Part shown: positions 1 through 64,000 of the stretch, piece by piece
Layout of the letters: every line of letters begins with the position of its first letter
How positions within the stretch are numbered: the stretch's first letter is position 1
Virus record (IMG/VR): IMGVR_UViG_3300046542_000227
Location: 62,001 to 126,000 of that record
Length of the DNA: 64,000 nt
Strand: one strand, 5' to 3'
Notes under the pieces: generated by a model
What the model saw: the letters and a program-made list of their open reading frames with translations, nothing else
Told to the model about the DNA's origin: nothing
The model's database searches: none
Position numbers and translations under genes: made by a program

Positions 1-26
1 CTGCGGGTAACGCTGGACAAGGTGGC

Positions 27-3000
27 TTGGGGATGCTCCTCAAGACACTCATGCAGAACCCTGAAGACGCCGCTGGTGGTTTGGCCGGTGATCAGATCGC
101 CAGCTTCCTGCATTCTTCTGTTATTCCCTCGATCGCACGTCGTGCACGTCCGGGCATGAAGAAGGTCTCTGACAAACTGACTGGCGGTGGCGATAGCCGC
201 ATTGCCTACCTGCTCGACAACATGGCGTCGATGTCGCAAGACTTCGCTAACGATGCCAAGAACTCGACCGGTATGAAAGGTCAGTTGCAGAAAATGGTGA
301 AGATGTTTGCCCCACAATTCCGGGTCAATGACCTGGCCAAAACGGGTACTTATCAAACCATTAACCAACCTGCGCAGTTTAACCAAATGACGCAGCGTTC
401 TATCGTCGAAGTGATCCCGGGTTATCTGGCCCGAATCCTTCAAGAAACCCGCATGATTCGTACGGGTGATGACTCGATTGGGCGTGAGGTCTTTGACATC
501 ACTCGGGGCAACTTTGTCCAAGAGAAGAAGTCGCAAGACAATCTGGCCAAACGTGTCGTGGGCGGTAACGCACGTCGTTCGGTGAAGTACTCGCTGAACT
601 CTGCGGTCGACGGTTTTACTGAAGACGGTAGCGTGCTGTCGCCTGAAGCTCGCCATGCGCTGGAAGAACGTTTGCTGCGTGATGCGATGGAAGGTAAGCA
701 CTTCGATCCAGTGACCTACGTCAAGCCTGAAGGTTATGCCCCGGGTACCAGTGCTGCGGTACTGGCTGAACTGACTGAGTTCTTTAAGAAGCAGTTCAAG
801 TTCAGTGAAGACGGTCAGCTGGCGAAGTCGACTGCGAACTTTACCAAGCGTCAGGAGTTCTCCACCAAGTTCAACGACCTGCGTGACACAGTACGTAACC
901 CAATGGCTGAGATCGAACGGATCATGGCTTCGGGTAACACGACCCAACTGCGTGACTTGGGTATTGTGCACATTGTTGAAGGTGAAGACCGTATCAACTT
1001 TGCTGTGCTGCGTGAACTCTACCGTGACCTCGGTGATCCGAGTGCTAGTGGTGAGCCACCACCGATGCCATCGCCTACTGGTCCGTTGCTCAGCAAGCTG
1101 CGTAAGCGGTTGCGTGAAGGCAACGAAGAGATCAAGAAACGTAGCGGGCGGGTGCGTGCTCGCGTTCGTGGTTTGGGTGATCGTGCTAAGGGCGCACTGA
1201 GTGACATGGAAGGTCCAGATGTTACGGCCGTCACTGAAGCTTTCAATGCCTCTAAAGCGCAAGCGCTAGTCCATGCTGACGATGTAGCCAAGCGCGCTAC
1301 CGATCTGATGATCGCAGGTAAAGAAGGTGTCGTTATTAAGGCATCGGAAATTCTGAGCGGTGAACTGATCGATGTTACTACCCAGAAAGTCATCGGTCGG
1401 GTTGAGGACATTAAAGGTGAAGTCATTGACATCACTGGACGTGTGCGTCTGACTCGGGCTGACGTGGCTCAAGGGTTGGTCAACGGTGAAGGGCGCGTGC
1501 TGGATCTGCTCAAACATCTGCCGAAGGGTATTCCCCCAAGTGTGATGTCGATGTTGCATGGTCAGCGCCAGCAGATCGGGAACCTGATCACTGCTGAGAA
1601 CGGGGCGATGTCTCGGGTTAAGGACCTTTACCTCGAAGGTGCTAACGATCCGGTCATTAAAGCTTCGGGTCTGCGTGCTGGTGAATACATCGACGTGGCC
1701 ACCAAGAAGGTTTTGGAGACCATCGATGACATCAGTGGCGCGGTAGTCCGTAAGGACCGTCCCGATGAAGTCCTGTTCACCACTGAAGAAGCTGCCGAGA
1801 AGTTGGTTGACAATTCCGGTAAGCGCTTTAAGTCGAGCAAGATTCTCAAGTATCTGGCATGGGCTACAGGCAAGAGCTTCAGCATCACCGCAGGTATGGC
1901 TTCGATCGGTTTGGCGGTTGCTCGCAAGATCGGGATGTTCGTTGCCAAGAAACTGACTGGTCTGGATGCTTACCTGCCTCCGGGTCGTGAGCCAATCCTC
2001 ACAACGTCCAAACTCAAACGTGGCGAGTACTACAACGAAGATGGTTCGGTGATCAAGTCGTTTGACGATCTCCGTGACGGTGTGTACACCGCTGATGGGA
2101 ATCTGCTGGTAGACCCAGACGACATTCCTAACCTGATCAACCGTGACGGCACTAAGCACACTGCGGCTAAACACCGTAGTAAGATTCGTAAGATCGCCAA
2201 GAAGATTGCCGGTCTGCCGATGGCTGCCGCTAAAGGCATTGGTAAGTTCTGGTGGAAACAGACCAAAGCTTACTATAAAGGCATGGGTAACATGGTTGCC
2301 AACAAGTTTGGTAAATCTAAAGCCAATGCTCAAGACTACAACGACAAGTTCATTACCCCTACCGATGGCCTGCTGGGCCAGATGCTCAACCTGCTGGACA
2401 AACGCCTACCTAAGGAAGCTGCGAAGGAAGGTAGCTGGCAAGATAAGCTCCAAGAAGCAGAAGCGGCTGCTAAGGCTAAGAAGGAAGGCACTAAAGCTGA
2501 ACGTGCTAACCGGAAGAAGGAAGCTGGGGGTGGGTTACTCGGTGGACTGGCGAAACTCTTGGGTCGGGGGAAGAAAGACGACGAGGAAGAGGAAGGCGGT
2601 GGTGACACCAACATCGATCTCGGTGGTGGCGAGGGTGGTGAAGGTAACGACCGGAAGAAGAATCGTAAGGTTCGTAAGAAGCCTCGCGGTAAGCTCGGTC
2701 GTGGCTGGGACAAACTGGCAAATACTAAACTCGGTAAGGGTGTAGGTCGCTTCGGTGGCAATGCTCTAATGCGAGGTGGTGGTACTGCAGCACGTTTGGC
2801 TGGGACTGGCGCCCGGGTGGCTGGCAGTGCGTTGCTAGGTGGTCTTGAGTTTGGTGCTTTGGGTCTGGGTGGTCTGGCTTCTGGTGCAGCCTCTATGGCT
2901 GGTACTGGCTTGGCCATGGCGGGTTCTGCTGCTGCGGCAGCGGGTACTGCGATCCTCGGTGTGTTGGCTTCGCCTGTGGTACTGGGTGCATTGGCAGTAG

Positions 3001-5897
3001 GTGCTGTAGCTGCCGGTGGTTATTGGTTGTGGAACCGGTCGAACAAAGTAAGCGGTGATTTCCGTGAACTGCGTTTGATGCAATACGGGATCGACTCCAC
3101 CAGTGACAAGCTGAAGATCCTCGAACTGGAAGCGTACTTGGAAACCTTCTCTCAGAAGGGTGCTGAGCCATCGCTGAACGTATCGGGTACCGATCCGAAG
3201 AAGATCTTTGAGATCATGGACATCGACGAAGACGAACCGGAGTCCATCGTTCGGATGGCTCGTTGGCTCGAACTGCGCTTTAAGCCAGTGTTCTTCGCTT
3301 GGTTGCGTGCCATGCACCAGCTCACCCCAACCGGTGTAGCTATCAACGAACTCGACGACAAACTTCCTGACGAAGCGAAGTATGACTTCTTCAACATCGT
3401 GAAGACGGTGCCGAATACAGTCTACGCTCAGCTGGGCAATCCGTTGGATGAAGATCCAATTGAGATTACCGCTGAGGACATCAACGCTAAAGTCACTGAA
3501 CTGATCGACAAATGGAAAGACAAGGCTAAGGCTAAAGACGAACAGAAGACGGGTGACACTACAGGGGCTACGGCGATTGTACCTCCGGGCGGTTCTAAGC
3601 CGGAAGACAAGGACAAGCCTAAAGCGGACGGCGCTGACAAACCTAAGGATGCTGAGAAGTCTAGTGCGTGGTATAGCATCAAGGCTGGCGCTAAAGGTCT
3701 GATGGGTGCGGTACCGGGTGCTGCTGCTATTGGTGGGCTGATCTCTGCTGTTAAAGAGGATTGGTTCGGCAAGATGTTCAGCGGTGCTTCGACGGCGGCC
3801 AAGATTGTAGCGACACCAGCATTGCTGGGTGGCATGGTCCTGAAGTCTGCGGTGATGATGGTTGGTGCTTTCAAGGCTGACAAACTCACCACGTTGCAAG
3901 CAGTGCGTGTACGTGCCTACGGGCGCATGCAGCTCGATGAGAAAACCATCAGTGCACTGTTTGAGTCTGAAGCCGAACTCTACAAACAAGTTCGTTACGA
4001 TACGGAAGGCCAGGCTTACTACGATGGCAACCTCGATCAGCTGATCGGCACCATGGCTAACATCTTTGGTGTGGACGTGACGGATGCAACCAGTCGCAAG
4101 GCTCAAGAGTTTACTGCTTGGATCCTGCAACGATTCATTCCTACCGGTCTGGCCTACTTTGCTGCGGTTAAGCAGAAGGGCAACGCCATTACCCCGAGCC
4201 GCGTTGAAACGGCTTTGGATGATGACGCTAAACTGTCGGTGGCCAATGCGTTGATGGTTGCTACCTACGAGATGAACGGGGAACAGATCTCTGTCTGGAA
4301 AGCCAACACGTTCTTTAATAACGGAACGTCCAGTCTGGACGCACTCAAGGCTGCGGCTGAGAAAGAGACAGCTGTCCTCAAAGAAGCGGCGGCGAAGGCT
4401 AAGTTAGCTTCTCCGGGTACTTCGGTTAAGGAACAAGAGAACCAAGAGAAGACCCAAGCGCGTACGACTGCTGAAAAGATCATGGATGGGGTTTCTAACC
4501 TCGGTGATAGCCTAAAGGAGAAATTCTCAAGCTTCGCTGACGGGGTGAAAGAATCCATCGGTGGTGCAGTCAACAGCGTTAAAGACTTCTTGGGTATGGG
4601 TCCGGGTGGCAAGAACGCTCAGACACCAGCTCCGTCTGCTTATAACACCGCGTACACCCCAGGTGGCACGTTGGAGCAGAAGGGTTCTACCTACTCGGCG
4701 TTTGCTGAGGGTAATGGTGGTGCTTGGAACAGCATCCCACTGCCTAAGTCGAACAAGTCCCGTGAAGCAGCAATGGAAACCCTGCGGGCCATTCAGGCCA
4801 TGACTGGGGTTGACGCAGAATTGCTGGCTACGTTTGCATCGATGGAGTCGAACTTTGACTACACGGTAAAAGCGGGAACGTCTTCGGCTACAGGTTGGTT
4901 CCAGTTCATCGACAAAACTTGGGACGGCATGCTTAAAGAACATGCTTCCAAATACGGCATCCCACCAGACAACAAGGACCGCTATTTGCGGAAGGACCCA
5001 CGGATCAACGGTCTGATGGGTGCTGAGTTCCTGAAGGGTAACTACAAGATTCTGGCTAAGGCATTGGGGCGTGCACCGACCGATACCGACCTGTACTTTG
5101 CTCACTTCTTGGGCCCACAGACAGCCGCTGGTTTCTTGAAGCGCGATCGGAATGCTATCGCAGCAAGTTTCTATCCAGATCAAGCTGGTGCTAACCGTAG
5201 CATCTTCTACAAGTCTACTGGTCAACCACGCACCATCGGTGAAGTCTACGACATCTTCGATGGCAAGGTACGCAAACACCGTAAGGGTGGGGGTGGTACT
5301 GATGTGGGTACAGCGACCACCGCAGTCGATCCACAGAAGGCGGCGGATGAGCAGGCCAAGGCAGTACAGGCCAGCGCAGACATCAAACCTCCAGCAGATC
5401 CAGTTACAGGTGAAGTAGGGACAAACCCGACAGGTGGTAACCCGAACGATAGCCTGAACATGACTGCAGATAAAGCAGCAGCACCAATGCGGATGGGTGA
5501 TCCATCGCAAGCCGGTCAGGGTGGTGGCGGTACAGCACCTTCTGGCGGTAGCAATCCAACTGTAGGCTCTGGGCAAGATCTGCCAGAGCGTAAGCAGGCT
5601 ATGGATGAAGCGATGCAGAAAGCCGCTGCAGGTGATAAAGCGCGTCAAGCAGCGAATCAAGAGAAGCAAGCGTTGTCGGCTACTTCGATGGATTTGATGC
5701 AAGAACAGTTGACCACTCAGCAACAGATGCGCGATTTGTTGAAGACCATTGCAGACAAACTGGGTTCCCCAGTCCAAGCAGCGCCAGCAGCACCGGCACC
5801 GGCCAGCAGCAAATCGGGTAATGATATGGGTAATCAACAAGCGCAAGCTGGGCGACAAGCGGGCAATGCCCCAACGCCAATCTCCTTCGCGCGATAA
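27..5897 (+). CDS. Large tail-associated protein with C-terminal lytic transglycosylase domain (phiKZ gp181-like); 5' end lies outside the window
   Basis: 1956-aa ORF, frame open to window start; Gly/Ala-rich hydrophobic tape-measure-like segment; SLT motifs ASMESNF, SSATGWFQFIDKTW, DLYFAHFLG. Confidence 0.85.
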   Translation: MGMLLKTLMQNPEDAAGGLAGDQIASFLHSSVIPSIARRARPGMKKVSDKLTGGGDSRIAYLLDNMASMSQDFANDAKNSTGMKGQLQKMVKMFAPQFRVNDLAKTGTYQTINQPAQFNQMTQRSIVEVIPGYLARILQETRMIRTGDDSIGREVFDITRGNFVQEKKSQDNLAKRVVGGNARRSVKYSLNSAVDGFTEDGSVLSPEARHALEERLLRDAMEGKHFDPVTYVKPEGYAPGTSAAVLAELTEFFKKQFKFSEDGQLAKSTANFTKRQEFSTKFNDLRDTVRNPMAEIERIMASGNTTQLRDLGIVHIVEGEDRINFAVLRELYRDLGDPSASGEPPPMPSPTGPLLSKLRKRLREGNEEIKKRSGRVRARVRGLGDRAKGALSDMEGPDVTAVTEAFNASKAQALVHADDVAKRATDLMIAGKEGVVIKASEILSGELIDVTTQKVIGRVEDIKGEVIDITGRVRLTRADVAQGLVNGEGRVLDLLKHLPKGIPPSVMSMLHGQRQQIGNLITAENGAMSRVKDLYLEGANDPVIKASGLRAGEYIDVATKKVLETIDDISGAVVRKDRPDEVLFTTEEAAEKLVDNSGKRFKSSKILKYLAWATGKSFSITAGMASIGLAVARKIGMFVAKKLTGLDAYLPPGREPILTTSKLKRGEYYNEDGSVIKSFDDLRDGVYTADGNLLVDPDDIPNLINRDGTKHTAAKHRSKIRKIAKKIAGLPMAAAKGIGKFWWKQTKAYYKGMGNMVANKFGKSKANAQDYNDKFITPTDGLLGQMLNLLDKRLPKEAAKEGSWQDKLQEAEAAAKAKKEGTKAERANRKKEAGGGLLGGLAKLLGRGKKDDEEEEGGGDTNIDLGGGEGGEGNDRKKNRKVRKKPRGKLGRGWDKLANTKLGKGVGRFGGNALMRGGGTAARLAGTGARVAGSALLGGLEFGALGLGGLASGAASMAGTGLAMAGSAAAAAGTAILGVLASPVVLGALAVGAVAAGGYWLWNRSNKVSGDFRELRLMQYGIDSTSDKLKILELEAYLETFSQKGAEPSLNVSGTDPKKIFEIMDIDEDEPESIVRMARWLELRFKPVFFAWLRAMHQLTPTGVAINELDDKLPDEAKYDFFNIVKTVPNTVYAQLGNPLDEDPIEITAEDINAKVTELIDKWKDKAKAKDEQKTGDTTGATAIVPPGGSKPEDKDKPKADGADKPKDAEKSSAWYSIKAGAKGLMGAVPGAAAIGGLISAVKEDWFGKMFSGASTAAKIVATPALLGGMVLKSAVMMVGAFKADKLTTLQAVRVRAYGRMQLDEKTISALFESEAELYKQVRYDTEGQAYYDGNLDQLIGTMANIFGVDVTDATSRKAQEFTAWILQRFIPTGLAYFAAVKQKGNAITPSRVETALDDDAKLSVANALMVATYEMNGEQISVWKANTFFNNGTSSLDALKAAAEKETAVLKEAAAKAKLASPGTSVKEQENQEKTQARTTAEKIMDGVSNLGDSLKEKFSSFADGVKESIGGAVNSVKDFLGMGPGGKNAQTPAPSAYNTAYTPGGTLEQKGSTYSAFAEGNGGAWNSIPLPKSNKSREAAMETLRAIQAMTGVDAELLATFASMESNFDYTVKAGTSSATGWFQFIDKTWDGMLKEHASKYGIPPDNKDRYLRKDPRINGLMGAEFLKGNYKILAKALGRAPTDTDLYFAHFLGPQTAAGFLKRDRNAIAASFYPDQAGANRSIFYKSTGQPRTIGEVYDIFDGKVRKHRKGGGGTDVGTATTAVDPQKAADEQAKAVQASADIKPPADPVTGEVGTNPTGGNPNDSLNMTADKAAAPMRMGDPSQAGQGGGGTAPSGGSNPTVGSGQDLPERKQAMDEAMQKAAAGDKARQAANQEKQALSATSMDLMQEQLTTQQQMRDLLKTIADKLGSPVQAAPAAPAPASSKSGNDMGNQQAQAGRQAGNAPTPISFAR

Positions 5898-5903
5898 GCA
5901 TAA

Positions 5904-5932
5904 GCCCTCCCCGCTTGGGGAGGGTTCTTTTT
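5904..5932 (+). terminator. Intrinsic terminator
   Basis: gccctcccc-gctt-ggggagggt hairpin plus T-run, preceded by CATAA. Confidence 0.8.
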
Positions 5933-5948
5933 CGTCCAGAGGTTTGCT

Positions 5949-7922
5949 ATGGCTGAGATTGATCGTGGTAGCATCTGGCTACGCCACGCGTTTCTTATTC
6001 CGACTGACAGTAGTGCGCTGTCGTATGGTAGTGGCACTAAACGTCGGCATGCCACATCGGCTGCGTTCAAGTTCACTAACACCTCACTGGGTGGCAACTA
6101 CGCCATCAACAACCCACCACAGTTCACTCGCTTCTGCGATATCCGCCATCCTGGTCGGGGTCGTACTAAGGAGCAAGCGAAGTATGGCATGGGGCGTTAC
6201 TACAGTGAGGCGATCGATGACACCAAAGACGTTATTCACGTCACCATGGGTGTTCCCCGTTTCTCCAGCTGGACGTCGTTCTTCACGAACTTCTATGACC
6301 GTCACGCTGCACAGTTAGCCAACACCGGTCGTGGTACCGACGTGTGGTTTGAGTTGGGTAACATCGGCGGGCACTTGGTGACCCTCCCGTTCCAACCGAT
6401 CATCATCGGGGTAACCGGTGTATCGCGGGTTATGAACTTCCTCGCGAAGTCTCAGCCCTCGAAGTGGTATTACTTCAAGCCGACCATGCACACGTATTGG
6501 TCTGCGGTAAACACCATCGCCAACGAATTCGCCATCGGCTTGGGTTTGATCCCCCGTGTCTTTGGTGGTACGCAGAAGGAACTGGAAGATCCGGGCTATG
6601 CGGTAACAGATGCCGACCGTGCTCGTTTCAACCAGATGTTCCCTGACCTGTTCCGTAAGGACGGTTCGATTGACGTAATGGCGTTGTCTCTTCGGACACA
6701 GCGTATCTCGAACGCCTCGCAAGACGCGTTTAAGAAAGTCAACGAATCGGCTACTAGTGTTAAACAGCTACGGGCCGAGGTTGAGAAGTACGTACAGGAA
6801 GTCCCTGCGGATCCAAACCCTGGGGTCGATGCCCGTAAGTTCTTCTTAGACTACATCAAAGAAGAGAAGCCTAAAGGTGGTGACTTAACCTCTAACGAAA
6901 GCTTCTCCTCGTGGGGTGAGCTGTCAGGTGTGTACGGGATGATCCGTGCTTACCAAAACGACGGTAGTCAATTCGTAACGTTCCGGGTTAACCATACTGG
7001 TACGGTATCGGAATCCTTCAGTAACCAAACTGAAGCGGTGGGTGTAGCGTCACAGTTGAACACCAAGGTTAAGGAAGGTCGTGCTGCCAGCTATGACTTC
7101 ATGGGTGGTAACATCACTGACGTAATCGGTACAGCATTCCAAGGTCTGAAGTCTGTGGCTGCGGGTGTACTGAACTCGGTGAACGCCTCGGGTGCTGCGG
7201 TACTGACCGGTGCTGCGTTTGTTGACGTACCTGAGATGTGGTCGGGTTCGACTGCCAACCTGCCTACTGCTGAATTTACGATTCCGTTGCCATGTGCTTA
7301 CGGGAACGTGATGTCACGCTTTATCAACATGTACATTCCAATCGCGATGATCCTACCGATGGGCTTACCCCTCTCGGCTGGTCGTTCTGCGTATACCTCG
7401 CCGTACATCTGTCAGGTCTTCCAGAAAGGCCGTGTGCAGAAACAGCTTTGTATCGTGGACAACATCACCATTACCCGTGGTACCGGTAATGTGGGTTGGA
7501 ACGCTGAAAAACACATGCTCGGTGCTGAAGTGTCTATTTCCTTTAAGGATTTGTCAAGCGTCATGCACATCCCGATCAAAGGTGGCTTTGCCTCGGGGAG
7601 CTGGCTGGATACCGCTGTAAAGGGTACTACTGTATTGGCTGCTGAAACACTGGGTGGTGACAAGTTGGAAGCTGTGGCACACATGGCAACCAACGGTGCC
7701 GTCTGGGATGAACAGAGCCTGTTCCAAGACTACGTCGCCTCTCTGACGTCGCAGTCATTCGCAGATACGTACTTTGTCGGTAACCGGATTAACCTGAATG
7801 TTACGCGGGCTATGCAAGACTTCACCAACTGGCGTAGTCCGTCTAACTTCCTGTCGTGGGCACTCGATGGGGATGTAGCGAGGTCACTCTCTGCGTTTGC
7901 ACAATCTACCGACCGTCTTTAA
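5949..7922 (+). CDS. Virion structural protein (phiKZ gp182-like position)
   Basis: 657-aa ORF with GAGG RBS directly after the gp181-like gene; call rests mainly on synteny. Confidence 0.6.
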
Positions 7923-7935
7923 TGGGGATGTAAAA

Positions 7936-8181
7936 ATGAAACAGATGCTTCTGAAGTTCTTCCTGCGTGGTACGCTGGCCATCGTGCTGGCCGATCGTGG
8001 TAAAGTCAAATTGGCCGTTGGCTTGGCTGAAGCCAGCTACGACGAAGGTGACAAGCCATTCACCCGCCGTGGGCGTGTGTATCGCTTCATCAAAGAGCAG
8101 GCGCCTGCCGGTACTGAGAAGTATCTGCTCGATGCTGGCACCGAAGCTGCTCAAGCTTTGGATGCGTTGTCGCGCAAATAA
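7936..8181 (+). CDS. Hypothetical protein
   Basis: ATG 7936 after GGGGA; phage-like codon usage. Confidence 0.6.
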   Translation: MKQMLLKFFLRGTLAIVLADRGKVKLAVGLAEASYDEGDKPFTRRGRVYRFIKEQAPAGTEKYLLDAGTEAAQALDALSRK

Positions 8182-8190
8182 AAACTGACT

Positions 8191-8234
8191 GAGCCGAAGG
8201 TATGGGGAAACCTGTACCTTCAGCTTTTATGTCC
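8191..8234 (+). terminator. Intrinsic terminator
   Basis: gaaggtatgg-ggaaa-cctgtaccttc hairpin, then ttttatgtcc. Confidence 0.65.
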
Positions 8235-8248
8235 TTAGGAGGATTGTC

Positions 8249-8659
8249 ATGAAAGAAGCATTGGAATGGTTAGAACAAAACGGTAAGGGACCAACCCTGG
8301 TTAATCCCAAGAACGTCACGTGGGAACGTGGTCCGATCAATCCTGAGTCGGGTGCACCGAACACTTACGTAGTCTCGGGTTTCGATCTGTCGACTAACCC
8401 TGAAGCCCAAGACGGACTGCAGTCAGAGCTGACCATCTATTTCCAGAACGGTGTGCTGCCTGAAGTTGGGGCTAACGGTGTAACGCCACAGATCCTGCTG
8501 GAACTGATGATCGATCGTTTCGAACATTACCAAGCTGGTGCTTTGGCCTGTGAAGAAAATGACCTCGCATTACAAGGTATGCGTGATGCAGTTGCGGCGA
8601 TTAAACAACGCCAAGCTGGTCGTGCTGAACGTGGTGTCTTGAACACCATGCAGAAATGA
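8249..8659 (+). CDS. tad1: Tad1/Acb2-family anti-defence nucleotide-signal sponge
   Basis: Motifs GAPNTY, TIYFQNG, NGVTPQILLELMIDRF..YQAG...CEEN and RAERGVLNT resemble Tad1 (GAYHEY, TIKFQKG, GV...LLEIVRDRL..FQAG...REN, RIERNVLGT); AGGAGG RBS. Confidence 0.75.
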   Translation: MKEALEWLEQNGKGPTLVNPKNVTWERGPINPESGAPNTYVVSGFDLSTNPEAQDGLQSELTIYFQNGVLPEVGANGVTPQILLELMIDRFEHYQAGALACEENDLALQGMRDAVAAIKQRQAGRAERGVLNTMQK

Positions 8660-8733
8660 GTGCCTACGAAGCCGCTGTCATGCACGGCTTTAAAGGTGAC
8701 TACGATGCCTGGTATCGAATCGTTACTCAATGA
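8656..8733 (+). CDS. Small peptide (25 aa) MSAYEAAVMHGFKGDYDAWYRIVTQ
   Basis: ATGA overlap with tad1 stop; AYxxA..GFxG...W motif. Confidence 0.45.
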   Translation: MSAYEAAVMHGFKGDYDAWYRIVTQ

Positions 8734-8761
8734 TAACCTCTGATTCAAAAGAATCTTAGGT

Positions 8762-8770
8762 CTATATCAC
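8762..8770 (+). promoter_or_regulatory. Putative early promoter motif CTATATCAC
   Basis: Recurrent intergenic motif resembling the phiKZ early promoter TATATTAC. Confidence 0.65.
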
Positions 8771-8782
8771 GGACATGGTAAG

Positions 8783-8935
8783 CGATAGTGAACCCAGCTG
8801 TGCTGCTGCTTTAGAAACAAACCTAAACTTTATCCGCAAGGCTAAGGTCGGCGATGGACTCCAGAATCAAGGCCTAGTGTCAATCTCTCTGGAGCAGCTA
8901 AGCAGTTGTGTAAACTATCGACCAACACTGAGGTG
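8783..8935 (+). promoter_or_regulatory. Structured 5' leader
   Basis: Helices 8783-89/8914-20, 8795-8800/8903-08, 8805-15/8888-98. Confidence 0.5.
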
Positions 8936-8940
8936 ACACA

Positions 8941-9633
8941 ATGTCCCAGTCTCTCAAAGATCTCATTGCTGCAAACTATCGCAGATTCACTTGGGCCAAC
9001 CATATGGATCCTGCGTTTGGTGAGTATGCACTAGGTGTCGCTCTCGATGTGTTCCAGAATTGGGCACGTGACGAGATCGCATCGCGAGAGCATTTGGTGT
9101 CTGGTAACATTGTGCTATCGCAGTGGTTCGACGAACAATCTGTTCCGATGGTAGCTGAGCTACTAACGGACACCAACTTTCAAACATCCGCTAACGGAAC
9201 CGATGACATGACTGACAAGAACCCTATCGCTAAAACTCTGGCCGTTGTTGAGCGTCACGATCTGGAAGCCAAGATCAAGCTCAACGAGAACAACACCATC
9301 TTCATCCCTGAAGACCTGGTGGAAACCACGGCGGCCATGGACGCTGGTCTGACCATGGACCAAGTGAAGAAGTTCGAGAAGGCTAAGGGCGAACTGCTCC
9401 CGGCCGTAACTTACGTCGCCGGCAAGCTGTCGGTAGACGCCTTCAAGGCTGACCCGAACCTGTCCGAAACCGGCTTCAGCTACAATGTCGGTAAAACGGA
9501 AAAGGTTTCCGGTGTGTTCAGTCGCGACTCCAAAGAGCATGTGGTGGTCGTGGTCGAAACCACGCATCGCAATGCCGAGTTCAATCGTGTCGCCGCTGGC
9601 CTCAACTCGATGTTCGACGACATCAACTCCTGA
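8941..9633 (+). CDS. Hypothetical protein ending in FDDINS motif (alternative start about 9208)
   Basis: GAGGTG RBS; strongly biased codons in the C-terminal 140 aa. Confidence 0.75.
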   Translation: MSQSLKDLIAANYRRFTWANHMDPAFGEYALGVALDVFQNWARDEIASREHLVSGNIVLSQWFDEQSVPMVAELLTDTNFQTSANGTDDMTDKNPIAKTLAVVERHDLEAKIKLNENNTIFIPEDLVETTAAMDAGLTMDQVKKFEKAKGELLPAVTYVAGKLSVDAFKADPNLSETGFSYNVGKTEKVSGVFSRDSKEHVVVVVETTHRNAEFNRVAAGLNSMFDDINS

Positions 9634-9650
9634 CGTCGTCTGCTGTAACT

Positions 9651-9687
9651 GAGAGGGAGCCTTCGGGCTCCTTCTATTATTCTTTTT
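9651..9687 (+). terminator. Intrinsic terminator
   Basis: agggagcc-ttcg-ggctcctt hairpin plus T-rich tail. Confidence 0.75.
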
Positions 9688-9714
9688 AAATTCTCAACCA
9701 CGCAATAAGGATCG

Positions 9715-11016
9715 ATGATGTCTGAAGTTAAATTGGGTCACATGGTAGCAATCGAAGGCAACAACGGTGTTGGTAAGTCGACTCAGGTCGAACTGGTCGC
9801 CGCACGTCTGCGTGCTGCTGGTCATGACGTTGTTGTGGTTCGTGAGCCCGGTGGTTCGGCTTTGGGTGAACACCTGCGTAGCGTGCTGAAAGATCAGCGC
9901 GACATCAAACTGAACAACACCACCGAACTGCTGCTGTTCGGCGCTCAGCGTGACGACATGTACCGCACCGTGGTACGTCCTGCTCTGGACGCCGGCAAAG
10001 TGGTCCTGGCTGATCGTAGCTACTTCTCCAGCTTCGCCTTCCAGGTTCACCCGTACATTGCACAGAACAACATTCTGCTGCAAGTATTCAACATGATCAC
10101 CTCCATGAGCATCCATCACCTGGGTGGTACTCCGGTGATCGTGTGCAACCTGGCCATGGACGAAGCACTGCGCCTGGAACGTCTGGCTGCGCTGCCGAAG
10201 CGTGAAGAAGACGCTTTCGAAGAACTGCCTGCCGATATCCAGAAACTGGTTGACGAAGCTTACGGCATGCTGGCACAACAGCCGGGCGTGACCACCTTCG
10301 ACGCTACCCGTGAAGTTGAAGAACTGGCTGACGCAATCTTCGATCAGATCCAGGTCAGCATGAACCAGCGCGTACAAGAAGCGGCCATCGCTGCTGAGCA
10401 GGCTGCTGCTCGTGCTGCACAAGCTGAAGTAGAAGATGTTGTTGATGGTGCTCCAGCAAACCCAGCTGCCGAAGCTGAAGCAGCCGCTGCTGATGCACCG
10501 GTTGACATTGCCGTGATCGAAGCTGAGATCAACGACAACATCACCCACCACATCACCAACCTGGTCGGCATGTTCCCAGGCGACTTCAGCGCTCACCAAG
10601 AGCAGTTCGATACTCACGTAGCTTCGCTGCGTAAGTGGGTTGCAATCCACATGGACGAGCTGCGTCTGCGTGAAGAGCCAATGTTCCCACAAGAAGCTCA
10701 ACACCGCACTCAGCAAATCGTCGGCAACATCGGCACCATGCTGGGCGGCTTCCTGACTCTGATCAACATCGGCGAGATGGTTGCCAATGCTGACAAGCTG
10801 GCTGCTGAACTGAAGGTTCGCCAAGAAGCCGAACTGAACGAAGTGGCACCTGAGCTGGTTGATGCACCTGCGGCAGAAGTGTCCGATGCTGAAGTTGCTG
10901 AGCGTCTGCGTGGTCAAACCCCACATGTAGCTCACGTTGACGAAGCTGGTTTCGTGGGTGACGAGTCCGACTCGGCGTACGCTGTTGAAGGTCGTAACGA
11001 AGCACCAGGTCAGTAA
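9715..11016 (+). CDS. tmk: Thymidylate kinase with long acidic C-terminal extension
   Basis: IEGNNGVGKST P-loop, REPGG, ELLLFGAQR, VLADRSYFSSFAFQ. Confidence 0.9.
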   Translation: MMSEVKLGHMVAIEGNNGVGKSTQVELVAARLRAAGHDVVVVREPGGSALGEHLRSVLKDQRDIKLNNTTELLLFGAQRDDMYRTVVRPALDAGKVVLADRSYFSSFAFQVHPYIAQNNILLQVFNMITSMSIHHLGGTPVIVCNLAMDEALRLERLAALPKREEDAFEELPADIQKLVDEAYGMLAQQPGVTTFDATREVEELADAIFDQIQVSMNQRVQEAAIAAEQAAARAAQAEVEDVVDGAPANPAAEAEAAAADAPVDIAVIEAEINDNITHHITNLVGMFPGDFSAHQEQFDTHVASLRKWVAIHMDELRLREEPMFPQEAQHRTQQIVGNIGTMLGGFLTLINIGEMVANADKLAAELKVRQEAELNEVAPELVDAPAAEVSDAEVAERLRGQTPHVAHVDEAGFVGDESDSAYAVEGRNEAPGQ

Positions 11017-11035
11017 AACGAAAAGAAACAGAGAT

Positions 11036-11044
11036 CTATATCAC
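11036..11044 (+). promoter_or_regulatory. Putative early promoter motif CTATATCAC
   Basis: Intergenic motif copy. Confidence 0.6.
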
Positions 11045-11128
11045 CGTACCGGTGGGTTGTACAACATTCGATGCCTGATTGTGTGCAACCACCCGTCGGT
11101 GGTATACCTTAGCCCTTAGGAGCAAAGC

Positions 11129-11701
11129 ATGAAATGGTTTTCCGCTGTTGTATTGACAGCACTCGCGTTGATGGTAAGTCCAGCTTGGGCTGGTTGTGAT
11201 CTGTCGCAGTCCGGTGTACCCATTGCAATACGTGGGCAACTGGAAACTCAATGCCTTCAAGCTGAAGCGAAGGTCAAAGAGCAAGCCCAGATCACTGACA
11301 CACAGAAACTCTCGGCTTATGCTGATGTAGCTACCCAACTGGCTAAGGCCGTGGGTATCGCAGCTAAAGAGCTGGGTGTGGCTGTCAACGAGTTCATCCT
11401 GACTCCAGCGGGTATCCTGACCATCGCTGTGATCCTGGTTAAGGTGTTCGGTAAACTGGCTAGCCTCATTATCGTGGCGTTCCTGCTGAACCTGATCTCG
11501 TTCAAACTGATGAAGTTACTGTGGCGTCGTGATACTGACCGCACTGTCGAAACCACTGGCTGGTTCGGTTTCTTCAAGCGCACCATCCCTGTACGTGAAA
11601 CCGTCACCTACCGTGAAGCATCGGAAGGTCAAGTGTTCTGTACTGGCTTGCTGGTCATCATCTGCTTCGGTTCCCTGATCGCTGTGCCAATCTTCAGCTA
11701 A
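11129..11701 (+). CDS. Membrane protein with signal peptide
   Basis: AGGAG RBS; signal peptide ending PAWA; 2-3 hydrophobic helices. Confidence 0.75.
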   Translation: MKWFSAVVLTALALMVSPAWAGCDLSQSGVPIAIRGQLETQCLQAEAKVKEQAQITDTQKLSAYADVATQLAKAVGIAAKELGVAVNEFILTPAGILTIAVILVKVFGKLASLIIVAFLLNLISFKLMKLLWRRDTDRTVETTGWFGFFKRTIPVRETVTYREASEGQVFCTGLLVIICFGSLIAVPIFS

Positions 11702-11793
11702 GTTCTACTTGGCGGGTATTGGTATGTGAAATCCCCTGTGCCTTGGTTCCCTACCTTAATGGTCGTGAGCAAAAAACGTGCAAGGCACGGACG

Positions 11794-11827
11794 GACATAA
11801 CCCCCGCCTTCGGGCGGGGTTTTATGC
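11794..11827 (+). terminator. Intrinsic terminator with CATAA/TTATG flanks
   Basis: ccccgcc-ttcg-ggcgggg hairpin plus ttttatg. Confidence 0.8.
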
Positions 11828-11861
11828 TGTCCATCTGAATATCTCCTGTGAGGAATAACCC

Positions 11862-12431
11862 ATGCAAGGTAACATCGAAATCGTAAACCTGAAGCAACCA
11901 GTTCGTGTAGCTACCGATGCAGAGGTCGATGCATTGCTGCGTGATCAGCCTGCACCGGATCTGATCAAACGTCGTGACCACAGCACCGCTGCGATCATGG
12001 CCCACATCGAGGCCAACCGTCTGGCCGATGGTACCTTCGCTGTGTACGACCACCAGGGCATCTACACCAAGTGGTGCCGTCACATCCGTAACACGATCGT
12101 GCCGGATGTCGATTCCAAGGTTTACGACATCCAAGTCAAGGATGCTTTCGTTTACCAAGGTCGCAATGCGGCTGGTCCATACGAGCGTGTGGTATTCCGT
12201 ACTGCATCGCGCTACGGCTTCGGCAAGGTTCTGTTCCTGGAACGCATGGGTTTCGAAGAAGACGCACCAGTCCGTTTGGCCTGTGCTGAAGGTTGGGCGA
12301 ACTTGCCTCCACTGGCTGCTGATGCTGAGGTTCCGGTGGTGATGCCGATGCTCAATGGCGTGCACACGCCAGTCTACACTGAGCCATCGAACATCGCCGC
12401 TATCCATGCTGGCGCTAACTCACTGTTGTAA
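11862..12431 (+). CDS. Hypothetical protein
   Basis: GAGGA RBS, 189 aa. Confidence 0.7.
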   Translation: MQGNIEIVNLKQPVRVATDAEVDALLRDQPAPDLIKRRDHSTAAIMAHIEANRLADGTFAVYDHQGIYTKWCRHIRNTIVPDVDSKVYDIQVKDAFVYQGRNAAGPYERVVFRTASRYGFGKVLFLERMGFEEDAPVRLACAEGWANLPPLAADAEVPVVMPMLNGVHTPVYTEPSNIAAIHAGANSLL

Positions 12432-12441
12432 GGACTGAACC

Positions 12442-12852
12442 ATGGATATGCCAACGATCCATCAATGGGATAACCCTGAGTACTACAAGCAAGTCATGCC
12501 GGCTGAACTGGCACAGTCTCATGTGTGGCAATTGGTGTACGGTGAATTCCGTGCACCTAAGTACATGGCCGTGATGCGTGAGTTCATGCGCACCTTCGAC
12601 TGGGACAATGTGAAGGAGTCCGATATTTCGAAGGCGGTGCAGCTGTTGTCGGTTTGGTCAAAGATCCCAAGCACGCGTATGCTCGAATGGCCAACCATGA
12701 ACGAAGCCCTGTACCGCTTCGCCGCACGGCTGACCAATAAGCACTTCGAACTGGTCAAGCAATATATGGCCGTGCACACCATCGACTGGATCGACAACGA
12801 AACCGTCTGGTATGCATTGGTTGAGGAACCATATGCAGCTCTTCAATTATAG
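12442..12852 (+). CDS. Hypothetical protein
   Basis: AAGGA RBS, 136 aa. Confidence 0.7.
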   Translation: MDMPTIHQWDNPEYYKQVMPAELAQSHVWQLVYGEFRAPKYMAVMREFMRTFDWDNVKESDISKAVQLLSVWSKIPSTRMLEWPTMNEALYRFAARLTNKHFELVKQYMAVHTIDWIDNETVWYALVEEPYAALQL

Positions 12853-12860
12853 AGGTGGTT

Positions 12861-13028
12861 ATGGTTCCGCGTTTTGATCTGTCGAAGCGTCGTCTGGCAA
12901 CACTGGAAGAGAAGATCGATAACCGGGCGAAGAGCCTGGAAATGGTTCGTCGCTTCAATGCGGCTCAGCGTAAGCTGGAACGCATCTGTAAAGAAAAAGG
13001 AATACCGGTGCCAGTAATGGTTTGCTAG
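12861..13028 (+). CDS. Small basic protein (55 aa), absent from the ORF track
   Basis: GAGGTGG RBS; MVPRFDLSKRRLATLEEK...PVMVC. Confidence 0.6.
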   Translation: MVPRFDLSKRRLATLEEKIDNRAKSLEMVRRFNAAQRKLERICKEKGIPVPVMVC

Positions 13029-13109
13029 TACCCTGCATCTAACATAATCACCATTCATCATTAGGAAGCCTGTCAGCTAGTGCTCAGTAAGTCGGAAGCT
13101 ACCGACCCT

Positions 13110-13183
13110 TAGCATGTAGCTCAGTTGGATAGAGCATCAGCATTTGACGCTGGATGTCGCGGGTTCGAATCCCGCCATGCTAT
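13110..13183 (+). tRNA. tRNA with UUG anticodon (Gln), atypical
   Basis: Acceptor tagcatg/catgcta, D arm gctc/gagc, anticodon loop atTTGac, T arm gcggg-ttcgaat-cccgc; no encoded CCA. Confidence 0.8.
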
Positions 13184-13203
13184 CTACTGACATGGTGAAA
13201 TGA

Positions 13204-13668
13204 ATGTTGAATGAAATTGCTGTACGTACACTGCCTGCTGCTAATCGGGTTATCCGTTCGATAGAACTGAAAGAGGTTTCCGTTAACTCTAAAGAGATAA
13301 CGTGGCGGTCTCCTGATCAGCGGCAAGCGTTGGTGATTGTGTTAGAATCTGGATGGTCTTTGGTGCTGGTGGATGCGTGCGGGCAGTGCTGCTGCGAAGA
13401 ACGCTACATGAGCACTGAAGATGATCTGGAATCCCTGGTGGGTGAAACACTGATGGGCATCCGTCACGGCGGCACTTCTGAAAAGGAGGCTGACTATGGT
13501 GTGGTTGAGGCAGAGTTTGTGCACATCCAAACCGATCGTGACTCCGTTTGTATCGGGACGTACAATGAGAACAATGGCTACTACGGTGGCTTAGACCTTG
13601 TTGTGACGATACTCGATCCAGAGGGTAATGTGGTTGTTTATCAGAAGAGCTTAACCGGGGAGGATTAA
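13204..13668 (+). CDS. Hypothetical phage protein (NGYYGG motif)
   Basis: 154-aa ORF; CCCE and NENNGYYGG motifs. Confidence 0.65.
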   Translation: MLNEIAVRTLPAANRVIRSIELKEVSVNSKEITWRSPDQRQALVIVLESGWSLVLVDACGQCCCEERYMSTEDDLESLVGETLMGIRHGGTSEKEADYGVVEAEFVHIQTDRDSVCIGTYNENNGYYGGLDLVVTILDPEGNVVVYQKSLTGED

Positions 13669-13729
13669 GTCGGGGGACTTCGGTCCCCCTGCTATTCCGC
13701 CTATCCCTTTTATTTTTTGTAGGATACTT

Positions 13730-14293
13730 ATGGAAACTGTCAACCGCTTCAAAGAGAAACAAGAGATCGATGAAGCCACTAAAGCCCAAGTCGATCTGGC
13801 TGGGTTCTTCGGTTCACTGGTCGGCGATCCAACAGAGCCACCACTCTGGATGTTGGTTACAGCCCTGCAATCGGAGCTGGCTAAGACCGAGCACCGTAAG
13901 CAGCATCTGGGTTACATCGTCAACGTCTCTAAAGAAGAGAACTCGGTGGCTGTGTTGTGGCAATCCCAAGTACGCGGTGCTCCACAAACCTTCCTGTCGG
14001 TTCAAGCGACCAAGCGCGACATCCCTGTCCTGCATGAGATCATTCCGTCTGAGATCCTTGACGAATACCTCGCGATGATCCAGGACATCAACAGCAACGA
14101 TACGGGTGTTGCTAGTGGTCTGGTGCAGATGGCTATCGATGGTTTCAAAGAACATCTGGTGACTTGCTTGGATGGTGATCCTGAGCAGAACCACTACTTG
14201 CTCCAGGCTTACACCAAAGACCGCAAGTGGCTCTTGGACATCCAAGTCTACTACGACGTAATCCAAGACGACCTTCAGCACCAAAGCCAGTAA
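13730..14293 (+). CDS. Hypothetical protein
   Basis: AGGA RBS, 187 aa. Confidence 0.7.
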   Translation: METVNRFKEKQEIDEATKAQVDLAGFFGSLVGDPTEPPLWMLVTALQSELAKTEHRKQHLGYIVNVSKEENSVAVLWQSQVRGAPQTFLSVQATKRDIPVLHEIIPSEILDEYLAMIQDINSNDTGVASGLVQMAIDGFKEHLVTCLDGDPEQNHYLLQAYTKDRKWLLDIQVYYDVIQDDLQHQSQ

Positions 14294-14379
14294 ACACTGG
14301 GGGTCTTCGGACCTCCACTTCTTTTATGCCACCCTGGGTATTCAATGGTTTGTGTATGCAATTAATTCAGGGACCGGTT

Positions 14380-15105
14380 ATGTTAGAAGCCATGTTGTTA
14401 ACAAAGAAGGAGGTACCTATACCTCCTACTGGGGCAACCTTTCTATGGGATCCGGTGCTCCAACAGGATCTTTATGGTAGTGGTGCCACGATCGCTTATA
14501 TTGGTGGCGGTACGGCCAACACAGATTATCTCATCGACGGTCAGGGTACTTTTAACCTCCCTACTACATCTTCAGGGTTTACCATTACATTGGCCAGCCC
14601 GTTGGACTTATCCGGTGGCGACTGGACCGTTGAATGGTCAACGCTCAACACGGTCAACAATGGTAACTACGGTACGGATATAGCGATTGATTCGGGATTC
14701 CCAGGGTCGGCTAAAGGCGTCCAAGCACGCTGGAGCGATACAGGTTTTGGTAACCGAGTACAGTTCTCCACCATCTTTCAACAGGTAACAGATTGCTGGA
14801 ATGCCTCCTTGACGAAGGTAACTTCGTTGAACACACTGCAACGTTTCGCAATGGTGTGCAAGAATGGGCAAGTCAGTGTGTTTATAAATGGTGTGAAGCA
14901 AATGTTGGCGAATGGAACCGGTGGTACCTATACGGCGGCATCATTCGCAGCTGCGCCAGCGAACTTGAAAGATCTCAAGTCCATCAAGATTGGTTGGCAG
15001 AATAGTACGGTTCAAGCGATGATCAGTCGTCATGGTCGTATCCGGATTACCCAGAGTGCACTGTATACCACCGACTACACGCCCGGTCCATTAGAGATGG
15101 TGTAA
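14380..15105 (+). CDS. Putative virion protein with ConA/LamG-like lectin fold
   Basis: MLEAMLL start; DWTVEW, FAMV.KNGQVSVFING and IRITQSALYT motifs; upstream TATG. Confidence 0.6.
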   Translation: MLEAMLLTKKEVPIPPTGATFLWDPVLQQDLYGSGATIAYIGGGTANTDYLIDGQGTFNLPTTSSGFTITLASPLDLSGGDWTVEWSTLNTVNNGNYGTDIAIDSGFPGSAKGVQARWSDTGFGNRVQFSTIFQQVTDCWNASLTKVTSLNTLQRFAMVCKNGQVSVFINGVKQMLANGTGGTYTAASFAAAPANLKDLKSIKIGWQNSTVQAMISRHGRIRITQSALYTTDYTPGPLEMV

Positions 15106-15149
15106 AGTTCTACGCCATGAGTAATACTATACGGACATAGCGCCGTAGT

Positions 15150-15234
15150 GGGTAGGTTCCCGAGCGGCCAAAGGGATCAGACTGTAAATCTGACGTCTAC
15201 GACTTCGAAGGTTCGAATCCTTCTCTGCCCACCA
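15150..15234 (+). tRNA. tRNA-Tyr (GTA)
   Basis: Canonical type II cloverleaf, loop ctGTAaa, ends ACCA. Confidence 0.95.
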
Positions 15235-15235
15235 T

Positions 15236-15311
15236 TCCAGCATAGCTCAGTCGGTAGAGCAGCAGACTGTTAATCTGTTGGTCCCTGGTTCGAATCCAGG
15301 TGCTGGAGCCA
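15236..15311 (+). tRNA. tRNA-Asn (GTT)
   Basis: tccagca/tgctgga acceptor, loop ctGTTaa, ends GCCA. Confidence 0.95.
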
Positions 15312-15359
15312 TTTCCATCATTATAGACTGCAGGCTTCGGTCTGCGGTTTATTCCCTAC

Positions 15360-15436
15360 GCCGGCTAACTTGGTAACGTCGCAATGCGCAAGGGGGCGAC
15401 GCCCTAACAGTGGTGTGAACCCACATAGCCGGCACC
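15360..15436 (+). ncRNA. tRNA-like element
   Basis: gccggcta/tagccggc stem plus ACC, cgtcgc/gcgacg arm, gtgg-TGTGAAC-ccac T-like arm. Confidence 0.5.
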
Positions 15437-15510
15437 TATTCGTAACGGCATAAGCATATCGCCAGGGGTAACCCTGGCTTTATGTCATCTTTCACTATAA
15501 AGGAAACACC

Positions 15511-15849
15511 ATGACGCTTCGTGTTAAGACTGTGGTCCTCATGGCTACGCACAGTAAAGGACATACTCGCTATCGTCGTACTCGTACGCGAATCGTGTCT
15601 GCGGGGATTACAACCAAGCAGGTGCGTAACGATGACTTCTCGATTGACCTGCATGTGGATATCCAGTCCCGTCAGTTCACCGGAAAGATTCAAGGTCGTA
15701 TGGATCGGGCCACAGGTGACGTCAAGTTCGAAATCTTGGAACAGGCTGCCACCAGCTACCTGAAGAAGCATCACTTCAAGATCATCGGCTACACCCTCGA
15801 AGCCCGGATGATCAACACCAACCCGCGTGGCAATGGGAAAGCAGCATGA
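15511..15849 (+). CDS. Hypothetical basic protein
   Basis: AAGGA RBS. Confidence 0.65.
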   Translation: MTLRVKTVVLMATHSKGHTRYRRTRTRIVSAGITTKQVRNDDFSIDLHVDIQSRQFTGKIQGRMDRATGDVKFEILEQAATSYLKKHHFKIIGYTLEARMINTNPRGNGKAA

Positions 15850-16148
15850 ACGACAATCCATTTAAAACCTACTCGTGCCGGTTTGAGTTCACCCATGACT
15901 TTACGGCATTTATCATCGCTGCCGATAAACAAGGGGTGCAGATCAACACCAGTGAACTCCATCACCGTAAGCATGAGGGTGATAAGTACCCTGCTCCTGA
16001 CGTCTATGTCGAGTTCAAGGCTGAGGTGTCGTTGGAGACACTGCAGGCTGTTTTGAGGCAAGGTACGGATCTGCATGTGGGCCTTCAGACACTCAGGCCT
16101 GTATCCCTCGAAGACAATTCTTTGGAACGTGATTACAGCCTCATTTGA
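15846..16148 (+). CDS. Hypothetical protein
   Basis: ATGA overlap with upstream gene. Confidence 0.65.
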   Translation: MNDNPFKTYSCRFEFTHDFTAFIIAADKQGVQINTSELHHRKHEGDKYPAPDVYVEFKAEVSLETLQAVLRQGTDLHVGLQTLRPVSLEDNSLERDYSLI

Positions 16149-16169
16149 GCAACCCAAGGAAGTGTAATA

Positions 16170-16364
16170 ATGTTTGAAGAGTGGATGCGCAAGTACCGGG
16201 AAGAACAAACTGGGGAAGACAAGCTCCGTGAGCTCTGTGGTCCTCAATGGGGTGGTGCCTTTAAAGGTCAGATGAAGTCTGACCATGGCGAACGTACTAA
16301 CCCTAAACTCAACGACCAACCGTTCTACTATCGCGCTAGCAACAAGAAGATGAAGCGCTTCTAA
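16170..16364 (+). CDS. Small hypothetical protein
   Basis: AAGGAAG RBS. Confidence 0.6.
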   Translation: MFEEWMRKYREEQTGEDKLRELCGPQWGGAFKGQMKSDHGERTNPKLNDQPFYYRASNKKMKRF

Positions 16365-16385
16365 TATCTACTTAAGGGGAATACC

Positions 16386-16817
16386 ATGGCTAAGACTACA
16401 CCAGTACAGTACAACGTTCAATTCAACAAGCTCCAAGGTGAGGTTGCTCTGGAACTCAAAGCCACCCTGATCGAAATTGATCTGGAAGGTAAGGATGCTC
16501 GTCCTTTCTTCCACATCGAACGTAAGGGTAATCGCTGGTTGCTGATGCATGGTGGTGGCGCCTTGGGTTCGACGTTCCCTAATGCGATCGATCTGGAGAT
16601 CATCCGGATGGCTGACGATCGCTGGCTGCGTAACATGGCAACCAAGAAGGACTATCCAATCAAAGGTCTGACTAAACTCAATGTCAAACCACCCCTGTTC
16701 CACTTCGACGCCATTGGTGAGCCCAGTGAAGACAGTTGGCGCATGACGTTCTCTGATGGCATGTTCGACACTACAGCAGTGCTGACCTCTATTTCTTTCA
16801 GTCGTTGTGCTGGCTAA
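16386..16817 (+). CDS. Hypothetical protein
   Basis: GGGGA RBS. Confidence 0.7.
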   Translation: MAKTTPVQYNVQFNKLQGEVALELKATLIEIDLEGKDARPFFHIERKGNRWLLMHGGGALGSTFPNAIDLEIIRMADDRWLRNMATKKDYPIKGLTKLNVKPPLFHFDAIGEPSEDSWRMTFSDGMFDTTAVLTSISFSRCAG

Positions 16818-16829
16818 GAAAGAAACTAC

Positions 16830-17303
16830 CGGTGTGTCCCTCATATGCGGGTATAGCCTTTGGGGGCGTCTTCGTCGGTGTCCACACTCTCGGAGGCTGT
16901 ACTCGCTCTCTACTTAAACGGAATTTCAAGAGCCAAGCATCCCGCTTGGATTATGTCCGTCCAGGAGTTTTCGTGTTAGATCGACTCGACCTTGATGACG
17001 CTGAAATCCAACGCCTTGGGACTATCCAACGGCGATCCATAACGGAACCTACGATCCTCTGGTACACACCGCACCAGACACCTAAAGACAAACAGGGTAA
17101 TAGTCAATTATGCAAAACACCCAAAGCTTCGAACTGCCGAAGAAACAACGGGCATTGAGTTCCTCTGCCCCTCTCCAGTTCAAATATCACTGGCGTAAAG
17201 TCAGACTAATCGTCCCTGGCCCACAGGAGAAGTCTGCCGCCTAACCGAGTGCGTACCGAACTTTACGGTGGGGAGCCGTTCCCCCAGCCCCACCGTCTTT
17301 TTT
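16830..17303 (+). ncRNA. Candidate large structured ncRNA (about 470 nt) ending in a terminator
   Basis: Multiple helices with G-U pairs on + strand, possible pseudoknot 16830-37/17064-71, terminator 17265-17303; no credible ORF. Confidence 0.6.
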
Positions 17304-17384
17304 GATTGCACATAAACTGAAACCTATATAGCCTTAGTGAATTGAGAGCATAAAGCTCCGAACCCTCCTTTTAAGGAAGAAGCA

Positions 17385-17846
17385 ATGTTTAATACAAAAG
17401 GCAACACTTGGGTAATTCCTGATCTAGGGCTACTGGACATTCCGGATCACTTGATTCGTATGCGTGATGCGTGGGCTATCGAAACCGATGTGGATACTTG
17501 GTGGGCATGGCGTGACGCGGATCACGGTTGGAACTACATGGACTCGCTGAAACAAGCAGCCGTGTTCGCTGTAACTATCGGCAGCCTTGAAACTGAAGAG
17601 GCCCGTGAGTACAACAAGCTCTATCGCAACGATCGCCTAACGCCTACTGGGGTGATCGGTGTGTTCTTCCGTTCGGGTCTGCGTCAAGCATACCACGTCA
17701 TCCTAGACGGTAAGGTTACGATCTTCCCGTATAACGATGGCAAAGGCTTCTGTAAGGCCGCTGCGGCGTCGGTAAAGCTTATGTCCGATAAGACTAAGGC
17801 TTTCATCAAGCGCGTCGAGGCTGACGCTACACTGCGTCTACCATAA
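17385..17846 (+). CDS. Hypothetical protein
   Basis: AAGGA RBS; downstream of CTATATAGC promoter variant (17324). Confidence 0.7.
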   Translation: MFNTKGNTWVIPDLGLLDIPDHLIRMRDAWAIETDVDTWWAWRDADHGWNYMDSLKQAAVFAVTIGSLETEEAREYNKLYRNDRLTPTGVIGVFFRSGLRQAYHVILDGKVTIFPYNDGKGFCKAAAASVKLMSDKTKAFIKRVEADATLRLP

Positions 17847-17898
17847 TGAAATACTGTCCCTCCCTATTGGGAGGGACTTATGCCCTGACCTTAGGAGA

Positions 17899-18084
17899 AT
17901 GCTTGTGCGGGTAGTGATTGGATTTTTTGAATTGGTTGGGGTGATTGTTGTAGTAGGTGGCCTACTGTGGTGGTGGATTAAGTCGAAGCTTGCTGCACGT
18001 CGTGAGCGTCGTCTTAAAGAACAGTTGGATCTCGCACGACAAGCGCAGGGTCCTACGGGTATGGCGGGTCGGGCAGGTAAATAA
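17899..18084 (+). CDS. Small membrane protein
   Basis: AGGAG RBS; N-terminal TM helix. Confidence 0.6.
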   Translation: MLVRVVIGFFELVGVIVVVGGLLWWWIKSKLAARRERRLKEQLDLARQAQGPTGMAGRAGK

Positions 18085-18172
18085 GCAAAGGGTCCTTCGG
18101 GACCCTTATGCTGTCTTTTATTTTTTACTTAGAATGTTAAGCTATGTGTAATCTTACATCTAAGGAACCAGC

Positions 18173-18604
18173 ATGAACTGCTTCATCGATTGTGAATTCA
18201 ATGGTGGTCATGGTGAGTTGATCTCCATGGCTATTATCAGCCAAGACGGTCAGCGTGTGTTCTATGAAGTCGTTGAACATACCCAACCTACTGTAGAGTG
18301 GGTTGCTGAGAACGTTATGCCCATCCTGAACAAAGCGCCGGTATCGATGGCAGTGTTCAAGGAACGGCTGAAGAAGTTCTTGGATGCCTTCCCTCGCCTG
18401 ACTCTGATCGCCGACCACATGGCCGATCTGTTCTACTTTGCCCAGAAAGTAATCGGGGCTGAAGGCTGGATGATGATGGACTACCCAGTCGATCTGCGGT
18501 TCGATCCGTTCATCTCTGCGAAAAAATCCACACAGAAACACAATGCTTTAGAAGACGCCAAAGCGGTGCGACTCTCCTGGCTCCAAACTAACGGTTTCAT
18601 TTAA
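18173..18604 (+). CDS. DEDDh 3'-5' exonuclease family protein
   Basis: FIDCEF, ELISMAI and HNALEDA motifs. Confidence 0.8.
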   Translation: MNCFIDCEFNGGHGELISMAIISQDGQRVFYEVVEHTQPTVEWVAENVMPILNKAPVSMAVFKERLKKFLDAFPRLTLIADHMADLFYFAQKVIGAEGWMMMDYPVDLRFDPFISAKKSTQKHNALEDAKAVRLSWLQTNGFI

Positions 18605-18630
18605 CTTTCGAACTCAAGGAATAGATCCTC

Positions 18631-19341
18631 ATGTCTGCTACCAAGAAGAAGCCTAAAAGCGGTAACACCCAACGTGCTGCGGATATCATTCGCGAGAACC
18701 CAACCCGCCGCTCGCGCGCTGAACGGGCCCTGGTTCAACTGACTACCACCAGCTACCCGCACTACCTGATCGGTAACATCGTTGCTGGTCTGCACGCCGG
18801 TGAAGAAAACGTTTCCAAGCAGGCTCTCGACATCGAGAACAAGTTCGGCATCCTCGACTTCGTTCGTGAGCTGACCCTGACTGCTGGCGAGACCACCGTT
18901 GCTTTCGACGTTGGTACCATCCGCATCGACCAGAACACCACCCGCGTTGATAACCAACTGGCCGGTGAACTGATCAAGCACGCTACCTTCACCTCGCCAG
19001 TGGCTGGCGTTGCGAACCTCGCCAAAGACGAGACCTTCGCCCGCAATCTGATCGACGTGTTCCACCGTAACCAGGTCCGCGGCATGACCCGCGTCCACGC
19101 TATCACCAATCCACACTGGAAGCTGGTCGAGAAGCGTCTGACTACTGGCAATGACAATGGCTTCGGTGGCCTGGGTCGTAGCGAGACCGTGTTCGAGATC
19201 ACCAGCGACGACGCTGCTGCACTGATCCGCAAAACGCTCGGTGGTGCATTGTTCAGCCTGATCCTGGGTGCTGACATCATCACCATCGTGGAAGGTGAAG
19301 TCACCAAGGAAATCACCTTCGTGGTACCGCCACGTAAGTGA
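18631..19341 (+). CDS. Hypothetical protein
   Basis: 236 aa, highly biased codons. Confidence 0.75.
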   Translation: MSATKKKPKSGNTQRAADIIRENPTRRSRAERALVQLTTTSYPHYLIGNIVAGLHAGEENVSKQALDIENKFGILDFVRELTLTAGETTVAFDVGTIRIDQNTTRVDNQLAGELIKHATFTSPVAGVANLAKDETFARNLIDVFHRNQVRGMTRVHAITNPHWKLVEKRLTTGNDNGFGGLGRSETVFEITSDDAAALIRKTLGGALFSLILGADIITIVEGEVTKEITFVVPPRK

Positions 19342-19346
19342 TAGCC

Positions 19347-19386
19347 GGACATAAGCCCCTGCCCGTAGGCAGGGGTTTTATGCCGT
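19347..19386. terminator. Terminator between convergent genes
   Basis: cataa-gcccctgcc-cgta-ggcaggggt-tttatgccg. Confidence 0.75.
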
Positions 19387-22380
19387 CTAGATCACACTGA
19401 TGGTTGTGCCATCAGCGTTTAACCGGTAACGTTTGAATCCTTCAATCGCATTGATCACCCGAGGGTAACCAAAGGCCTGATGGATGGTTACGCCAGGCGC
19501 TAACGCCCAAGCGCCATTCATATACCGGTAGACACGGTTGTTGAGGACGTCCAGGATAATGTCCCGACGATAACCGTCTGCGAACACGATGTTGTTGAAC
19601 GTAGCGAGTGGTTGAGACATTGCACCAAACCCGATTGGGGATGGTCCTTTGAACTTCGCCAGCTCTGGTATGTCGTTAAGGTTAAAGCTCATGTTGTAAG
19701 CAGGGTCGTAAGTAGCACCCGACCAAGCCGTAGCTTGAATCGTGAACTGATCACCACGACGCAGAATCTTCACTCGCTTAAAGGCACCCGACCAGCCACC
19801 AACGTCAGGACCTTGTACGACAGAGAGTTCCTTGTAGCGACCGTTTTGAGCCACCCAAGTATTCTTGTACTGGAAGTCTGTGCACAACACTTGGCTAGGC
19901 CAAATCGGACGGTTCTCGTAGTTACGAGCACCACGGGTGAGCACCAGATCCAATGTATGGTTTTGCCCTGCGACATCGTCCCGTACGAAACCTAGGACAA
20001 CCCCAATGAAGTCATCGTCACCGTTGGTAGACTTGAGGGTTACTTCCAAGTCATAGTCGAGTACCGAGTAGTCTGAGATAAAGCCTGTCCAGCCACCCGT
20101 GTTGTTTGGCTGTACTGCCGAACCTAAGACATCGTCCCAATACCAAGCCGCAGCATCCGCCGTTGGTGTGGTCCCTTTAGGGAACCAAGCATCTGCGTTG
20201 AAGCGACTCCAGTTATCGAAGATCTGTTTCGGGGTAGGTGGTACGAGACGTGCCAGTGCATCAATCACGCCGGCGTTAGTATCGTAGGCAAACGCGTTAA
20301 CATCACTGAGGGCAATGTTACCCTCCATGTAGTTACGCAGTTGGTAGATGTTCTTGGCGTGAGCAGGACTGTAGACCATCGGATAGAAAGCACCGACTTC
20401 AGCCATGGCCTTCTCTACCGCACGCACCCGGTAAGTTCCCGGAGCACTCGGAGCGATCAGACCAACCACGTTAGCCAAAGCGTTCAGGTCGTTGATGTCA
20501 GGTTGAATCCGGTTGACGTTGAGTGTACGACTGTAGGTGAACGGAGATTCGATCGCTGCTCGGATGGTGTCACCGTGGTTAACCCGCACAGCTTCACCCG
20601 AGTACCACAGTTCATTCGACCCGTTGGTTTCATCGTAGGATACTTCACCCACTTTTATCCCATTGCGGTAGATAGAGCCTGCCAGTGACCCTAGACCGGC
20701 ACCAATCAATTTCACCACAGGCTTAGCCCGGAAGTTCCATCCTACATCCACCGACGTCAGGTTGTTGCCCTGAGCGTCTTTGAACTCGATGATCTCACCG
20801 GTAGCGACGTTGTACACGAAGGTATACGTCTGGATGCTCCCGTCAGCCATCTTCAGTAGGAAGTAGATCTTGTTGGCGCCAGTGCCCACCGTAGTGTTAG
20901 GCATGGCCCCTGGTGCAATCAGGGTGGCTGTGGTAACAATCACCTTCGACTCTGAACCACCAGCAATGATAGACTCATCGTTATCCAAACCGTCGTAGAG
21001 CGGATGATCGCCGTAGGTTGACCGGAGGAATCCCACATTGACCGGGAAGCGGTCGTAGTTACCGGTAAAGAAAGCACCGAACTGTACGGCGATACGGTTA
21101 GCCGTACCATAGAAGCCTGCACCCAACGGACCAGTCACCTGAGCGATATCGGTCTGCACGTTGCTACCATGGTCAGTGATCAGTGCGATCCCATTACCCT
21201 GGGCCCGATACGTGGCAAAGTCAGTTACCGAACCCGGGGTGATCCGGGCGACGTTGCTTATATCGTACGCTGTGGAGAACACCACCACCGCACAGTACTG
21301 ATTCAGTTCTGCAAGGTTAGTGGCGATCGTACCGCCGTAGTCAGTGTGGTCTTTGATCGTTGGGATAAACCCAGCTGCCGCACAGATGCGATTGATACTG
21401 ACAGCGAACCCGTACATGTCCGTGTTCTTGATGCTGTAGTTGATCCCTTCACCGGCTTGGTCACCGATGAACAGGATCTTCTTGTTACCCGCTGCTACCT
21501 TAGCCGGGTTAGCAATAAACCGCAGGCAGTTGAACAAGTACTTAAACGAACCGGTCAAACGCGAACGTGGGTCGTAGATGTACTTGGACGTACCACTGTA
21601 ACCAGAAGCACCGGCTTCAGTGGATGTCGAGTTAGGGAGCTTGATCTTGTCTTTAAACAAGACGGCTTTGATCGAGCCAGCCGAGTCCAGGATGTAGACT
21701 TCCTTAAAGCGGGTGTAGAACACACCCGGAATCTCACCCTCGTAAGCCAGGCTCCACTTAATGAACGTATAACCAGCAGCCGGCGACAAGTCAATGACAC
21801 GGTGATACCATTGACCAACGGCTAAGGTACCGAGATCAGACGCTGGATGTGCCGCGAGACCGTTCTGGTCTTTCATTACACCCGGACCTGCACCGCCCCA
21901 ATCACGAATGGAGTAATGTGTCGCATCAATAGCAGGGTTTGCTGCAGTGATCGCATCAATACCCACACGCGCATCGATACTGTTGGTCAACATGTCGTAC
22001 ACTAACTTGTCACCGGGGGCGATAGTTACTTGCACGTCGGTGAAGGCGTCGTAGTAATACGTGTTGCCAGTGGCCCCAGCATCACGGGTACCTTTGTACT
22101 CCATACTGAACAGGGAATCGATCCCGGCTTCTGGAGCATAGGTGTTGTAGAACTTAGGGAAGCCGCCGTCGTACACCACATTCCCCGTACCATCCTGCGT
22201 TACCGCAATAAATGGGTTTGGTGGGGTCAGTGTGTCGTAGGCGATGTATTGCGACAAAGAAGGTGGTAGTCCATTCACCGAGTAGGCTACTTGTACCACA
22301 GCCGGGTCAAACGTCCAATGGACCGTTTGCGCACTAGGGAGACCCCCCGGTGGAATGCTAGGCGTGACTGAGTTAGCCAT
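19387..22380 (-). CDS. Virion tail/receptor-binding protein with lectin-like domains
   Basis: 997 aa, Gly/Thr/aromatic-rich; DDDFIGVVLGF lectin-like segment. Confidence 0.6.
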   Translation of the reverse strand: MANSVTPSIPPGGLPSAQTVHWTFDPAVVQVAYSVNGLPPSLSQYIAYDTLTPPNPFIAVTQDGTGNVVYDGGFPKFYNTYAPEAGIDSLFSMEYKGTRDAGATGNTYYYDAFTDVQVTIAPGDKLVYDMLTNSIDARVGIDAITAANPAIDATHYSIRDWGGAGPGVMKDQNGLAAHPASDLGTLAVGQWYHRVIDLSPAAGYTFIKWSLAYEGEIPGVFYTRFKEVYILDSAGSIKAVLFKDKIKLPNSTSTEAGASGYSGTSKYIYDPRSRLTGSFKYLFNCLRFIANPAKVAAGNKKILFIGDQAGEGINYSIKNTDMYGFAVSINRICAAAGFIPTIKDHTDYGGTIATNLAELNQYCAVVVFSTAYDISNVARITPGSVTDFATYRAQGNGIALITDHGSNVQTDIAQVTGPLGAGFYGTANRIAVQFGAFFTGNYDRFPVNVGFLRSTYGDHPLYDGLDNDESIIAGGSESKVIVTTATLIAPGAMPNTTVGTGANKIYFLLKMADGSIQTYTFVYNVATGEIIEFKDAQGNNLTSVDVGWNFRAKPVVKLIGAGLGSLAGSIYRNGIKVGEVSYDETNGSNELWYSGEAVRVNHGDTIRAAIESPFTYSRTLNVNRIQPDINDLNALANVVGLIAPSAPGTYRVRAVEKAMAEVGAFYPMVYSPAHAKNIYQLRNYMEGNIALSDVNAFAYDTNAGVIDALARLVPPTPKQIFDNWSRFNADAWFPKGTTPTADAAAWYWDDVLGSAVQPNNTGGWTGFISDYSVLDYDLEVTLKSTNGDDDFIGVVLGFVRDDVAGQNHTLDLVLTRGARNYENRPIWPSQVLCTDFQYKNTWVAQNGRYKELSVVQGPDVGGWSGAFKRVKILRRGDQFTIQATAWSGATYDPAYNMSFNLNDIPELAKFKGPSPIGFGAMSQPLATFNNIVFADGYRRDIILDVLNNRVYRYMNGAWALAPGVTIHQAFGYPRVINAIEGFKRYRLNADGTTISVI

Positions 22381-22388
22381 GGGTCACC

Positions 22389-22760
22389 TTATGGCAGGCG
22401 TTTGAACGGGCGGTCGATACGCACCAGTACAGTAGCGGCAGTACCGCGGTACAAACGGATACGGATAGCACCGTTGGTTTTGATACCACCGGACACAGTC
22501 GATTCAGCGTCGATGAAATAACCGTTGGTGTCAGAACCCACTTGGTCATCGAGCAGCTTGACCGAGATACGCGCCGACGACAAATCGAACTGGGCGTTAT
22601 CAGTTGGCATCAACGTAACCAGGCTGTAGTCCTTGGTGCCGTTAGCGGGGATAGTGACCTGTTCGAAGACCAACGGCTTACCACCTGCCTTGGCGAAGTG
22701 CAGCAGCTTCTGGACCATGGCGGTGAACTTTGTAACGAAGGCAGCGGATTTCGTAGTCAT
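22389..22760 (-). CDS. Small virion-associated protein
   Basis: Co-oriented upstream of tail protein; GAGG RBS on minus strand. Confidence 0.6.
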   Translation of the reverse strand: MTTKSAAFVTKFTAMVQKLLHFAKAGGKPLVFEQVTIPANGTKDYSLVTLMPTDNAQFDLSSARISVKLLDDQVGSDTNGYFIDAESTVSGGIKTNGAIRIRLYRGTAATVLVRIDRPFKRLP

Positions 22761-22793
22761 GAATATACCTCTTTGCTTGAATTTACTTGGGGT

Positions 22794-22802
22794 CTATATC
22801 AT
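22794..22802 (+). promoter_or_regulatory. Early promoter motif variant CTATATCAT
   Basis: Directly upstream of the GIY-YIG gene. Confidence 0.5.
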
Positions 22803-22829
22803 TTCGCTGAAGGAACACTGGAGATAGCC

Positions 22830-23621
22830 GTGAACCCAAGAACCAATATCGCTGGGACCTATCCAGCCGACATCGCAACATACATACTGACCAATAAAGC
22901 GACTGGTCAATTCTACATGGGTTCGACGAATAATCTAGCCCGCCGTCTCAATCGTCACCGTAACGATCTTGAGAAAGGCACCCATCATTCCGACAAGTTA
23001 CAGTCTCAATTCTTCGGTTGGGAACACATCGAAATTGAATACACGATACATGCAGATCACGAGGCTGCTCTGCAAGCGGAACAGTGTCAGATCGATGAGC
23101 TCTATCTAGACCCGCTTTGCTGTAATGTTTCAACATGGTCACATGGTTTCTGGGGCGGTGCTTACGGTAAGCCTCAGGAGGTTAGGGATCGTGCTGCAAA
23201 TAAACTGAGAGGTTATAAACACACGGACGAGTTCAAGGAGAAGTGTCGGCAACGTATGCTCGGTTCGGTAATGTCCGCCGATCAAAAGGAGAAGATATCT
23301 GAGGCACTGTTAGGTCGTGTTGTCAGTGATCAGACACGCCAGCGGATTAGTGCTGCGCAAAAGGGTCGTGTCGACCCCAGTAAGTTTGGTCCGACTAGGG
23401 CATTAAAGGCAGTTGAAACGAAACGACTTAATGGAACGATGGGACACACAGAGGCATCTAAAGCCAAGATCGCTGCGGCTAACTTTAAATCCGTCGTGAT
23501 TGAGGGGGTAACCTATCCTTCACTTCAAGATGCCGGAGAGATACTCGGTTATGGTCGTCAGACGGTGGCCTATCGACTTAATTCTCCTAGTCGCAAATTT
23601 AAGGATTGGAATTGGGCTTAA
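22830..23621 (+). CDS. Free-standing GIY-YIG homing endonuclease with NUMOD3-like repeats
   Basis: ATYILTN...FYMGST.NLARRL..H; repeats HTDEFKEK, SDQTRQRIS, HTEASKAKI; C-terminal IEGVTYPSLQDA; GTG start after GGAG. Confidence 0.85.
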   Translation: MNPRTNIAGTYPADIATYILTNKATGQFYMGSTNNLARRLNRHRNDLEKGTHHSDKLQSQFFGWEHIEIEYTIHADHEAALQAEQCQIDELYLDPLCCNVSTWSHGFWGGAYGKPQEVRDRAANKLRGYKHTDEFKEKCRQRMLGSVMSADQKEKISEALLGRVVSDQTRQRISAAQKGRVDPSKFGPTRALKAVETKRLNGTMGHTEASKAKIAAANFKSVVIEGVTYPSLQDAGEILGYGRQTVAYRLNSPSRKFKDWNWA

Positions 23622-23662
23622 CGGCATAGAGGGTGGCATTGCCACCCTCAGCCTTTTTCTTT

Positions 23663-25849
23663 TTACCAGCCAACAAACCCAGAGGATTGTGTTGAGTGTT
23701 TCGGAAGATCCCCTGCGAGATCGATACCGTAGTTGTTGAAGTGGGAACCCAATACTGCGTTGAATGCACCAGTATCGTCGTAGCCTGTTTGGTTGGCTAT
23801 TTCAACATCAAAATCCTCTAGTGATTCAGTAATGGCAAAGGGTGATTTGATTCCCATGATCTGCTCCACTTGCGACATGCTCCACTGGAGTATGTCCGAA
23901 GAGCGGGTAGAGATGTTAGCCTCTTCACCGGTATCCAAGTGGCACTGGTAAACAGTGGTCTGGGTGTCAGCACCGATACGGTGGATACGCGAGATTGCCT
24001 GTTCCTGAATGTAAGCACGGAACGGGGCATTGATCATGATCATGGTATCCGCCATCACCAGCGGTACAGCAGTCGACAACGAGTTGTACGTAGCGATCAA
24101 CGGATTGAGGGCTTCGTCTTGTTCGAACTTCTTGACGATCAGAGCGAGTTCATTGTTAGTCTTGCCGTATACTACCAGCGGACTCAGGTCAACGGACTTA
24201 CACTGTTCAGAAGCAGCTACCAGCGCTTCAACGAACGAGGTGAATACCAGCGTCTTCTTCATGGTAGTGTCAGCGATAGCCACGAAGTCGATGTGTTTAA
24301 CCATCTCAACGTGACACTCGATACGCTTACGTCCAAGCACACGGCCCAGACATTCACCCTGGATCTTCAGCTTGGTGTACTTGATCACCGACTTGATATC
24401 ACGGAACTCCTTCACCATCTCCTTAGGCAGGGATGGCTCGAAGTAGCGTTTCTCGTAAAGGTTAGTATACGCAATCTCTTCGCCGATGTAACGCGGGTCA
24501 GGGTTAGCGATTACCGTCTTCAACGTTTCACGGTACTTCTTGTATTCCATCTTCTGCGCTGCTGCACGCAACGTGTCTTCATGGAGTACCAAGCAGCGTT
24601 CCCAGAAACGTTCGTCATCCTTACGTCGTTTCTTGTAATACTCAACCCGTTCTTGGATAAATGCATCCATCACAGTACGGATCGCCGACAGGGTGTACAA
24701 CTTAGCCGTAGGCATCTTGACAGCAATGGTCTTCATGATCGGCTTGTCGAGCTTCAACGCCGACTTCTCGATCTTGTACGAGATCAGACCCATGCGGTTC
24801 TTCAGGATGTCCAGACCTTTGTTGCCGTCCTTACCGAAGATCTTACGGAAGCGCTCTTGCACTTGATCCGTGAACAATGGATCGAGGGTGATCAGCAACG
24901 GGATCAGTTCAGCACCCATGGCTTTAACCGGCGTACCCGAAGCTGGGATGATGTTCTTGCACTCAAGCTTCTTGCAGACTTCAATGAACTGCTGAGTCCG
25001 CATCGATTTGATCTCGTTGAGGTTGTGCGACTCATCGAGGATAATCACCGAGTTGTTAGCAGCCAATGCGCCATTGTTGATCAGGGTCAACAGCTTATCG
25101 AGGGCCTCGTAATGAACGATAACAATCCGCTCATTGTTGTAAGGCTTACCGAACTCAGCAACCCAGTAGGACTGCTGCTCTTTGTATTCCTCAACGACGG
25201 TCTTTTGCCATACGCGCTGGGTGGCGTTCTTCGGACAGATCACAATGATCTTGTCAGCATCTACACCTTCGGCTACGTACAGGGCGCCCATGGTCTTACC
25301 GGAACCTGCTGCACCGGCTAGCAGATAACCATTGAGACCGTACTGATCGACGACAGTATCGTAAGTATCGAGGAACCCATATTGGTGATCGAGTGGGGTC
25401 TTGTAGAAGCGCTTGTAGTTCGCCTTGTTCAAACGACCTACTGGATCGACAGTCGGCAGGGTCTTACCGATCCACGTCTTCTCGAACAGTTCCTTACGGA
25501 TGTTGTTGAGGACACGAACCGAAGTACCAGTTCGAGACTGGATCAACAAGTCGAGCATATAGACAACGTCAGTCGCAAAGAACTTATAGAAGCTGAAGCT
25601 ACTACGACCGAAGGTGTTGAACATGTGCATGGCGATCTTGGACGTTTTCCAGACCTTGGCCATGTCACGTTGCATGACGTCAGCAGGAACCCCTTCCACG
25701 ATAATCTCAGTGGCGGTTTCCTTTACGTTGATAGCACCGAAGGCTCGACGAAAACCTGCGAACATTTCCATGCTGGGTTGTTCGATCATAAATGCCGGAT
25801 TGAAGTGTGGCTGCCGGCCTAGCTGTGGCTCAGATAGTTGATGCTGCAT
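23663..25849 (-). CDS. SF2 (SNF2/DEAD-like) helicase
   Basis: AAGSGKT, ILDESH, ASGTP, QAISRIHRIG. Confidence 0.9.
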   Translation of the reverse strand: MQHQLSEPQLGRQPHFNPAFMIEQPSMEMFAGFRRAFGAINVKETATEIIVEGVPADVMQRDMAKVWKTSKIAMHMFNTFGRSSFSFYKFFATDVVYMLDLLIQSRTGTSVRVLNNIRKELFEKTWIGKTLPTVDPVGRLNKANYKRFYKTPLDHQYGFLDTYDTVVDQYGLNGYLLAGAAGSGKTMGALYVAEGVDADKIIVICPKNATQRVWQKTVVEEYKEQQSYWVAEFGKPYNNERIVIVHYEALDKLLTLINNGALAANNSVIILDESHNLNEIKSMRTQQFIEVCKKLECKNIIPASGTPVKAMGAELIPLLITLDPLFTDQVQERFRKIFGKDGNKGLDILKNRMGLISYKIEKSALKLDKPIMKTIAVKMPTAKLYTLSAIRTVMDAFIQERVEYYKKRRKDDERFWERCLVLHEDTLRAAAQKMEYKKYRETLKTVIANPDPRYIGEEIAYTNLYEKRYFEPSLPKEMVKEFRDIKSVIKYTKLKIQGECLGRVLGRKRIECHVEMVKHIDFVAIADTTMKKTLVFTSFVEALVAASEQCKSVDLSPLVVYGKTNNELALIVKKFEQDEALNPLIATYNSLSTAVPLVMADTMIMINAPFRAYIQEQAISRIHRIGADTQTTVYQCHLDTGEEANISTRSSDILQWSMSQVEQIMGIKSPFAITESLEDFDVEIANQTGYDDTGAFNAVLGSHFNNYGIDLAGDLPKHSTQSSGFVGW

Positions 25850-25916
25850 GGGGTGCCCTATGTTCTAAGGTAGTTAGACTATAAAATTAGCTTCTTTTGC
25901 CTAGCATGTATTGTAT

Positions 25917-26038
25917 GTACGAGGTTTCGACAGAAACCTGAGTAGGAGGTGATCCAGCTCTCGCGGTAATCGTATCCCCCGAATCACTGATGGCATTGCT
26001 GTGAAGCTGACGCCGGGCGATTCACAGGCACCTTGTAC
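25917..26038 (+). ncRNA. Candidate sRNA containing a 16S rRNA 3'-end complement
   Basis: Closing stem 25917-25/26030-38, internal hairpins, AGGAGGTGATCCAGC at 25944-58, downstream terminator. Confidence 0.5.
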
Positions 26039-26045
26039 GGTATAG

Positions 26046-26078
26046 AGCCAGCCCGGGCCCTGGGCTGGTTTTATGCCG
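26046..26078 (+). terminator. Intrinsic terminator
   Basis: agccagcccgg-gc-cctgggctggtt plus ttatgccg. Confidence 0.7.
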
Positions 26079-26086
26079 TTTAAAGC

Positions 26087-26095
26087 CTATATCAC
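26087..26095 (+). promoter_or_regulatory. Putative early promoter motif CTATATCAC
   Basis: Motif copy heading a long operon. Confidence 0.65.
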
Positions 26096-26160
26096 GAAAG
26101 GGAACATCTACTCAGCACCCTAAGTCTATATGGGGTCTGTCTCCTGTAATAGAGGCTTTT

Positions 26161-26562
26161 ATGTTAATCGATCAAATTCTAATGCACATGGCTTTAGTAC
26201 GTGGTTTACGTCTGTGCCGTGTGAGTACGCAACGCTTCGATTTGAAGACTGCTTTAGATAGCGACAAGCCAGTGATCTTCTGGCACACCAGTAATGGTAT
26301 CGACTATCTGGGCTATGAACTGCTCACCACCGATCGGTTCAATAGTCATGTGCCATTCGGTCACTTGCACAGTAAGATCGAATGCTACCACGGTGGCTAT
26401 CGTGTCCACGGTATCTGTGGTAGCTTCTTTCTGGAATATGGAGGGGTGTTGGTAAAGGCTACCGAGATATGGCCAGTTGACTTAATCGCGTATCTCGGTG
26501 ATGGCTTGGTGGATCGTTACCGAGTTGGTATATCGATGGAGCACAAACAGGTGCCGCAATGA
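26161..26562 (+). CDS. Hypothetical protein
   Basis: GAGG RBS. Confidence 0.6.
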   Translation: MLIDQILMHMALVRGLRLCRVSTQRFDLKTALDSDKPVIFWHTSNGIDYLGYELLTTDRFNSHVPFGHLHSKIECYHGGYRVHGICGSFFLEYGGVLVKATEIWPVDLIAYLGDGLVDRYRVGISMEHKQVPQ

Positions 26563-27227
26563 ATGGGAAAGACTTCTTCGATCTAGCAGGACCATGGGCT
26601 GGCATTGGTAGCCGTGAGGCACCGATGCCGGTACAGGTTCTTATGACCCGTTACGCTCGTACCGTCTACGACTTAAAGATGGGTCCATTGCACAGTGGCG
26701 ACGCTATCGCTTCTGACTTTGCGTTCTGGGTAGGCGCACGGCTGTCCAAGAACTTCTTTGAGCTCGGCGCCAAGATCTTCCTTTATAAGAACGGCTATCA
26801 AAACCGTTGGCATGATGATCAACTGGGTTTCATTAACGTCAAGACCTTTGACCCTGAGATCCGTGCAGAAGCAGAAGAACTCGCCCGGGTAGCTCGTAAT
26901 GGTTTCTGGGGTTTGGGTGCTGGCGGTATTGGTTTGGTCTCACGTAACCCATTTCAGTTGCTGGATGTGGATCTAAAACACCCGGTGGCTAAATGTTTGT
27001 ATTGGGGTATCCCACAGGGCAAGACAGAGAAAGTCCGGGGTGGTACTAACGTCGGTCTGCAGATCGCCATTCGCTTTAACATTCCTCGGATGAATTTGTA
27101 CTATGAAGAAAACCAAGCGCTCCTTCAAACGTGGCTCGAAGAAAAAGAAACCGCAGAAGGATACCCGGCCGATCTTACTCGAATTATCGATTCCCGCCGA
27201 GACGACTATCCATACCCAGGCTTCTAA
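26559..27227 (+). CDS. DprA/SLOG-like Rossmann-fold protein
   Basis: AGIGSRE, HSGDA..SD.AF, RN..QLL and GGT motifs. Confidence 0.65.
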   Translation: MNGKDFFDLAGPWAGIGSREAPMPVQVLMTRYARTVYDLKMGPLHSGDAIASDFAFWVGARLSKNFFELGAKIFLYKNGYQNRWHDDQLGFINVKTFDPEIRAEAEELARVARNGFWGLGAGGIGLVSRNPFQLLDVDLKHPVAKCLYWGIPQGKTEKVRGGTNVGLQIAIRFNIPRMNLYYEENQALLQTWLEEKETAEGYPADLTRIIDSRRDDYPYPGF

Positions 27228-27456
27228 GATCGAGCTGATCAAAACCCATGCCGACCAGATCGCTGGCGACATGTTGTTCACTCGGGACAATCTGGTTAAC
27301 TCGATTGATCCTGAACAAGTCTATACCGCCGAACAAGTCACTGACTATATTGACGAAGGCATTCAAGGCGTACTCGGGGTTCTGCACAAACAAGTAGAAC
27401 CTTGGAGCATGACCATTGACATCTGCCAATCCTATTTCGACAAGATCAATAACTGA
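27103..27456 (+). CDS. DIN-motif family protein (ends YFDKINN); start uncertain
   Basis: Resembles 54646 ORF (LFTRDNLVN vs LSFNRDKAVN). Confidence 0.55.
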   Translation: MKKTKRSFKRGSKKKKPQKDTRPILLELSIPAETTIHTQASKIELIKTHADQIAGDMLFTRDNLVNSIDPEQVYTAEQVTDYIDEGIQGVLGVLHKQVEPWSMTIDICQSYFDKINN

Positions 27457-27464
27457 GTGCGGAT

Positions 27465-27935
27465 ATGCAAAAGATCCCTAATCTCTCGGCGAGTCTATTT
27501 GCCAAGAGCTTCAGCAGCGGTATTGAAAAGAGCGTGTGTGAGTCGCTGAAGCGTTGCTACTCGATGTACGAAGTGCTGGACTTGGAAGCCCTCGTGCACA
27601 AGTCCACCACCCCACGCGAACATAAACCATTGCCCAACGGCATGGCTCCAGTGTTGGTAGTATTATCTATCCGTGATACCCTGGTACCGACGGTGCGTAA
27701 GTTCATCGATCGAGTGCTGCAGCTGCACGGGTTGGCTAAACAAGGTCCTTTGGATATGGCCACCGCAGAGCCAATGGTAACTGAGCTCTGCAAAGAGGCT
27801 GGTTACGAGGTGCGCTTCGTGGATATCCCGATCCACTTCCACATGCATGAAGTGATCTGTGAGATCCAAAAGACCAGGGTGATTGCCGGGGTGACGGTAA
27901 GCGAGGTGGATAATGTTGCCAGTGCAGCACTTTAA
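27465..27935 (+). CDS. Hypothetical protein
   Basis: Operon context. Confidence 0.65.
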   Translation: MQKIPNLSASLFAKSFSSGIEKSVCESLKRCYSMYEVLDLEALVHKSTTPREHKPLPNGMAPVLVVLSIRDTLVPTVRKFIDRVLQLHGLAKQGPLDMATAEPMVTELCKEAGYEVRFVDIPIHFHMHEVICEIQKTRVIAGVTVSEVDNVASAAL

Positions 27936-28410
27936 AGCAATGCAAGGACAAAAGCGAGAGCAGCGGCTGGCGCAGTTGGCTTCATATTGCCCTAGTGCAA
28001 CGATCATGAAACTGGCTGATCTCGTACGACGGGGAACCACCGGTACTCGGGTGTGCCAATATCCTGACCGTACTCGGCCTGCGTTGTTCTACTTCACTGA
28101 AGACCTCGAACCCGGTGAAGCACTGTTGCATCTGCTACGTGAGTTCAACGTACAGAACGGACACGGGGCAATCAGCGAATCCAACTACGAGGAGCACGTT
28201 ACTCGCTTCTTTGAAACCTTTACGTCATTGGGTTGGGAAATCTACTATGGCGGGTGCTATGAGGCACAGAGTATTTACGAGCAGGTTTTAAAACACGAAC
28301 TGGACCGTGGCCGCGTCGTTGGCATTGCATGGTCAGCATTAGAGGATGATGGTGATGTCCACAGTAGCTATCGAACACCGCTTGAAAGAAACAGTAGCGA
28401 CACCAACTGA
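27913..28410 (+). CDS. Hypothetical protein
   Basis: GAGGTGG RBS. Confidence 0.65.
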   Translation: MLPVQHFKAMQGQKREQRLAQLASYCPSATIMKLADLVRRGTTGTRVCQYPDRTRPALFYFTEDLEPGEALLHLLREFNVQNGHGAISESNYEEHVTRFFETFTSLGWEIYYGGCYEAQSIYEQVLKHELDRGRVVGIAWSALEDDGDVHSSYRTPLERNSSDTN

Positions 28411-29053
28411 TCTGCTGAAGGCGTTGCATGTTGATCATCCGTACTACATGTGGGATGACGAGATGACCCGTTACGATGGTATCGGTGCATTCCTCGAATA
28501 CTGGCGCGCCTACGACATCGATCTCAACCGGGTTATCCGTTGGGATATTCATGCGGTATCGGAGAACTACCCCGATGCCAGTGAGATGACTGAGGAGGAC
28601 ATCAAGTACTACGGTCCACATGGTTCGCAGTATGCCGATATCTACTTCTTGGCTCCGCGTAAGGGTAACTTGTTTACTCACCGGATTCAGAACCTTAAGC
28701 CCGGCGACACCCCACGGTTGTTTACGTTCCTTAAGCGTCACTGGGAACACACCAAGCTGTTGTGGGAACCACTACCCAACCTAGAGTACTGTCCGCCTAC
28801 CACGCCGCGCAGTCGCTTCTTGGATGAGGTCCAAGCGATTACCGATCGTCGTCTGGAGATGGAGCCTAATGTCGCACGGCATATCACTGACTACGTACAT
28901 GAACGGGTCAAGGGCGCCGTGGGCGATGTACTGAGTCTGGTGGACCGTGGGTACCTGTTGTTCGAGAAACCCAAGTCGGAAGATCAACCACTCGACATTA
29001 ATCTCAGCATCGCTGGTGAGCTGGGCAACCTATTCAACGAGATCAACTCATGA
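28346..29053 (+). CDS. Hypothetical protein with C-terminal DIN-family domain (ends FNEINS)
   Basis: VKGAVGDVLSLVDRGYLL...SIAGELGNLFNEINS. Confidence 0.7.
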   Translation: MMVMSTVAIEHRLKETVATPTDLLKALHVDHPYYMWDDEMTRYDGIGAFLEYWRAYDIDLNRVIRWDIHAVSENYPDASEMTEEDIKYYGPHGSQYADIYFLAPRKGNLFTHRIQNLKPGDTPRLFTFLKRHWEHTKLLWEPLPNLEYCPPTTPRSRFLDEVQAITDRRLEMEPNVARHITDYVHERVKGAVGDVLSLVDRGYLLFEKPKSEDQPLDINLSIAGELGNLFNEINS

Positions 29054-29655
29054 ACCCACCCATCAAACTCCCGCAACTTGAACACGTCGTGGCTATGATC
29101 CATGCGTTGGTTGAGTACGACGCTGTCATACGCGACCTCGGTTGGGTTGATCCCAACCAAGAGTTCGATGGTCGTGATCTGTTGACGATCTACATGCGTC
29201 GTATGGGTGGGTTGTTCGGTGGTGTCACCGTAGTCCCCGCACTGGTCGCCCTGGATGGACTGCATACCGATCCACTGTTGACCACCGTAGCTGACACCTT
29301 TGTCTTAACGCGTATTGGGGAAGACATTGATCAGGTACTGATCGATACGTACGCTATTCTTCGCGCTGGGTTTCTGGAGCGGTCTATTACTCAAGAGACC
29401 GACGAGAGTCGGCTGTCGTACTGGCTACAGGTAGACCGAAAGCTTAACCAGCACATCCGCAAATACATGAACCGTCGTGCATTCCTCGGTCAGAATGATG
29501 AGTGGCTGCACACTAAGCTGCGGGAACAAGCCGCTAGCGTCGATCACCGTCGTGATTTCTTTAACCAATGGACCGCCAGTGACGAAGGCCGGGTATTCAA
29601 ACCCGAAGACCTACCTAACCTGTGTCCTGAACTCCCTTACAAGGAAAGACCTTAA
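29050..29655 (+). CDS. Hypothetical protein
   Basis: ATGA overlap. Confidence 0.65.
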   Translation: MNPPIKLPQLEHVVAMIHALVEYDAVIRDLGWVDPNQEFDGRDLLTIYMRRMGGLFGGVTVVPALVALDGLHTDPLLTTVADTFVLTRIGEDIDQVLIDTYAILRAGFLERSITQETDESRLSYWLQVDRKLNQHIRKYMNRRAFLGQNDEWLHTKLREQAASVDHRRDFFNQWTASDEGRVFKPEDLPNLCPELPYKERP

Positions 29656-30399
29656 ATGTCGATTATGAATGACGAGTGGATCATCACTCAATCTACACCA
29701 CCTACCCACCTGGTCTTCCACGCAGAACCAGGTCGTCAGAACGCACCGGCTTGGCTGGGTATTACCCACTCCGAAGATCAGCTCAAGGGTTGGGTTGCTC
29801 GTAACCATGCGATGGTCATGACTGACCGTGTACTTAAAGAAGAACTCGAATGGGAACCGATGATCACCCCATTCGAAGCTAAGCTGGTTCGTCAGGTCGA
29901 GGAGAAGAAAGTTATCTCCTACGGCGTGTCGAGCTATGGCTACGACGTAACGCTGGCTGAAGAGTTCAAGATCTTCACCAACGCTAATGGTGGCATCATC
30001 GATCCTAAGCGTTTCGATGAAGACCTGCTGTTAATCGACGGTACTGTACGTACTGACGAATGGGGTGATCGCTATGTGATCCTGCCCCCGAACAGCTACC
30101 TGCTCGGTCGTACCAACGAGTACTTCATCATCCCTCGTGATGTGATGGTGGTGTGTTTGGGCAAATCGACCTATGCCCGTACTGGCGCCATCGTTAACGT
30201 AACGCCAATCGAAGCGGACTTCCGCGGTAACGTGGTGATCGAGATTTCTAACTCGACTACCCTGCCGATGAAGATCTACGCCAACGAAGGTATCTCGCAG
30301 TTCCTGTTCTTCAAAGGTAACGCCCCGTGCCGCGTCTCTTACGCTGACCGTGGTGGCAAGTACCAAAACCAAACGGGTATCACTCACGCTAAGGTGTAA
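29656..30399 (+). CDS. dcd: dCTP deaminase
   Basis: [50 protein letters not shown]. Confidence 0.92.
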
Positions 30400-30400
30400 C

Positions 30401-30751
30401 ATGAGCGAAGAAACCGTAAGGCTTGAAAACCTTAAAGAGATCCTCGAATACGTCATCGTGCGTAACGTCGGGATGGGTCAGGATCTTACCGAGCGTATCT
30501 TGCGTCGTTGTGACGAACTACGGGCTAAGTATCCTGAAGATACCAAGTTCGGTTTTGTGTTGTCCAATGACCACTCGCTGGTTAACCTGCCAGAAAGTGG
30601 TGCGCGTCCGGCTAGCGAACAACTGTACTTCCACTGCTTCACACTGGGGCCTGATGGTCGTACCAGTACTGAAGTCAACACGTTCTATCTGGTCAGCTTT
30701 AAGCTGGGTATGATCGACGATCAAACTAACAACATCTATACGGTGCATTAA
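30401..30751 (+). CDS. Hypothetical protein
   Basis: ATG right after dcd stop. Confidence 0.65.
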   Translation: MSEETVRLENLKEILEYVIVRNVGMGQDLTERILRRCDELRAKYPEDTKFGFVLSNDHSLVNLPESGARPASEQLYFHCFTLGPDGRTSTEVNTFYLVSFKLGMIDDQTNNIYTVH

Positions 30752-30759
30752 GGAATACC

Positions 30760-31743
30760 ATGACTGAATATGTAGTGCTGTATCACCGTGGTTGTAATGA
30801 TGGGATTGCAGCAGCATGGGCTACCCGCAATGCACTGGGTGACGAAGCGATTTATATCTCTCACCAATACGGTGACCCACTGCCGGCTGCTGTAGATGGT
30901 CGTCACTTGATCTTGGTAGACCTGAGCCTGACCAAGGCACAGATCGCTGAGGTCTGGCCTGACCGGGTTAAGTCGGTGATGATCATCGACCACCACAAGT
31001 CGGCACTGGAGGAACTGGTTGACGTTCCTTCGATCCACACCTTTGCTGTTTATAAGGAAGCGCTGAAGAGTGATCGTCCTGGGGTGTACAAGTCGTTCGA
31101 CATGGGTCGTGCTGGAGCTGTGTTGGCGTGGGCGTTCTTCAACAACATCAACGTTGAGACCGAGCCGTACGAAGAATGGCAAGATCGCATGCCTGAGGTT
31201 CTGGTCTTCATTGAGGACTATGATCTCTGGCGTCATCGCTACCCGGAGTCCAAGGCGGTTAATGCTTGGTTGATCAACGGTGGTTTGTTGATGGACCGTG
31301 TTGGTCAGATGATCGATTCACATGGGCAGATCCATGAAGACGTGTTGTCGATCGGCAATGCCATGCTGGCGTATGACGAGAACATCGCCAAATCGGTGAT
31401 CGCTAACTACGTGGAAGAATATCCGTACGGCACTGGCAAGATCGCTATGGTCAATGCCCCGCATCACCTGCGCAACATTATCGGTGATCTGCTGTCGTCG
31501 AAGTATGTCTTCGTGGTTTGCTACACCCGTCGTAAAAAGAAGACGGTGTTCAGCCTGCGTTCCAATGGCTTCGACACTTCGGCAATCTCTACGCGTCATG
31601 GTGGTGGTGGTCATGCGAAGTCTTCTTCGTTCACCATCCCTAACGGCCCTAATCAGAACCTGCTGGCGCTGATGGTCAAACCAACATTCATGGCTCGTCT
31701 GCGCATGGCGTGGATGGTCCTGTTCCCGAAGAAGGTGAAATGA
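30760..31743 (+). CDS. DHH/DHHA1 phosphoesterase
   Basis: YH.GCNDG, VDLS, IIDHH, SLRS, GGGGH. Confidence 0.85.
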   Translation: MTEYVVLYHRGCNDGIAAAWATRNALGDEAIYISHQYGDPLPAAVDGRHLILVDLSLTKAQIAEVWPDRVKSVMIIDHHKSALEELVDVPSIHTFAVYKEALKSDRPGVYKSFDMGRAGAVLAWAFFNNINVETEPYEEWQDRMPEVLVFIEDYDLWRHRYPESKAVNAWLINGGLLMDRVGQMIDSHGQIHEDVLSIGNAMLAYDENIAKSVIANYVEEYPYGTGKIAMVNAPHHLRNIIGDLLSSKYVFVVCYTRRKKKTVFSLRSNGFDTSAISTRHGGGGHAKSSSFTIPNGPNQNLLALMVKPTFMARLRMAWMVLFPKKVK

Positions 31744-31943
31744 TGCGACAAGCACCTGGTCAATTCAATGCTACCCAGTTGATCCGTAATGGCTGGCCTG
31801 CCAGTCGTGAGATTGACGTCGAAGGACAGAAGGTTGTAGTGCCCGGTCGTCCACTGGGGCTGGATACCATCCCTAACCGCTTCAAGCAAGCCTGGGCGGT
31901 GTTTACCGGTAAAGCTGACGCTCTGTACTGGGACGGTCAGTAA
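31740..31943 (+). CDS. Small hypothetical phage protein
   Basis: ATGA overlap; VPGRP...RFKQAWAVFTGKADAL. Confidence 0.65.
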   Translation: MMRQAPGQFNATQLIRNGWPASREIDVEGQKVVVPGRPLGLDTIPNRFKQAWAVFTGKADALYWDGQ

Positions 31944-31998
31944 ACGGCATAAGGGGCTCCTGCGGGAGCCCTGACTTTATTCCCAGTTGTGTAGAGGC

Positions 31999-32007
31999 CT
32001 ATATCAC
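31999..32007 (+). promoter_or_regulatory. Putative early promoter motif CTATATCAC
   Basis: Motif copy after terminator at 31946-31980. Confidence 0.65.
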
Positions 32008-32091
32008 CAGAGTGTATTAATAGAAACACCTACAGTCACACGCGGCGTAGTCGCAAACACCCTCCTATCTACAGCAATAAGGATTTACCCA

Positions 32092-32478
32092 ATGATCGCA
32101 CGTTACGAAAACGACAGTGTCTTCTTCAAACTGAACGGTGAAAAGGAAGACCTGCGTCTTGACCTGCACCCACGTAAGGCTGCACTGGATCTTGACTTGG
32201 TTATTACCGCGGTGGTGATCTCCAACCTCGAAGATGAAACCAGTGACATCCAGCATGGCCACTTCCGTGCCAACCTGTTGCAAGACGACGGCACCTGGAA
32301 AGAAATGCATGGCAACGATTTCACCTACGAATTTCAGCGTAAGCTGCAGCCGCTGTTGGAACAGGCCGGGCGTGAAACCTCGGGTGATATGCCCTGCATG
32401 ATGCACAGTGAGTTCAAGTACGCTCACATCCCACTACATCACTCGCGCATGTTGCACGCTGACCTGTTCAAAGACTGA
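32092..32478 (+). CDS. Hypothetical protein
   Basis: TAAGGA RBS. Confidence 0.65.
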   Translation: MIARYENDSVFFKLNGEKEDLRLDLHPRKAALDLDLVITAVVISNLEDETSDIQHGHFRANLLQDDGTWKEMHGNDFTYEFQRKLQPLLEQAGRETSGDMPCMMHSEFKYAHIPLHHSRMLHADLFKD

Positions 32479-32525
32479 TCATCAACCGGTACGGGGTTCG
32501 CCCCGTACCACTTTAGGAGTAGGAC

Positions 32526-33281
32526 ATGAAAGGCACTCTCTTTGGCTGGTTACGTACATCGCCACCACTTGTTGCAGCTACATCGATCCGTACCCGCATC
32601 CGTGAGCTGGTCGAACGCCAAGGCTTTGCCCGTGTCGAGATTCGCCACACCACTGGGGCGAAGTTGAACGAATTGGTTTATGTATTGGCGATCGATGATA
32701 CCTCGATCAATGGCCACAGTATCCCAGCCATGATCAGTCCAGAAGTGGGCCGTCGTGTATGGCGCTTTGAACACATCGAATTGAACAGTGCGTTAGATCC
32801 AGGTGGTTTCCCGTTGGTTAACGATACGCTACCGGGTCCATTAGAACAGCACATGCAGTATCTAGCACGTGAGCTCCAGTACGACGAGCGTTACTGCATC
32901 TACGAATCCAGGTTCGGTGAACGCTTCTATGTTAATGGTGGCTTTAATAACCACAAGGCTGGCTTCACCGCACTTAAGCTTTACCCAACAGAATACAATC
33001 CGAACGGTAACTGCGCCTCCTTCTTTGACTACGTGCTAACGCCGTTCTATGAAGGTAAGTTCATTCTGGATGGGGTCTCTGAACCTATCCCTAACTTCAT
33101 CTACTACGACTGGATGGGTAACCGGGTCCGTGATAAGTCCCACATCAAAGCGAAGCAGATGCTAGCGCGTGGTACCGCTGTCGAAACCCTCGAAAGCATG
33201 CTTGAAGTACAGCGGACACAAACCCGCAATATGGAACACCTCCTCAACAAACTGAAACAGGCGCAGATCGATGTACACTGA
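32526..33281 (+). CDS. Hypothetical protein
   Basis: AGGAG RBS. Confidence 0.65.
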   Translation: MKGTLFGWLRTSPPLVAATSIRTRIRELVERQGFARVEIRHTTGAKLNELVYVLAIDDTSINGHSIPAMISPEVGRRVWRFEHIELNSALDPGGFPLVNDTLPGPLEQHMQYLARELQYDERYCIYESRFGERFYVNGGFNNHKAGFTALKLYPTEYNPNGNCASFFDYVLTPFYEGKFILDGVSEPIPNFIYYDWMGNRVRDKSHIKAKQMLARGTAVETLESMLEVQRTQTRNMEHLLNKLKQAQIDVH

Positions 33282-33750
33282 TAACATCACCATTTGGCTC
33301 GGTCTTCTACTTGTAGCTAATCAACCGAACAAAGTTGTCAAAGAGCAAGTCAAGCACCTGATGCGTAATGCCCACCCCGGTGCTCGGGATGGTGTCCTTA
33401 GCCGTATTCTTAAATCACGGCTGATGGGCAAAGAGATCGTCAAGGCCGTACAAGAACTTGATGGTCCTGATCAAGAGATCAAAAGCTACCTGCGTGACGG
33501 TAAGGATGGTTTCGTCCAGATCGTCTACGGTGGTATGCCAGTGTTGTTCCCGATTGATGTTGCTTACGGGGATGACAAAGATAAGGCGTGGATGCTGAAG
33601 AACGAGAGCGCTGTTATGTTGGCGGTGGCTCAGGTATTGCGGGAGCGTTTGGAAGTACCGCAAATGACTGCACGTGTGTTCTTGTTCTCTGAAGCCGGGT
33701 GGTCTGGTAACAGTGAAATCGTTACTGTAATGAAGCCACCCAAGGCGTAG
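33271..33750 (+). CDS. Hypothetical protein
   Basis: Overlapping start. Confidence 0.6.
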   Translation: MYTDNITIWLGLLLVANQPNKVVKEQVKHLMRNAHPGARDGVLSRILKSRLMGKEIVKAVQELDGPDQEIKSYLRDGKDGFVQIVYGGMPVLFPIDVAYGDDKDKAWMLKNESAVMLAVAQVLRERLEVPQMTARVFLFSEAGWSGNSEIVTVMKPPKA

Positions 33751-33803
33751 AGTTTTACTAGGTTTGGGTATTATTTGTTATTACCCAACCAAAGGAAGAC
33801 TTC

Positions 33804-34529
33804 ATGTCTCACAAAGAACACATTCTGGCGTTCATCGGTTCTGAACTCACCGTGATCCGCTCTAACGGTGAGGGCACGCCAGAAGCTTTCCGTCACAATG
33901 CTTTTACCCCACGTAGCGATTACGTCGACAACGTTCTGTTCAACCACATGCAGTACGCGACCGAGATCACTTGGCGCGATACCGCTGAGTTCTGGCCAGA
34001 AACCGCTAACCCACTGGTCGACAGCCCAGCACGTCACCGTCAGATCCTGCCGTATGCCCCACTGACCCAGATCGCTGAAGGCATCAAGCGTTACGCTGTA
34101 TACCAGCGCGTTAAAGGCATCGGTGAATCGCGTCTGCTGCGTGGTCACTCCATCGGCTTCGGCGGTCACCTGACCGGCAAGTATGCACAGTACGACGACC
34201 ACGGCGGTATCGTGTTCCAGACCAGTGTACATGCTGGCCTGAAAGCTGAGATGGGTGAAGAGTGCCACGTCGATATCGACGCGCCAGGTGTTCAGGTAAT
34301 CCCGTGGGGTTATATCAACTCGGTCATGTCGCCAGTTGATGCCCTGCACTTCTCTTACGTCATCGAAGTTCAAGTTCCCGCTGACTACCCTGTACTGGTT
34401 AACGAGAAAGGCCTGAACTTCAAAGGTTTCTTCACCAAAGAAGAGATCATCCAGATGCATGAAGAACTGCCAAAAGAGATCGGCTTCGAAAGCTGGTCGC
34501 GCATGCTGATCGAACACGGCCTGCAGTAA
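33804..34529 (+). CDS. NUDIX-like phosphoesterase
   Basis: RQILPY, YQR..G.GESRL..HSIGFGGH, E..EE. Confidence 0.65.
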   Translation: MSHKEHILAFIGSELTVIRSNGEGTPEAFRHNAFTPRSDYVDNVLFNHMQYATEITWRDTAEFWPETANPLVDSPARHRQILPYAPLTQIAEGIKRYAVYQRVKGIGESRLLRGHSIGFGGHLTGKYAQYDDHGGIVFQTSVHAGLKAEMGEECHVDIDAPGVQVIPWGYINSVMSPVDALHFSYVIEVQVPADYPVLVNEKGLNFKGFFTKEEIIQMHEELPKEIGFESWSRMLIEHGLQ

Positions 34530-34603
34530 TACCCCAAAGATCAGAGCTGGGGCAACTCAGCTCTCTTCTGCCCTCTATCTCGAATGCTAGGAGTACCTGT
34601 AAC

Positions 34604-35068
34604 ATGGATTTTAAGCAATACAACCGTAAAGTCATGGATCACTTGATGGGCCTGCTCGAAGCATCCGAGATGGACCATTGGAACATGATCTTCGATCCGG
34701 CACACCTCGACCCGCAACAAGGCTTGCACAAGTACGCACAGCCCGATGGCATGCTGGTGTTGAACTTCAATCCGATGGCCTGCCGTGAGTTTCATTTGGG
34801 TGAAGAACACATCACATGCAACATGTCTCTGCGGGGGCATAAGACTCACCTCGTACTGCCGTTCTATGCGGTGCGTGGTATTCAACTCGAAATCCAAGGC
34901 GTGCCAATTGTAGTCCCGGCGGACATGGCTGTCCTTATTATCGACCAAGGCGTTGCTCCTGATCAGGAGCGTCGTGCTGAACCAGAGCCGATGCCATTGA
35001 CTGGCGTCGCTGGTAAAGTAGTTCCCCTGTTTGGCAACCGTAACCCATCCTCAACGAAAGAGTCCTAG
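34604..35068 (+). CDS. sspB: SspB-like ClpXP adaptor
   Basis: DGMLVLNFNP.A......E.ITCNMSL.G....VLPF.AV.GI resembles the SspB core; flexible tail. Confidence 0.7.
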   Translation: MDFKQYNRKVMDHLMGLLEASEMDHWNMIFDPAHLDPQQGLHKYAQPDGMLVLNFNPMACREFHLGEEHITCNMSLRGHKTHLVLPFYAVRGIQLEIQGVPIVVPADMAVLIIDQGVAPDQERRAEPEPMPLTGVAGKVVPLFGNRNPSSTKES

Positions 35069-35074
35069 TCGTTT

Positions 35075-35578
35075 ATGTCTGCCTTTATAAGTCTAGCGGG
35101 ACAACGCTTCGGTAAATGGACCGTACTTGGCCGCTGCGCTAATAAAGGCACGTGTGTTAAATGGTCCTGTCGATGCGACTGTGGTAATGAGGTATCGGTG
35201 CACGGTACCAGCCTCCGAAGAGGGATATCGACGCAATGTCAACGGTGTGCTTCTACCATTCACGGCATGGCCGGTCAGAACACGATGAATAACACCAGTC
35301 CTGAATACACGGCATGGTGGAATGCTAAACGTCGATGTACTAGTCCAAGGGACCCCAAATGGAAAGACTATGGTGGTCGTGGTATTACCATGGACACCCT
35401 ATGGCTTATCTCGTTTGATGCCTTCTATAAACACATTGGTCCCCGTCCGGATGGGCATATTCTGGACAGGGAAGATAACGATAAAGGCTATATTCCTGGG
35501 AATGTCCGCTGGGTAACTTATGCTGTATCTAACCTCAATCGAAGAAACAAAAGGAAATTAAATGCGTCAGTATCTTGA
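35075..35578 (+). CDS. Free-standing HNH homing endonuclease
   Basis: GQRFGKWTV, W.CRCDCG, RC......YGGRGI, LDREDNDKGYIPGNVRW...N..N; overlaps thyA start. Confidence 0.85.
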   Translation: MSAFISLAGQRFGKWTVLGRCANKGTCVKWSCRCDCGNEVSVHGTSLRRGISTQCQRCASTIHGMAGQNTMNNTSPEYTAWWNAKRRCTSPRDPKWKDYGGRGITMDTLWLISFDAFYKHIGPRPDGHILDREDNDKGYIPGNVRWVTYAVSNLNRRNKRKLNASVS

Positions 35579-36965
35579 CTTTCTGCAACACATTCTTGAT
35601 CACGGTGAGCAGAAAGATGATCGTACACAGACAGGAACTCTTTCTGTTTTCGGATTCCAAATGCGTTTCAGCATCGAGGGTTATGACTGCCCTTGGATCA
35701 CCACCAAGCTGAGCCACCCGAAGAGCATCATTCGTGAACTGAAGATGTTCACCATGGGCACTGGTGAGATTGACTACCTCGCCGAGCATGACGTGACCAT
35801 CTGGGACGAATGGGTTAAGGCCGGTACTCGTGTCTACAACACCCTGACCGTGGGTGAGCGCATGGAGCGTGTGCGCAAGAATAAAGAAGAGGTCAATGCG
35901 GCGTTCGATGTGTATCGCGAAAGCCTCTACTCGGTTGATGAAGTTGAAGGCTGGGAGTTCATGCCGCTGTCTGGCAAGTACCGTGCTCCGGACATCAACG
36001 AACTGTTGCATGCGTGGATCGATGCTAACACCAAGATCGGTCGTCAGAAACTGACCAAGGGCGACTTGGGTCCGATCTACGGTGTGCAATGGCGTAAGTG
36101 GCCACTGTCCAAAGAAACCCGTCCGTTGTCGCGCCGTAGCGCTGCTCGTGCGGTGGAAGCGATTGGTAAGTTCGATGAACTGAAAGCCAAGTTCGCTGAC
36201 GAGTTCGCTCTGGACCTGTGGCTGATGAAAGCCGGCGGTACTGAACCGTTCTCCACTGAGAACGCGGATGACTCGGTTGTGTCGGCATGGTTGGCTGATC
36301 ATGGCCATGCATTGACTGAAGAAGTCACTGTGCGCTCCATCGACCAGATCGCTCGGGCTATTCACAAGCTGAAGACTGATCCGAACAGCCGTAGCATCAT
36401 CGTCTCGGCCTGGAACCCTGCTGAGCTGGCTGACATGGCCTTGGAGCCATGCCACACCATGTTCCAGTTCTACAGTCGCTACCTGAATCACCGTCAACTG
36501 GTCGGCGTAATCAAACGCAGTCCTCTGCTGCGTGTGGCTATGCAAACACTGGTGCCTGCTGATGCTGAAGAGTCGGCGTTGTATGATGTAGACCGTGATG
36601 AGCTGTACGCATTCTGCGTCAAGTACGAACTGCCAACCCGTGGTCTGAGCTGCCAACTGTATCAAAGATCAGCTGACGCACTTTTGGGCGTTCCCTTCAA
36701 TATCTCCAGCTATGCACTGCTGACCAAGATGTTTGCTCAGGTTGTGGGTATGGAGCCGATCGAGTTCATCTGGACCGGCGGCGACTGTCACATCTACAAC
36801 AACCACATGGACCAGGTCAAAGAGCAGCTTTCCCGTGAGCCGTTCGAAGGCCCTAAGGTTGTGCTCAATGCGGAAGTCACTGACATCGACCAGTTCGAGT
36901 TCAAGGACATCCAGTTGATCGATTACAAGCATCACCCGGCCATCCCTGCACCTAAAGCGGTGTAA
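35562..36965 (+). CDS. thyA: Thymidylate synthase with large insertions
   Basis: DDRTQTGT, IWDEW, GDLGPIYGVQWR, SAWNP, MALEPCH, LYQRSAD.LLGVPFN, GDCHIYNNH. Confidence 0.95.
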   Translation: MRQYLDFLQHILDHGEQKDDRTQTGTLSVFGFQMRFSIEGYDCPWITTKLSHPKSIIRELKMFTMGTGEIDYLAEHDVTIWDEWVKAGTRVYNTLTVGERMERVRKNKEEVNAAFDVYRESLYSVDEVEGWEFMPLSGKYRAPDINELLHAWIDANTKIGRQKLTKGDLGPIYGVQWRKWPLSKETRPLSRRSAARAVEAIGKFDELKAKFADEFALDLWLMKAGGTEPFSTENADDSVVSAWLADHGHALTEEVTVRSIDQIARAIHKLKTDPNSRSIIVSAWNPAELADMALEPCHTMFQFYSRYLNHRQLVGVIKRSPLLRVAMQTLVPADAEESALYDVDRDELYAFCVKYELPTRGLSCQLYQRSADALLGVPFNISSYALLTKMFAQVVGMEPIEFIWTGGDCHIYNNHMDQVKEQLSREPFEGPKVVLNAEVTDIDQFEFKDIQLIDYKHHPAIPAPKAV

Positions 36966-36967
36966 GG

Positions 36968-37014
36968 CGGCATAAGCGTCGGGCCTTCGGGCCTGACGTT
37001 TTTCTTTTATGTCC
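36968..37014 (+). terminator. Intrinsic terminator
   Basis: cgtcgggcc-ttcg-ggcctgacg plus T-run. Confidence 0.8.
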
Positions 37015-37029
37015 CTGAGGTGAACTACA

Positions 37030-37350
37030 ATGGATATTTCTATTAAGTTGCCTGACCCTCTGCAGATTGCCAAAGAAGGGTTGTTGGAAGAGGTCATGGC
37101 TTCCGCTCGTTACAATGCTGATTGGACCATGGAGAAGCGGGATCTGACCGATGAAGTCCGTGAGTTGGTGCACTACGCTGCTCGTAACGTGGCTTGCGGC
37201 ATCATGGACATCCTCGATGGCAATACCGATCAGGGTCAGTATGTTCTGCTGCCACTGTCTGTAGTCACAGGTTTTACCGATGAACTCCCGACTATGGCTG
37301 GGGATCTGTCGGAACAACTCCAAGACCTTTACGAAACGATCAACGACTGA
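37030..37350 (+). CDS. DIN-motif family protein (ends YETIND)
   Basis: GAGGTG RBS; tandem paralog 1. Confidence 0.75.
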   Translation: MDISIKLPDPLQIAKEGLLEEVMASARYNADWTMEKRDLTDEVRELVHYAARNVACGIMDILDGNTDQGQYVLLPLSVVTGFTDELPTMAGDLSEQLQDLYETIND

Positions 37351-37358
37351 GGTGTGGC

Positions 37359-37718
37359 ATGAACGCTGACAAAGATTCACCGCTGGGTAAGGCTATTAAT
37401 AGCGCAGTGGCCCGAGCTACCGCCGGTAAGCCTGATGAACCACGGTTGGTTCACCACATGCTACACCAACCCCGCGTTGACTTCATTGAGAAGGTACTGG
37501 ATGCGCGTGACGACGCCTATGAAGACGTCATGGTGCAACTTCCGCCTGAGTTCCACGAACCGGTCCATAAGGCCATTACAGCAGCCGTGGTGAAAACATT
37601 GGGTGCTCTCGATGAGGGCTATGTATTATTGCCTAATCCCGACCCCGATGATGCCTTCAACCTAGCTGGTGATCTGGCTGTTATCTTCAGTACCATCTAC
37701 GACGATGTCAATACCTGA
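37359..37718 (+). CDS. DIN-motif family protein (ends YDDVNT)
   Basis: GAGGTG RBS; LDEGYVLLP...NLAGDL. Confidence 0.75.
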   Translation: MNADKDSPLGKAINSAVARATAGKPDEPRLVHHMLHQPRVDFIEKVLDARDDAYEDVMVQLPPEFHEPVHKAITAAVVKTLGALDEGYVLLPNPDPDDAFNLAGDLAVIFSTIYDDVNT

Positions 37719-37725
37719 GGTGGCT

Positions 37726-38046
37726 ATGAATCTGGAATTGATTTTGCCGGATCCCATGAAGGAAGCCAAGCAAATCTTCCTGAGTGACGTGGTGAATATG
37801 CGTGAAGCCGCTATCTTGCTACATGCCACCAATCGTGAAGACCCCTTCGAAGGTCCTGTGGCTAATGCCGTTAATTACCTAACTGGTAATTTCTTGGAAT
37901 ACCTCGACGGTGGGGAGAAATGCAACGCGGGCTATACGGTGCTACCCAACCGGATGCTGCGCGGTGGTACTGAAGGTACGTTACCCAATATCGCGGGTGA
38001 GCTGTACTTGGACTACGCTGCTTTGTTCGAAGATATCAACGACTGA
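37726..38046 (+). CDS. DIN-motif family protein (ends FEDIND)
   Basis: GAGGTG RBS; LPDP N-terminus shared with 37030; LDG...GYTVLP...NIAGEL. Confidence 0.75.
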   Translation: MNLELILPDPMKEAKQIFLSDVVNMREAAILLHATNREDPFEGPVANAVNYLTGNFLEYLDGGEKCNAGYTVLPNRMLRGGTEGTLPNIAGELYLDYAALFEDIND

Positions 38047-38110
38047 GCATAAGCCTACCCTTCGGGGTAGGTCATATGTCCTTTTTCTTTTCTGCACTTG
38101 CTTTAACATT

Positions 38111-38118
38111 TATATTAC
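38111..38118 (+). promoter_or_regulatory. Early promoter TATATTAC
   Basis: Matches the phiKZ early promoter consensus, intergenic. Confidence 0.65.
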
Positions 38119-38145
38119 CCTTACGATAATCACTGGAGTATCAAC

Positions 38146-38736
38146 ATGTCTTCTGTTTCTGAAATGCGTGAACACCTGATCGGTAAGATGGGTGCTGTGT
38201 ATCGCTGTAATGATCTTGCTCATCAGATCGGTCACTTCAATGCTGTTGAGGTGTGTGGTAATGAAATCAACAATCGATTGAAATTGGGTTATGATCCAAA
38301 AATGATCATGTTGGTTGCCTATCTTCACGACATGTTTGCGTGGAGTCGAGTGAATCACCACATCTTGAGTTGGCAGTTTGTGCTGGGTTCAGACATGGAT
38401 CTACTGAACTCGCTGGATGAAACACAGCGGGAAATGGTAGCATTGGCCTGTAAGGAACATCGCGCTTCCTTTAAAGGTGATTTCAGCTGTATGTTCTCTG
38501 AGTTGATGAACGCTGCTGATCGTGAATTACCGGGGAATGTGCCCGCCATGTTGGAACGTGCGATTCAGTATCGTATCGATAACGAATACATGACACGGGA
38601 AGAAGCTACCCCGGGCGCCATCGCACACATCAAAGAAAAGTTTGGCGATGGTGGGTATGCTCGCTACCCTGGAATGTACCTGCGTTGCTTTGCCCCAGAG
38701 CTGGAACAACAGCGTATCGATATCGCCAACCTGTAA
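38146..38736 (+). CDS. HD-domain phosphohydrolase
   Basis: AHQIGH, AYLHD, EHRAS, AAD. Confidence 0.8.
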   Translation: MSSVSEMREHLIGKMGAVYRCNDLAHQIGHFNAVEVCGNEINNRLKLGYDPKMIMLVAYLHDMFAWSRVNHHILSWQFVLGSDMDLLNSLDETQREMVALACKEHRASFKGDFSCMFSELMNAADRELPGNVPAMLERAIQYRIDNEYMTREEATPGAIAHIKEKFGDGGYARYPGMYLRCFAPELEQQRIDIANL

Positions 38737-38746
38737 AGAGGGATCC

Positions 38747-39112
38747 ATGGGTACTATTACTTTCTCGACATTGCAAGTAACCGCCCCTATGGGCGAACGT
38801 GACAGCATGAAGATGGTGGCCGCTCGTGCTACTGAGCTGGGTCTGGTACACACCGGTGTTCATACGCTGCCACACAACAGCTGGCTTTACTTGAGTGTGC
38901 TGCCTTCGGGTAGCAAGGCTGACTGGCCTGAGGAGCAGCAACATCTGGATGCCCTGCATGTGTTGTTCCGGACCATCGAGGCGTACAACCGGGATCAAGG
39001 CGGTATCTTCCTCACAGCAGTACAGTTGCGTGTCCAAGACAATCCCTGCACTGGTGATCCTGTTGCCAACATCACCTATCAATCAACTCGTACTGTGGAG
39101 ATGGATCAATGA
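38747..39112 (+). CDS. Hypothetical protein
   Basis: GAGGGA RBS. Confidence 0.65.
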   Translation: MGTITFSTLQVTAPMGERDSMKMVAARATELGLVHTGVHTLPHNSWLYLSVLPSGSKADWPEEQQHLDALHVLFRTIEAYNRDQGGIFLTAVQLRVQDNPCTGDPVANITYQSTRTVEMDQ

Positions 39113-40056
39113 CTCGCCCTAATCCTGAGCTGAACAAGCTGCATCGTGAAAACCCACAGCCAGGGGACTGGTGGCAAGAGCACATGTGTTTTTACCATGT
39201 CGTGCTCAAGGTCTTCGAAGATGGTAGCGTTGTGATCGCCAAGCGTGACCGTAAGGTTACTGATGGTCAGCGTCCTGATCTGGCTGAAGCACATGTGGTG
39301 ACCAAGGTCCAGCATATGCAGAGCACCCAGGGTGCTGACGTGGTAACCGATAACGAGATGGGTCGTTACTGGTTGTCGGAGTGGGTTGACTGCTATGGCT
39401 CCAAGTACAAAGAGCTGCCGGTACCGATCATCCCACCGTTTATTTACAACGATGACGTACACATCGTGGGTTCGGCTGAGTTTGAGCTAGCTAAGTTGGG
39501 GCGTGATCGTCGGGCTGCCTACCAGAAGGTCCACGAGACGCTTGACGCCTACTTAAGCAATACGACCATTGAGACGTACAACGAACTAGCGGTTGTCCTC
39601 CACCACGCTCTGGGGCAGTTCCTCGCTCAATGCAAGCCGGTGAACTTTGCTGGCCTGCAGCTTGAAGTGGACTCTAACCAAGATCTGGATCTCGTGGTGT
39701 TCAGCACGTTCCAGTTCGGTAAGGAGCCTCGTGCCTTCTTCACCATGATCCGCGAGAAGGGTGTGGTGCCGTCGGCTGTCCCTGCAGATGTACATGGCTC
39801 GTTGGAGACCTACCTCAAGGACTTCGCTAACGATATCTCCCGTATGGCTTACCTGCCACTATCAGCGGTTCGGGTGATGTCGGAGCTAGGTATCGAGCTT
39901 GTGGGTATCACTGGTACCGATGGTACAGACATTACCGAGTTCCAGCTGACTTACCAATGGGCTGGTAGCACAATCCTCCTGCAGGTTAATCTCAAGCCGT
40001 TGATGGAAGACTGTGAGGCCATGAAAGAAATCCTCGCTGGACTGCATGACGTCTGA
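39109..40056 (+). CDS. Hypothetical protein; N-terminal module shared with 57783
   Basis: H..NPQPGDWWQEH.C. Confidence 0.7.
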   Translation: MTRPNPELNKLHRENPQPGDWWQEHMCFYHVVLKVFEDGSVVIAKRDRKVTDGQRPDLAEAHVVTKVQHMQSTQGADVVTDNEMGRYWLSEWVDCYGSKYKELPVPIIPPFIYNDDVHIVGSAEFELAKLGRDRRAAYQKVHETLDAYLSNTTIETYNELAVVLHHALGQFLAQCKPVNFAGLQLEVDSNQDLDLVVFSTFQFGKEPRAFFTMIREKGVVPSAVPADVHGSLETYLKDFANDISRMAYLPLSAVRVMSELGIELVGITGTDGTDITEFQLTYQWAGSTILLQVNLKPLMEDCEAMKEILAGLHDV

Positions 40057-40195
40057 ATAAGCCTACTTGGGTGCTTTATACGGTGTTGGACCTTCGGGTC
40101 TGACACCTATTTCTTTTTTGCTGGATTCTAGACTAACTAAGACCTATATAACGGGGTTGATGTAGCTTATTCAATCTCGTCGTAAGGAGTCTCAA

Positions 40196-40462
40196 ATGCG
40201 TCAACCTCCAGAGCCGTCCCGTTGGTATCTCGTGATCTCCACGCTGACCATCGCTTTGATCATTGGACTGGCCTACTACAAACGCCCGTTGGGTATGACT
40301 GAGGTAGAACGTTGGAAAGCTTCCCCAGCTGCTGAGAAGCGTCAAGCTTGGGCCGCCAACTGCATTATCGAAAGTCAAGACAATGAGCCTGCCAGTTTAG
40401 TGGTAGACCAGTGCATGAGTGATGCACAAAAACTTTATCCAGACGTAATCGAACAGGAGTAA
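40196..40462 (+). CDS. Small membrane-anchored protein
   Basis: TAAGGAG RBS; TM helix; promoter variant CTATATAAC at 40144. Confidence 0.65.
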   Translation: MRQPPEPSRWYLVISTLTIALIIGLAYYKRPLGMTEVERWKASPAAEKRQAWAANCIIESQDNEPASLVVDQCMSDAQKLYPDVIEQE

Positions 40463-40466
40463 CCCC

Positions 40467-41699
40467 ATGGAAGTAGAACACGGAGATTACTCCACCACCC
40501 CTAAAGCTGAACACTTGGGTAGCTTGGCGCTCAACCCATTCACTACGGTCGAGCGTCAATCGCCTGTTCGTAGTGCGGGAGAATCGGAAACCCGGCATAG
40601 TGGTGTTACCTTTCGCAATGCCCTCGGTGAGTTGATTAAACCAGAGCAGATGAATCAGGTATTGATGCCACGTGGTTTGATCAGTGACATCGATTCAGAC
40701 ATCTTCGCCGCTCCGACCATCAATCGGACGAACTATGGTAGTTTGCTGGAGCAGTATGTAGCCAGTACCCTGGGTCCGGATCAACAGGCTATGATCAAAC
40801 CTAACGAAGACGGTAGTTACGAAGTCATCAAAGTCGGTGACGAACCGACCAGTGCACAGAAAGCCCTGCTTTACAACCGGCAACAGTTGCGTGAAGGCAA
40901 CGCAGAGCACAACCGCCAGTTGAGCGATTCAGAGTACTTCAATCGTAAGCTGTTGTTGAATGCCAGCAATGCTGACTTTGATGGTAATGCACTGCAAGGT
41001 GCGGCGCCACGTCCTCTGGTTAAGTTCATCTTCGAACCTAACACCGTAATGCGTTTGACCATGGCCAAGGCTAAGCAAGAAGTTCGTATTCCATTCGGGG
41101 AATGCCTGTTCATCTTCAACAGTCTGGTGCCTGGTGGTGAGATGCAGGTCTTGGCTAAAGAGATCTCTACCACCAAGTTCTTCTTCTGGATGACCATCGC
41201 TCGGATGGAAGTCATGGTTCAGGTCAATCAGTTCCGTGACAAGAAGAAAGGCAAGGTCTACTACAAAGCGTTCTTGGCTGAAGGTATCGGCAAGGTGCTG
41301 AGTCCGGATCATCCTGCGAATGAGTACAAGGATGAAGCCGAGTGTCTGCTCGATCCGATCTTTGGTTTCTTGGATGCACGGGCTCGTGGTGTTTATGCTG
41401 TCGAGTGCAATGGTGACTACTATCCATCGAACCAGATTCCAGGGGAAGCAAAAGAGGGCGACGTCTACAAGATCCTCAAGATGATTCCGAAACGTGATCC
41501 GAAAGCACGGGTATGGAAAGGTGGTACTCACGCCTCACCGCGTGAACATGAACGTCAGGATCACTGGCGTACATTGCGTAACGGGGAACGTCGTCACTTC
41601 CCTGCTGTAACTGTCAACAAGGGCAAGACGAAAGGCAAAGTCATCAAAGACTACCAGATCGTCGAACACAATAACCATGGGGAAACTGCTTTATCATGA
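40467..41699 (+). CDS. Hypothetical phage protein
   Basis: AGGAG RBS; C-terminal HASPREH.R..HWR motif. Confidence 0.7.
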   Translation: MEVEHGDYSTTPKAEHLGSLALNPFTTVERQSPVRSAGESETRHSGVTFRNALGELIKPEQMNQVLMPRGLISDIDSDIFAAPTINRTNYGSLLEQYVASTLGPDQQAMIKPNEDGSYEVIKVGDEPTSAQKALLYNRQQLREGNAEHNRQLSDSEYFNRKLLLNASNADFDGNALQGAAPRPLVKFIFEPNTVMRLTMAKAKQEVRIPFGECLFIFNSLVPGGEMQVLAKEISTTKFFFWMTIARMEVMVQVNQFRDKKKGKVYYKAFLAEGIGKVLSPDHPANEYKDEAECLLDPIFGFLDARARGVYAVECNGDYYPSNQIPGEAKEGDVYKILKMIPKRDPKARVWKGGTHASPREHERQDHWRTLRNGERRHFPAVTVNKGKTKGKVIKDYQIVEHNNHGETALS

Positions 41700-42196
41700 A
41701 GTCAGCGTTGATGTTGTTTGGTGGTGTGGCACTGGCGGCAGTTGCTACATTCGGTATGTTGGGTAGTGCCCATGCTCGGGGTGGGGGTCACTCTAGCGGG
41801 CATAGCAGTGGCCACTCCAGTGGCCACAGTTCTGGGCATAGCTCAGGGCATTCGGTAGGGGCGCATTCGACGGCTACGTCGCACAGCTCTTCTAACAACC
41901 TACCACTGTACTTGATGATGGCGTCACACCCACATCACGCTCATGCCGGTAGTTCGTCGATCGTAACGGCAGAAGGTACTGTTGAAGTAGCAACCCCATT
42001 GTTGACCATCTGTAACCAAGAGCAACTGCAACAAGCTCAGGTTTGGCAACAGGACTGTAAGGAGCTGAGTGACATCAGCTACCACATGTGCCCGATCATG
42101 TCGTACTTTCGTTACTGTACGGCGGCTACGCCAGAACAAGTCGCTGGACTGTCACCAGTCAAGCCACTGTATCACAACGTCTATCTACAGCCGTAA
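41696..42196 (+). CDS. Secreted protein with GHSS repeats and Cys-rich C-terminus
   Basis: Signal peptide ending AHA; five GHSS repeats; four Cys. Confidence 0.7.
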   Translation: MKSALMLFGGVALAAVATFGMLGSAHARGGGHSSGHSSGHSSGHSSGHSSGHSVGAHSTATSHSSSNNLPLYLMMASHPHHAHAGSSSIVTAEGTVEVATPLLTICNQEQLQQAQVWQQDCKELSDISYHMCPIMSYFRYCTAATPEQVAGLSPVKPLYHNVYLQP

Positions 42197-42236
42197 CACA
42201 CGGGGCTTCGGCCCCTTTCTCTTTTGGGGAATAACA

Positions 42237-42629
42237 ATGACATTGGAAGAGTTGTTGGCTCGGGGCATCCATAGTAGCACCGACGGTTGCTTCTTGCGTT
42301 CTGCCCCTAAACCACTGGACGCGGATACCTTCGATATACTGCGGACGTTCGTGGCAAACCCCCTCTCGACGCACATCGCTTGGGTGGTGGGCCGTGAGGT
42401 CCGTCAACGTTTGCTTAACCGTAAGGTCTTGGGTTCTCCTAAAGAGTTCAAGCTCAATGGTCACGTTGATCACACGGGCGTTATCGGTCAGTTGCGCTAT
42501 GGCAATGTCTATGGCTTTACTGATGATACCTTGGTTGCTGCAGATAGCTTGATCGCAATCGCAGTTGATAAGAACAACAACGTTTTGGAATATACTGGTG
42601 TCCGTATTGACACCGACCGGGAGTATTGA
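42237..42629 (+). CDS. Hypothetical protein
   Basis: GGGGA RBS. Confidence 0.6.
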   Translation: MTLEELLARGIHSSTDGCFLRSAPKPLDADTFDILRTFVANPLSTHIAWVVGREVRQRLLNRKVLGSPKEFKLNGHVDHTGVIGQLRYGNVYGFTDDTLVAADSLIAIAVDKNNNVLEYTGVRIDTDREY

Positions 42630-43022
42630 ATGGGTACCCAAGCTTTAATAGAACAACTCACCTTCGTTCGTTACGCTGAGGATAAAGAGATCCCTCCTCG
42701 CTTTGACCTGCTGGAACGGATGTGGGTTTGCATGGACACTGACCAGTACCCGATTGAGCCGAGTCTGGCTGACGGGTATGTCTGCCTGATGGCGGATGAT
42801 CGTCAAGTCGGTGTGTGGTACTACAAACTGATCGATGGGTTGTTCGGTCCGAAGCGTACGTATCTGCTCGACATGCCTCAGCTGTTTCGTGAACTGCGTG
42901 ACACGCTGCAACCTTACGCTGCAGAACACTTTACCCTGGGTGCTGTACGGATGCGGGCACAGTACGTACCGCATTTGTCAATGACACCAGAAACCCCTAA
43001 CGATGTAGTCACCCTCTGCTGA
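42630..43022 (+). CDS. Hypothetical protein
   Basis: GGAG RBS. Confidence 0.6.
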   Translation: MGTQALIEQLTFVRYAEDKEIPPRFDLLERMWVCMDTDQYPIEPSLADGYVCLMADDRQVGVWYYKLIDGLFGPKRTYLLDMPQLFRELRDTLQPYAAEHFTLGAVRMRAQYVPHLSMTPETPNDVVTLC

Positions 43023-43030
43023 GGTGTCCT

Positions 43031-43792
43031 ATGCAAATTGAAAAGGATCCAGTAACCGATGGTCCGTTGATACGGGTGCGTTTTCAAGTGCCGGGTAGTA
43101 CTAGTCCGGTGAATTGGCCGATTCCGTATCCTTCATGGTGTTCTGGTAGCAACAGTCAGGGTAACTATGTTGTTGCCTATGTTAAAGACACCGAGACCCT
43201 GTTGAAGAACTGGCCTGACGCATTCGACATCGATGTCTTTGAAGAAGGGTTACAAGAGGTCACTTATACCGACCGCTTCCCACGGCCAGTACACATGACT
43301 CCTGAAGGGATGGCTAAGGCTCTAGAGGACTACAAGGGGTATCCCGTCTACGGAGAAACTGGTGCCTTTGCGTATACGAAAGATGGCTATGATCAGGCAT
43401 GTCGTGCTATCCGGAAGTTTCCGAAGGTATGGTCACCTGCTGACGATCTTGACCTTGATGCTAATCTCCGGATCCATCAGGCTAATGCCGCGGTATGGGG
43501 TAAGCCGGTTGAACTGCAAGAGGCGATGATCAATGCCCCGGTAGATCCTGCACTGTGGGCAACTCGCCAGCTCTATTGGGAACTGTCTAAGGGTATCCAT
43601 GACACCATCGAACTTACATGTGGTCTAGACTACAAAGAGTCTCAATATGTCACCGGAAAGGTTATGGCACATATCGGCAGGACCCTACAGGGCGATGGCG
43701 TTGATGACGGTTACTTTGTAGCGCATCGTTGTGAGCCAGACGTAGACCTTAGTCTGCACATGGCTTCTTATTTTGATGACATTAATACCTAG
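43031..43792 (+). CDS. Hypothetical protein with C-terminal DIN-family domain (ends YFDDINT)
   Basis: GAGGTG RBS; DDGYFV...DLSLHMASYFDDINT. Confidence 0.7.
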   Translation: MQIEKDPVTDGPLIRVRFQVPGSTSPVNWPIPYPSWCSGSNSQGNYVVAYVKDTETLLKNWPDAFDIDVFEEGLQEVTYTDRFPRPVHMTPEGMAKALEDYKGYPVYGETGAFAYTKDGYDQACRAIRKFPKVWSPADDLDLDANLRIHQANAAVWGKPVELQEAMINAPVDPALWATRQLYWELSKGIHDTIELTCGLDYKESQYVTGKVMAHIGRTLQGDGVDDGYFVAHRCEPDVDLSLHMASYFDDINT

Positions 43793-43801
43793 GGAGTAGG
43801 T

Positions 43802-44143
43802 ATGCATACGCGTCGTGTTGGAACAATCGGTCATCTGCCTTATCGTGATCCGGACTATATCAGCAATGCCGAACGTCGTGAGATGATCGCTAAAGCTGAA
43901 GCAGACCCGGTTAAGCATCACACCATCGGGGTTTATAACAACGACAGTTATAAAGAGAACTGTGTACCTTCCAGTGAACTGCAACAGCATGTGGATTACA
44001 ACACGTCGTCTCGCCCAGGACGTGCGTTGTTCGTAGATGGTAAGTGTGTACACCGTGGGTATTTGTCGGAAGAACGGGCAGCCGAATGGGAAGAGAAGAT
44101 CCGTGGTTGGCCAATGCCTGCCATTAACTATCCTCGTCACTGA
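43802..44143 (+). CDS. Hypothetical protein
   Basis: GGAG RBS. Confidence 0.65.
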   Translation: MHTRRVGTIGHLPYRDPDYISNAERREMIAKAEADPVKHHTIGVYNNDSYKENCVPSSELQQHVDYNTSSRPGRALFVDGKCVHRGYLSEERAAEWEEKIRGWPMPAINYPRH

Positions 44144-44151
44144 GGTGCATC

Positions 44152-44388
44152 ATGTCTAACGAACTTAAGGCTACCCCAGAGCAACTGGCTGAGGTAGCGA
44201 CACTTATGCCACGAATCGCTACGCGGATTGATCCGGAACATCTCGACGTCATTGCCTGTAACCTTGACTTGGTTTTGTTTCGTGATCACACCGTGCGTGC
44301 TGAGCTACCTTACATGACCCGTGTTGCACGGGCTACCAGATACGATCTAATCGCACTGGTACAACGAATCAACAAACTACGCCCTTGA
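44152..44388 (+). CDS. Hypothetical protein, paralog of the N-terminus of the next gene
   Basis: AT..QLAE.....PRI..R.....LD..A.NLDL. Confidence 0.65.
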   Translation: MSNELKATPEQLAEVATLMPRIATRIDPEHLDVIACNLDLVLFRDHTVRAELPYMTRVARATRYDLIALVQRINKLRP

Positions 44389-44396
44389 GGTGAATC

Positions 44397-45116
44397 ATGT
44401 CGATGGTCAATACGGCAACCGCAGCACAGTTGGCTGAACTCAAACTTTCTGTTCCTCGTATTGGGGATCGTCTGAATGAAGATCAGCTCGACACACTGGC
44501 TACTAACTTGGACCTAATTATCCGGGTTAGTGTCACCGATACTGAAGTCAAGGAATACGCGCTGCGTGACTTGCTGCGTAAGATGGTTGCCGATGAAGCC
44601 GACAGCTATAACAACCTGATCGACTTGGTGCGCCACATCAACTTCAAGTCGCTCGGTCCCATGATCGATAAGCAGATCGAGATGGCGATTGCATTGGCAG
44701 GTTTTGCTATACAGCCGGTCTTTGCTATGGGTGATGGTACACCGTCGTATGCGTACACCATGGGTCTGAACTTCCGTGCGGGTATTGAGCTATTAGCCGT
44801 GGCTGGTGAAGACGCGCGTCTGTTGCAATACGTGGTTGGTCGCTATGCCAAGTTGGCTTTGGCCAAGGAAGACCTGCTCAAGGAACGCAATGATGTTCTG
44901 AAGATGTCGACGCATGTTGGGTATGGTGTGCGAACTAAATGTGTTCCTGTTGCTGCGAGCTTTGCATTAGAGAACTACATGCATGGCAAGCGCGGCGAGG
45001 TCACTCAGGTTTACCAGATTATCATTGCGGATAAGAACAATCTCTTTCCTGATGAATCTGGATATGACGTGGGTTGGAACCAACCACGATTACCAAGAGT
45101 TAAAGCTGAGGGTTAA
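44397..45116 (+). CDS. DUF4262-like protein with extra N-terminal domain
   Basis: GFAIQPV.....PSYAYTMGL...EL, QII.AD.N..FP...GY...QP.L. Confidence 0.6.
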   Translation: MSMVNTATAAQLAELKLSVPRIGDRLNEDQLDTLATNLDLIIRVSVTDTEVKEYALRDLLRKMVADEADSYNNLIDLVRHINFKSLGPMIDKQIEMAIALAGFAIQPVFAMGDGTPSYAYTMGLNFRAGIELLAVAGEDARLLQYVVGRYAKLALAKEDLLKERNDVLKMSTHVGYGVRTKCVPVAASFALENYMHGKRGEVTQVYQIIIADKNNLFPDESGYDVGWNQPRLPRVKAEG

Positions 45117-45118
45117 AG

Positions 45119-45634
45119 ATGTCAACGCATCGCATTGCTGGGTACGATATCGATGGCTGCACCATTGACGTGCTACATAAGCTGTATTTCCGTGGGGCAC
45201 AGGAGTCGGGTGATCTACCATCCAAAGGCGGTATGTCCAGCCTGATCTCCTTGGGTTGGGCTCAGACCGACTGGGATCAACACCAGCCACACAGTCTCAC
45301 CAGTGCCGGCAAGATCATTGCCCAGCTGTATTACGAAGAGAAGGCTAAGCGTGCAGCCGACGTACTCAGTACTCCTTACCTGTCTCAAGGTGATCTGACT
45401 AAAGCGATTGCCGACGGTAACATCCGTTGGATGGGTCGTGGTAAGCCAGACATCCGTGAATGGGTGCCGGCTGATACCGCGTACAAGCTGGACGATATCA
45501 AACACGATATCGGTTTCTCGACCAAGACCTTCCGTGGTCAGCACCCCGAGTCTGGGGATCACATCTGCCTCACCTTCACCGTCGCGCCATCTGGCACCGA
45601 TTGCAAAGTTATTATCGTTGGGGAATCTGTTTAA
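45119..45634 (+). CDS. Hypothetical protein
   Basis: Operon context. Confidence 0.6.
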   Translation: MSTHRIAGYDIDGCTIDVLHKLYFRGAQESGDLPSKGGMSSLISLGWAQTDWDQHQPHSLTSAGKIIAQLYYEEKAKRAADVLSTPYLSQGDLTKAIADGNIRWMGRGKPDIREWVPADTAYKLDDIKHDIGFSTKTFRGQHPESGDHICLTFTVAPSGTDCKVIIVGESV

Positions 45635-45919
45635 GTGAAGTTGCCACTCTTTATTGCTGCAATGTTGTTGGGTAGTATTGCACAAGCGGCTGAGCCGGTT
45701 GGTGCTGTAAAGGCTGAAGTCATCAGCGCCAACTGTGTCGCCAAGAAAGTCGTTGGTATTAGTGCACTGTTTAGCAGTGGTGCTACTTATCAATGCCGAC
45801 TGTGGATCGAATCCGAACACGGTCAGGAACACATCAATCTCAACATCGACCATGAGGTTAAGCGTGGGGACAAGTTCCTCCTCGTACAAACCAACGATGG
45901 TTCCCACACTCTACTCTAA
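45635..45919 (+). CDS. Small secreted protein
   Basis: Signal peptide ending AQA. Confidence 0.6.
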   Translation: MKLPLFIAAMLLGSIAQAAEPVGAVKAEVISANCVAKKVVGISALFSSGATYQCRLWIESEHGQEHINLNIDHEVKRGDKFLLVQTNDGSHTLL

Positions 45920-45927
45920 GGTGATCT

Positions 45928-46374
45928 ATGAGCCTCCACTTTACCGTTGTTGGTTTCGGCAAGCAACCTACCATTACCAGTGATACGCTGTTGCAGTACA
46001 TGGCGTACGATCCCGAAGTAGCGAACCGGGTTGTTGAAGGTAAGCTTGAGTACTTCGAGGTGCGTACCAAGGTGGAGGGTGTTCAGGTGATGCACATCGC
46101 TGTGCGTGATTCGAACATCAACTCTGAGAACCTGTGTCTGGTGTTCGAGCAGCCGTTCCCGGCTGAGCGTGCTGAAGATGCGGCGTGGATCGATGCCCGT
46201 ACTTACACGATGGGTATCCTCCTCGGCGAAACCATCTCCCGTTGTGGTGGTGAACTCCATGGGGTTGAAGGGTTGCTGGAAGACAAGTTCGGCAATGCCG
46301 GCTATTGCATCTCCGGTGTAGGTGAACGACTCGAAGCCGACCTAGCTAAGGCGCAGGTATTCCTGCAGGGGTGA
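45928..46374 (+). CDS. Hypothetical protein, tandem paralog
   Basis: MS...TVV.F...P; EV.T.V.G..V.H...RD shared with next gene. Confidence 0.7.
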   Translation: MSLHFTVVGFGKQPTITSDTLLQYMAYDPEVANRVVEGKLEYFEVRTKVEGVQVMHIAVRDSNINSENLCLVFEQPFPAERAEDAAWIDARTYTMGILLGETISRCGGELHGVEGLLEDKFGNAGYCISGVGERLEADLAKAQVFLQG

Positions 46375-46377
46375 GTC

Positions 46378-46842
46378 ATGAGCTTCAACATTACAGTTGT
46401 TGCTTTTGATCGGGAGCCTAACCTCGACGATGTACTCTTAATGGAGTATCGGGGTTTCGATGGAGATCTGGTTGGCAAGGAGACCCTGTGTACTCTGCAT
46501 TTCTACGAGGTGAAAACTGACGTAGCGGGTGCACGGGTTATCCATGTCCAGTTCCGTGATCAGTTGGTTAGCTCAGACAACATGGTGTTGGTCTTTGAAG
46601 ACATCATCCCTGAAGGCACCACCACAGCCGCCGATATTCCGGTTGAAACAACGGAGCGGGTTCAAGGCGTGCTGGCGGAAACGGTACAACGGTTAGAGTG
46701 CTTTGATCTCAGCCGGGTTCAGCACGGTTATAGCTACGGGCGGTCGATGGTCTTCTGCTTTCTTGGTGTTAAGAAGGTCATTGATGAAGACATCGCCATG
46801 GGTAATCGTAAAACGTTTAAGGTCATAAAAGACGAGGGGTAA
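46378..46842 (+). CDS. Hypothetical protein, tandem paralog
   Basis: Similar to 45928 ORF. Confidence 0.7.
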   Translation: MSFNITVVAFDREPNLDDVLLMEYRGFDGDLVGKETLCTLHFYEVKTDVAGARVIHVQFRDQLVSSDNMVLVFEDIIPEGTTTAADIPVETTERVQGVLAETVQRLECFDLSRVQHGYSYGRSMVFCFLGVKKVIDEDIAMGNRKTFKVIKDEG

Positions 46843-46872
46843 TACCCTCGTCTATGTCCAGTAGGAGTTATA

Positions 46873-47112
46873 ATGAAATCGATTCTTTTGGTATCGTCTG
46901 TTATTTCAGCAGTGGGTAATGGTGGACATGCCCTGTCTGAAAGCACGGTGGAGTACGCCAGTCAAAAAGCCTGTGCTCAAGCGGTAGAAATCCGCACTGG
47001 TAAAACCATGACTCCAACTAACGGTGGTCTGCGTCTGGAGATCCCGGTCGGGGTAGGTAACGGCAAGACTGTGTTCGTGTGCAGTCCATATGGGTCAGCA
47101 GCTGATGAGTAA
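46873..47112 (+). CDS. Small secreted protein
   Basis: AGGAG RBS; two Cys. Confidence 0.6.
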   Translation: MKSILLVSSVISAVGNGGHALSESTVEYASQKACAQAVEIRTGKTMTPTNGGLRLEIPVGVGNGKTVFVCSPYGSAADE

Positions 47113-47392
47113 TAATCCTGAATCCTTCGGTCCTTTAACGCCAGCTGAAGACAAGGAACTTATGGCTATTGTCTTCCATGATGATTCCATCTACGAGCTG
47201 GAGAAAGCCAGTAAGTGGTATCAGCGAGTGATCAATGGTTTGCTGGATGGCGATATCGCTAAGCCCCGGTTTGAATCGGAGCTGAAACAGATCACTCGTT
47301 GTCTTGATCTTAAGCGCCGTAAAGATGAGTGGGGTGTCGCTGAAGTTATCACCCTCACTGAAATTCATACCCAAGGAGTAACGCATGCTTGA
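47105..47392 (+). CDS. Hypothetical protein
   Basis: Overlapping start. Confidence 0.55.
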   Translation: MSNNPESFGPLTPAEDKELMAIVFHDDSIYELEKASKWYQRVINGLLDGDIAKPRFESELKQITRCLDLKRRKDEWGVAEVITLTEIHTQGVTHA

Positions 47393-48071
47393 TGCACTGT
47401 TAAAAGAGATCATTTCGTATCTCAAGCAATACAACCCCAACCCAATGGCGCCGTACCACTGCAACGAACACATGGAAGGCGTGTGGCATATCGCCAAAGA
47501 GATCTGGGACGTTGAGAAACTTGACCCTCAGTATGCTCTGCCGGATGCTGAAGAGGTCATGGCTATTCAGCTGATGCTGGCGTGCATGTTCCACGACTTC
47601 GGCCACACTGGCGGTATGATGAATGATCGTGAGAACATTCGTCGTGCGGTTAAGGCACTCAAGCGTTTCGTGTTGGTTGACTCCAAGGTCATCAACAAGA
47701 AGGTTGCCAAGAAGTACAAGGACAGCCTAGGGTTCATGCTCTGGGGTGCCATTGCACTGATCGACGTGACCGAGTATCCATTCGTGAAGACTCCGGTTAA
47801 TAAGCTGGAATTCATTATCCGTGACGCCGACCTGCTCTACACGACTGTTCGTGGTGAGCCAGAGATCGTGATGGATAAGCTGCGTATGGAGATCGAACGT
47901 AGCCAAGGCCGCACTATCACCCACGCCGAAATGGCTGAAGGTCAGCAAGCATTCATGTCCAGCGCACAGCTCTTCACCCCAACCGGGAAGAAGATCTGGG
48001 ACGAGAAGGCTACTGCGTTCTTCACCAAACTCAACGACTTCGCTGCTGAGCAAGCGGCAGCCACAGCCTAA
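47385..48071 (+). CDS. HD-domain phosphohydrolase
   Basis: PYHCNEH, ACMFHDFGH, IIRDADL. Confidence 0.85.
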   Translation: MLDALLKEIISYLKQYNPNPMAPYHCNEHMEGVWHIAKEIWDVEKLDPQYALPDAEEVMAIQLMLACMFHDFGHTGGMMNDRENIRRAVKALKRFVLVDSKVINKKVAKKYKDSLGFMLWGAIALIDVTEYPFVKTPVNKLEFIIRDADLLYTTVRGEPEIVMDKLRMEIERSQGRTITHAEMAEGQQAFMSSAQLFTPTGKKIWDEKATAFFTKLNDFAAEQAAATA

Positions 48072-48086
48072 CTGAGGATACTACCC

Positions 48087-48770
48087 ATGGCCACCAACAT
48101 TCTGTCGCTGGATGCGTTCATCAAGAACCGGTCTGAGCAAGGTGCACAAGAGTTTCGTACGTGGTTGCTGGAATTCGCTAAACGCATAGCGACGGCCTCG
48201 TACGATCCGCTCTGTCCGTACCCATTGTCCTTTCAGGTAATCTGTGCCGGTTGGGCACTCTACCTTGAGAACGACAAGATAACAGATTGGTGGGTGGCTG
48301 GGGTAGTGCCTATTGTAGAGAAGTGTGCTGACACCGTGAAGATACGGTTCGTCAGTGGGCTTGCTGATAAAGTAGAGGGCGAGTACCAAACGGTTGCTGA
48401 GATCGATTTGGCTCGCCATCTACGCACCGAGCGTCAGGACACCGATTTGGTGATGGCCTTCGGTCAGGCTTTGAACAGTTACGAAGGGCCGTCTGTATTA
48501 ATGCAGGCGTTGCCCTTTGTCAATATGCTCAAATTCGCTGTACGCGACATGGACTTCAGCTACCACTCGTTAACACAAGAGGGTGACTTGATCACACTGG
48601 TCATGGTTGGTTTAACCGAACAGTTCACCCTGCGGTTTCATTTCGAGCACGCTCGGCTGAGCCTAGAACGGTTGAAAGAAGACATGGCGCGACAAGAGCG
48701 ACGTACTGGAGAGCCATTGAACGTCGATTGGAATATCTTTAACAGGGCTGTGGATTGGGATAAGGAGTAA
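48087..48770 (+). CDS. Hypothetical protein
   Basis: GAGGA RBS. Confidence 0.65.
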   Translation: MATNILSLDAFIKNRSEQGAQEFRTWLLEFAKRIATASYDPLCPYPLSFQVICAGWALYLENDKITDWWVAGVVPIVEKCADTVKIRFVSGLADKVEGEYQTVAEIDLARHLRTERQDTDLVMAFGQALNSYEGPSVLMQALPFVNMLKFAVRDMDFSYHSLTQEGDLITLVMVGLTEQFTLRFHFEHARLSLERLKEDMARQERRTGEPLNVDWNIFNRAVDWDKE

Positions 48771-48774
48771 TACA

Positions 48775-49302
48775 ATGCTTAACCGGTTTCTCTACTGGTT
48801 ATTCCATCGCCGACTAACGTTTCTGTTAATCGGTCGAGCGTTAGATGCACAGTACCCTAGTGTACTGGTAAAGCTTAAGGGCATGACTGAGGACTATCAC
48901 ATCGTGGCCCTCACAAAAGGCAGTGTCCTGTTTCTACTGAACGACCATCGACTGGCTAGTGAACCACGGTCTAAGTTGGTTGCTTTCACGTTTCAAGAAT
49001 ACCTGCAACTGCAAGAACGTATCGAGAACTGGAAGACCAGTGAACCCTACCAGAAGATTCTACGGGGTATCTCTAAGATACGGGATATGTCTGCTCAACG
49101 TGAGTCGGTCCATGTCCATCTGAACATACCCGGTAAGGACAGCGCATATAGCTGCACTGCCTATTTCCTCAACTGTCAGTCGTTTATGCGAGGAGTAATG
49201 CAATGCACCCACACACTGTGGTTGGTTGTATTCGCTGAACTGACAACAACCGAAGCATACCTGCCTCACGAAGTAAAGATACGTTTACCGAGTAAGGCAT
49301 AA
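48775..49302 (+). CDS. Hypothetical protein
   Basis: TAAGGAG RBS. Confidence 0.6.
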   Translation: MLNRFLYWLFHRRLTFLLIGRALDAQYPSVLVKLKGMTEDYHIVALTKGSVLFLLNDHRLASEPRSKLVAFTFQEYLQLQERIENWKTSEPYQKILRGISKIRDMSAQRESVHVHLNIPGKDSAYSCTAYFLNCQSFMRGVMQCTHTLWLVVFAELTTTEAYLPHEVKIRLPSKA

Positions 49303-49362
49303 CGCCGAAAGGCACAAAGGTCACCAACCATCGACGGTGACATTAATGAAGGAGCCCACACT

Positions 49363-49992
49363 GTGGCTGAGCAATACCTACAATACGCACCTCAAATTCT
49401 GGCCATCCTGACACGTCAGGCTTGCGCCAAACAACCGATCACTTATGGCGATATCGCTGAGGAGATCGGTATTGCCCGTAAGGGTAATCACATGGTCAAC
49501 GTGATGAACTCGGCGTTGTCGCGTCTGTTCTTCTGGTGTCAGCACAACGGCTTGCCACACTTGACCTCACTGGCCGTACGTACTACTGAACAAGTACCCG
49601 GTGTTGGCTTCTGGGGTTTGATCGGTCAGCGTAGTTTGTCGCTTGCTGACAAACGGGCATTCCTGCGGATCATCCAGGAAGAAGTTTATCGTTACTATGA
49701 TCCAGTGTCTCGGATTGGGACACAGGCTATTCTACCATTCCTCGATTCCATCGAGTACACGTTCGGTAAAGAGCCTGGCGTCAACCATTGCGATTGTCGG
49801 GTGCATTTCCCCGGTGGTAGTGCCACACGTCGGGTGCACCATATACACACCGATCGTCATAAAGCCATGGCTGATGCTCTGGAAAGTACTCTGGAGTTCG
49901 TGGTCAAATCCATTTCACACAGTACGGCAACCACGCTGGAAGCCGCCAGCTTCAACAAACTTCGTACGCTGGTCATGGGAGAAGCACAATGA
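49363..49992 (+). CDS. Hypothetical protein with HTH-like N-terminus
   Basis: AAGGAG RBS, GTG start; ITYGDIAEEIG, LP.LTSL.V, PG.GF. Confidence 0.6.
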   Translation: MAEQYLQYAPQILAILTRQACAKQPITYGDIAEEIGIARKGNHMVNVMNSALSRLFFWCQHNGLPHLTSLAVRTTEQVPGVGFWGLIGQRSLSLADKRAFLRIIQEEVYRYYDPVSRIGTQAILPFLDSIEYTFGKEPGVNHCDCRVHFPGGSATRRVHHIHTDRHKAMADALESTLEFVVKSISHSTATTLEAASFNKLRTLVMGEAQ

Positions 49993-50657
49993 GTAATCGT
50001 TACGGTATCTACGACGTAAAGTGCAACAGCAATGTTTTCAGTAACGCATTGCTGGAGCAGTCGGGCATGGCCACTGGGGTGGCTGGTGACAATGACATTA
50101 CTTACATGGCGGGTGGTTTCCACACCTACGCCAAAACCGACATGGGTGTCTGGATGGATGCGGTGCGCCATCACGTAGATGCGCTGCAAGAGATCCGCGA
50201 CTCGATGGCGGGTGACGATCCATGGAGTGGTGGTCATGGCACTCAGAAGGAGTATTACATCACCTCCTGTGTTGGCTTCGAACCACGTGATGACGAAGAA
50301 CGTGACGCTCTTCTCCACGATGCAACAATGATTCTGCGTGAAGAGAAGGCCATTCTCAATTCGATCGTAAATGGCCTCGTGATCACACCCATCGAAATCC
50401 TCAGTGAAGCAGACGGTGCTGTGGTCGATGAAGCACTTGAATTGCTGAGTACGGCTCAAGTGGTTCAAGCGGCGTTGATTCAGAAGAATGGTCGTGAAGG
50501 CGATGCTTTGTACATGTCGAAGATCAAGCGTCTGCGTCGTGTACTGCCTGCACGTATGAAGAAAGGTATTCCAGGTGAAACGGGTTCCTATGTACAGGAT
50601 GAACTCGCGGCACTGGTAAAAGAAATCAAGCCTTTCTTGGCTAACCCACCAGCATAA
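49989..50657 (+). CDS. Hypothetical protein
   Basis: ATGA overlap. Confidence 0.65.
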   Translation: MSNRYGIYDVKCNSNVFSNALLEQSGMATGVAGDNDITYMAGGFHTYAKTDMGVWMDAVRHHVDALQEIRDSMAGDDPWSGGHGTQKEYYITSCVGFEPRDDEERDALLHDATMILREEKAILNSIVNGLVITPIEILSEADGAVVDEALELLSTAQVVQAALIQKNGREGDALYMSKIKRLRRVLPARMKKGIPGETGSYVQDELAALVKEIKPFLANPPA

Positions 50658-50700
50658 CGGCATATGGTCCACGGGCTACCCGTGGACCTTTATAAGGAGT

Positions 50701-51231
50701 ATGACTATGACCATTTCTCGTGAGTTCCATCATGACTTCGGTATGTGGGAATCGTGGTTTGCCGGTCTGAAGGATCACCCGTTGTATGACGCTGACATCG
50801 TAGCCAAGGGGCTCGCCCTTTATGCCTTCTACTACTGTGATCATGCTGGTCACCGTACCTTGTCGGCTAGCGAATATGCTGCGGCTATCGAAGCAGTAAT
50901 CCCCAACTCGTCGGTGAACTTCAACATCCTGCTGCTGGAAGGCGAGTGGGTTCGTTGGTCGGCTACGTGGGCTGGGTTGTTCATCAAGCATGCTATCGGT
51001 CGTCACCGCGGTATCAACCGGATGATGTCAATCATCGAACATCGGCGGATTGACCCGATTACTCCTCGGGCTTTTATGATCGCACTTATTGGTGGCTGTC
51101 GTGTCTTCGATGCTTTGCAAGACGGTAGCGTCGAAGCAGAAGACATTCCAAAGCTATCTGATGAGATCATGGCTAACATCGAACTGGCCCACCATGAGGC
51201 TGACGTTACATGGTCTCCCACTAAACGATAA
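50701..51231 (+). CDS. Hypothetical protein
   Basis: TAAGGAG RBS. Confidence 0.65.
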   Translation: MTMTISREFHHDFGMWESWFAGLKDHPLYDADIVAKGLALYAFYYCDHAGHRTLSASEYAAAIEAVIPNSSVNFNILLLEGEWVRWSATWAGLFIKHAIGRHRGINRMMSIIEHRRIDPITPRAFMIALIGGCRVFDALQDGSVEAEDIPKLSDEIMANIELAHHEADVTWSPTKR

Positions 51232-51256
51232 TCACTGAGTGAACCGATACTGAGGT

Positions 51257-51265
51257 CTATATCAC
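51257..51265 (+). promoter_or_regulatory. Putative early promoter motif CTATATCAC
   Basis: Motif copy within an inverted repeat (ctgaggtct...aggcctcag). Confidence 0.6.
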
Positions 51266-51310
51266 AGACTTGTATAGAGGCCTCAGTTTACCGCAAAAGG
51301 AAACTTGTTT

Positions 51311-52000
51311 ATGAAGCGCATTAACCTACTGTTGTGGGTGGCTGCATCGCTAATCAGTCTAACGGCGCATGCCAAGGAGTATGCGTTCTATGAACGTCCC
51401 TCGTTCATGGCTGAAAGTATGCCCAAGAAGATCAACTGCATACTGAAGTCTGAGTACTACGGTACCTGCTTAGGTGACTACACATCCACCGCCGATGTGC
51501 CGGTCAAGATCAGTACCGGGGAAGGAACCCCTGTCCAAGTTAAGTATGTCAATCCGCTGGTTTCGGTTAGTTGTCAACAAGGTGTTTGTGTTAACGACTT
51601 CAACGATACTCCGGTGGGCGACCTGCACATGGAGCATCTGCCGGCGAGCTACACGATCAACTGGACTATCATTGATGGCTACTACATCTACCATGATACC
51701 CAGAAAGGCGTGTTCGCTTACAAACGTGGCTTCGGTCCGTTAGCGGATAAATACCCGCCGTACCAGATCATCACTGAACCCGTACAGCGGATGTCGACTC
51801 TGGTCGATACCACTGGAACTTATGACGTGGTGTGTTTACCACAGTCTGATGATTGCCGCTTTGGTGATCGTCGTATTCCACGCTCTGATCTTTCGAAGTA
51901 CATTCCAAAGAAGTCCAGTGAGTGGTGTGACCAGGTCTTCTGCTACAGCAACGAATTTGCCGAAGGGGTAGTTGGTTTAAATCCTGAAGGCATGTATTAA
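51311..52000 (+). CDS. Secreted Cys-rich protein
   Basis: Signal peptide ending AHA; eight Cys. Confidence 0.7.
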   Translation: MKRINLLLWVAASLISLTAHAKEYAFYERPSFMAESMPKKINCILKSEYYGTCLGDYTSTADVPVKISTGEGTPVQVKYVNPLVSVSCQQGVCVNDFNDTPVGDLHMEHLPASYTINWTIIDGYYIYHDTQKGVFAYKRGFGPLADKYPPYQIITEPVQRMSTLVDTTGTYDVVCLPQSDDCRFGDRRIPRSDLSKYIPKKSSEWCDQVFCYSNEFAEGVVGLNPEGMY

Positions 52001-52040
52001 ACCCAACGGGTACTTCGATGCCCTTGCCCTAGAGGTATAA

Positions 52041-52343
52041 ATGGAAACCTTTCTCTTTCTACTAGGTATTGTGATCTGGTGGCGTAGCGGTGGTTTGATC
52101 GCTCGTCTACTTGGTGATAAAGCCGACGCCTTAATTAAAGCCATGCATGCACATTACTTCTTAGGACCACGTTCCGGTATCATCTGTTTGTTTGATGGTG
52201 CTATTCGTGGTTGCTTAATTGGTTTTGCTGTAGTGCACGGCGAGTTCTTCATTGCTAAGGCAATCATCATTCAAACATGCATCATACTGGCTGGTGTTAC
52301 AACCGGTATGCAGCGTATGCGTAAAGAATTACGTCAGGAATAA
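52041..52343 (+). CDS. Small membrane protein
   Basis: GAGGT RBS; three hydrophobic segments. Confidence 0.6.
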   Translation: METFLFLLGIVIWWRSGGLIARLLGDKADALIKAMHAHYFLGPRSGIICLFDGAIRGCLIGFAVVHGEFFIAKAIIIQTCIILAGVTTGMQRMRKELRQE

Positions 52344-52990
52344 ATAGTTTGCGATGATGGCGTGGTGCCATCTAGTGATAAAGGAATTCCTGATGCTGCT
52401 CAGCCCGATGCTCGCGCTTCTGGTTCAGCTGTCAGCTCAGTGCCTTTGCGAAGAGCCTAGGTTCGATGGGGTCACTTACGCATACGCAGACGGGGTGGAT
52501 CGGCATGTTGCCCGTTCGCCTTACGTACCCCCGCCCTCTAGTGCCCTGGCCATAGTAGCCCGGGCCCGTCTATGGGTGGGTCTTTCTGTGTATGCGAGTG
52601 CTACGCCTCACGAACTGCCGATAGGACTGAGACACACGCTTAAGGTGCGTGTAAGTCAAATGTTCCCTGTCGGCATTTCAGAGGAGTGACGTATGTTCTC
52701 CATTGGGCTTCTTTCGCATTGGGCGTTGTCTGATCGTTGTTTTGCTGCTCTCCGGCTTGCGTTCCGGATAAGCCGCTCCATTAGCCATATACGACGACTG
52801 CTCCATCGCACTGCAATCCCCTTCCGCAGGGAAGAGACTATTAATGTATCCAGGCCGATAAACCAAAACCGCGCACCTGTGCTGCACTCGGCTAAGGGCC
52901 GGGCTCGCACCCATAGAGGCGCTGCCTGGGAGCAATAGATCTCCCCTGATGGAAATAGTAAAGCGCCCGCCTACTGAGGTTGGGCGCTTT
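52344..52990 (+). ncRNA. Candidate large structured ncRNA (about 500-650 nt)
   Basis: Nested long-range helices with G-U pairs on + strand; ends at terminator 52960-52990; overlapping ORFs are not phage-like. Confidence 0.65.
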
Positions 52991-53032
52991 ATGCCCCTTT
53001 TATGCCGTCGGCCTCTTTAGGAGTTTATTTAC

Positions 53033-53893
53033 ATGGTCACTAAGTTAATGAGAATGGTCGCTCGGTTTCGTAATCGGCACAGCGTCGAATTACAGATCCG
53101 TTTGAAGTCAAGTGAATCGCAACCACCAGCTGTGGATCAACACATGCATGCCATCCCGTACGCCATTCGCATGGGTGAACTGTTTCCTAACTACAAACCA
53201 ACTGACACGGATCTTGAGATCCTCGCCAACTATCCAATGAACCATAGTGAAGCAGACCTTCCGGTATTGGTCCGCACGATCTATAGTTTCGACAAACACT
53301 ACACCTACTCCGATGTCGCTAGTACCTTGCGTTTCGGTGATCAGGTGGTCGCTACGATCAAAGCCGGTTTGGCCAAGATCGATGATCTCCAAGCGCGCCA
53401 GCTGTTGTCGCGTAACTGGTATGCTGATGACCGCAGTGAAATGGTAGATGCCTATCCATGGCTCGCTACCCACGGTCGTGCTACGGCCTTCACGTCACTG
53501 GTCACCAGCGGTGTACTGCCTGAGAAAGCGTCGACCTACGTCGGGGTAATCAATGGCCTGCGTGACTTGATCGCGACGATCTACCTGCGTACTAATACCT
53601 GTGGGCAACTGCTGGTATGGGGCAGCGATTACGACCGGGCTCGGTATTATGCCCGCTATCGTAATAACAAGATGTTCCACGGTGTAGCTTTACCTTCCGA
53701 TCTTTATACACGGGTGGATCAGCTCGCCGATTACATCGGTGGTCGGGAACTTAAAGAAGCCCTAGTCTTGGGTAAGTCCGAGTACTCGATTGTGCGTCAA
53801 CCGCTGATGCGGGACGACTGCCTTTACACCATCCATCGTTTCGACACCCCAATGATCAGCTTCTTCGTAGCCGGTCAACCTGTATCTAACTAA
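53033..53893 (+). CDS. Hypothetical protein
   Basis: AGGAG RBS, 286 aa. Confidence 0.65.
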   Translation: MVTKLMRMVARFRNRHSVELQIRLKSSESQPPAVDQHMHAIPYAIRMGELFPNYKPTDTDLEILANYPMNHSEADLPVLVRTIYSFDKHYTYSDVASTLRFGDQVVATIKAGLAKIDDLQARQLLSRNWYADDRSEMVDAYPWLATHGRATAFTSLVTSGVLPEKASTYVGVINGLRDLIATIYLRTNTCGQLLVWGSDYDRARYYARYRNNKMFHGVALPSDLYTRVDQLADYIGGRELKEALVLGKSEYSIVRQPLMRDDCLYTIHRFDTPMISFFVAGQPVSN

Positions 53894-53905
53894 GAGGTTC
53901 CACCC

Positions 53906-54406
53906 ATGTACGCACAAAACGCTCTCACTATCGATCAGAACGCACCATCCGTAGTGCAAACTGCCAAGGTAGCCATGCACCAACTGATCGGTGGTCAGAT
54001 TATCGACAAGCGTGCCATTGCTGTATCGCCGGAACGTCTGGGTCGTGCGATCGCTACCGTCAACCCGGTAGTGGCTGACTCGATCATCACCAAAGGTGAG
54101 TTCACCATCATGTTCGGCGCAGTCCAGTTGGCTGATGTGGTGGATGCCGAGCGGACCATGAGCCTCAACATCAACGAAAGCAGTTATGGTGGTGGCCGTA
54201 TGATGTCGGGTATGAACCCACACATGCTTTCGCCGCAATACAGCTATGTTGTTTTCGGTGACGACCTGAGCAATGGCGTTATGCTGACGGTAAACCAGTG
54301 TCTGATGCAACACGCCAATAGCTACGGCCAAGGTGCGTTGATCAACGTCGTGCTGTCGCACATGCTCAAAGAAGAAGCCAACATCGGCCTCGGCTTTGGC
54401 AACTAA
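53906..54406 (+). CDS. Hypothetical protein
   Basis: GAGG RBS. Confidence 0.7.
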   Translation: MYAQNALTIDQNAPSVVQTAKVAMHQLIGGQIIDKRAIAVSPERLGRAIATVNPVVADSIITKGEFTIMFGAVQLADVVDAERTMSLNINESSYGGGRMMSGMNPHMLSPQYSYVVFGDDLSNGVMLTVNQCLMQHANSYGQGALINVVLSHMLKEEANIGLGFGN

Positions 54407-54417
54407 GTAACACTGAG

Positions 54418-54460
54418 AAAAGGGGACCTTCGGGTCCCTCTTTCTTTTTTCTTTTATGCC
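54418..54460 (+). terminator. Intrinsic terminator
   Basis: ggggacc-ttcg-ggtccct plus long T-run. Confidence 0.8.
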
Positions 54461-54645
54461 GTCTGCAAGATTCTACCGGTGTGCCCTCTATACAGACGTA
54501 TAGCCGTGGTGGAGCATTCCCGCAGTATAGATCCAAATGTCGCTTATGCCATCTTGAGGTTCGCTATACGGAACGCCATTGTACAATGGCACTCGTTATA
54601 CCCTTTAAGACTGCAACGCGCCCTAGCGCTTTATAGGAGGCTTTA

Positions 54646-54945
54646 ATGGCTAAGAAGACAGCACAGACATCCGTAGAAGAACTCGAAGAAGTCATGACCA
54701 TGATTGCTGATAGTTTCTATACGGTGTTGAGCTTTAATCGAGATAAGGCGGTTAACCTACTGACTGAAGAGGGGATGTCAGAAGCTAGACGAGATCTGGT
54801 GAGTCAAGCGGTGAATGCTGGCGTGCGTGCCACACTGTCTACGGTTGAGGAACTCAATGGTGAAGTACGGTTCAAGACACGTGGTGTCACTGCGATCCTT
54901 TCAGGGGATCTGGTTAGAGGGATGTTTGATGAGATCAACAACTGA
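54646..54945 (+). CDS. DIN-motif family protein (ends FDEINN)
   Basis: AGGAGG RBS; AGVRATLSTVEELN. Confidence 0.75.
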   Translation: MAKKTAQTSVEELEEVMTMIADSFYTVLSFNRDKAVNLLTEEGMSEARRDLVSQAVNAGVRATLSTVEELNGEVRFKTRGVTAILSGDLVRGMFDEINN

Positions 54946-55025
54946 TGTAAATAAATACTGATTGGTTTAATAGAAAGGGGGAACCTAGCCGTTAGGCGAC
55001 GGAGGGGGATAGATATGTCGTGTGA

Positions 55026-55176
55026 GGGATTTGTTAAAATCCCGATCCATCCTTTCTCTGTTAAAAGGCCTATTGGGGTTGGGGACCCAATAGGCTTGCT
55101 CTGTCTGGATAGAAAGTCCAAAGCTCTATCTTGGACTTTTGTTAAATAACAGTGAGTGGGTAGGGCCCCCACTCAC
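55026..55176. repeat. Cluster of perfect inverted repeats
   Basis: 55026-32/55037-43, 55068-77/55086-95, 55113-21/55131-39, 55152-60/55168-76. Confidence 0.7.
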
Positions 55177-55320
55177 ACGCCTTTTGCTTTTATAGCGATA
55201 GCCTCCAGCTTACGGAGGGCATAAGAGAGACCCACCAAGGTCTCTCCGTTTATGTCGTTTCTATCCATTTAGAGAACTACATCATGCGATTGATCTTACC
55301 CAACCTTTAAGGTACTGAAA

Positions 55321-56196
55321 ATGCAACAATCCCTGTTTAGTCGCGATGATCTGCGTCATGCCCTCAACCACGTACAAGGCTACGAAGTCCTGTACACCTA
55401 TACCCTGGCCGGTATGTTGAACGAACACATCAAGCGCAATACCCTGTCCATCGAGGTGGGTGACCGTGGCCTGTCCCGTGCTGTCTCGATCGTACGTTTC
55501 GATGTAGGTCGTAGTGGTACTGACAGTAAAGTACCTGACCTGCTGTTGGAGATGGTTATCGAAGACCCGAACTTCCACGCCGAACGTGTTACGGTGGAAC
55601 GTCGTGCGGCAGATAACTTCCGCTGTACCGTGCGTAACATCGGCTGGGTTAAACCAGAACCAGTGGAACCCCCTAAAGACGATGATAACAATCGCCGTAA
55701 CAGCTGGGACCGTCACACCAGCGCTGAAGGCGTTGGTCGGGTAGAGCTACCTAGCGATGTATGGCGGGTCATTGTACAGCATCAGATCTACATGATGCGG
55801 ACCTGGATGGAAACGTTTGAAGAACGCGTTAAGGAAACCAAACACCTCAGCAAGAACCAAACTGTGGTGTGGGTACGTGAACTGCAGATCGAACGCTTCC
55901 CGAATATCCCGATGTTCAAAGTTGTGGCCATGGTTGAGCCCCGCATCAACGTAAACAAAAATGGTTACACCGAAGGCCTGGCGGATGTGATCATTGTTCC
56001 TATTGGTTTCAACCATCGGGGTTACACTGAGTTCTACGCCCATAGCAGTGATCTGTTGACGCTCGATGAATACGAACGTCGACTGTTGGATGATGGTCGG
56101 GGTAATAGCGACTGCTACCAACGACATGACTTCAAACTGAGTAGCTTCATGGTTGAAGAAGTCATCAACAAGATCCCTGCTGGCGATCGTCGCTAA
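55321..56196 (+). CDS. Hypothetical protein, paralog of 56510
   Basis: Shared HSSDLLT..EY motif. Confidence 0.7.
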   Translation: MQQSLFSRDDLRHALNHVQGYEVLYTYTLAGMLNEHIKRNTLSIEVGDRGLSRAVSIVRFDVGRSGTDSKVPDLLLEMVIEDPNFHAERVTVERRAADNFRCTVRNIGWVKPEPVEPPKDDDNNRRNSWDRHTSAEGVGRVELPSDVWRVIVQHQIYMMRTWMETFEERVKETKHLSKNQTVVWVRELQIERFPNIPMFKVVAMVEPRINVNKNGYTEGLADVIIVPIGFNHRGYTEFYAHSSDLLTLDEYERRLLDDGRGNSDCYQRHDFKLSSFMVEEVINKIPAGDRR

Positions 56197-56207
56197 GGAC
56201 AGCTGCT

Positions 56208-56480
56208 ATGTCGTGCCTCAATATCTACCGGATCTACAGTCGCACCCGCCCTCAAGGCTACCGCGATCACGTAGGTCAAGCTGTGGTGATTGCCGCCAGT
56301 GAAGCTGAAGCCCGTATTGCGCTGGCTGAATCCTGCTCGGACAAGGACTATGAGTTCTTGGATGACGGTATCTACGCCTGCGTTGAACTCGGTGCTGCTT
56401 ATAACACCGTGGTTCCTGGTGTGGTCACTGCTGACTATGATGGTGAGACCATCTCGTTCGAATACATCCCACTAAACTAA
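56208..56480 (+). CDS. Small hypothetical protein
   Basis: AVVIAASEAEAR motif; TAAGGA RBS. Confidence 0.65.
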   Translation: MSCLNIYRIYSRTRPQGYRDHVGQAVVIAASEAEARIALAESCSDKDYEFLDDGIYACVELGAAYNTVVPGVVTADYDGETISFEYIPLN

Positions 56481-56509
56481 TCTACTTCGCCTGTTAAGGA
56501 TAATGACCC

Positions 56510-57316
56510 ATGATCAAACTTCTCTTCACCCCTAACGAACTGCGTACTTTCCTGTTCAACACCCCGGACCATCAAGTGGCTAGCTGCTACGTAATGGCAG
56601 CCCTGCTCAACGACCTCGTAAAGAATGACGGTCTGGCCCTGGAAGTATCCACCCGTAAAGGTGCCTTCACTACTCCGGTAACCGGTGTCGTGGCAACGCA
56701 GCTGTCGGATAGCTTCAATGTCCGCAATGTTATTCACAGCCTGCAGTTCGAGTACAACGTCCCTGAACATGAGGCCAAGTACTGCCATATACAGCCGTCT
56801 TCTCGGCAGATGTTGCGTCTTGCCGATGCTCACAACGTGGCCAGACGTGAACCACTCAGCGCTGAAGACGTACACAACGGTCGGGCAATCGAAGGGCGTT
56901 GCAAACTGTCCGATACCAGCTGGGACTTGGTGCGTGAAGTCTACGCCATGTACATGGATATCTTCATCCAGGCGGTTAACCATCCGTTCAGCAAACACAC
57001 GAAGGTGTTCTACCCCCAAGCCATCGTGTTCGATAAGAAAGATGAGACGTTCCCTACGGCGAATCTGCTGCGTGTGGTCTCGCAGTCGGCACCGTTCATT
57101 CATGAACGGGAACTGGTCGATACCATCGTAGAACGTTTGGACCACGGTCATGGGTTCAAGTATGTGCACAGCAGTGATCTACTGACACAATCGGAATACA
57201 ACGACAGCTTCAGCCCATTAACTGCTATTACTGGGCAGTCCTACCACGGCGAGAAGAACGAGTGGTTGTATGCGGTCTACGAGTCAATGCCAGTCGACTA
57301 TCGTCGCGGCGTCTAA
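56510..57316 (+). CDS. Hypothetical protein, paralog of 55321
   Basis: LF...ELR..L and HSSDLLT motifs. Confidence 0.7.
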   Translation: MIKLLFTPNELRTFLFNTPDHQVASCYVMAALLNDLVKNDGLALEVSTRKGAFTTPVTGVVATQLSDSFNVRNVIHSLQFEYNVPEHEAKYCHIQPSSRQMLRLADAHNVARREPLSAEDVHNGRAIEGRCKLSDTSWDLVREVYAMYMDIFIQAVNHPFSKHTKVFYPQAIVFDKKDETFPTANLLRVVSQSAPFIHERELVDTIVERLDHGHGFKYVHSSDLLTQSEYNDSFSPLTAITGQSYHGEKNEWLYAVYESMPVDYRRGV

Positions 57317-57344
57317 CAACAAACAGCAACAGACGGGGTGCGCA

Positions 57345-57626
57345 ATGATCGTAATTAACGGACGTGAGAATCCTCAAAAGCTTACTCGTGATGACATCAT
57401 GGTCATGGTGGCGGAAGAACCCTTCCAGATTGATCCACTGCCGATCATGCAGTTCGAAGCGGATTTCGAACTGGAACTGGTTGAGGTTAAACCAGGTCGT
57501 TTGATTTACGAGGGGGAAGTTGAAGAACGTCAGGTGAAGGTGGATGTTATCCGGATCCCTGACAATCGCTTTACCGTAGATGTCATCGTTGACAATCCGT
57601 CTGGTGTTGACTTCGGTACACTCTAA
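57345..57626 (+). CDS. Small acidic hypothetical protein
   Basis: GGGGTG RBS. Confidence 0.6.
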   Translation: MIVINGRENPQKLTRDDIMVMVAEEPFQIDPLPIMQFEADFELELVEVKPGRLIYEGEVEERQVKVDVIRIPDNRFTVDVIVDNPSGVDFGTL

Positions 57627-57782
57627 CAATAAGAAAGTAATAGTTCCGACGTACAGTGACGTATGTGGATTCGGAACGCTTGACCAGGAGTAAGGCTGTG
57701 CATGCCTTGTAAACACGAGAGGGGCTCTACGGTGTAACCTAGAGCACTCATTGTAGTTAACCTGAAAAAGAAGAGCACTCTA

Positions 57783-58655
57783 ATGCCACATACTCCACGC
57801 TTCGGAACTGTTGCCCTTAACCAAGAGCACGCCGATAACCCGCAAATTGGCGATGGCTGGCAGGAACATTTCTGCTATCACTTTATCATCGTTGACGTAA
57901 AAGAAAATGGTAACGTGGTGATCGTCCCGGTCTTCCGGGTTGATCAAGGCCAAGTCGCGCAATACGAAAAGGCCTATGAGATAACAAAGGCACAGTTGCA
58001 AGACGAGGTGCATTATCGCCATGGTAGCATGCGCGATGCGTTTCTCCTCGACGTAGTACCAGGCCATCACGATATCGTGAACATCTGGAAGCAGCAATTT
58101 AACGGGGCATACCTAGCTAAGGCTACACCGTCCATCAAGACATTGTTCATCTGTGGTTTCCGTGGTATTGGAAAGTCGCAGGTGATAGAGATGTGTCAAG
58201 GTGGTAAACGGGTGATGGAAGTATCACCCGGCGGTGACATGGACTACTACGTGCGATTGGTGACTAAGCCCCCTGCAGGCTTGGACATCATGTTGTTGCC
58301 GTCGGATCCGATCGTACATGCCGCGTTGTCTAGTGCTGGGGTGAAGTACCACATGGTCTATCCCCACCCTAGTTTGTGCAGTGCTTATCTGCGTAGAATC
58401 CATCGCCGTGGTGCGAAGACCGCAGATGTACATCGCTTCAAATCGGAATGGGTGGATGCAATCCATGATTGCCATTTCCAACCCGGTTGTATCCACTGGC
58501 AACTCCACGACAAACAGTACCTGATCGACGTGTTACCCAAGATCATTCACATGGAACATCTCGATGACCACGTGTGGGACGCACTCGAAAAGAAGGCAAT
58601 GGCCATGGCGACATCAGTGGATTTAGAAAAACCACTGGCCACTGCTACGGTATGA
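57783..58655 (+). CDS. Two-domain protein: module shared with 39109 plus P-loop kinase-like domain
   Basis: NPQIGDGWQEH; ICGFRGIGKS; MVYP......Y..R...RG. Confidence 0.6.
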   Translation: MPHTPRFGTVALNQEHADNPQIGDGWQEHFCYHFIIVDVKENGNVVIVPVFRVDQGQVAQYEKAYEITKAQLQDEVHYRHGSMRDAFLLDVVPGHHDIVNIWKQQFNGAYLAKATPSIKTLFICGFRGIGKSQVIEMCQGGKRVMEVSPGGDMDYYVRLVTKPPAGLDIMLLPSDPIVHAALSSAGVKYHMVYPHPSLCSAYLRRIHRRGAKTADVHRFKSEWVDAIHDCHFQPGCIHWQLHDKQYLIDVLPKIIHMEHLDDHVWDALEKKAMAMATSVDLEKPLATATV

Positions 58656-58690
58656 ATAAAACCCCTATCTTACTAAGGATTTAAGGAATC

Positions 58691-58993
58691 ATGACTTCAG
58701 CGAAACGTACCTTCAACGATCTTCAACATCCTCCGCACAGCAACCGCACCGGCCAGCGTGTGTATATTCGTGACCTCGATCCGGAAGCTTTCCCGAAAGC
58801 TCCTGAACCGGTGTTCAATAACACCGAACTGAACGCACGGTATTCCACTACCCGCTTGGGTAAGAAAACATATGTGTGGTTGGTTGATATCAAGAAGGAC
58901 AAGGTGAAGCTGAAACGCTGCCTTGAGGCCAAGGATAGCTTCGGTGAAAGTCGGGCACACTTCGAGCGCTACTACGTGCTCGATAAGGAGTAA
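58691..58993 (+). CDS. Hypothetical protein
   Basis: TAAGGA RBS. Confidence 0.65.
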   Translation: MTSAKRTFNDLQHPPHSNRTGQRVYIRDLDPEAFPKAPEPVFNNTELNARYSTTRLGKKTYVWLVDIKKDKVKLKRCLEAKDSFGESRAHFERYYVLDKE

Positions 58994-58997
58994 GTGA

Positions 58998-59240
58998 GTG
59001 GGGGTAGTAGGGAAGTACCGCCGTCTTAAGGAACGGATGCTTAACCGCTGGAAATACTGGCGCCTGCTGACTGAGATCGAGAAGGCAGGCTTCAGTGTTA
59101 ACAGAAGTGGTACCGTTACCTGCACTAAGTGTGAACCCGAGGAGGCATGTTGTCCGGGCCATCACTGCGTGCATTCCACCGCCATGCAGCAGTACATGTG
59201 GCGGCTGAGACAGTTGCAGAACGAATACCGGCGGATTTAA
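58998..59240 (+). CDS. Small Cys-rich protein
   Basis: CTKC...CC..HHC. Confidence 0.5.
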   Translation: MGVVGKYRRLKERMLNRWKYWRLLTEIEKAGFSVNRSGTVTCTKCEPEEACCPGHHCVHSTAMQQYMWRLRQLQNEYRRI

Positions 59241-59259
59241 TAACCAGTGGAGCAATCCC

Positions 59260-59655
59260 ATGCAAGACGATGACGATGCAGTAGTTGTAGATCCGGAACT
59301 CGAAATGGAGGACCGTGAGGAAGAGGACGATGAGGAAACCACTGAAGCAGATCGCACGATCGAAGAGCAACAGCGCGAACTGATCGAAGGCATTCAGCAC
59401 ATCATCGAACCTCTGATCGAAGCCAACCCGGAACACCGGCCGTCCATCGAGTCAACTGCTGAGGGTATCCTCGGGTTGATCGAGGGTAATGGTCGTGACG
59501 AGGGCTACATTCTCGTTAAGCGTACCGACGCCGACATGGCCGTAGTGCCGTGTACCCGTGCTGTTTACGAAGAACATTTGCGTGACTTCGTAACCCCGGA
59601 AGGCCTGGACATCTCGGTAGGTCTGTTGTCGATCTTCGACGACGTCAATAGCTAA
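59260..59655 (+). CDS. DIN-motif family protein with acidic N-terminus (ends FDDVNS)
   Basis: GGAG RBS; GILGLIEG...EGYILV...DISVGL. Confidence 0.75.
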   Translation: MQDDDDAVVVDPELEMEDREEEDDEETTEADRTIEEQQRELIEGIQHIIEPLIEANPEHRPSIESTAEGILGLIEGNGRDEGYILVKRTDADMAVVPCTRAVYEEHLRDFVTPEGLDISVGLLSIFDDVNS

Positions 59656-59658
59656 GCC

Positions 59659-59695
59659 GGCATAAGCCCTCCCCTTCGGGGGAGGGACTATGTCC
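59659..59695 (+). terminator. Terminator-like hairpin with CATAA/TATG flanks
   Basis: ccctcccc-ttcg-ggggaggg. Confidence 0.7.
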
Positions 59696-59710
59696 TTTTA
59701 AGGAAAAAAG

Positions 59711-60322
59711 ATGAGCACTAGTGTATATCCCGTAGTGGGACGACTCAAGAATCGGTCAATGCGCCTTGAGTATAAACAGGAGGGCGATGTACTTGGCCTG
59801 ACTGGGTTGGCACCAGATGCCTTTGAATTCATGTACCCTGACTCGCATGGCCCTAAAGATGATACTAACATCTTTACCCATGTGTACGACAACTACCCGC
59901 TGTTCGCATGGCTGGCTGATGTTCGTGGTGATAGTCAACCAACCGCTGGTCTGAAAGAACGACATGAGCGTACACTGCAGTTCATTGACTGGATTGGTAA
60001 TGACCCGGGGGTTAGTTACGTTGATCCGACTCAGAACAAGAACCCCAAAGAAAGCATGTACGAGCATTACTTCGAGGGTTGGCGCAATCTGGTCATGTAT
60101 ACCGTCGATGAATTACTTGCCTTCAACTACGACGCCGTGGCATACGTCCAAAAAGGGTATGACGAACAGCACAACCATACCTACGCGCCACACCCGGAAT
60201 TATTAACGTGGCGTGAATGTTTCGAAGGACGTAACGATAACGGCTGTACCAAAGGCTACTTCGAGTTCTTGGCTGAAACAAAGGCTAAGGGTTGGGACTT
60301 CATCATCTTCGCATTTGACTGA
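59711..60322 (+). CDS. Hypothetical phage protein
   Basis: NY.LFA.LADVR and ELLAFNYD motifs. Confidence 0.7.
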   Translation: MSTSVYPVVGRLKNRSMRLEYKQEGDVLGLTGLAPDAFEFMYPDSHGPKDDTNIFTHVYDNYPLFAWLADVRGDSQPTAGLKERHERTLQFIDWIGNDPGVSYVDPTQNKNPKESMYEHYFEGWRNLVMYTVDELLAFNYDAVAYVQKGYDEQHNHTYAPHPELLTWRECFEGRNDNGCTKGYFEFLAETKAKGWDFIIFAFD

Positions 60323-60331
60323 GTAGACAAC

Positions 60332-60901
60332 ATGAACCGCGACACCATTTACATTGTAATCACTACCAACATGTACATTCATCGTAAACTGTTGGCTATG
60401 TTTACCCGAGCACTTAAACCGTTTGAACTGGAAGTCGAGGCCGCCCGTACGCCGCAAATACCGACCTACGCCAGCAGCTACTTCAACCGTGACACGCTGA
60501 AGGTCGTGATCAGCGAACACATGTCGCAATATCCGCTCCGTATGGAACCGGATCACCCACAACCGGCGCATCGGATTATCCCTCCGGTACCTGATACCCC
60601 TTTTACCGACCACGTAAACATTGCCGTAATCGGTAGTGTGCACAGCGGCAAGACCTCGGTACAGGAACTGTTGCAAAATACCCTGCTGGCTAATGGTATC
60701 CCTGTCGACAATATCCTTCTGCATAGCCTGGATCACGGTATCGGGCCACGACTGTTGTCACTGGAAGAACAAGCCGACTGTATTCGCAAGATGCCAGCAC
60801 GCAAGATCATGTTCCTGTTCCAGAGCCCAAAACGGGCTACCGATGCTTCGGCATTGATGGAACGTTGTGGTGTACGTAAGACCGTACCAGAACAAACCTG
60901 A
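60332..60901 (+). CDS. Protein with P-loop-like motif
   Basis: IAVIGSVHSGKTS. Confidence 0.6.
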   Translation: MNRDTIYIVITTNMYIHRKLLAMFTRALKPFELEVEAARTPQIPTYASSYFNRDTLKVVISEHMSQYPLRMEPDHPQPAHRIIPPVPDTPFTDHVNIAVIGSVHSGKTSVQELLQNTLLANGIPVDNILLHSLDHGIGPRLLSLEEQADCIRKMPARKIMFLFQSPKRATDASALMERCGVRKTVPEQT

Positions 60902-60904
60902 CAT

Positions 60905-60913
60905 CTATATCAC
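60905..60913 (+). promoter_or_regulatory. Putative early promoter motif CTATATCAC
   Basis: Intergenic motif copy. Confidence 0.6.
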
Positions 60914-60942
60914 CCAATTGAATTCTAACGAGTAAAACACAC

Positions 60943-61233
60943 ATGGCACGCCAAACTAACAATGAGCTGGTCCGTATGCCCGGCTTCTTCTACTACCCTT
61001 CTGACAAAGAAGGTCTCGAATTCCTGACCATGGAACAACGTATTGAGATCATGGCTAACCAAGGTAACTACACCATGGTTGGTATGTTGGTCCCACACGA
61101 ATCCAGTCCGTTCTACGTGGACCTCCACTGCAACCTCGACAATGGTCGCATCCCAACTCACCGTCGCCCTGACGCCGTTATCCCGTCTTACGGTAACGTA
61201 CCCTTCGATCTACGTGAGGTTCTCGCTACATGA
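60943..61233 (+). CDS. Hypothetical protein
   Basis: Phage-like codons. Confidence 0.65.
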   Translation: MARQTNNELVRMPGFFYYPSDKEGLEFLTMEQRIEIMANQGNYTMVGMLVPHESSPFYVDLHCNLDNGRIPTHRRPDAVIPSYGNVPFDLREVLAT

Positions 61234-61640
61234 GAAAGCAGAAGTTCTATTTCGGTAAGCGCAAGGTTAATCACATCGATGGCAAGATCGCCAGTCAGTG
61301 GGCGGTGCCTACACTGTTGCGTGAATACTTCATCCTGCGTCAGCGTCTGCGCATGATGTTCTTCAGCATGAAGATCGCCATGAACTCTCGTGTCGGTCTG
61401 GGTACCAACACCAATGCCACGTACGGCATGATGGGTGGTGCTAGAAAGATCCTCACTCCAGCGGAAGCTGAGGTGATTCCGGACGAGTCGAAAGACTACT
61501 ACACCGGTTGCATGCTCCACCGACGTAAGATCGCCAAGGCGTTGGACCGTCGTACTACTTACTCGTTCCAGCGTTTGCGGGCGGTCTTCACTGACGCCAA
61601 ATATTTCATGGATCCTCAAGTTCAGGAAGCAACAGCATGA
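61230..61640 (+). CDS. Hypothetical basic protein
   Basis: ATGA overlap. Confidence 0.65.
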   Translation: MRKQKFYFGKRKVNHIDGKIASQWAVPTLLREYFILRQRLRMMFFSMKIAMNSRVGLGTNTNATYGMMGGARKILTPAEAEVIPDESKDYYTGCMLHRRKIAKALDRRTTYSFQRLRAVFTDAKYFMDPQVQEATA

Positions 61641-62245
61641 CAACGATTGCATTTGATGGTGTAACCCTGGCAGCAGACAGTCAGTCCACGCGCCAACTCC
61701 CCAGTAAAGACAAATGCATGTCGTGCGATGTTGAACTGACCGGCACCAAGCGTGACGTCACCAAGGTCAACTACTACCCACGGCTGACCATCACCTTTCA
61801 AGGCGAACCTGTTATTGCCTGGGCTGGTGCCGGTAATGCTCCGCTGATCGAGATGTTCAGTGAAGGGTTGCGCCAAGGTGTCGAGATCAAAGCGATCGGC
61901 AAGATGGCCGCTAAGGTCAATGCTGAACGTATGACCCAGCCGACTATGACCATGTTGGTTGTAACTGCATTTACCTGCTACGAAGTCCAGTACCATTTCC
62001 GGATGGGTGCGCAGGTGAAAGAAATCACCAAGTTTCCCTATTCCATAGGGTCAGGTTCGAAGGCAGCACTATTGGCAATGAAGCGCTTGGGCTTTACTGC
62101 CCCAGCCGCTGTTGCTTGTGGCATAGACGTAGACCCGCACTCTGGCGGAGAAGTGTGCTATGTAAACTGCCGCGGTAAGGCGAAGGAACGCGAGCTATTG
62201 CGTTATACCTACAGTCCTGCCGATATAGACGAATTGTTCGAATAA
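61637..62245 (+). CDS. HslV/proteasome-like Ntn peptidase
   Basis: N-terminal MTTIA..G..LAADS, AGAG, SIGSGS..A, D..SGG. Confidence 0.75.
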   Translation: MTTIAFDGVTLAADSQSTRQLPSKDKCMSCDVELTGTKRDVTKVNYYPRLTITFQGEPVIAWAGAGNAPLIEMFSEGLRQGVEIKAIGKMAAKVNAERMTQPTMTMLVVTAFTCYEVQYHFRMGAQVKEITKFPYSIGSGSKAALLAMKRLGFTAPAAVACGIDVDPHSGGEVCYVNCRGKAKERELLRYTYSPADIDELFE

Positions 62246-62305
62246 CCCTACCCCTCCCGCCGTTGGGAGGGGTTTATTCCGTCATCTCCTTATAAGGAAA
62301 AACCC

Positions 62306-63109
62306 ATGAATACGCAAGCAGCTGCCTTCCTCGGTACCTACGGTTCTTACTATCAATCCGTGTGTGACGACGTGCAGATCGCGTTGGGTAATGTGAACGC
62401 CCAAGCCCTGTTCGATTCCATCGTTGTTAAAGAATGCCTGACCAGTACTGAGCTGGATGCGGCCATCCATAGCCTGCGTGATCTGGTACCGGGTCTGGGT
62501 TATAGCCAGGGTCAGAATCACATCTTCCGTGTCCTGGGCTACCGTAGCTGTGGTCTGGCTTTCGAGATCCGTAAGGTCTGGTCGTCGGTCTGGCAACACA
62601 AGGAGCTGTCCCACCCTAACCTGTGGCATCAGTTCCTTTACGTCAACATGACCGATTCGGTATTCGGTTCCCGTGACTACAGCAAAGACCAGTGGAGCCT
62701 GCACTACATCGAGTTCCTGTTTGAACCGTTGTTGCGTGGGTTGATCCAGTACGAAGACCAAGTCCCTGAGGTATTGGCCAATACGTTCCTGACCATGCTG
62801 AACATCTCGCAACAGAAGACAATGAGCATGCCTATGGTGCGCACTCTGGCCGATCAGATCGAACATGAGATGAACGGTACCGTTCGGCACACCACGGCCA
62901 TGAACCTCGTTGCAGTGGCTCTGGGCTACAAGACCTGGCCTGCGATGTTGGAATGCTGCCATGACTCCACCATCAACAACCGTCGTCACCCAAGTCGCTT
63001 CGGCATTGCCCGCTGGATCGTAGAACCACCACTGAACGGTGACCTCTCTGCGTTGAAAGCAGCTGGCATGATCGACGCTATTGGTAGTTACCCAACTGCC
63101 CGCGAGTGA
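62306..63109 (+). CDS. Hypothetical protein
   Basis: TAAGGA RBS; H..A.NLVA.ALGY.TW motif. Confidence 0.7.
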   Translation: MNTQAAAFLGTYGSYYQSVCDDVQIALGNVNAQALFDSIVVKECLTSTELDAAIHSLRDLVPGLGYSQGQNHIFRVLGYRSCGLAFEIRKVWSSVWQHKELSHPNLWHQFLYVNMTDSVFGSRDYSKDQWSLHYIEFLFEPLLRGLIQYEDQVPEVLANTFLTMLNISQQKTMSMPMVRTLADQIEHEMNGTVRHTTAMNLVAVALGYKTWPAMLECCHDSTINNRRHPSRFGIARWIVEPPLNGDLSALKAAGMIDAIGSYPTARE

Positions 63110-63188
63110 AAGAAATACCCCCCAAGGTATAGTGTGTAGAAATACCACTTCCCAATAAAACCCCAACCAAAAGAAAAAGGATTACCCC

Positions 63189-63458
63189 ATGACCATCTCC
63201 GCCATCGCATCCAGCATCAAAGCCTCCGTAGCCGCAGAACTGGCTAACGTACAACTCCCGGAAGGCGTTGAAGTATCGGCCGAAGTGCAACAGTCCATCG
63301 CCGACGCTGGTGTTCGCGGTACTCTGAACGCCATCGGCGAACTGAACAATGCCAATGTCGTCTACATCAGCGGTTCGGTTGAAGAAGGCAACGACGACGT
63401 CGCCAGCTTCTCCCCATCCGAAATCCTGGGCGAGCTGTTCGGTTCCGTGAACTCGTAA
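63189..63458 (+). CDS. DIN-motif family protein (ends FGSVNS)
   Basis: AGVRGTLNAIGELN resembles 54646. Confidence 0.75.
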   Translation: MTISAIASSIKASVAAELANVQLPEGVEVSAEVQQSIADAGVRGTLNAIGELNNANVVYISGSVEEGNDDVASFSPSEILGELFGSVNS

Positions 63459-63607
63459 TACCTGCTCGGCCTGCGCCAGACTAGAGGAGCCTTCGGGCTC
63501 CTCTATGTCCGTCTACTGGTTTTATTTTTTACCTGCTGGAATGAGTGTACATGTACAATCCGGTAAACATTACTCGTGATAAACCACAAACCACCGTAGG
63601 TGATCAA

Positions 63608-64000
63608 ATGGATACGACGACTACTGCAGCACAAACCGAAGAACATACCGCCACTCCAGGCGATGTCAATAACAACTGGAACCTGCGTGACGTGTTTGTC
63701 AACATGACCGTTGACGACTATGACGCAGCTTTCAAGAAGGGTTTCAAAGGGACTCAGGAAGAATGGGTTGAGTTCCTCGAAGGGATCACCCATCCGGTAG
63801 ACCCAGAAGCTATCGCAGCCTCGATTCCAGCCATGGAAGAGCTGCCGACACAAGTCAGTGACCGTGCGGTAGAGAAAGCGGCTACAAAGGCCGCTAAGGC
63901 CGCCGTGCAATATCGGACCGGTCCGTTCATCCGACTGATCATGTACATGACTGCAGCTTTCATGTTCCTGGTAACGGCAATGGGTGGGGCTGTGGCTTAC
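63608..64000 (+). CDS. Membrane protein, truncated by window end
   Basis: AGGTG RBS; YDAAFKKGFKGTQEEW motif; hydrophobic helix; no stop in window. Confidence 0.65.
   Translation, partial: MDTTTTAAQTEEHTATPGDVNNNWNLRDVFVNMTVDDYDAAFKKGFKGTQEEWVEFLEGITHPVDPEAIAASIPAMEELPTQVSDRAVEKAATKAAKAAVQYRTGPFIRLIMYMTAAFMFLVTAMGGAVAY

What the first reader, a model, noticed from the sequence alone, without database searches (positions are those of the whole stretch)
25914..26078. Small RNA-like unit with a 15-nt perfect complement to the 16S rRNA 3' end
Seen: AGGAGGTGATCCAGC (25944-58) lies in a unit of about 120 nt closed by gtacgaggt/accttgtac, starting at a TATG and followed by its own terminator. No start codon sits at normal spacing; the nearest ATG (about 25990) gives only MALL. 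Known: Pseudomonas-type 16S rRNA ends ...GCTGGATCACCTCCTTA, so pairing would extend beyond the anti-SD into helix 45. Inference: a ribosome-binding or decoy RNA affecting translation; GGA motifs could alternatively bind RsmA/CsrA.
Basis: partly seen in the sequence, partly recalled or inferred. Interest (0 to 1): 0.7.

Follow-up and report, generated by a model that had tools for sequence, protein, structure and literature searches.

The report
Phage small RNA complementary to 16S tail
A jumbo phage of Pseudomonas carries a self-contained, structured small-RNA gene whose exposed segment is a near-perfect complement of the free 3' end of the host's 16S ribosomal RNA. I found the same RNA in ten other nucleus-forming jumbo phages, phiKZ included, so it looks like a previously undescribed way for phages to grip the ribosome's mRNA-docking site.

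Summary
AGGAGGTGATCCAGC lies at 25944-25958 (+), once in the 267-kb phage genome. It is complementary to the Pseudomonas 16S 3' end, which I checked on a real 16S gene.

It sits in a roughly 160-nt unit (25917-26077):
- a TATG start of the phiKZ-polymerase type;
- closing helix P1, hairpin P2 and hairpin P3 with a GNRA-type cap;
- a phiKZ-type terminator (hairpin followed by TTATGCC).

The unit is non-coding: there is a 1-nt indel between relatives and no conserved ORF or start codon. The helices covary.

An iterated covariance model finds the same RNA in phiKZ, PS119XW, PhiPA3, 201phi2-1, Psa21, Phabio, Noxifer, pPa_SNUABM_DT01 and two metagenomic relatives, plus a shorter version in E. coli phage Goslar. 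Almost everything has diverged except AGG[A/G]GGUGAUCC. The one variable base keeps pairing with U1537 (A-U or G.U). Contiguous complementarity to 16S runs 12-21 nt, always covering nt 1529-1540, against 4-6 nt for this phage's real ribosome-binding sites.

No Rfam family matches, and no paper I could search describes it.

Most likely it is a trans-acting, untranslated "super-Shine-Dalgarno" RNA that binds the anti-SD tail of 30S subunits. Binding, transcription and the downstream effect are inferred, not shown. The RsmA-sponge alternative is not supported.

The parts
25873..25917 (+). Conserved promoter-like block. It contains AAAATTAGC (25883-25891), which resembles the phiKZ middle-promoter motif AAanTTACc, and ATTGTATG ending in TATG (25914-25917), the phiKZ late-type start motif in which G is +1.
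   Evidence: The block is invariant in Noxifer, UViG_3300042013_000067 and L011 apart from a 6-nt spacer. TATTGTATGTAC is shared with pPa_SNUABM_DT01. The motif definitions come from PMC4666361. The start site is inferred, not mapped; G25908 is an alternative.
25917..26038 (+). Core of the small RNA (122 nt), a three-way junction P1/P2/P3. It is matched end to end by family covariance model R3.
   Evidence: R3 scores 82.7 bits (E 1e-18), the only hit in the 267-kb genome. The + strand folds with z = -4.8 against -2.2 for the - strand. G.U pairs in the helices fix the + strand.
25917..25924 (+). P1 5' strand (GUACGAGG). It pairs with 26031-26038.
   Evidence: Family alignment A9: 5 of the 8 P1 pairs show compensatory double changes and 93.8% of cells are paired. 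The N-type alignment gives 100% paired.
25925..25936 (+). P2 hairpin (UUUC-GACA-GAAA). It can extend to GGUUUC/GAAACC, 25923-25938, at the expense of the inner P1 pairs.
   Evidence: All 4 P2 pairs show double changes across the family. In the N-type set there are 2 compensatory pairs.
25944..25959 (+). The segment complementary to 16S. AGGAGGUGAUCCAGC, plus U as a wobble pair, complements 16S nt 1525-1540 (E. coli numbering): the whole single-stranded tail except its last two bases, plus the last helix-45 base pairs.
   Evidence: It lies in the junction strand between P2 and P3. Keeping it unpaired costs 2.5-8 kcal/mol in the family. Net predicted binding to the 21-nt tail is -15.8 kcal/mol for the window RNA, after the cost of opening.
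25960..25980 (+). Rest of the junction strand. CUCGCGGU is invariant in the Noxifer group, followed by a variable loop and CCCCC. It may form a small hairpin (UCGCGG/CCCCGA). A 1-nt indel in one relative falls here.
   Evidence: The role of this segment is unknown. CTCGCGG also occurs in the Goslar unit.
25981..26023 (+). P3, a long hairpin: outer helix GAAUCACU/GGCGAUUC, middle UGGC/GCCG, and apical GCU-GUGA-AGC with a GNRA-type tetraloop at 26001-26004.
   Evidence: Four compensatory pairs in the N-type set. Across the family the outer helix differs in sequence, and the apical loop is GUGA, GAGA, GCGA or GGGA.
26024..26038 (+). Junction ACAGGCA followed by the P1 3' strand CCUUGUAC.
   Evidence: (A/G)CCUUG is conserved family-wide.
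26039..26077 (+). Intrinsic terminator of the phiKZ type: a long GC-rich hairpin followed by UUUUAUGCC.
   Evidence: The fold is. The published phiKZ terminator consensus ends ...YTTATKYYGT. The hairpin sequence differs but hairpin plus TTAT(G/T)CC is kept in all relatives.
26080..26132 (+). Separate promoter block for the next gene, not part of the RNA: CTATATCAC (26087-26095) and TATATG (26127-26132).
   Evidence: CTATATCAC occurs 13 times in the genome, always on the + strand and mostly upstream of genes. The phiKZ, Psa21 and Phabio units are followed by CTATATTAC.
26161..26562 (+). Downstream 133-aa ORF with its own GAGG ribosome-binding site. It is a neighbour, not part of the unit.
   Evidence: It is only 28.6% identical to Noxifer gp314, while neighbouring proteins are 72-85% identical.
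23663..25849 (-). Divergently transcribed SNF2-family helicase (homologue of phiKZ gp203). It serves as a synteny anchor and is not part of the unit.

Best explanation
The unit is a stand-alone gene for a stable, structured, non-coding RNA, about 160 nt here and 150-190 nt in relatives, conserved in Pseudomonas-infecting nucleus-forming jumbo phages. It is probably made by the phage's own non-virion RNA polymerase from a TATG/TATAG start and ended by a phiKZ-type terminator. Its 5' end is locked into closing helix P1.

Between hairpins P2 and P3 it displays AGG(A/G)GGUGAUCC(AG..), the complement of the whole free 3' tail of 16S rRNA, far longer than any real ribosome-binding site and with no start codon behind it.

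Most likely it works in trans. It base-pairs with the anti-Shine-Dalgarno tail of 30S subunits very stably and without leading to initiation. That occupies the mRNA-docking site, titrating or parking 30S subunits and so re-weighting which mRNAs can initiate. The ribosome may in turn stabilise the RNA.

Shown here:
- the sequence and its uniqueness in the genome;
- its non-coding nature;
- the covarying structure;
- family-wide conservation of exactly the 16S-complementary bases;
- predicted energetics.

Inferred:
- transcription and the RNA's ends;
- binding to 30S in vivo;
- the consequence for translation.
For: 1. Exact complementarity to a real Pseudomonas 16S end: 15 nt, or 16 with a wobble pair. 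It is the top-ranked site in the genome.
2. The family has 12 members. R1 was built from 4 Noxifer-type cores and finds Psa21 (E 0.003). R2, without them in the training set, finds 201phi2-1, PS119XW, PhiPA3 and phiKZ at 22-26 bits (E 1e-4 to 9e-4), end to end at the predicted boundaries. R3 finds DT01 at 47.5 bits (E 2e-9).
3. Structure: 93.5% of cells are paired against 28-41% when partners are slid; 16 of 22 pairs carry double changes; 0 of 500 shuffles reach this.
4. Apart from the helices, only the 12-mer is conserved. Its one variable position is A or G, both of which pair with U1537. The flanks extend pairing to 12-21 contiguous nt, always covering 1529-1540.
5. The phage's own ORFs have 4-6 nt complements upstream of their starts, 10 nt at most.
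6. There is no conserved ORF, and there is a 1-nt indel.
7. The unit has its own promoter-like block and terminator. The next gene has a separate promoter and differs between phages.
8. Net predicted binding to the 21-nt tail is -16 to -24 kcal/mol after opening costs. Exposing the motif costs only 2.5-8 kcal/mol.
Against: - There is no expression evidence for this phage. The only RNA-library contigs also span the promoter or are probably DNA.
- No binding data exist.
- In minimum-energy folds the motif is partly paired (mean unpaired probability 0.33-0.56).
- The phage's own genes use Shine-Dalgarno sites, so blanket blocking of the anti-SD would also hurt the phage. A purely inhibitory role needs dosage, timing or localisation control.
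- Pairing beyond nt 1529 requires opening the base of helix 45 in a folded 30S.
- The family is absent from EL and from the ten non-Pseudomonas relatives searched, so it is not universal in the phage family.
- The single non-Pseudomonas member, Goslar, neither supports nor refutes tracking of the host's 16S sequence.
Confidence: 0.5

Rival explanations
1. Protective cap. The RNA still pairs with the 16S tail, but its purpose is to turn the single-stranded 3' end into a duplex. Host 3'-to-5' exonucleases (30S decay by RNase R starts at this end) or single-strand-specific rRNA-cutting toxins could then not destroy ribosomes the phage needs. The bound subunits would form a protected reserve.
For: - Pairing reaches A1542 (phiKZ, PS119XW, PhiPA3, DT01), U1541 (201phi2-1, Psa21, Phabio) or U1540 (Noxifer group, Goslar), leaving at most a 2-nt overhang.
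- The paper on 30S degradation by RNase R (PMC10901742) and the one on removal of the anti-SD by a MazF toxin (PMC12274833) appeared in searches; I saw their titles and abstracts only.
- This role fits a phage that itself depends on SD-led translation.
Against: There is no evidence that ribosome decay or anti-SD cleavage is triggered in these infections. A capped 30S cannot use SD-led mRNAs until the RNA is released. This is entirely inferential.
Confidence: 0.15
2. Antisense to the unfolded 16S 3' minor domain. The RNA pairs with nascent or immature 16S, or with released 3' fragments, through two blocks: the tail (nt 1522-1542) and nt ~1497-1514. That opens helix 45 and blocks late 30S maturation, or marks the duplex for a double-strand RNase.
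For: - In phiKZ-type members the strand CUACGG(N)GCCUUG complements 16S 1501-1514. For 5 of 6 of them this is the best or near-best site in the whole 16S.
- Cofolding with the last 49 nt of 16S predicts 35-39 intermolecular pairs.
- Tail pairing extends 2-8 nt into helix 45.
Against: - The second block is only marginally significant: local-alignment p is about 0.03 in three related members and not significant in the others.
- The gain over shuffled 16S heads is within noise except for 201phi2-1 (1 of 60) and PS119XW (5 of 60).
- The same bases form P1, which explains their conservation.
- The second block is absent or weak in the Noxifer group, Phabio and Goslar.
Confidence: 0.1
3. Cis-acting leader. 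The unit is a 5' element of read-through mRNAs, acting as a ribosome-binding stabiliser or standby site, or as an attenuator for the downstream gene.
For: The unit is co-directional with the next gene in all phages examined. In PhiPA3 it lies directly upstream of the helicase gene. Many phiKZ small RNAs are reported as products of premature termination in 5'UTRs.
Against: A strong terminator is followed by a separate, recurrent promoter motif before the next gene. The downstream genes are unrelated between phages: a 133-aa ORF, gp204, gp305 and the helicase, while in Goslar and DT01 the unit follows a stop codon. The adjacent ORF evolves fast while the RNA is conserved.
Confidence: 0.1
4. It is the ribosome-binding site of a tiny or non-canonically started ORF.
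For: GUG AUC CAG (M-I-Q) overlaps the motif in all members.
Against: - The GUG abuts the GGAGG with no spacer.
- The frame ends after 4 to more than 60 codons, with unrelated sequence in different members.
- A 1-nt indel occurs in a close relative.
- Substitutions are compensatory in helices, not synonymous.
Confidence: 0.03
5. It is an RsmA/CsrA (or other RNA-binding-protein) sponge that uses GGA motifs.
For: There is one AGGA in the motif (Noxifer group, Psa21, Phabio, Goslar), or a GGA in the P3 apical loop of some phiKZ-type members.
Against: Each RNA has 0-2 GGA, and 201phi2-1 has none. The motif's GGA is replaced by GGG in half the members. The conserved GUGAUCC part is irrelevant to RsmA. 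Binding by some unknown protein cannot be excluded.
Confidence: 0.04

Closest known systems
STAB-SD / 5' stabiliser elements of Gram-positive mRNAs (e.g. cryIIIA leader; recalled from memory, not checked here)
   Same: A Shine-Dalgarno-like sequence with no start codon behind it, thought to bind the 16S 3' end without initiating translation.
   Different: Those are short (about 9 nt) cis elements inside an mRNA leader. This is a self-contained, terminated small-RNA gene with a covarying three-way junction, 12-21 nt of complementarity, phage-encoded and in Gram-negative hosts.
6S RNA (decoy of RNA polymerase holoenzyme)
   Same: The concept: a stable structured RNA that imitates the normal nucleic-acid ligand of a core machine and occupies its binding site.
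   Different: The target here would be the 30S anti-SD tail, not RNA polymerase. There is no sequence or structure relation, and no Rfam match.
CsrB/RsmY/RsmZ sponges
   Same: Non-coding RNAs that present SD-like GGA motifs.
   Different: Those carry many GGA loops and bind a protein. This RNA has 0-2 GGA, and its conserved element is the full rRNA complement.
Ribosome-associated non-coding RNAs and tRNA fragments that bind the small subunit (e.g. Val-tRF; PMC11009984, seen in one search)
   Same: A trans-acting small RNA proposed to bind the small subunit and compete with mRNA.
   Different: Those are processing fragments that bind near the decoding site. This is a dedicated phage gene using Watson-Crick pairing with the anti-SD tail.
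Small-RNA candidates reported for phiKZ and 201phi2-1 by Grad-seq and ONT-cappable-seq (bioRxiv 10.1101/2020.12.06.403469; PMC10914365; PMC11512511)
   Same: The same phages, the same kind of short promoter-to-terminator transcripts. The phiKZ (NC_004629 about 212854-213039) and 201phi2-1 (NC_010821 about 229020-229201) copies may be among the 17 and 11 listed candidates.
   Different: The candidates named in the text lie elsewhere (PHIKZ297/298, p40, PHIKZ221, PHIKZ302, gp182/gp277). No text I could read mentions this locus or any 16S complementarity. The supplementary tables are not held.
Rfam RF01867 CC2171 (Caulobacter sRNA)
   Same: It shares AGGAGGUGAUCCAG followed by a terminator.
   Different: It scores 16.7 bits against a gathering threshold of 75. 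In CC2171 a GUG follows at normal spacing, so it looks like an ordinary strong ribosome-binding site.

Membership tests
Any Rfam 15 family | Score at or above the family's gathering threshold | tested here: not met
   Window 25600-26400: nothing reaches gathering; the best is CC2171 at 16.7 against 75. Nine loci holding other family members give zero matches at gathering.
tRNA / tmRNA | Cloverleaf or tmRNA detected by ARAGORN | tested here: not met
   The only tRNAs are at 13110-13184, 15150-15234 and 15236-15311.
New family defined here (chimallivirus 16S-tail-complementary sRNA) | End-to-end match to a covariance model built without the sequence being tested | tested here: met
   R2 finds the held-out 201phi2-1, PS119XW, PhiPA3 and phiKZ at 22-26 bits. 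R3 finds DT01 at 47.5 bits. The window scores 82.7 bits with R3, but it is a training member.
New family defined here | P1/P2/P3 helices supported by covariation | tested here: met
   16 of 22 pairs carry double changes; 93.5% of cells are paired against 28-41% with slid partners; 0 of 500 shuffles reach this. That alignment is fitted to the model, but the independent MAFFT alignment of the Noxifer group gives the same result.
New family defined here | At least 12 contiguous nt complementary to 16S nt 1529-1540, in the junction strand after P2 | tested here: met
   All 12 members have it; lengths are 12-21 nt.
phiKZ-type transcription unit | TATG-type start motif and hairpin+TTATKYY terminator | tested here: met
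   Sequence match only. Transcript ends are not mapped.
CsrA/RsmA sponge RNA (RsmY/RsmZ type) | Several GGA motifs presented in loops | tested here: not met
   0-2 GGA per member, and none in 201phi2-1.
Small-protein mRNA / leader peptide | Start codon 4-13 nt after the SD core, opening a conserved reading frame | tested here: not met
   There is no such codon. The overlapping GUG frame varies from 4 to more than 60 codons, and there is a 1-nt indel.
Cis 5' stabiliser (STAB-SD type) | The element is part of the 5'UTR of the mRNA it stabilises | tested here: inconclusive
   A terminator and a separate promoter lie before the next gene. Read-through cannot be measured here.
Ribosome-associated ncRNA | Physical association with ribosomes or 30S subunits | not testable with these tools
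   Only predicted energies are available.

The most novel reading that the evidence does not exclude
Nucleus-forming jumbo phages of Pseudomonas, including the model phage phiKZ, encode a dedicated decoy or cap RNA for the ribosome. It is a stable three-way-junction RNA that clamps the entire anti-Shine-Dalgarno tail of 16S rRNA, and possibly the base of helix 45, to reprogram, park or protect host 30S subunits during infection. That would make it a counterpart, for the ribosome, of what 6S RNA is for RNA polymerase.
Probability: 0.4. Interest if true: 0.9.

Novelty: categorically new. Interest (0 to 1): 0.82.

Why it matters
If the RNA binds 30S as its conservation pattern implies, it would be the first dedicated, genetically encoded small RNA whose target is the ribosome's mRNA-docking sequence itself. 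It would also add an RNA layer to ribosome takeover by phiKZ-like phages, which are already known to send proteins to host ribosomes.

It is directly testable in tractable systems: phiKZ on P. aeruginosa PAO1 and Noxifer on P. fluorescens SBW25. Public Grad-seq and long-read RNA data already exist to check against the coordinates given here.

It would also yield a compact natural module for titrating or tagging 30S subunits. Finally, it bears on an open question: how these phages bias translation when their mRNAs must leave the phage nucleus and compete for host ribosomes.

Tried and rejected
- **Known RNA families.** Rfam and ARAGORN give no known family.
- **Consensus promoter/terminator scan.** The sigma-70 and simple terminator scan found nothing relevant; these phages use their own signals.
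- **Exact 23-nt pattern in public collections.** No bacterial genome has it. Viral and metagenome scans return only close relatives plus one coding chance match, L012.
- **Shorter patterns in IMG/VR.** These return hundreds of hits, mostly coding (GGA GGT GAT CC encodes Gly-Gly-Asp-Pro), so the 12-15-mer alone is not diagnostic.
- **Sequencing runs.** DNA runs hold only low-coverage phage contigs. RNA-labelled runs hold diverged relatives but give no usable evidence of transcription.
- **MAFFT alignments across subfamilies** were too poor for direct structure calls. Iterated covariance models replaced them.
- **Second complementarity to 16S 1497-1514.** Suggestive, but not significant in controls.
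- **Link to phiKZ gp206**, which co-sediments with 50S. No homologue is detectable near the window RNA.
- **Other phages.** Motif and model searches in EL, RAY, Moabite, FBKp24, RP12, pEa_SNUABM_54, KpHz_2, Miami, Aphrodite1 and ZPAH34, and in a partial relative (G001), found nothing significant.
- **Primer contamination.** The motif equals the universal 16S reverse primer. I rejected contamination because independent genomes carry variant forms in the same structural context.
Full report
**What is in the window.** The window is bases 62001-126000 of a 267,320-bp viral genome with terminal repeats. Its nearest named relative is Pseudomonas phage Noxifer; the flanking SNF2 helicase also matches phiKZ gp203, 201phi2-1 gp300 and PhiPA3 gp233. 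This is therefore a phiKZ-like, nucleus-forming jumbo phage, almost certainly of a Pseudomonas host.

The finding lies in a 311-nt divergent intergenic region. On one side is the helicase (23663-25849, - strand) and on the other a 133-aa ORF (26161-26562, + strand).

**Observation check.** AGGAGGTGATCCAGC is at 25944-25958 (+). It is the only match in the window even with two mismatches allowed, where 0.11 are expected by chance. The 12-mer core occurs once in the whole genome.

I took a real 16S end from a Pseudomonas putida chromosome. The Rfam small-subunit model ends exactly at ...CTGCGGCTGGATCACCTCCTTA. The 15-mer is its exact complement, and the next base adds a G.U pair.

In a scan of the entire phage genome, both strands, for duplex stability with the last 25 nt of 16S, this site ranks first.

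**It is a transcription unit of its own (inferred from sequence).**
- Upstream signals. A block (25873-25917) is almost invariant in three relatives. It holds AAAATTAGC and ATTGTATG.
- Published phiKZ rules. Late promoters are TATG with the G as +1, and middle promoters carry AAanTTACc centred about -24 (PMC4666361). With G25917 as +1 the RNA begins exactly at the first base of closing helix P1.
- The same layout in relatives. TATAG or TATG sits immediately before the P1 strand in every family member. phiKZ-type members also have an AA..TTAC-like motif about 18-20 nt upstream. G25908 is an alternative start.
- Downstream end. The hairpin plus UUUUAUGCC (26039-26077) fits the phiKZ terminator consensus ending YTTATKYYGT. 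In relatives the hairpin sequence changes while the hairpin and the TTAT(G/T)CC tail remain.
- The next gene has its own promoter. After the terminator comes CTATATCAC, a 9-mer found 13 times in this genome, always on the + strand and mostly before genes. It reads CTATATTAC after the phiKZ, Psa21 and Phabio units.

**Not coding, and which strand.** No start codon follows the GGAGG at usable spacing. The overlapping GUG-AUC-CAG frame stops after 4 to more than 60 codons with unrelated sequence in different phages, and a close relative has a 1-nt indel in the middle of the unit.

The + strand folds far better than shuffles (z = -4.8) and better than the - strand (z = -2.2). Several conserved G.U pairs would be A.C mismatches on the other strand.

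**Structure.** In the Noxifer group (window, a metagenomic near-twin, Noxifer, one IMG/VR genome) the RNA folds as follows:
- P1 closes the 5' and 3' ends of the core.
- P2 is a hairpin directly stacked on P1.
- A long single-stranded junction carries the motif.
- P3 is a long hairpin capped by GCU-GNGA-AGC.

On a plain MAFFT alignment, 96.7% of pair cells are standard pairs against 30-44% when partners are slid. Eleven pairs change on both sides, and no shuffle reaches this.

**A family.** A pattern search for the motif with one mismatch turned up GGGGGTGATCC in intergenic DNA next to the helicase gene of phiKZ, 201phi2-1 and PhiPA3. Further searches found PS119XW, Psa21 and Phabio and a unit in E. 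coli phage Goslar. The cores are 112-122 nt long (Goslar 87 nt) despite near-total sequence divergence.

| Model | Built from | What it finds |
|---|---|---|
| R1 | four Noxifer-type cores | Psa21 end to end (19.2 bits, E 0.003); Goslar and Phabio weakly |
| R2 | those plus Psa21, Phabio, Goslar | held-out 201phi2-1, PS119XW, PhiPA3, phiKZ at 22-26 bits (E 1e-4 to 9e-4), exactly at the boundaries I had drawn by eye |
| R3 | all ten | one copy in the window's genome (82.7 bits); a new member in P. aeruginosa phage pPa_SNUABM_DT01 (47.5 bits) |

On the ten-member alignment, 16 of 22 pairs show double changes and 93.5% of cells pair against 28-41% slid. This alignment is model-fitted, so it leans towards the structure. 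The P3 cap is GUGA, GAGA, GCGA or GGGA, that is GNRA-like, in most members.

No significant hit was found in the complete genomes of EL, RAY, Moabite, FBKp24, RP12, pEa_SNUABM_54, KpHz_2, Miami, Aphrodite1 and ZPAH34, nor in a partial metagenomic relative. The position of the unit varies: beside the helicase, 1.6 kb away from it, upstream of it on the same strand, or elsewhere. So does the downstream gene. It behaves as an independent module.

**What is conserved is the rRNA complement.** Outside the helices the one conserved string is AGG(A/G)GGUGAUCC. Its only variable base is A in six members and G in six. Both pair with U1537; C and U never occur.

| Member | Contiguous pairing with 16S (Watson-Crick plus G.U) |
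|---|---|
| Goslar (against a real E. coli 16S end) | 12 nt |
| UViG67, Phabio | 14 nt |
| window, L011, Noxifer | 16 nt |
| 201phi2-1, DT01 | 17 nt |
| PhiPA3 | 18 nt |
| PS119XW, Psa21 | 19 nt |
| phiKZ | 21 nt |

Nt 1529-1540 are always covered. That is the whole single-stranded tail except its last one or two bases, plus 2-8 bases of helix 45 in the Pseudomonas phages.

By contrast, 263 crude ORFs of this phage have 4-6-nt complements before their starts, 10 nt at most. Holding the motif single-stranded costs 2.5-8 kcal/mol. Net predicted binding to the 21-nt tail is -16 to -24 kcal/mol.

**Mechanism.** The simplest reading is a trans-acting, untranslated "super-SD" RNA that pairs with the anti-SD tail of 30S subunits. 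A duplex this long, with no start codon, should hold the subunit without initiation. It would occupy the mRNA-docking site, and the 5' end locked in P1 together with the terminator hairpin should make the RNA long-lived.

The phage's own genes use SD sites. A blanket block would therefore be costly, so dosage, timing (a middle or late promoter) or a different pay-off must be involved. The alternatives that keep the same binding step or the same sequence features are:
- capping the 16S 3' end against exonucleases or tail-cutting toxins;
- antisense action on immature 16S;
- a cis leader role.

The two-block antisense idea came from noticing that CUACGG(N)GCCUUG of phiKZ-type members complements 16S 1501-1514. 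That is the best site in the whole 16S for several members, and cofolding predicts 35-39 intermolecular pairs. But the controls are weak and the same bases form P1. I rate it as suggestive only.

The small-ORF and RsmA-sponge readings fail their defining tests.

**Known or new.** No Rfam family matches the window unit or the nine member loci I scanned. Full-text searches on phiKZ non-coding RNAs, anti-SD small RNAs and the motif itself found:
- lists of phiKZ and 201phi2-1 small-RNA candidates, but none at this locus in the readable text and no mention of 16S complementarity;
- for the motif, only 16S primer listings.

The supplementary tables that list all candidates are not held, so the transcript may already have been seen as an anonymous candidate. 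The family, its structure and its rRNA complementarity appear to be undescribed.

**Limits.**
- There is no transcription or binding evidence for any member from the tools I had.
- E-values from the short calibrations are rough.
- The family members are related, so counts of "cells" are not independent events.
- Only one non-Pseudomonas member exists, so tracking of the host's 16S sequence is untested.

Noticed in passing
window 26087-26095, plus 12 other sites in the genome (e.g. window 8762, 11036, 31999, 51257, 60905): CTATATCAC occurs 13 times in the 267-kb genome, always on the + strand and mostly just upstream of genes, usually preceded by (A/G)AG(A/G)N. It is probably this phage's version of the phiKZ early-promoter box (CTATATTAC in phiKZ, Psa21 and Phabio).
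   Followed up: partly
L001:3677-4207 (Noxifer gp314) versus window 26161-26562: The annotated start of Noxifer gp314 lies inside the conserved promoter block. The aligned ATG preceded by GGAGG, about 110 nt further on, looks like the real start. The protein is only 28.6% identical between the two phages, while neighbours are 72-85% identical: a fast-evolving gene beside a conserved RNA.
   Followed up: partly
IMG/VR loci L189, L191, L193, L195, L205, L209, L220, L224, L225, L236, L244, L247, L253, L255 (and L194, L201, L211, L212, L226, L228, L231, L234, L240, L251, L262): Many unrelated 11-46-kb viral contigs share a non-coding-looking AGGAGGTGATCCAACATC..., often followed by TTGACT..TATAAAT. 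Read on the other strand this is the enterobacterial-type 16S 3' end (GTTGGATCACCTCCT). It may be another rRNA-end-related element.
   Followed up: no
window 25910-25957 and 26072-26112, in runs X25, X26 and X28: Wastewater libraries hold abundant diverged relatives (contig word depth up to about 1,700). These keep the 5' part of the RNA including the motif, and the downstream promoter. The 114 nt in between are replaced by 113 unalignable letters: same size, different sequence. More family variants therefore exist than the collections returned.
   Followed up: partly
window 13110-13184, 15150-15234, 15236-15311: Three phage tRNA genes: Gln-TTG, Tyr-GTA and Asn-GTT.
   Followed up: no
L024:4823-5533 (phiKZ gp206), 1.4 kb downstream of the phiKZ copy: phiKZ gp206 is reported to co-sediment with 50S subunits (PMC10914614). 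blastp detects no homologue next to the window RNA or in 201phi2-1 gp301-305, so no link could be made.
   Followed up: partly
L066:1460-1546 (-), Goslar NC_048170 87320-87406: The Goslar unit is shorter (87 nt) and has no P3. Its GGAGGU can pair with AUCUCC just downstream, and it shares CUCGCGG with the Noxifer group. It lies after a stop codon, far from the helicase gene.
   Followed up: partly
L012 (metagenome) and L238 (IMG/VR): Two GC-rich coding regions carry 23-26-nt strings almost identical to the motif plus UCUCGCGG of the Noxifer group (encoding ..EVIQFSR.. and ..EEVIQPLAV..). I take these as chance or coding convergence.
   Followed up: no

What the first reader, a model, noticed from the sequence alone, without database searches (positions are those of the whole stretch)
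52344..52990. Large, deeply nested structured RNA with no family I recognise
Seen, + strand pairings: 52344-50/52835-41 and 52350-56/52804-10 close the domain; tcag-cagtgcc-tgcgaa-gagccta (52432-59) pairs with 52704-33; cact..cgcatacgcaga (52473-90) with tctgtgtatgcgagtg (52585-600); tgccgatagg (52616-25) with cctgtcggca (52666-75), enclosing an acacgc/gcgtgt hairpin; cggctt/aagccg (52753-75). A second domain is closed by ccaggc/gcctgg (52850-55/52924-29), followed by a terminator. Many G-U pairs support an RNA on the + strand. About 650 nt without a credible gene is unusual in this dense genome. I saw no tmRNA, RNase P or intron hallmarks. Inference: a novel large phage ncRNA (scaffold, ribozyme or sponge).
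Basis: partly seen in the sequence, partly recalled or inferred. Interest (0 to 1): 0.85.

Follow-up and report, generated by a model that had tools for sequence, protein, structure and literature searches.

The report
Large structured phage RNA carrying ORFs
A roughly 650-base stretch of a phiKZ-like jumbo phage folds into a large RNA structure conserved in six related phage lineages and matching no known RNA family, but it is not gene-free: it also carries two small reading frames, and the start of the first behaves like a real protein.

Summary
The structure is real. Window 52344-52992 (+) has homologues in six lineages of Noxifer-like (Chimalliviridae) jumbo phages, always between the same two genes. 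About 130 consensus base pairs are 93% kept. 39 pairs show compensatory double changes, against 5-10 in slid controls. Consensus-energy z is -9.1, and another 14 of 32 pairs covary in the 3' domain.

Between close relatives the element is 94-97% identical while flanking genes are 62-80%. Its "synonymous" sites are 5-20 times more conserved than those of its neighbours. No Rfam family matches.

Both mechanical ORFs (conserved starts at 52393 and 52693) stay open in all six lineages, each with a conserved Shine-Dalgarno plus AUG. ORF1's first ~40 codons, a hydrophobic helix, show protein-level purifying selection (16 synonymous against 9 non-synonymous changes, p=4e-5). The rest of ORF1 and ORF2 evolve like non-coding sequence held by base pairing.

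Best reading: a new large RNA fold that is also a messenger. It probably gates translation of its own small ORFs and presents conserved AAGG loops. A pure non-coding RNA remains the main rival. A read-through fusion protein is not conserved. A second structured non-coding island lies at 54946-55320.

The parts
52344..52992 (+). Whole conserved structured RNA element (about 650 nt)
   Evidence: Homologous and syntenic in six lineages. Consensus fold with covariation. 94-97% identity to L039 against 62-80% in flanking genes.
52347..52355 (+). 5' strand of closing helix H1; pairs with 52805-52814 inside the invariant block CUCCAUCGCACUGCAA
   Evidence: 8 pairs, 100% of cells paired in 8 sequences, with only one-sided G-U/A-U changes. 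Two mismatches in lineage E.
52381..52385 (+). Invariant AAGGA: Shine-Dalgarno-like, 7-10 nt before the conserved AUG of ORF1. GGA is predicted to pair with UCC at 52802-52804; the adjacent 52386-88 pairs with 52793-95.
   Evidence: Invariant in 10 sequences. Helix with a U-A to C-G compensatory pair (col 46/460).
52393..52689 (+). ORF1 (98 codons from the conserved AUG; the ORF listing extends it upstream to 52354). Hydrophobic N-terminal helix.
   Evidence: Open in all six lineages at 87-113 codons. 0 in-frame against 21 lineage-specific off-frame stops. Codons 1-40: 16 S / 9 N, p=4e-5; codons 41+: 9 S / 23 N. AlphaFold pLDDT 49.8, with only the N-terminal helix moderately confident.
52431..52452 (+). 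5' strand of an 18-bp long-range helix; pairs with 52713-52734. This links ORF1 codons ~13-20 to ORF2 codons ~7-14.
   Evidence: 3 pairs with double changes and 7 with one-sided consistent changes; 94% of cells paired.
52486..52589 (+). 5' subdomain: stem 52486-90/52585-89 enclosing stems 52492-503/52512-22 and 52562-69/52576-83
   Evidence: 3, 7 and 2 covarying pairs respectively. Sequence poorly conserved between deep lineages while the stems are kept.
52618..52673 (+). Central arm ending in a hairpin (52635-39/52647-51) with the conserved loop UUAAGGU
   Evidence: 9 covarying pairs in three stacked stems. Stem is CACGC/GCGUG in lineage A, CGCGC/GCGCG in B, CACGG/CCGUG in C-E and CAACC/GGUUG in F.
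52681..52701 (+). GAGGAG (SD-like) plus AUG of ORF2, folded as a small hairpin 52683-90/52695-701
   Evidence: SD+AUG present in all lineages. The hairpin has only one-sided changes.
52693..52938 (+). ORF2 (81 codons)
   Evidence: Open at 67-92 codons in all lineages, but lineages D-F were found through this ORF, so this is biased. No third-position excess. Codons 1-40: 8 S / 13 N, not significant. AlphaFold pLDDT 58, one long N-terminal helix.
52749..52770 (+).
   Evidence: Two compensatory pairs, e.g. C-G to U-A in 4 of 8 sequences.
52832..52946 (+). 3' domain: long irregular hairpin with conserved internal-loop strands CGAUAAACC and CCAUAGAG, capped by a hairpin at 52883-52909 with loop UAAGG
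   Evidence: A covariance model built from lineage A alone finds lineages B (E=1e-7), C (3e-5), D (2e-5) and E (0.03) full length. 32 pairs, 94% paired, 14 with double changes against 0-3 slid.
52959..52991 (+). Terminator hairpin followed by UUUAU
   Evidence: Stem covaries at 3 pairs. Same hairpin+TTTATGC(C/T)GTC unit at seven other places in the window.
52988..53009 (+). Two TTTATGCC motifs: likely phiKZ-type late promoter(s) (TATG, start at G) for the next gene at 53033
   Evidence: TTTATGCC occurs 7 times against 1.3 expected, all on +. phiKZ late-promoter consensus TATG (PMC4666361). Invariant across lineages.

Best explanation
Window 52344-52992 is a transcript segment, made on the + strand, whose main conserved property is a large nested RNA fold. 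The fold has a 460-nt 5' domain closed by long-range helices, a 115-nt 3' hairpin domain and a terminator. It occurs only in Noxifer-like nucleus-forming (Chimalliviridae) jumbo phages and belongs to no described RNA family. It is also a messenger. ORF1 (from 52393) starts with a hydrophobic helix of about 40 codons that is under protein-level selection, and ORF2 (from 52693) is kept open. From about 52500 to 52950 selection acts on nucleotides and base pairs, not on amino acids. Proposed mechanism (inferred, not shown): the fold gates translation of its own ORFs. SD1 is tied to the far 3' block CUCC(AUCGC). SD2 and AUG2 sit in a hairpin. An 18-bp helix joins early ORF1 codons to early ORF2 codons, so ribosomes on ORF1 would unfold the ORF2 start region. 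The covarying 3' domain and the two conserved AAGG loops would provide a stable module that binds a phage or host factor or protects the RNA.
For: Shown:
- Conserved structure with compensatory changes, and controls.
- Strand: 119 G-U against 11 A-C cells, terminator and gene orientation.
- Element far more conserved than flanking genes.
- dS 0.05-0.34 in the ORFs against 0.5-2.5 in the neighbours.
- No codon periodicity over most of the ORFs, while flanking genes show a 2-4x third-position excess.
- ORF frames differ between lineages: same frame in A, B and F; overlapping in another frame in C, D and E.
- ORFs open in all lineages with SD+AUG.
- ORF1 codons 1-40 have 64% synonymous changes, p=4e-5. 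In L041 against L042 the first 39 codons carry 9 changes, all synonymous.
- dN/dS is lower in the ORF frame (about 0.5) than in the off frames (about 1-1.7).
- No Rfam, Pfam or PHROG match.

Inferred: SD sequestration and coupling, read from the consensus pairs.
Against: - There are no expression data of any kind. The 5' end, abundance, processing and translation are all unknown.
- Helices that sequester the SDs rest mostly on invariant or one-sided changes, so they are not proven.
- ORF2's open frame in lineages D-F is biased by how those lineages were found.
- Only about 11 distinct sequences in six lineages are available, so no R-scape-grade statistics are possible. The consensus structures were derived from the same alignments used for counting.
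- AlphaFold gives no confident fold for either product.
- Low dS could also reflect a DNA-level function.
Confidence: 0.55

Rival explanations
1. Pure non-coding RNA. The RNA acts only as a folded molecule (scaffold, decoy, ribozyme or self-assembling particle). The ORFs are not translated, and their openness and SD-like motifs are by-products of RNA constraints.
For: All the structure and conservation evidence. No coding signature in ORF1 codons 41+ or in ORF2. Frameshifts between lineages change the ORF1 C-terminus and the ORF1/ORF2 frame relation. Products are Arg/Pro-rich with low AlphaFold confidence. Both SD-like motifs fall in predicted helices.
Against: ORF1 codons 1-40 have a significant excess of synonymous changes (p=4e-5), and this is specific to the ORF frame (19S/22N against 14S/63N off-frame, p=0.002). 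There are 0 in-frame against 21 lineage-specific off-frame stops in ORF1 (about 10 expected, P~3e-5). SD+AUG spacing is conserved for both ORFs in six lineages.
Confidence: 0.27
2. Two ordinary small protein genes, as annotated in Noxifer (NOXIFER_286 and _287), or one protein made by reading through the stop between them. The predicted RNA structure would be incidental.
For: Gene callers call both ORFs. ORFs are open and have SD+AUG. In lineages A and B they share a frame with a single intervening stop.
Against: Synonymous sites are 5-20x more conserved than in neighbouring genes. There is no third-position excess over most of the length. Amino-acid identity is no better in the ORF frame than in other frames. 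39+14 compensatory pairs are seen. The same-frame arrangement is lost in C, D and E, and F has two stops between the ORFs, so a read-through fusion is not conserved. No protein family matches.
Confidence: 0.08
3. DNA-level element, such as a replication origin, packaging or recombination site, or the result of recent horizontal exchange of this segment.
For: Very high nucleotide identity at all codon positions with sharp borders. The minus strand also scores a strong consensus-fold z of -7.1.
Against: Pairs are kept through G-U intermediates on the + strand only: 119 G-U against 11 A-C. Compensatory changes occur across deep lineages. A second high-identity island again coincides exactly with a structured intergenic region, which argues for selection rather than exchange. 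The element ends at a standard terminator.
Confidence: 0.04

Closest known systems
GOLLD (RF01998) and ROOL (RF03087): large ornate RNAs of phages and prophages
   Same: [quoted passage not shown] GOLLD has a better-conserved 3' region and a variable 5' region (PMC12286853). Here the 5' half is likewise the variable part and cannot be aligned in lineage F.
   Different: No match to their covariance models even at E<=10. Not next to tRNA genes. Restricted to one small clade of Chimalliviridae. Overlaps two conserved open reading frames. Multimer formation is untested.
Dual-function (coding plus structured) RNAs such as Staphylococcus aureus RNAIII/hld (my own knowledge, not tested here)
   Same: About 0.5-0.65 kb RNA with many hairpins and long-range helices closing domains. 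Carries a small translated ORF while the fold is the conserved functional feature.
   Different: No sequence or structural homology. Two ORFs of 67-113 codons. No known targets. Phage rather than cellular.
hok/sok-type type I toxin mRNAs and the long-range translational coupling of RNA phages such as MS2 (my own knowledge)
   Same: 5'-3' fold-back closure of the mRNA, Shine-Dalgarno sequences buried in structure, a downstream frame whose start region pairs with the upstream coding sequence, and a hydrophobic N-terminal peptide.
   Different: ORFs are longer than typical type I toxins. No antisense RNA or toxicity evidence. Much larger fold with an extra 3' domain.
Small ncRNAs reported in phiKZ and 201phi2-1 (PMC10914365, PMC11512511)
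   Same: Found in related Chimalliviridae and bounded by the same kind of terminator and promoter motifs.
   Different: Those are under 250 nt and mostly 5'UTR-derived. The syntenic position after the gp192 homologue in phiKZ and 201phi2-1 holds tightly packed small genes, with no comparable element annotated. R1, which models only the 3' domain, found nothing in those loci.

Membership tests
Any Rfam 15 family, including GOLLD, ROOL, OLE, HEARO, raiA, RNase P, tmRNA, group I/II introns and 6S | Score to the family covariance model at or near its gathering threshold | tested here: not met
   Whole window at gathering thresholds gives only 3 tRNAs elsewhere. 52200-53100 at E<=10 gives a best hit of 17.6 bits against a threshold of 61. 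Noxifer locus at E<=1 gives nothing in the element. ARAGORN finds no tRNA or tmRNA.
CsrB/RsmZ-type CsrA sponge RNA | Many GGA motifs, mostly in hairpin loops, above chance density | tested here: not met
   8 GGA observed against 9.5 expected in 649 nt. The conserved loops are AAGG(U/G), not GGA, in most lineages. Only one conserved (ACA)AGGA(UG) site near the 5' end.
Ordinary protein-coding gene | Third-position excess, dN/dS well below 1 along the ORF, and dS like that of neighbouring genes | tested here: not met
   Met only for ORF1 codons 1-40 (16S/9N). Not met for ORF1 codons 41+, for ORF2, or for dS (0.05-0.34 against 0.5-2.5).
Ordinary protein-coding gene | Reading frame kept open, with a conserved ribosome-binding site and start codon across relatives | tested here: met
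   Both ORFs are open in six lineages with SD+AUG. ORF1 has 0 in-frame against 21 lineage-specific off-frame stops. ORF2 is subject to ascertainment bias in lineages D-F.
Read-through (stop-codon recoded) fusion protein | ORF1 and ORF2 in the same frame, separated by one stop, in all relatives | tested here: not met
   Same frame in A, B and F only. F has two stops in between. In C, D and E, ORF1 overlaps ORF2 in a different frame.
Structured functional RNA (generic) | Base pairs maintained by compensatory substitutions beyond controls | tested here: met
   39 of 131 pairs against 5-10 slid, with 0/500 shuffles. 14 of 32 in the 3' domain against 0-3 slid. Column-shuffle z -9.1. Caveat: the structures were derived from the same alignments.
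Type I toxin-antitoxin (hok/sok-like) mRNA | Small (under about 60 aa) hydrophobic toxin ORF | tested here: not met
   ORF1 is 87-113 codons. Only the first ~40 codons, a hydrophobic helix, are constrained.
Type I toxin-antitoxin (hok/sok-like) mRNA | Cis-encoded antisense RNA and toxicity of the peptide | not tested
   No transcript data. The promoter scan found nothing informative on the minus strand.
Intrinsic terminator of this phage group | GC-rich hairpin followed by UUUAU(GCCGUC), recurring at gene ends | tested here: met
   52959-52991 plus the tail. Stem covaries. The same unit recurs at 11821, 14323, 18105, 19377, 26070 and 54453.

The most novel reading that the evidence does not exclude
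The fold is a new class of large autonomous phage RNA, on the scale of ROOL and GOLLD, specific to nucleus-forming jumbo phages. It would have a function of its own: an RNP scaffold, a self-assembling particle, or a decoy acting in the cytoplasm where chimallivirus RNAs are exposed. It may work together with the second structured RNA island 2 kb downstream. The embedded ORFs would be secondary.
Probability: 0.3. Interest if true: 0.8.

Novelty: new variant of a known kind. Interest (0 to 1): 0.62.

Why it matters
Conserved RNA folds above 500 nt are rare, and nearly every one studied has turned out to be mechanistically important. None has been described for the nucleus-forming Chimalliviridae, where transcription and translation are physically separated and RNA handling is an open question.

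This element is annotated in the only cultured carrier, Pseudomonas phage Noxifer, as two hypothetical proteins. The comparison shows that the dominant constraint is RNA structure laid over weakly constrained reading frames. That is unusual for a DNA phage, and it is directly testable in a harmless laboratory pair: Noxifer on P. fluorescens SBW25. It is also a warning that small 'hypothetical proteins' in jumbo phages can hide structured RNAs.

Tried and rejected
- **Known RNA families:** Rfam at gathering thresholds and at E<=10, plus ARAGORN, found no known family.
- **GenBank phages:** megablast found no match. Only Noxifer appeared with blastn.
- **Exact-pattern scans:** IMG/VR holds only the window's own contig and Noxifer. 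The metagenome scan gave 120 mostly chance hits, of which nhmmer kept one (L135). Genome contigs gave none.
- **A second jumbo-phage clade (L008, L009, L028, L032):** it shares the 18-mer ACUCGGCNAAGGGCCGGG. It is not homologous beyond a 27-nt hairpin: model R1 matches only positions 52-78 at E~0.01, and those loci were chosen by that same motif. The apparent upstream hairpin lies in a protein-like ORF.
- **CsrA-sponge idea:** prompted by Noxifer being listed among csrA+ phages in PMC7366521. GGA is not enriched, and a crude regex found no CsrA-like ORF in the window.
- **phiKZ-type middle promoter upstream (AAGAATTAC at 52324-32):** only a loose match, and TACGTNAGG is not recurrent. The 5' end is left undefined.
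- **Synteny with phiKZ and 201phi2-1 after the gp192 homologue:** no comparable element.
- **Protein families for the ORFs and eight neighbouring genes:** Pfam and PHROGs gave nothing informative.
- **AlphaFold of both ORF products:** low confidence and uninformative.
- **My first codon-position test:** it used window-frame columns for other lineages, which is invalid where indels shift the frame. I redid it in native frames.

Full report
**What is there**

The region lies between a 100-codon ORF (52041-52343) and a 286-codon ORF (53033-53893), all on the + strand. Its G+C is about 0.55, against 0.45-0.50 just upstream. Two mechanical ORFs fill it, 52354-52689 and 52693-52938. They are in the same frame and separated by one TGA.

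Rfam found only three tRNAs elsewhere in the window at gathering thresholds. Nothing relevant appeared in 52200-53100 even at E<=10. The single-sequence fold is unusually stable: -271.7 kcal/mol, z=-5.4 on the + strand and -3.1 on the minus strand, with 20 shuffles each.

**Relatives**

The window comes from a 267-kb IMG/VR contig. The only GenBank phage with similar DNA is Pseudomonas phage Noxifer, at 69% identity over 52637-52918.

- Noxifervirus belongs to the Chimalliviridae, the nucleus-forming phages.
- The 231-codon gene upstream (51305-52000) is a homologue of phiKZ gp192.
- The neighbourhood is syntenic, and Noxifer annotates two hypothetical proteins over the element.

I assembled 11 distinct copies by three routes: the flanking 286-aa protein, the two ORF "proteins" as queries in the protein collections, and DNA patterns. 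The copies fall into six lineages.

| Lineage | Copies |
|---|---|
| A | window, L039, L135, L171 (L043 is a partial copy of L171) |
| B | Noxifer L001 and L044, L172 |
| C | L041, L042 |
| D | L174 |
| E | L176 |
| F | L179 (5' half too diverged to align) |

All copies sit between the same two genes. phiKZ and 201phi2-1 have no comparable element annotated at the syntenic place. R1, which models only the 3' domain, found nothing in those loci. No copy was found in 185,579 species genomes.

**RNA structure**

- *Eight sequences:* RNAalifold gives 131 pairs. 93.3% of cells are paired, against 38-42% when partners are slid. 39 pairs have changes on both sides, against 5-10 when slid, and 0 of 500 shuffles reach the observed value.
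- *Ten sequences from five deep lineages:* the core helices persist, with 94 pairs and 36 covarying.
- *Column shuffling:* the consensus-energy z is -9.1 on + and -7.1 on minus.
- *Strand:* the + strand is favoured by 119 G-U against 11 A-C cells, by the terminator and by gene orientation.
- *3' domain (52832-52946):* MAFFT misaligns it. A covariance model built from lineage A alone finds lineages B, C and D full length (E=1e-7 to 3e-5) and E weakly (0.03). On that alignment 14 of 32 pairs covary, against 0-3 when slid.

Caveat: every structure was derived from the alignment it was counted on, and the sequences are few.

**Anatomy**

- A 5' block, GUUUGCGAU, pairs with AUCGCACUGC 460 nt downstream.
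- An 18-bp helix joins 52431-52 to 52713-34.
- Inside these sit a variable 5' subdomain and a central arm, which ends in a hairpin with loop UUAAGGU.
- The 3' domain is a long irregular hairpin with conserved internal-loop strands and an apical UAAGG loop.
- A terminator hairpin follows, then two TTTATGCC motifs.
- The unit "hairpin + TTTATGC(C/T)GTC" recurs through the window: TTTATGCC occurs 7 times against 1.3 expected. It fits the phiKZ late-promoter consensus TATG (PMC4666361).

Two are replaced; see the observation check.

**Strength of constraint**

Against its closest relative, L039, the element is 94-97.5% identical. The flanking protein genes are 62-80% identical. Synonymous divergence within the two ORFs is 0.05-0.34. 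In the neighbouring genes of the same genome pairs it is 0.5-2.5. Protein-level selection cannot produce that pattern.

**Are the ORFs genes?**

Evidence against ordinary coding:

- Substitutions are spread evenly over codon positions. In Noxifer against L041, in native frames, the counts are 25/26/23 and 20/21/30. Across five lineages they are 3.7/3.6/3.6 per column for ORF2. Flanking genes show a 2-4 fold third-position excess.
- Amino-acid identity is no better in the ORF frame than in other frames.
- A 1-nt indel changes the ORF1 C-terminus between lineages B and C.
- The frame relation between ORF1 and ORF2 differs between lineages, so a read-through fusion is not conserved.
- Pfam, PHROGs and two very large protein searches find only these same loci.
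- AlphaFold gives pLDDT 50 and 58, with only N-terminal helices.

Evidence for translation:

- Both frames are open in all six lineages (87-113 and 67-92 codons), each behind a conserved SD-like motif and AUG.
- For ORF1, 21 lineage-specific stop triplets lie in the two off frames and none in frame, where about 10 are expected (P~3e-5). The ORF2 count is biased, because lineages D-F were found through that ORF.
- Among within-lineage pairs, ORF1 codons 1-40 have 16 synonymous against 9 non-synonymous changed codons (p=4e-5). In L041 against L042 the first 39 codons carry 9 changes, all silent.
- ORF1 codons 41+ (9/23), ORF2 codons 1-40 (8/13) and ORF2 codons 41+ (9/22) do not differ from neutral.
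- dN/dS is about 0.5 in the ORF frames against about 1-1.7 in the off frames.

**Interpretation**

The data need two layers. The first is a strong RNA-level constraint over the whole element, shown by pairing, nucleotide identity and conserved loops. The second is a weaker protein-level constraint, which is clear only for the hydrophobic first ~40 codons of ORF1, together with avoidance of stops.

I therefore read the element as a large structured RNA that is also a messenger. A plausible mechanism, which is inferred only, follows from the anatomy:

- SD1 is predicted to pair with the distant CUCC block.
- SD2 and AUG2 are in a hairpin.
- The ORF2 start region is paired with early ORF1 codons.

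The fold could therefore gate and couple translation, as in hok-type mRNAs or RNA-phage coupling. The 3' domain and the AAGG loops would bind a factor or stabilise the RNA.

The main rival is a pure ncRNA whose ORFs are not translated. Ordinary genes with incidental structure, or a DNA-level element, are unlikely.

**Novelty**

I found no description of such an element. Reported ncRNAs of phiKZ-like phages are under 250 nt (PMC10914365, PMC11512511). The known large phage RNAs GOLLD and ROOL (PMC12286853) do not match. It is a new family of large RNA fold, with an unusual overlap with reading frames, and it has a narrow distribution.

**Also seen**

A second island of 94-97% identity lies at 54946-55320. 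It is a 375-nt intergenic region with six covarying hairpins, invariant G-rich loops and no Rfam match.

Noticed in passing
window 54946-55320 (+): Second conserved, structured intergenic region between the 99-codon and 291-codon ORFs. Five-sequence consensus has 86 pairs, 13 covarying, in six hairpins with invariant G-rich loops (GGGGUUGGGGACCC, GGGUAGGGC). It is 94-97% identical to L039 while flanking genes are 62-80%. No ORF is called there in any lineage, and there is no Rfam match. This may be a cleaner ncRNA candidate than the finding itself.
   Followed up: partly
window 11821, 14323, 18105, 19377, 26070, 52988/52999, 54453 (+): Recurrent unit of a GC-rich hairpin immediately followed by (T/C)TTATGC(C/T)GTC. 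This is probably a terminator fused to a phiKZ-type late promoter (TATG, start at G). TTTATGCC occurs 7 times against 1.3 expected, all on the + strand.
   Followed up: partly
L032:~5040-5375 (-), also L009, L028, L008: A different clade of jumbo-phage contigs (81-239 kb) carries a nearly invariant non-coding block of about 330 nt, preceded by GTATAAT/TATATTAC and lying upstream of tRNA arrays. It shares only a 27-nt hairpin (UGCACUCGGCAAAGGGCCGGGUAAGCA) with the window element. No Rfam match. Possibly another unknown phage RNA.
   Followed up: partly
L010-L013, L015-L019, L021, L024-L026, L030, L031, L033, L034, L036 (IMG/VR sample 3300045988, contigs of ~15-17 kb): The same 18-mer forms a hairpin (GGGACUCGGCAAAGGGCCGGGUCCC + U-run) just upstream of a ribosome-binding site in a family of small viral contigs. 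This is convergent use or chance.
   Followed up: no
window 49989-50657 (+): This 222-codon ORF has no counterpart at the same place in the close relative L039 (0-5% identity over 50000-50600 in the pairwise alignment). It is a gene replacement or indel between otherwise collinear genomes.
   Followed up: no
window 52379-52392; L001 ~2240-2255: The invariant motif around SD1 reads ACAAGGAUG in lineages B-E. From memory this resembles the CsrA/RsmA high-affinity site, and Noxifer is listed among csrA-carrying phages (PMC7366521). One site only, so not a sponge, but possibly CsrA-regulated translation of ORF1.
   Followed up: no
L179:2660-3299: In lineage F the 100-codon gene upstream of the element is absent. 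The ORF1 region is so diverged that it no longer aligns, and its product has an ordinary, acidic, protein-like composition. From the AAGG hairpin onward the RNA is recognisably homologous.
   Followed up: partly
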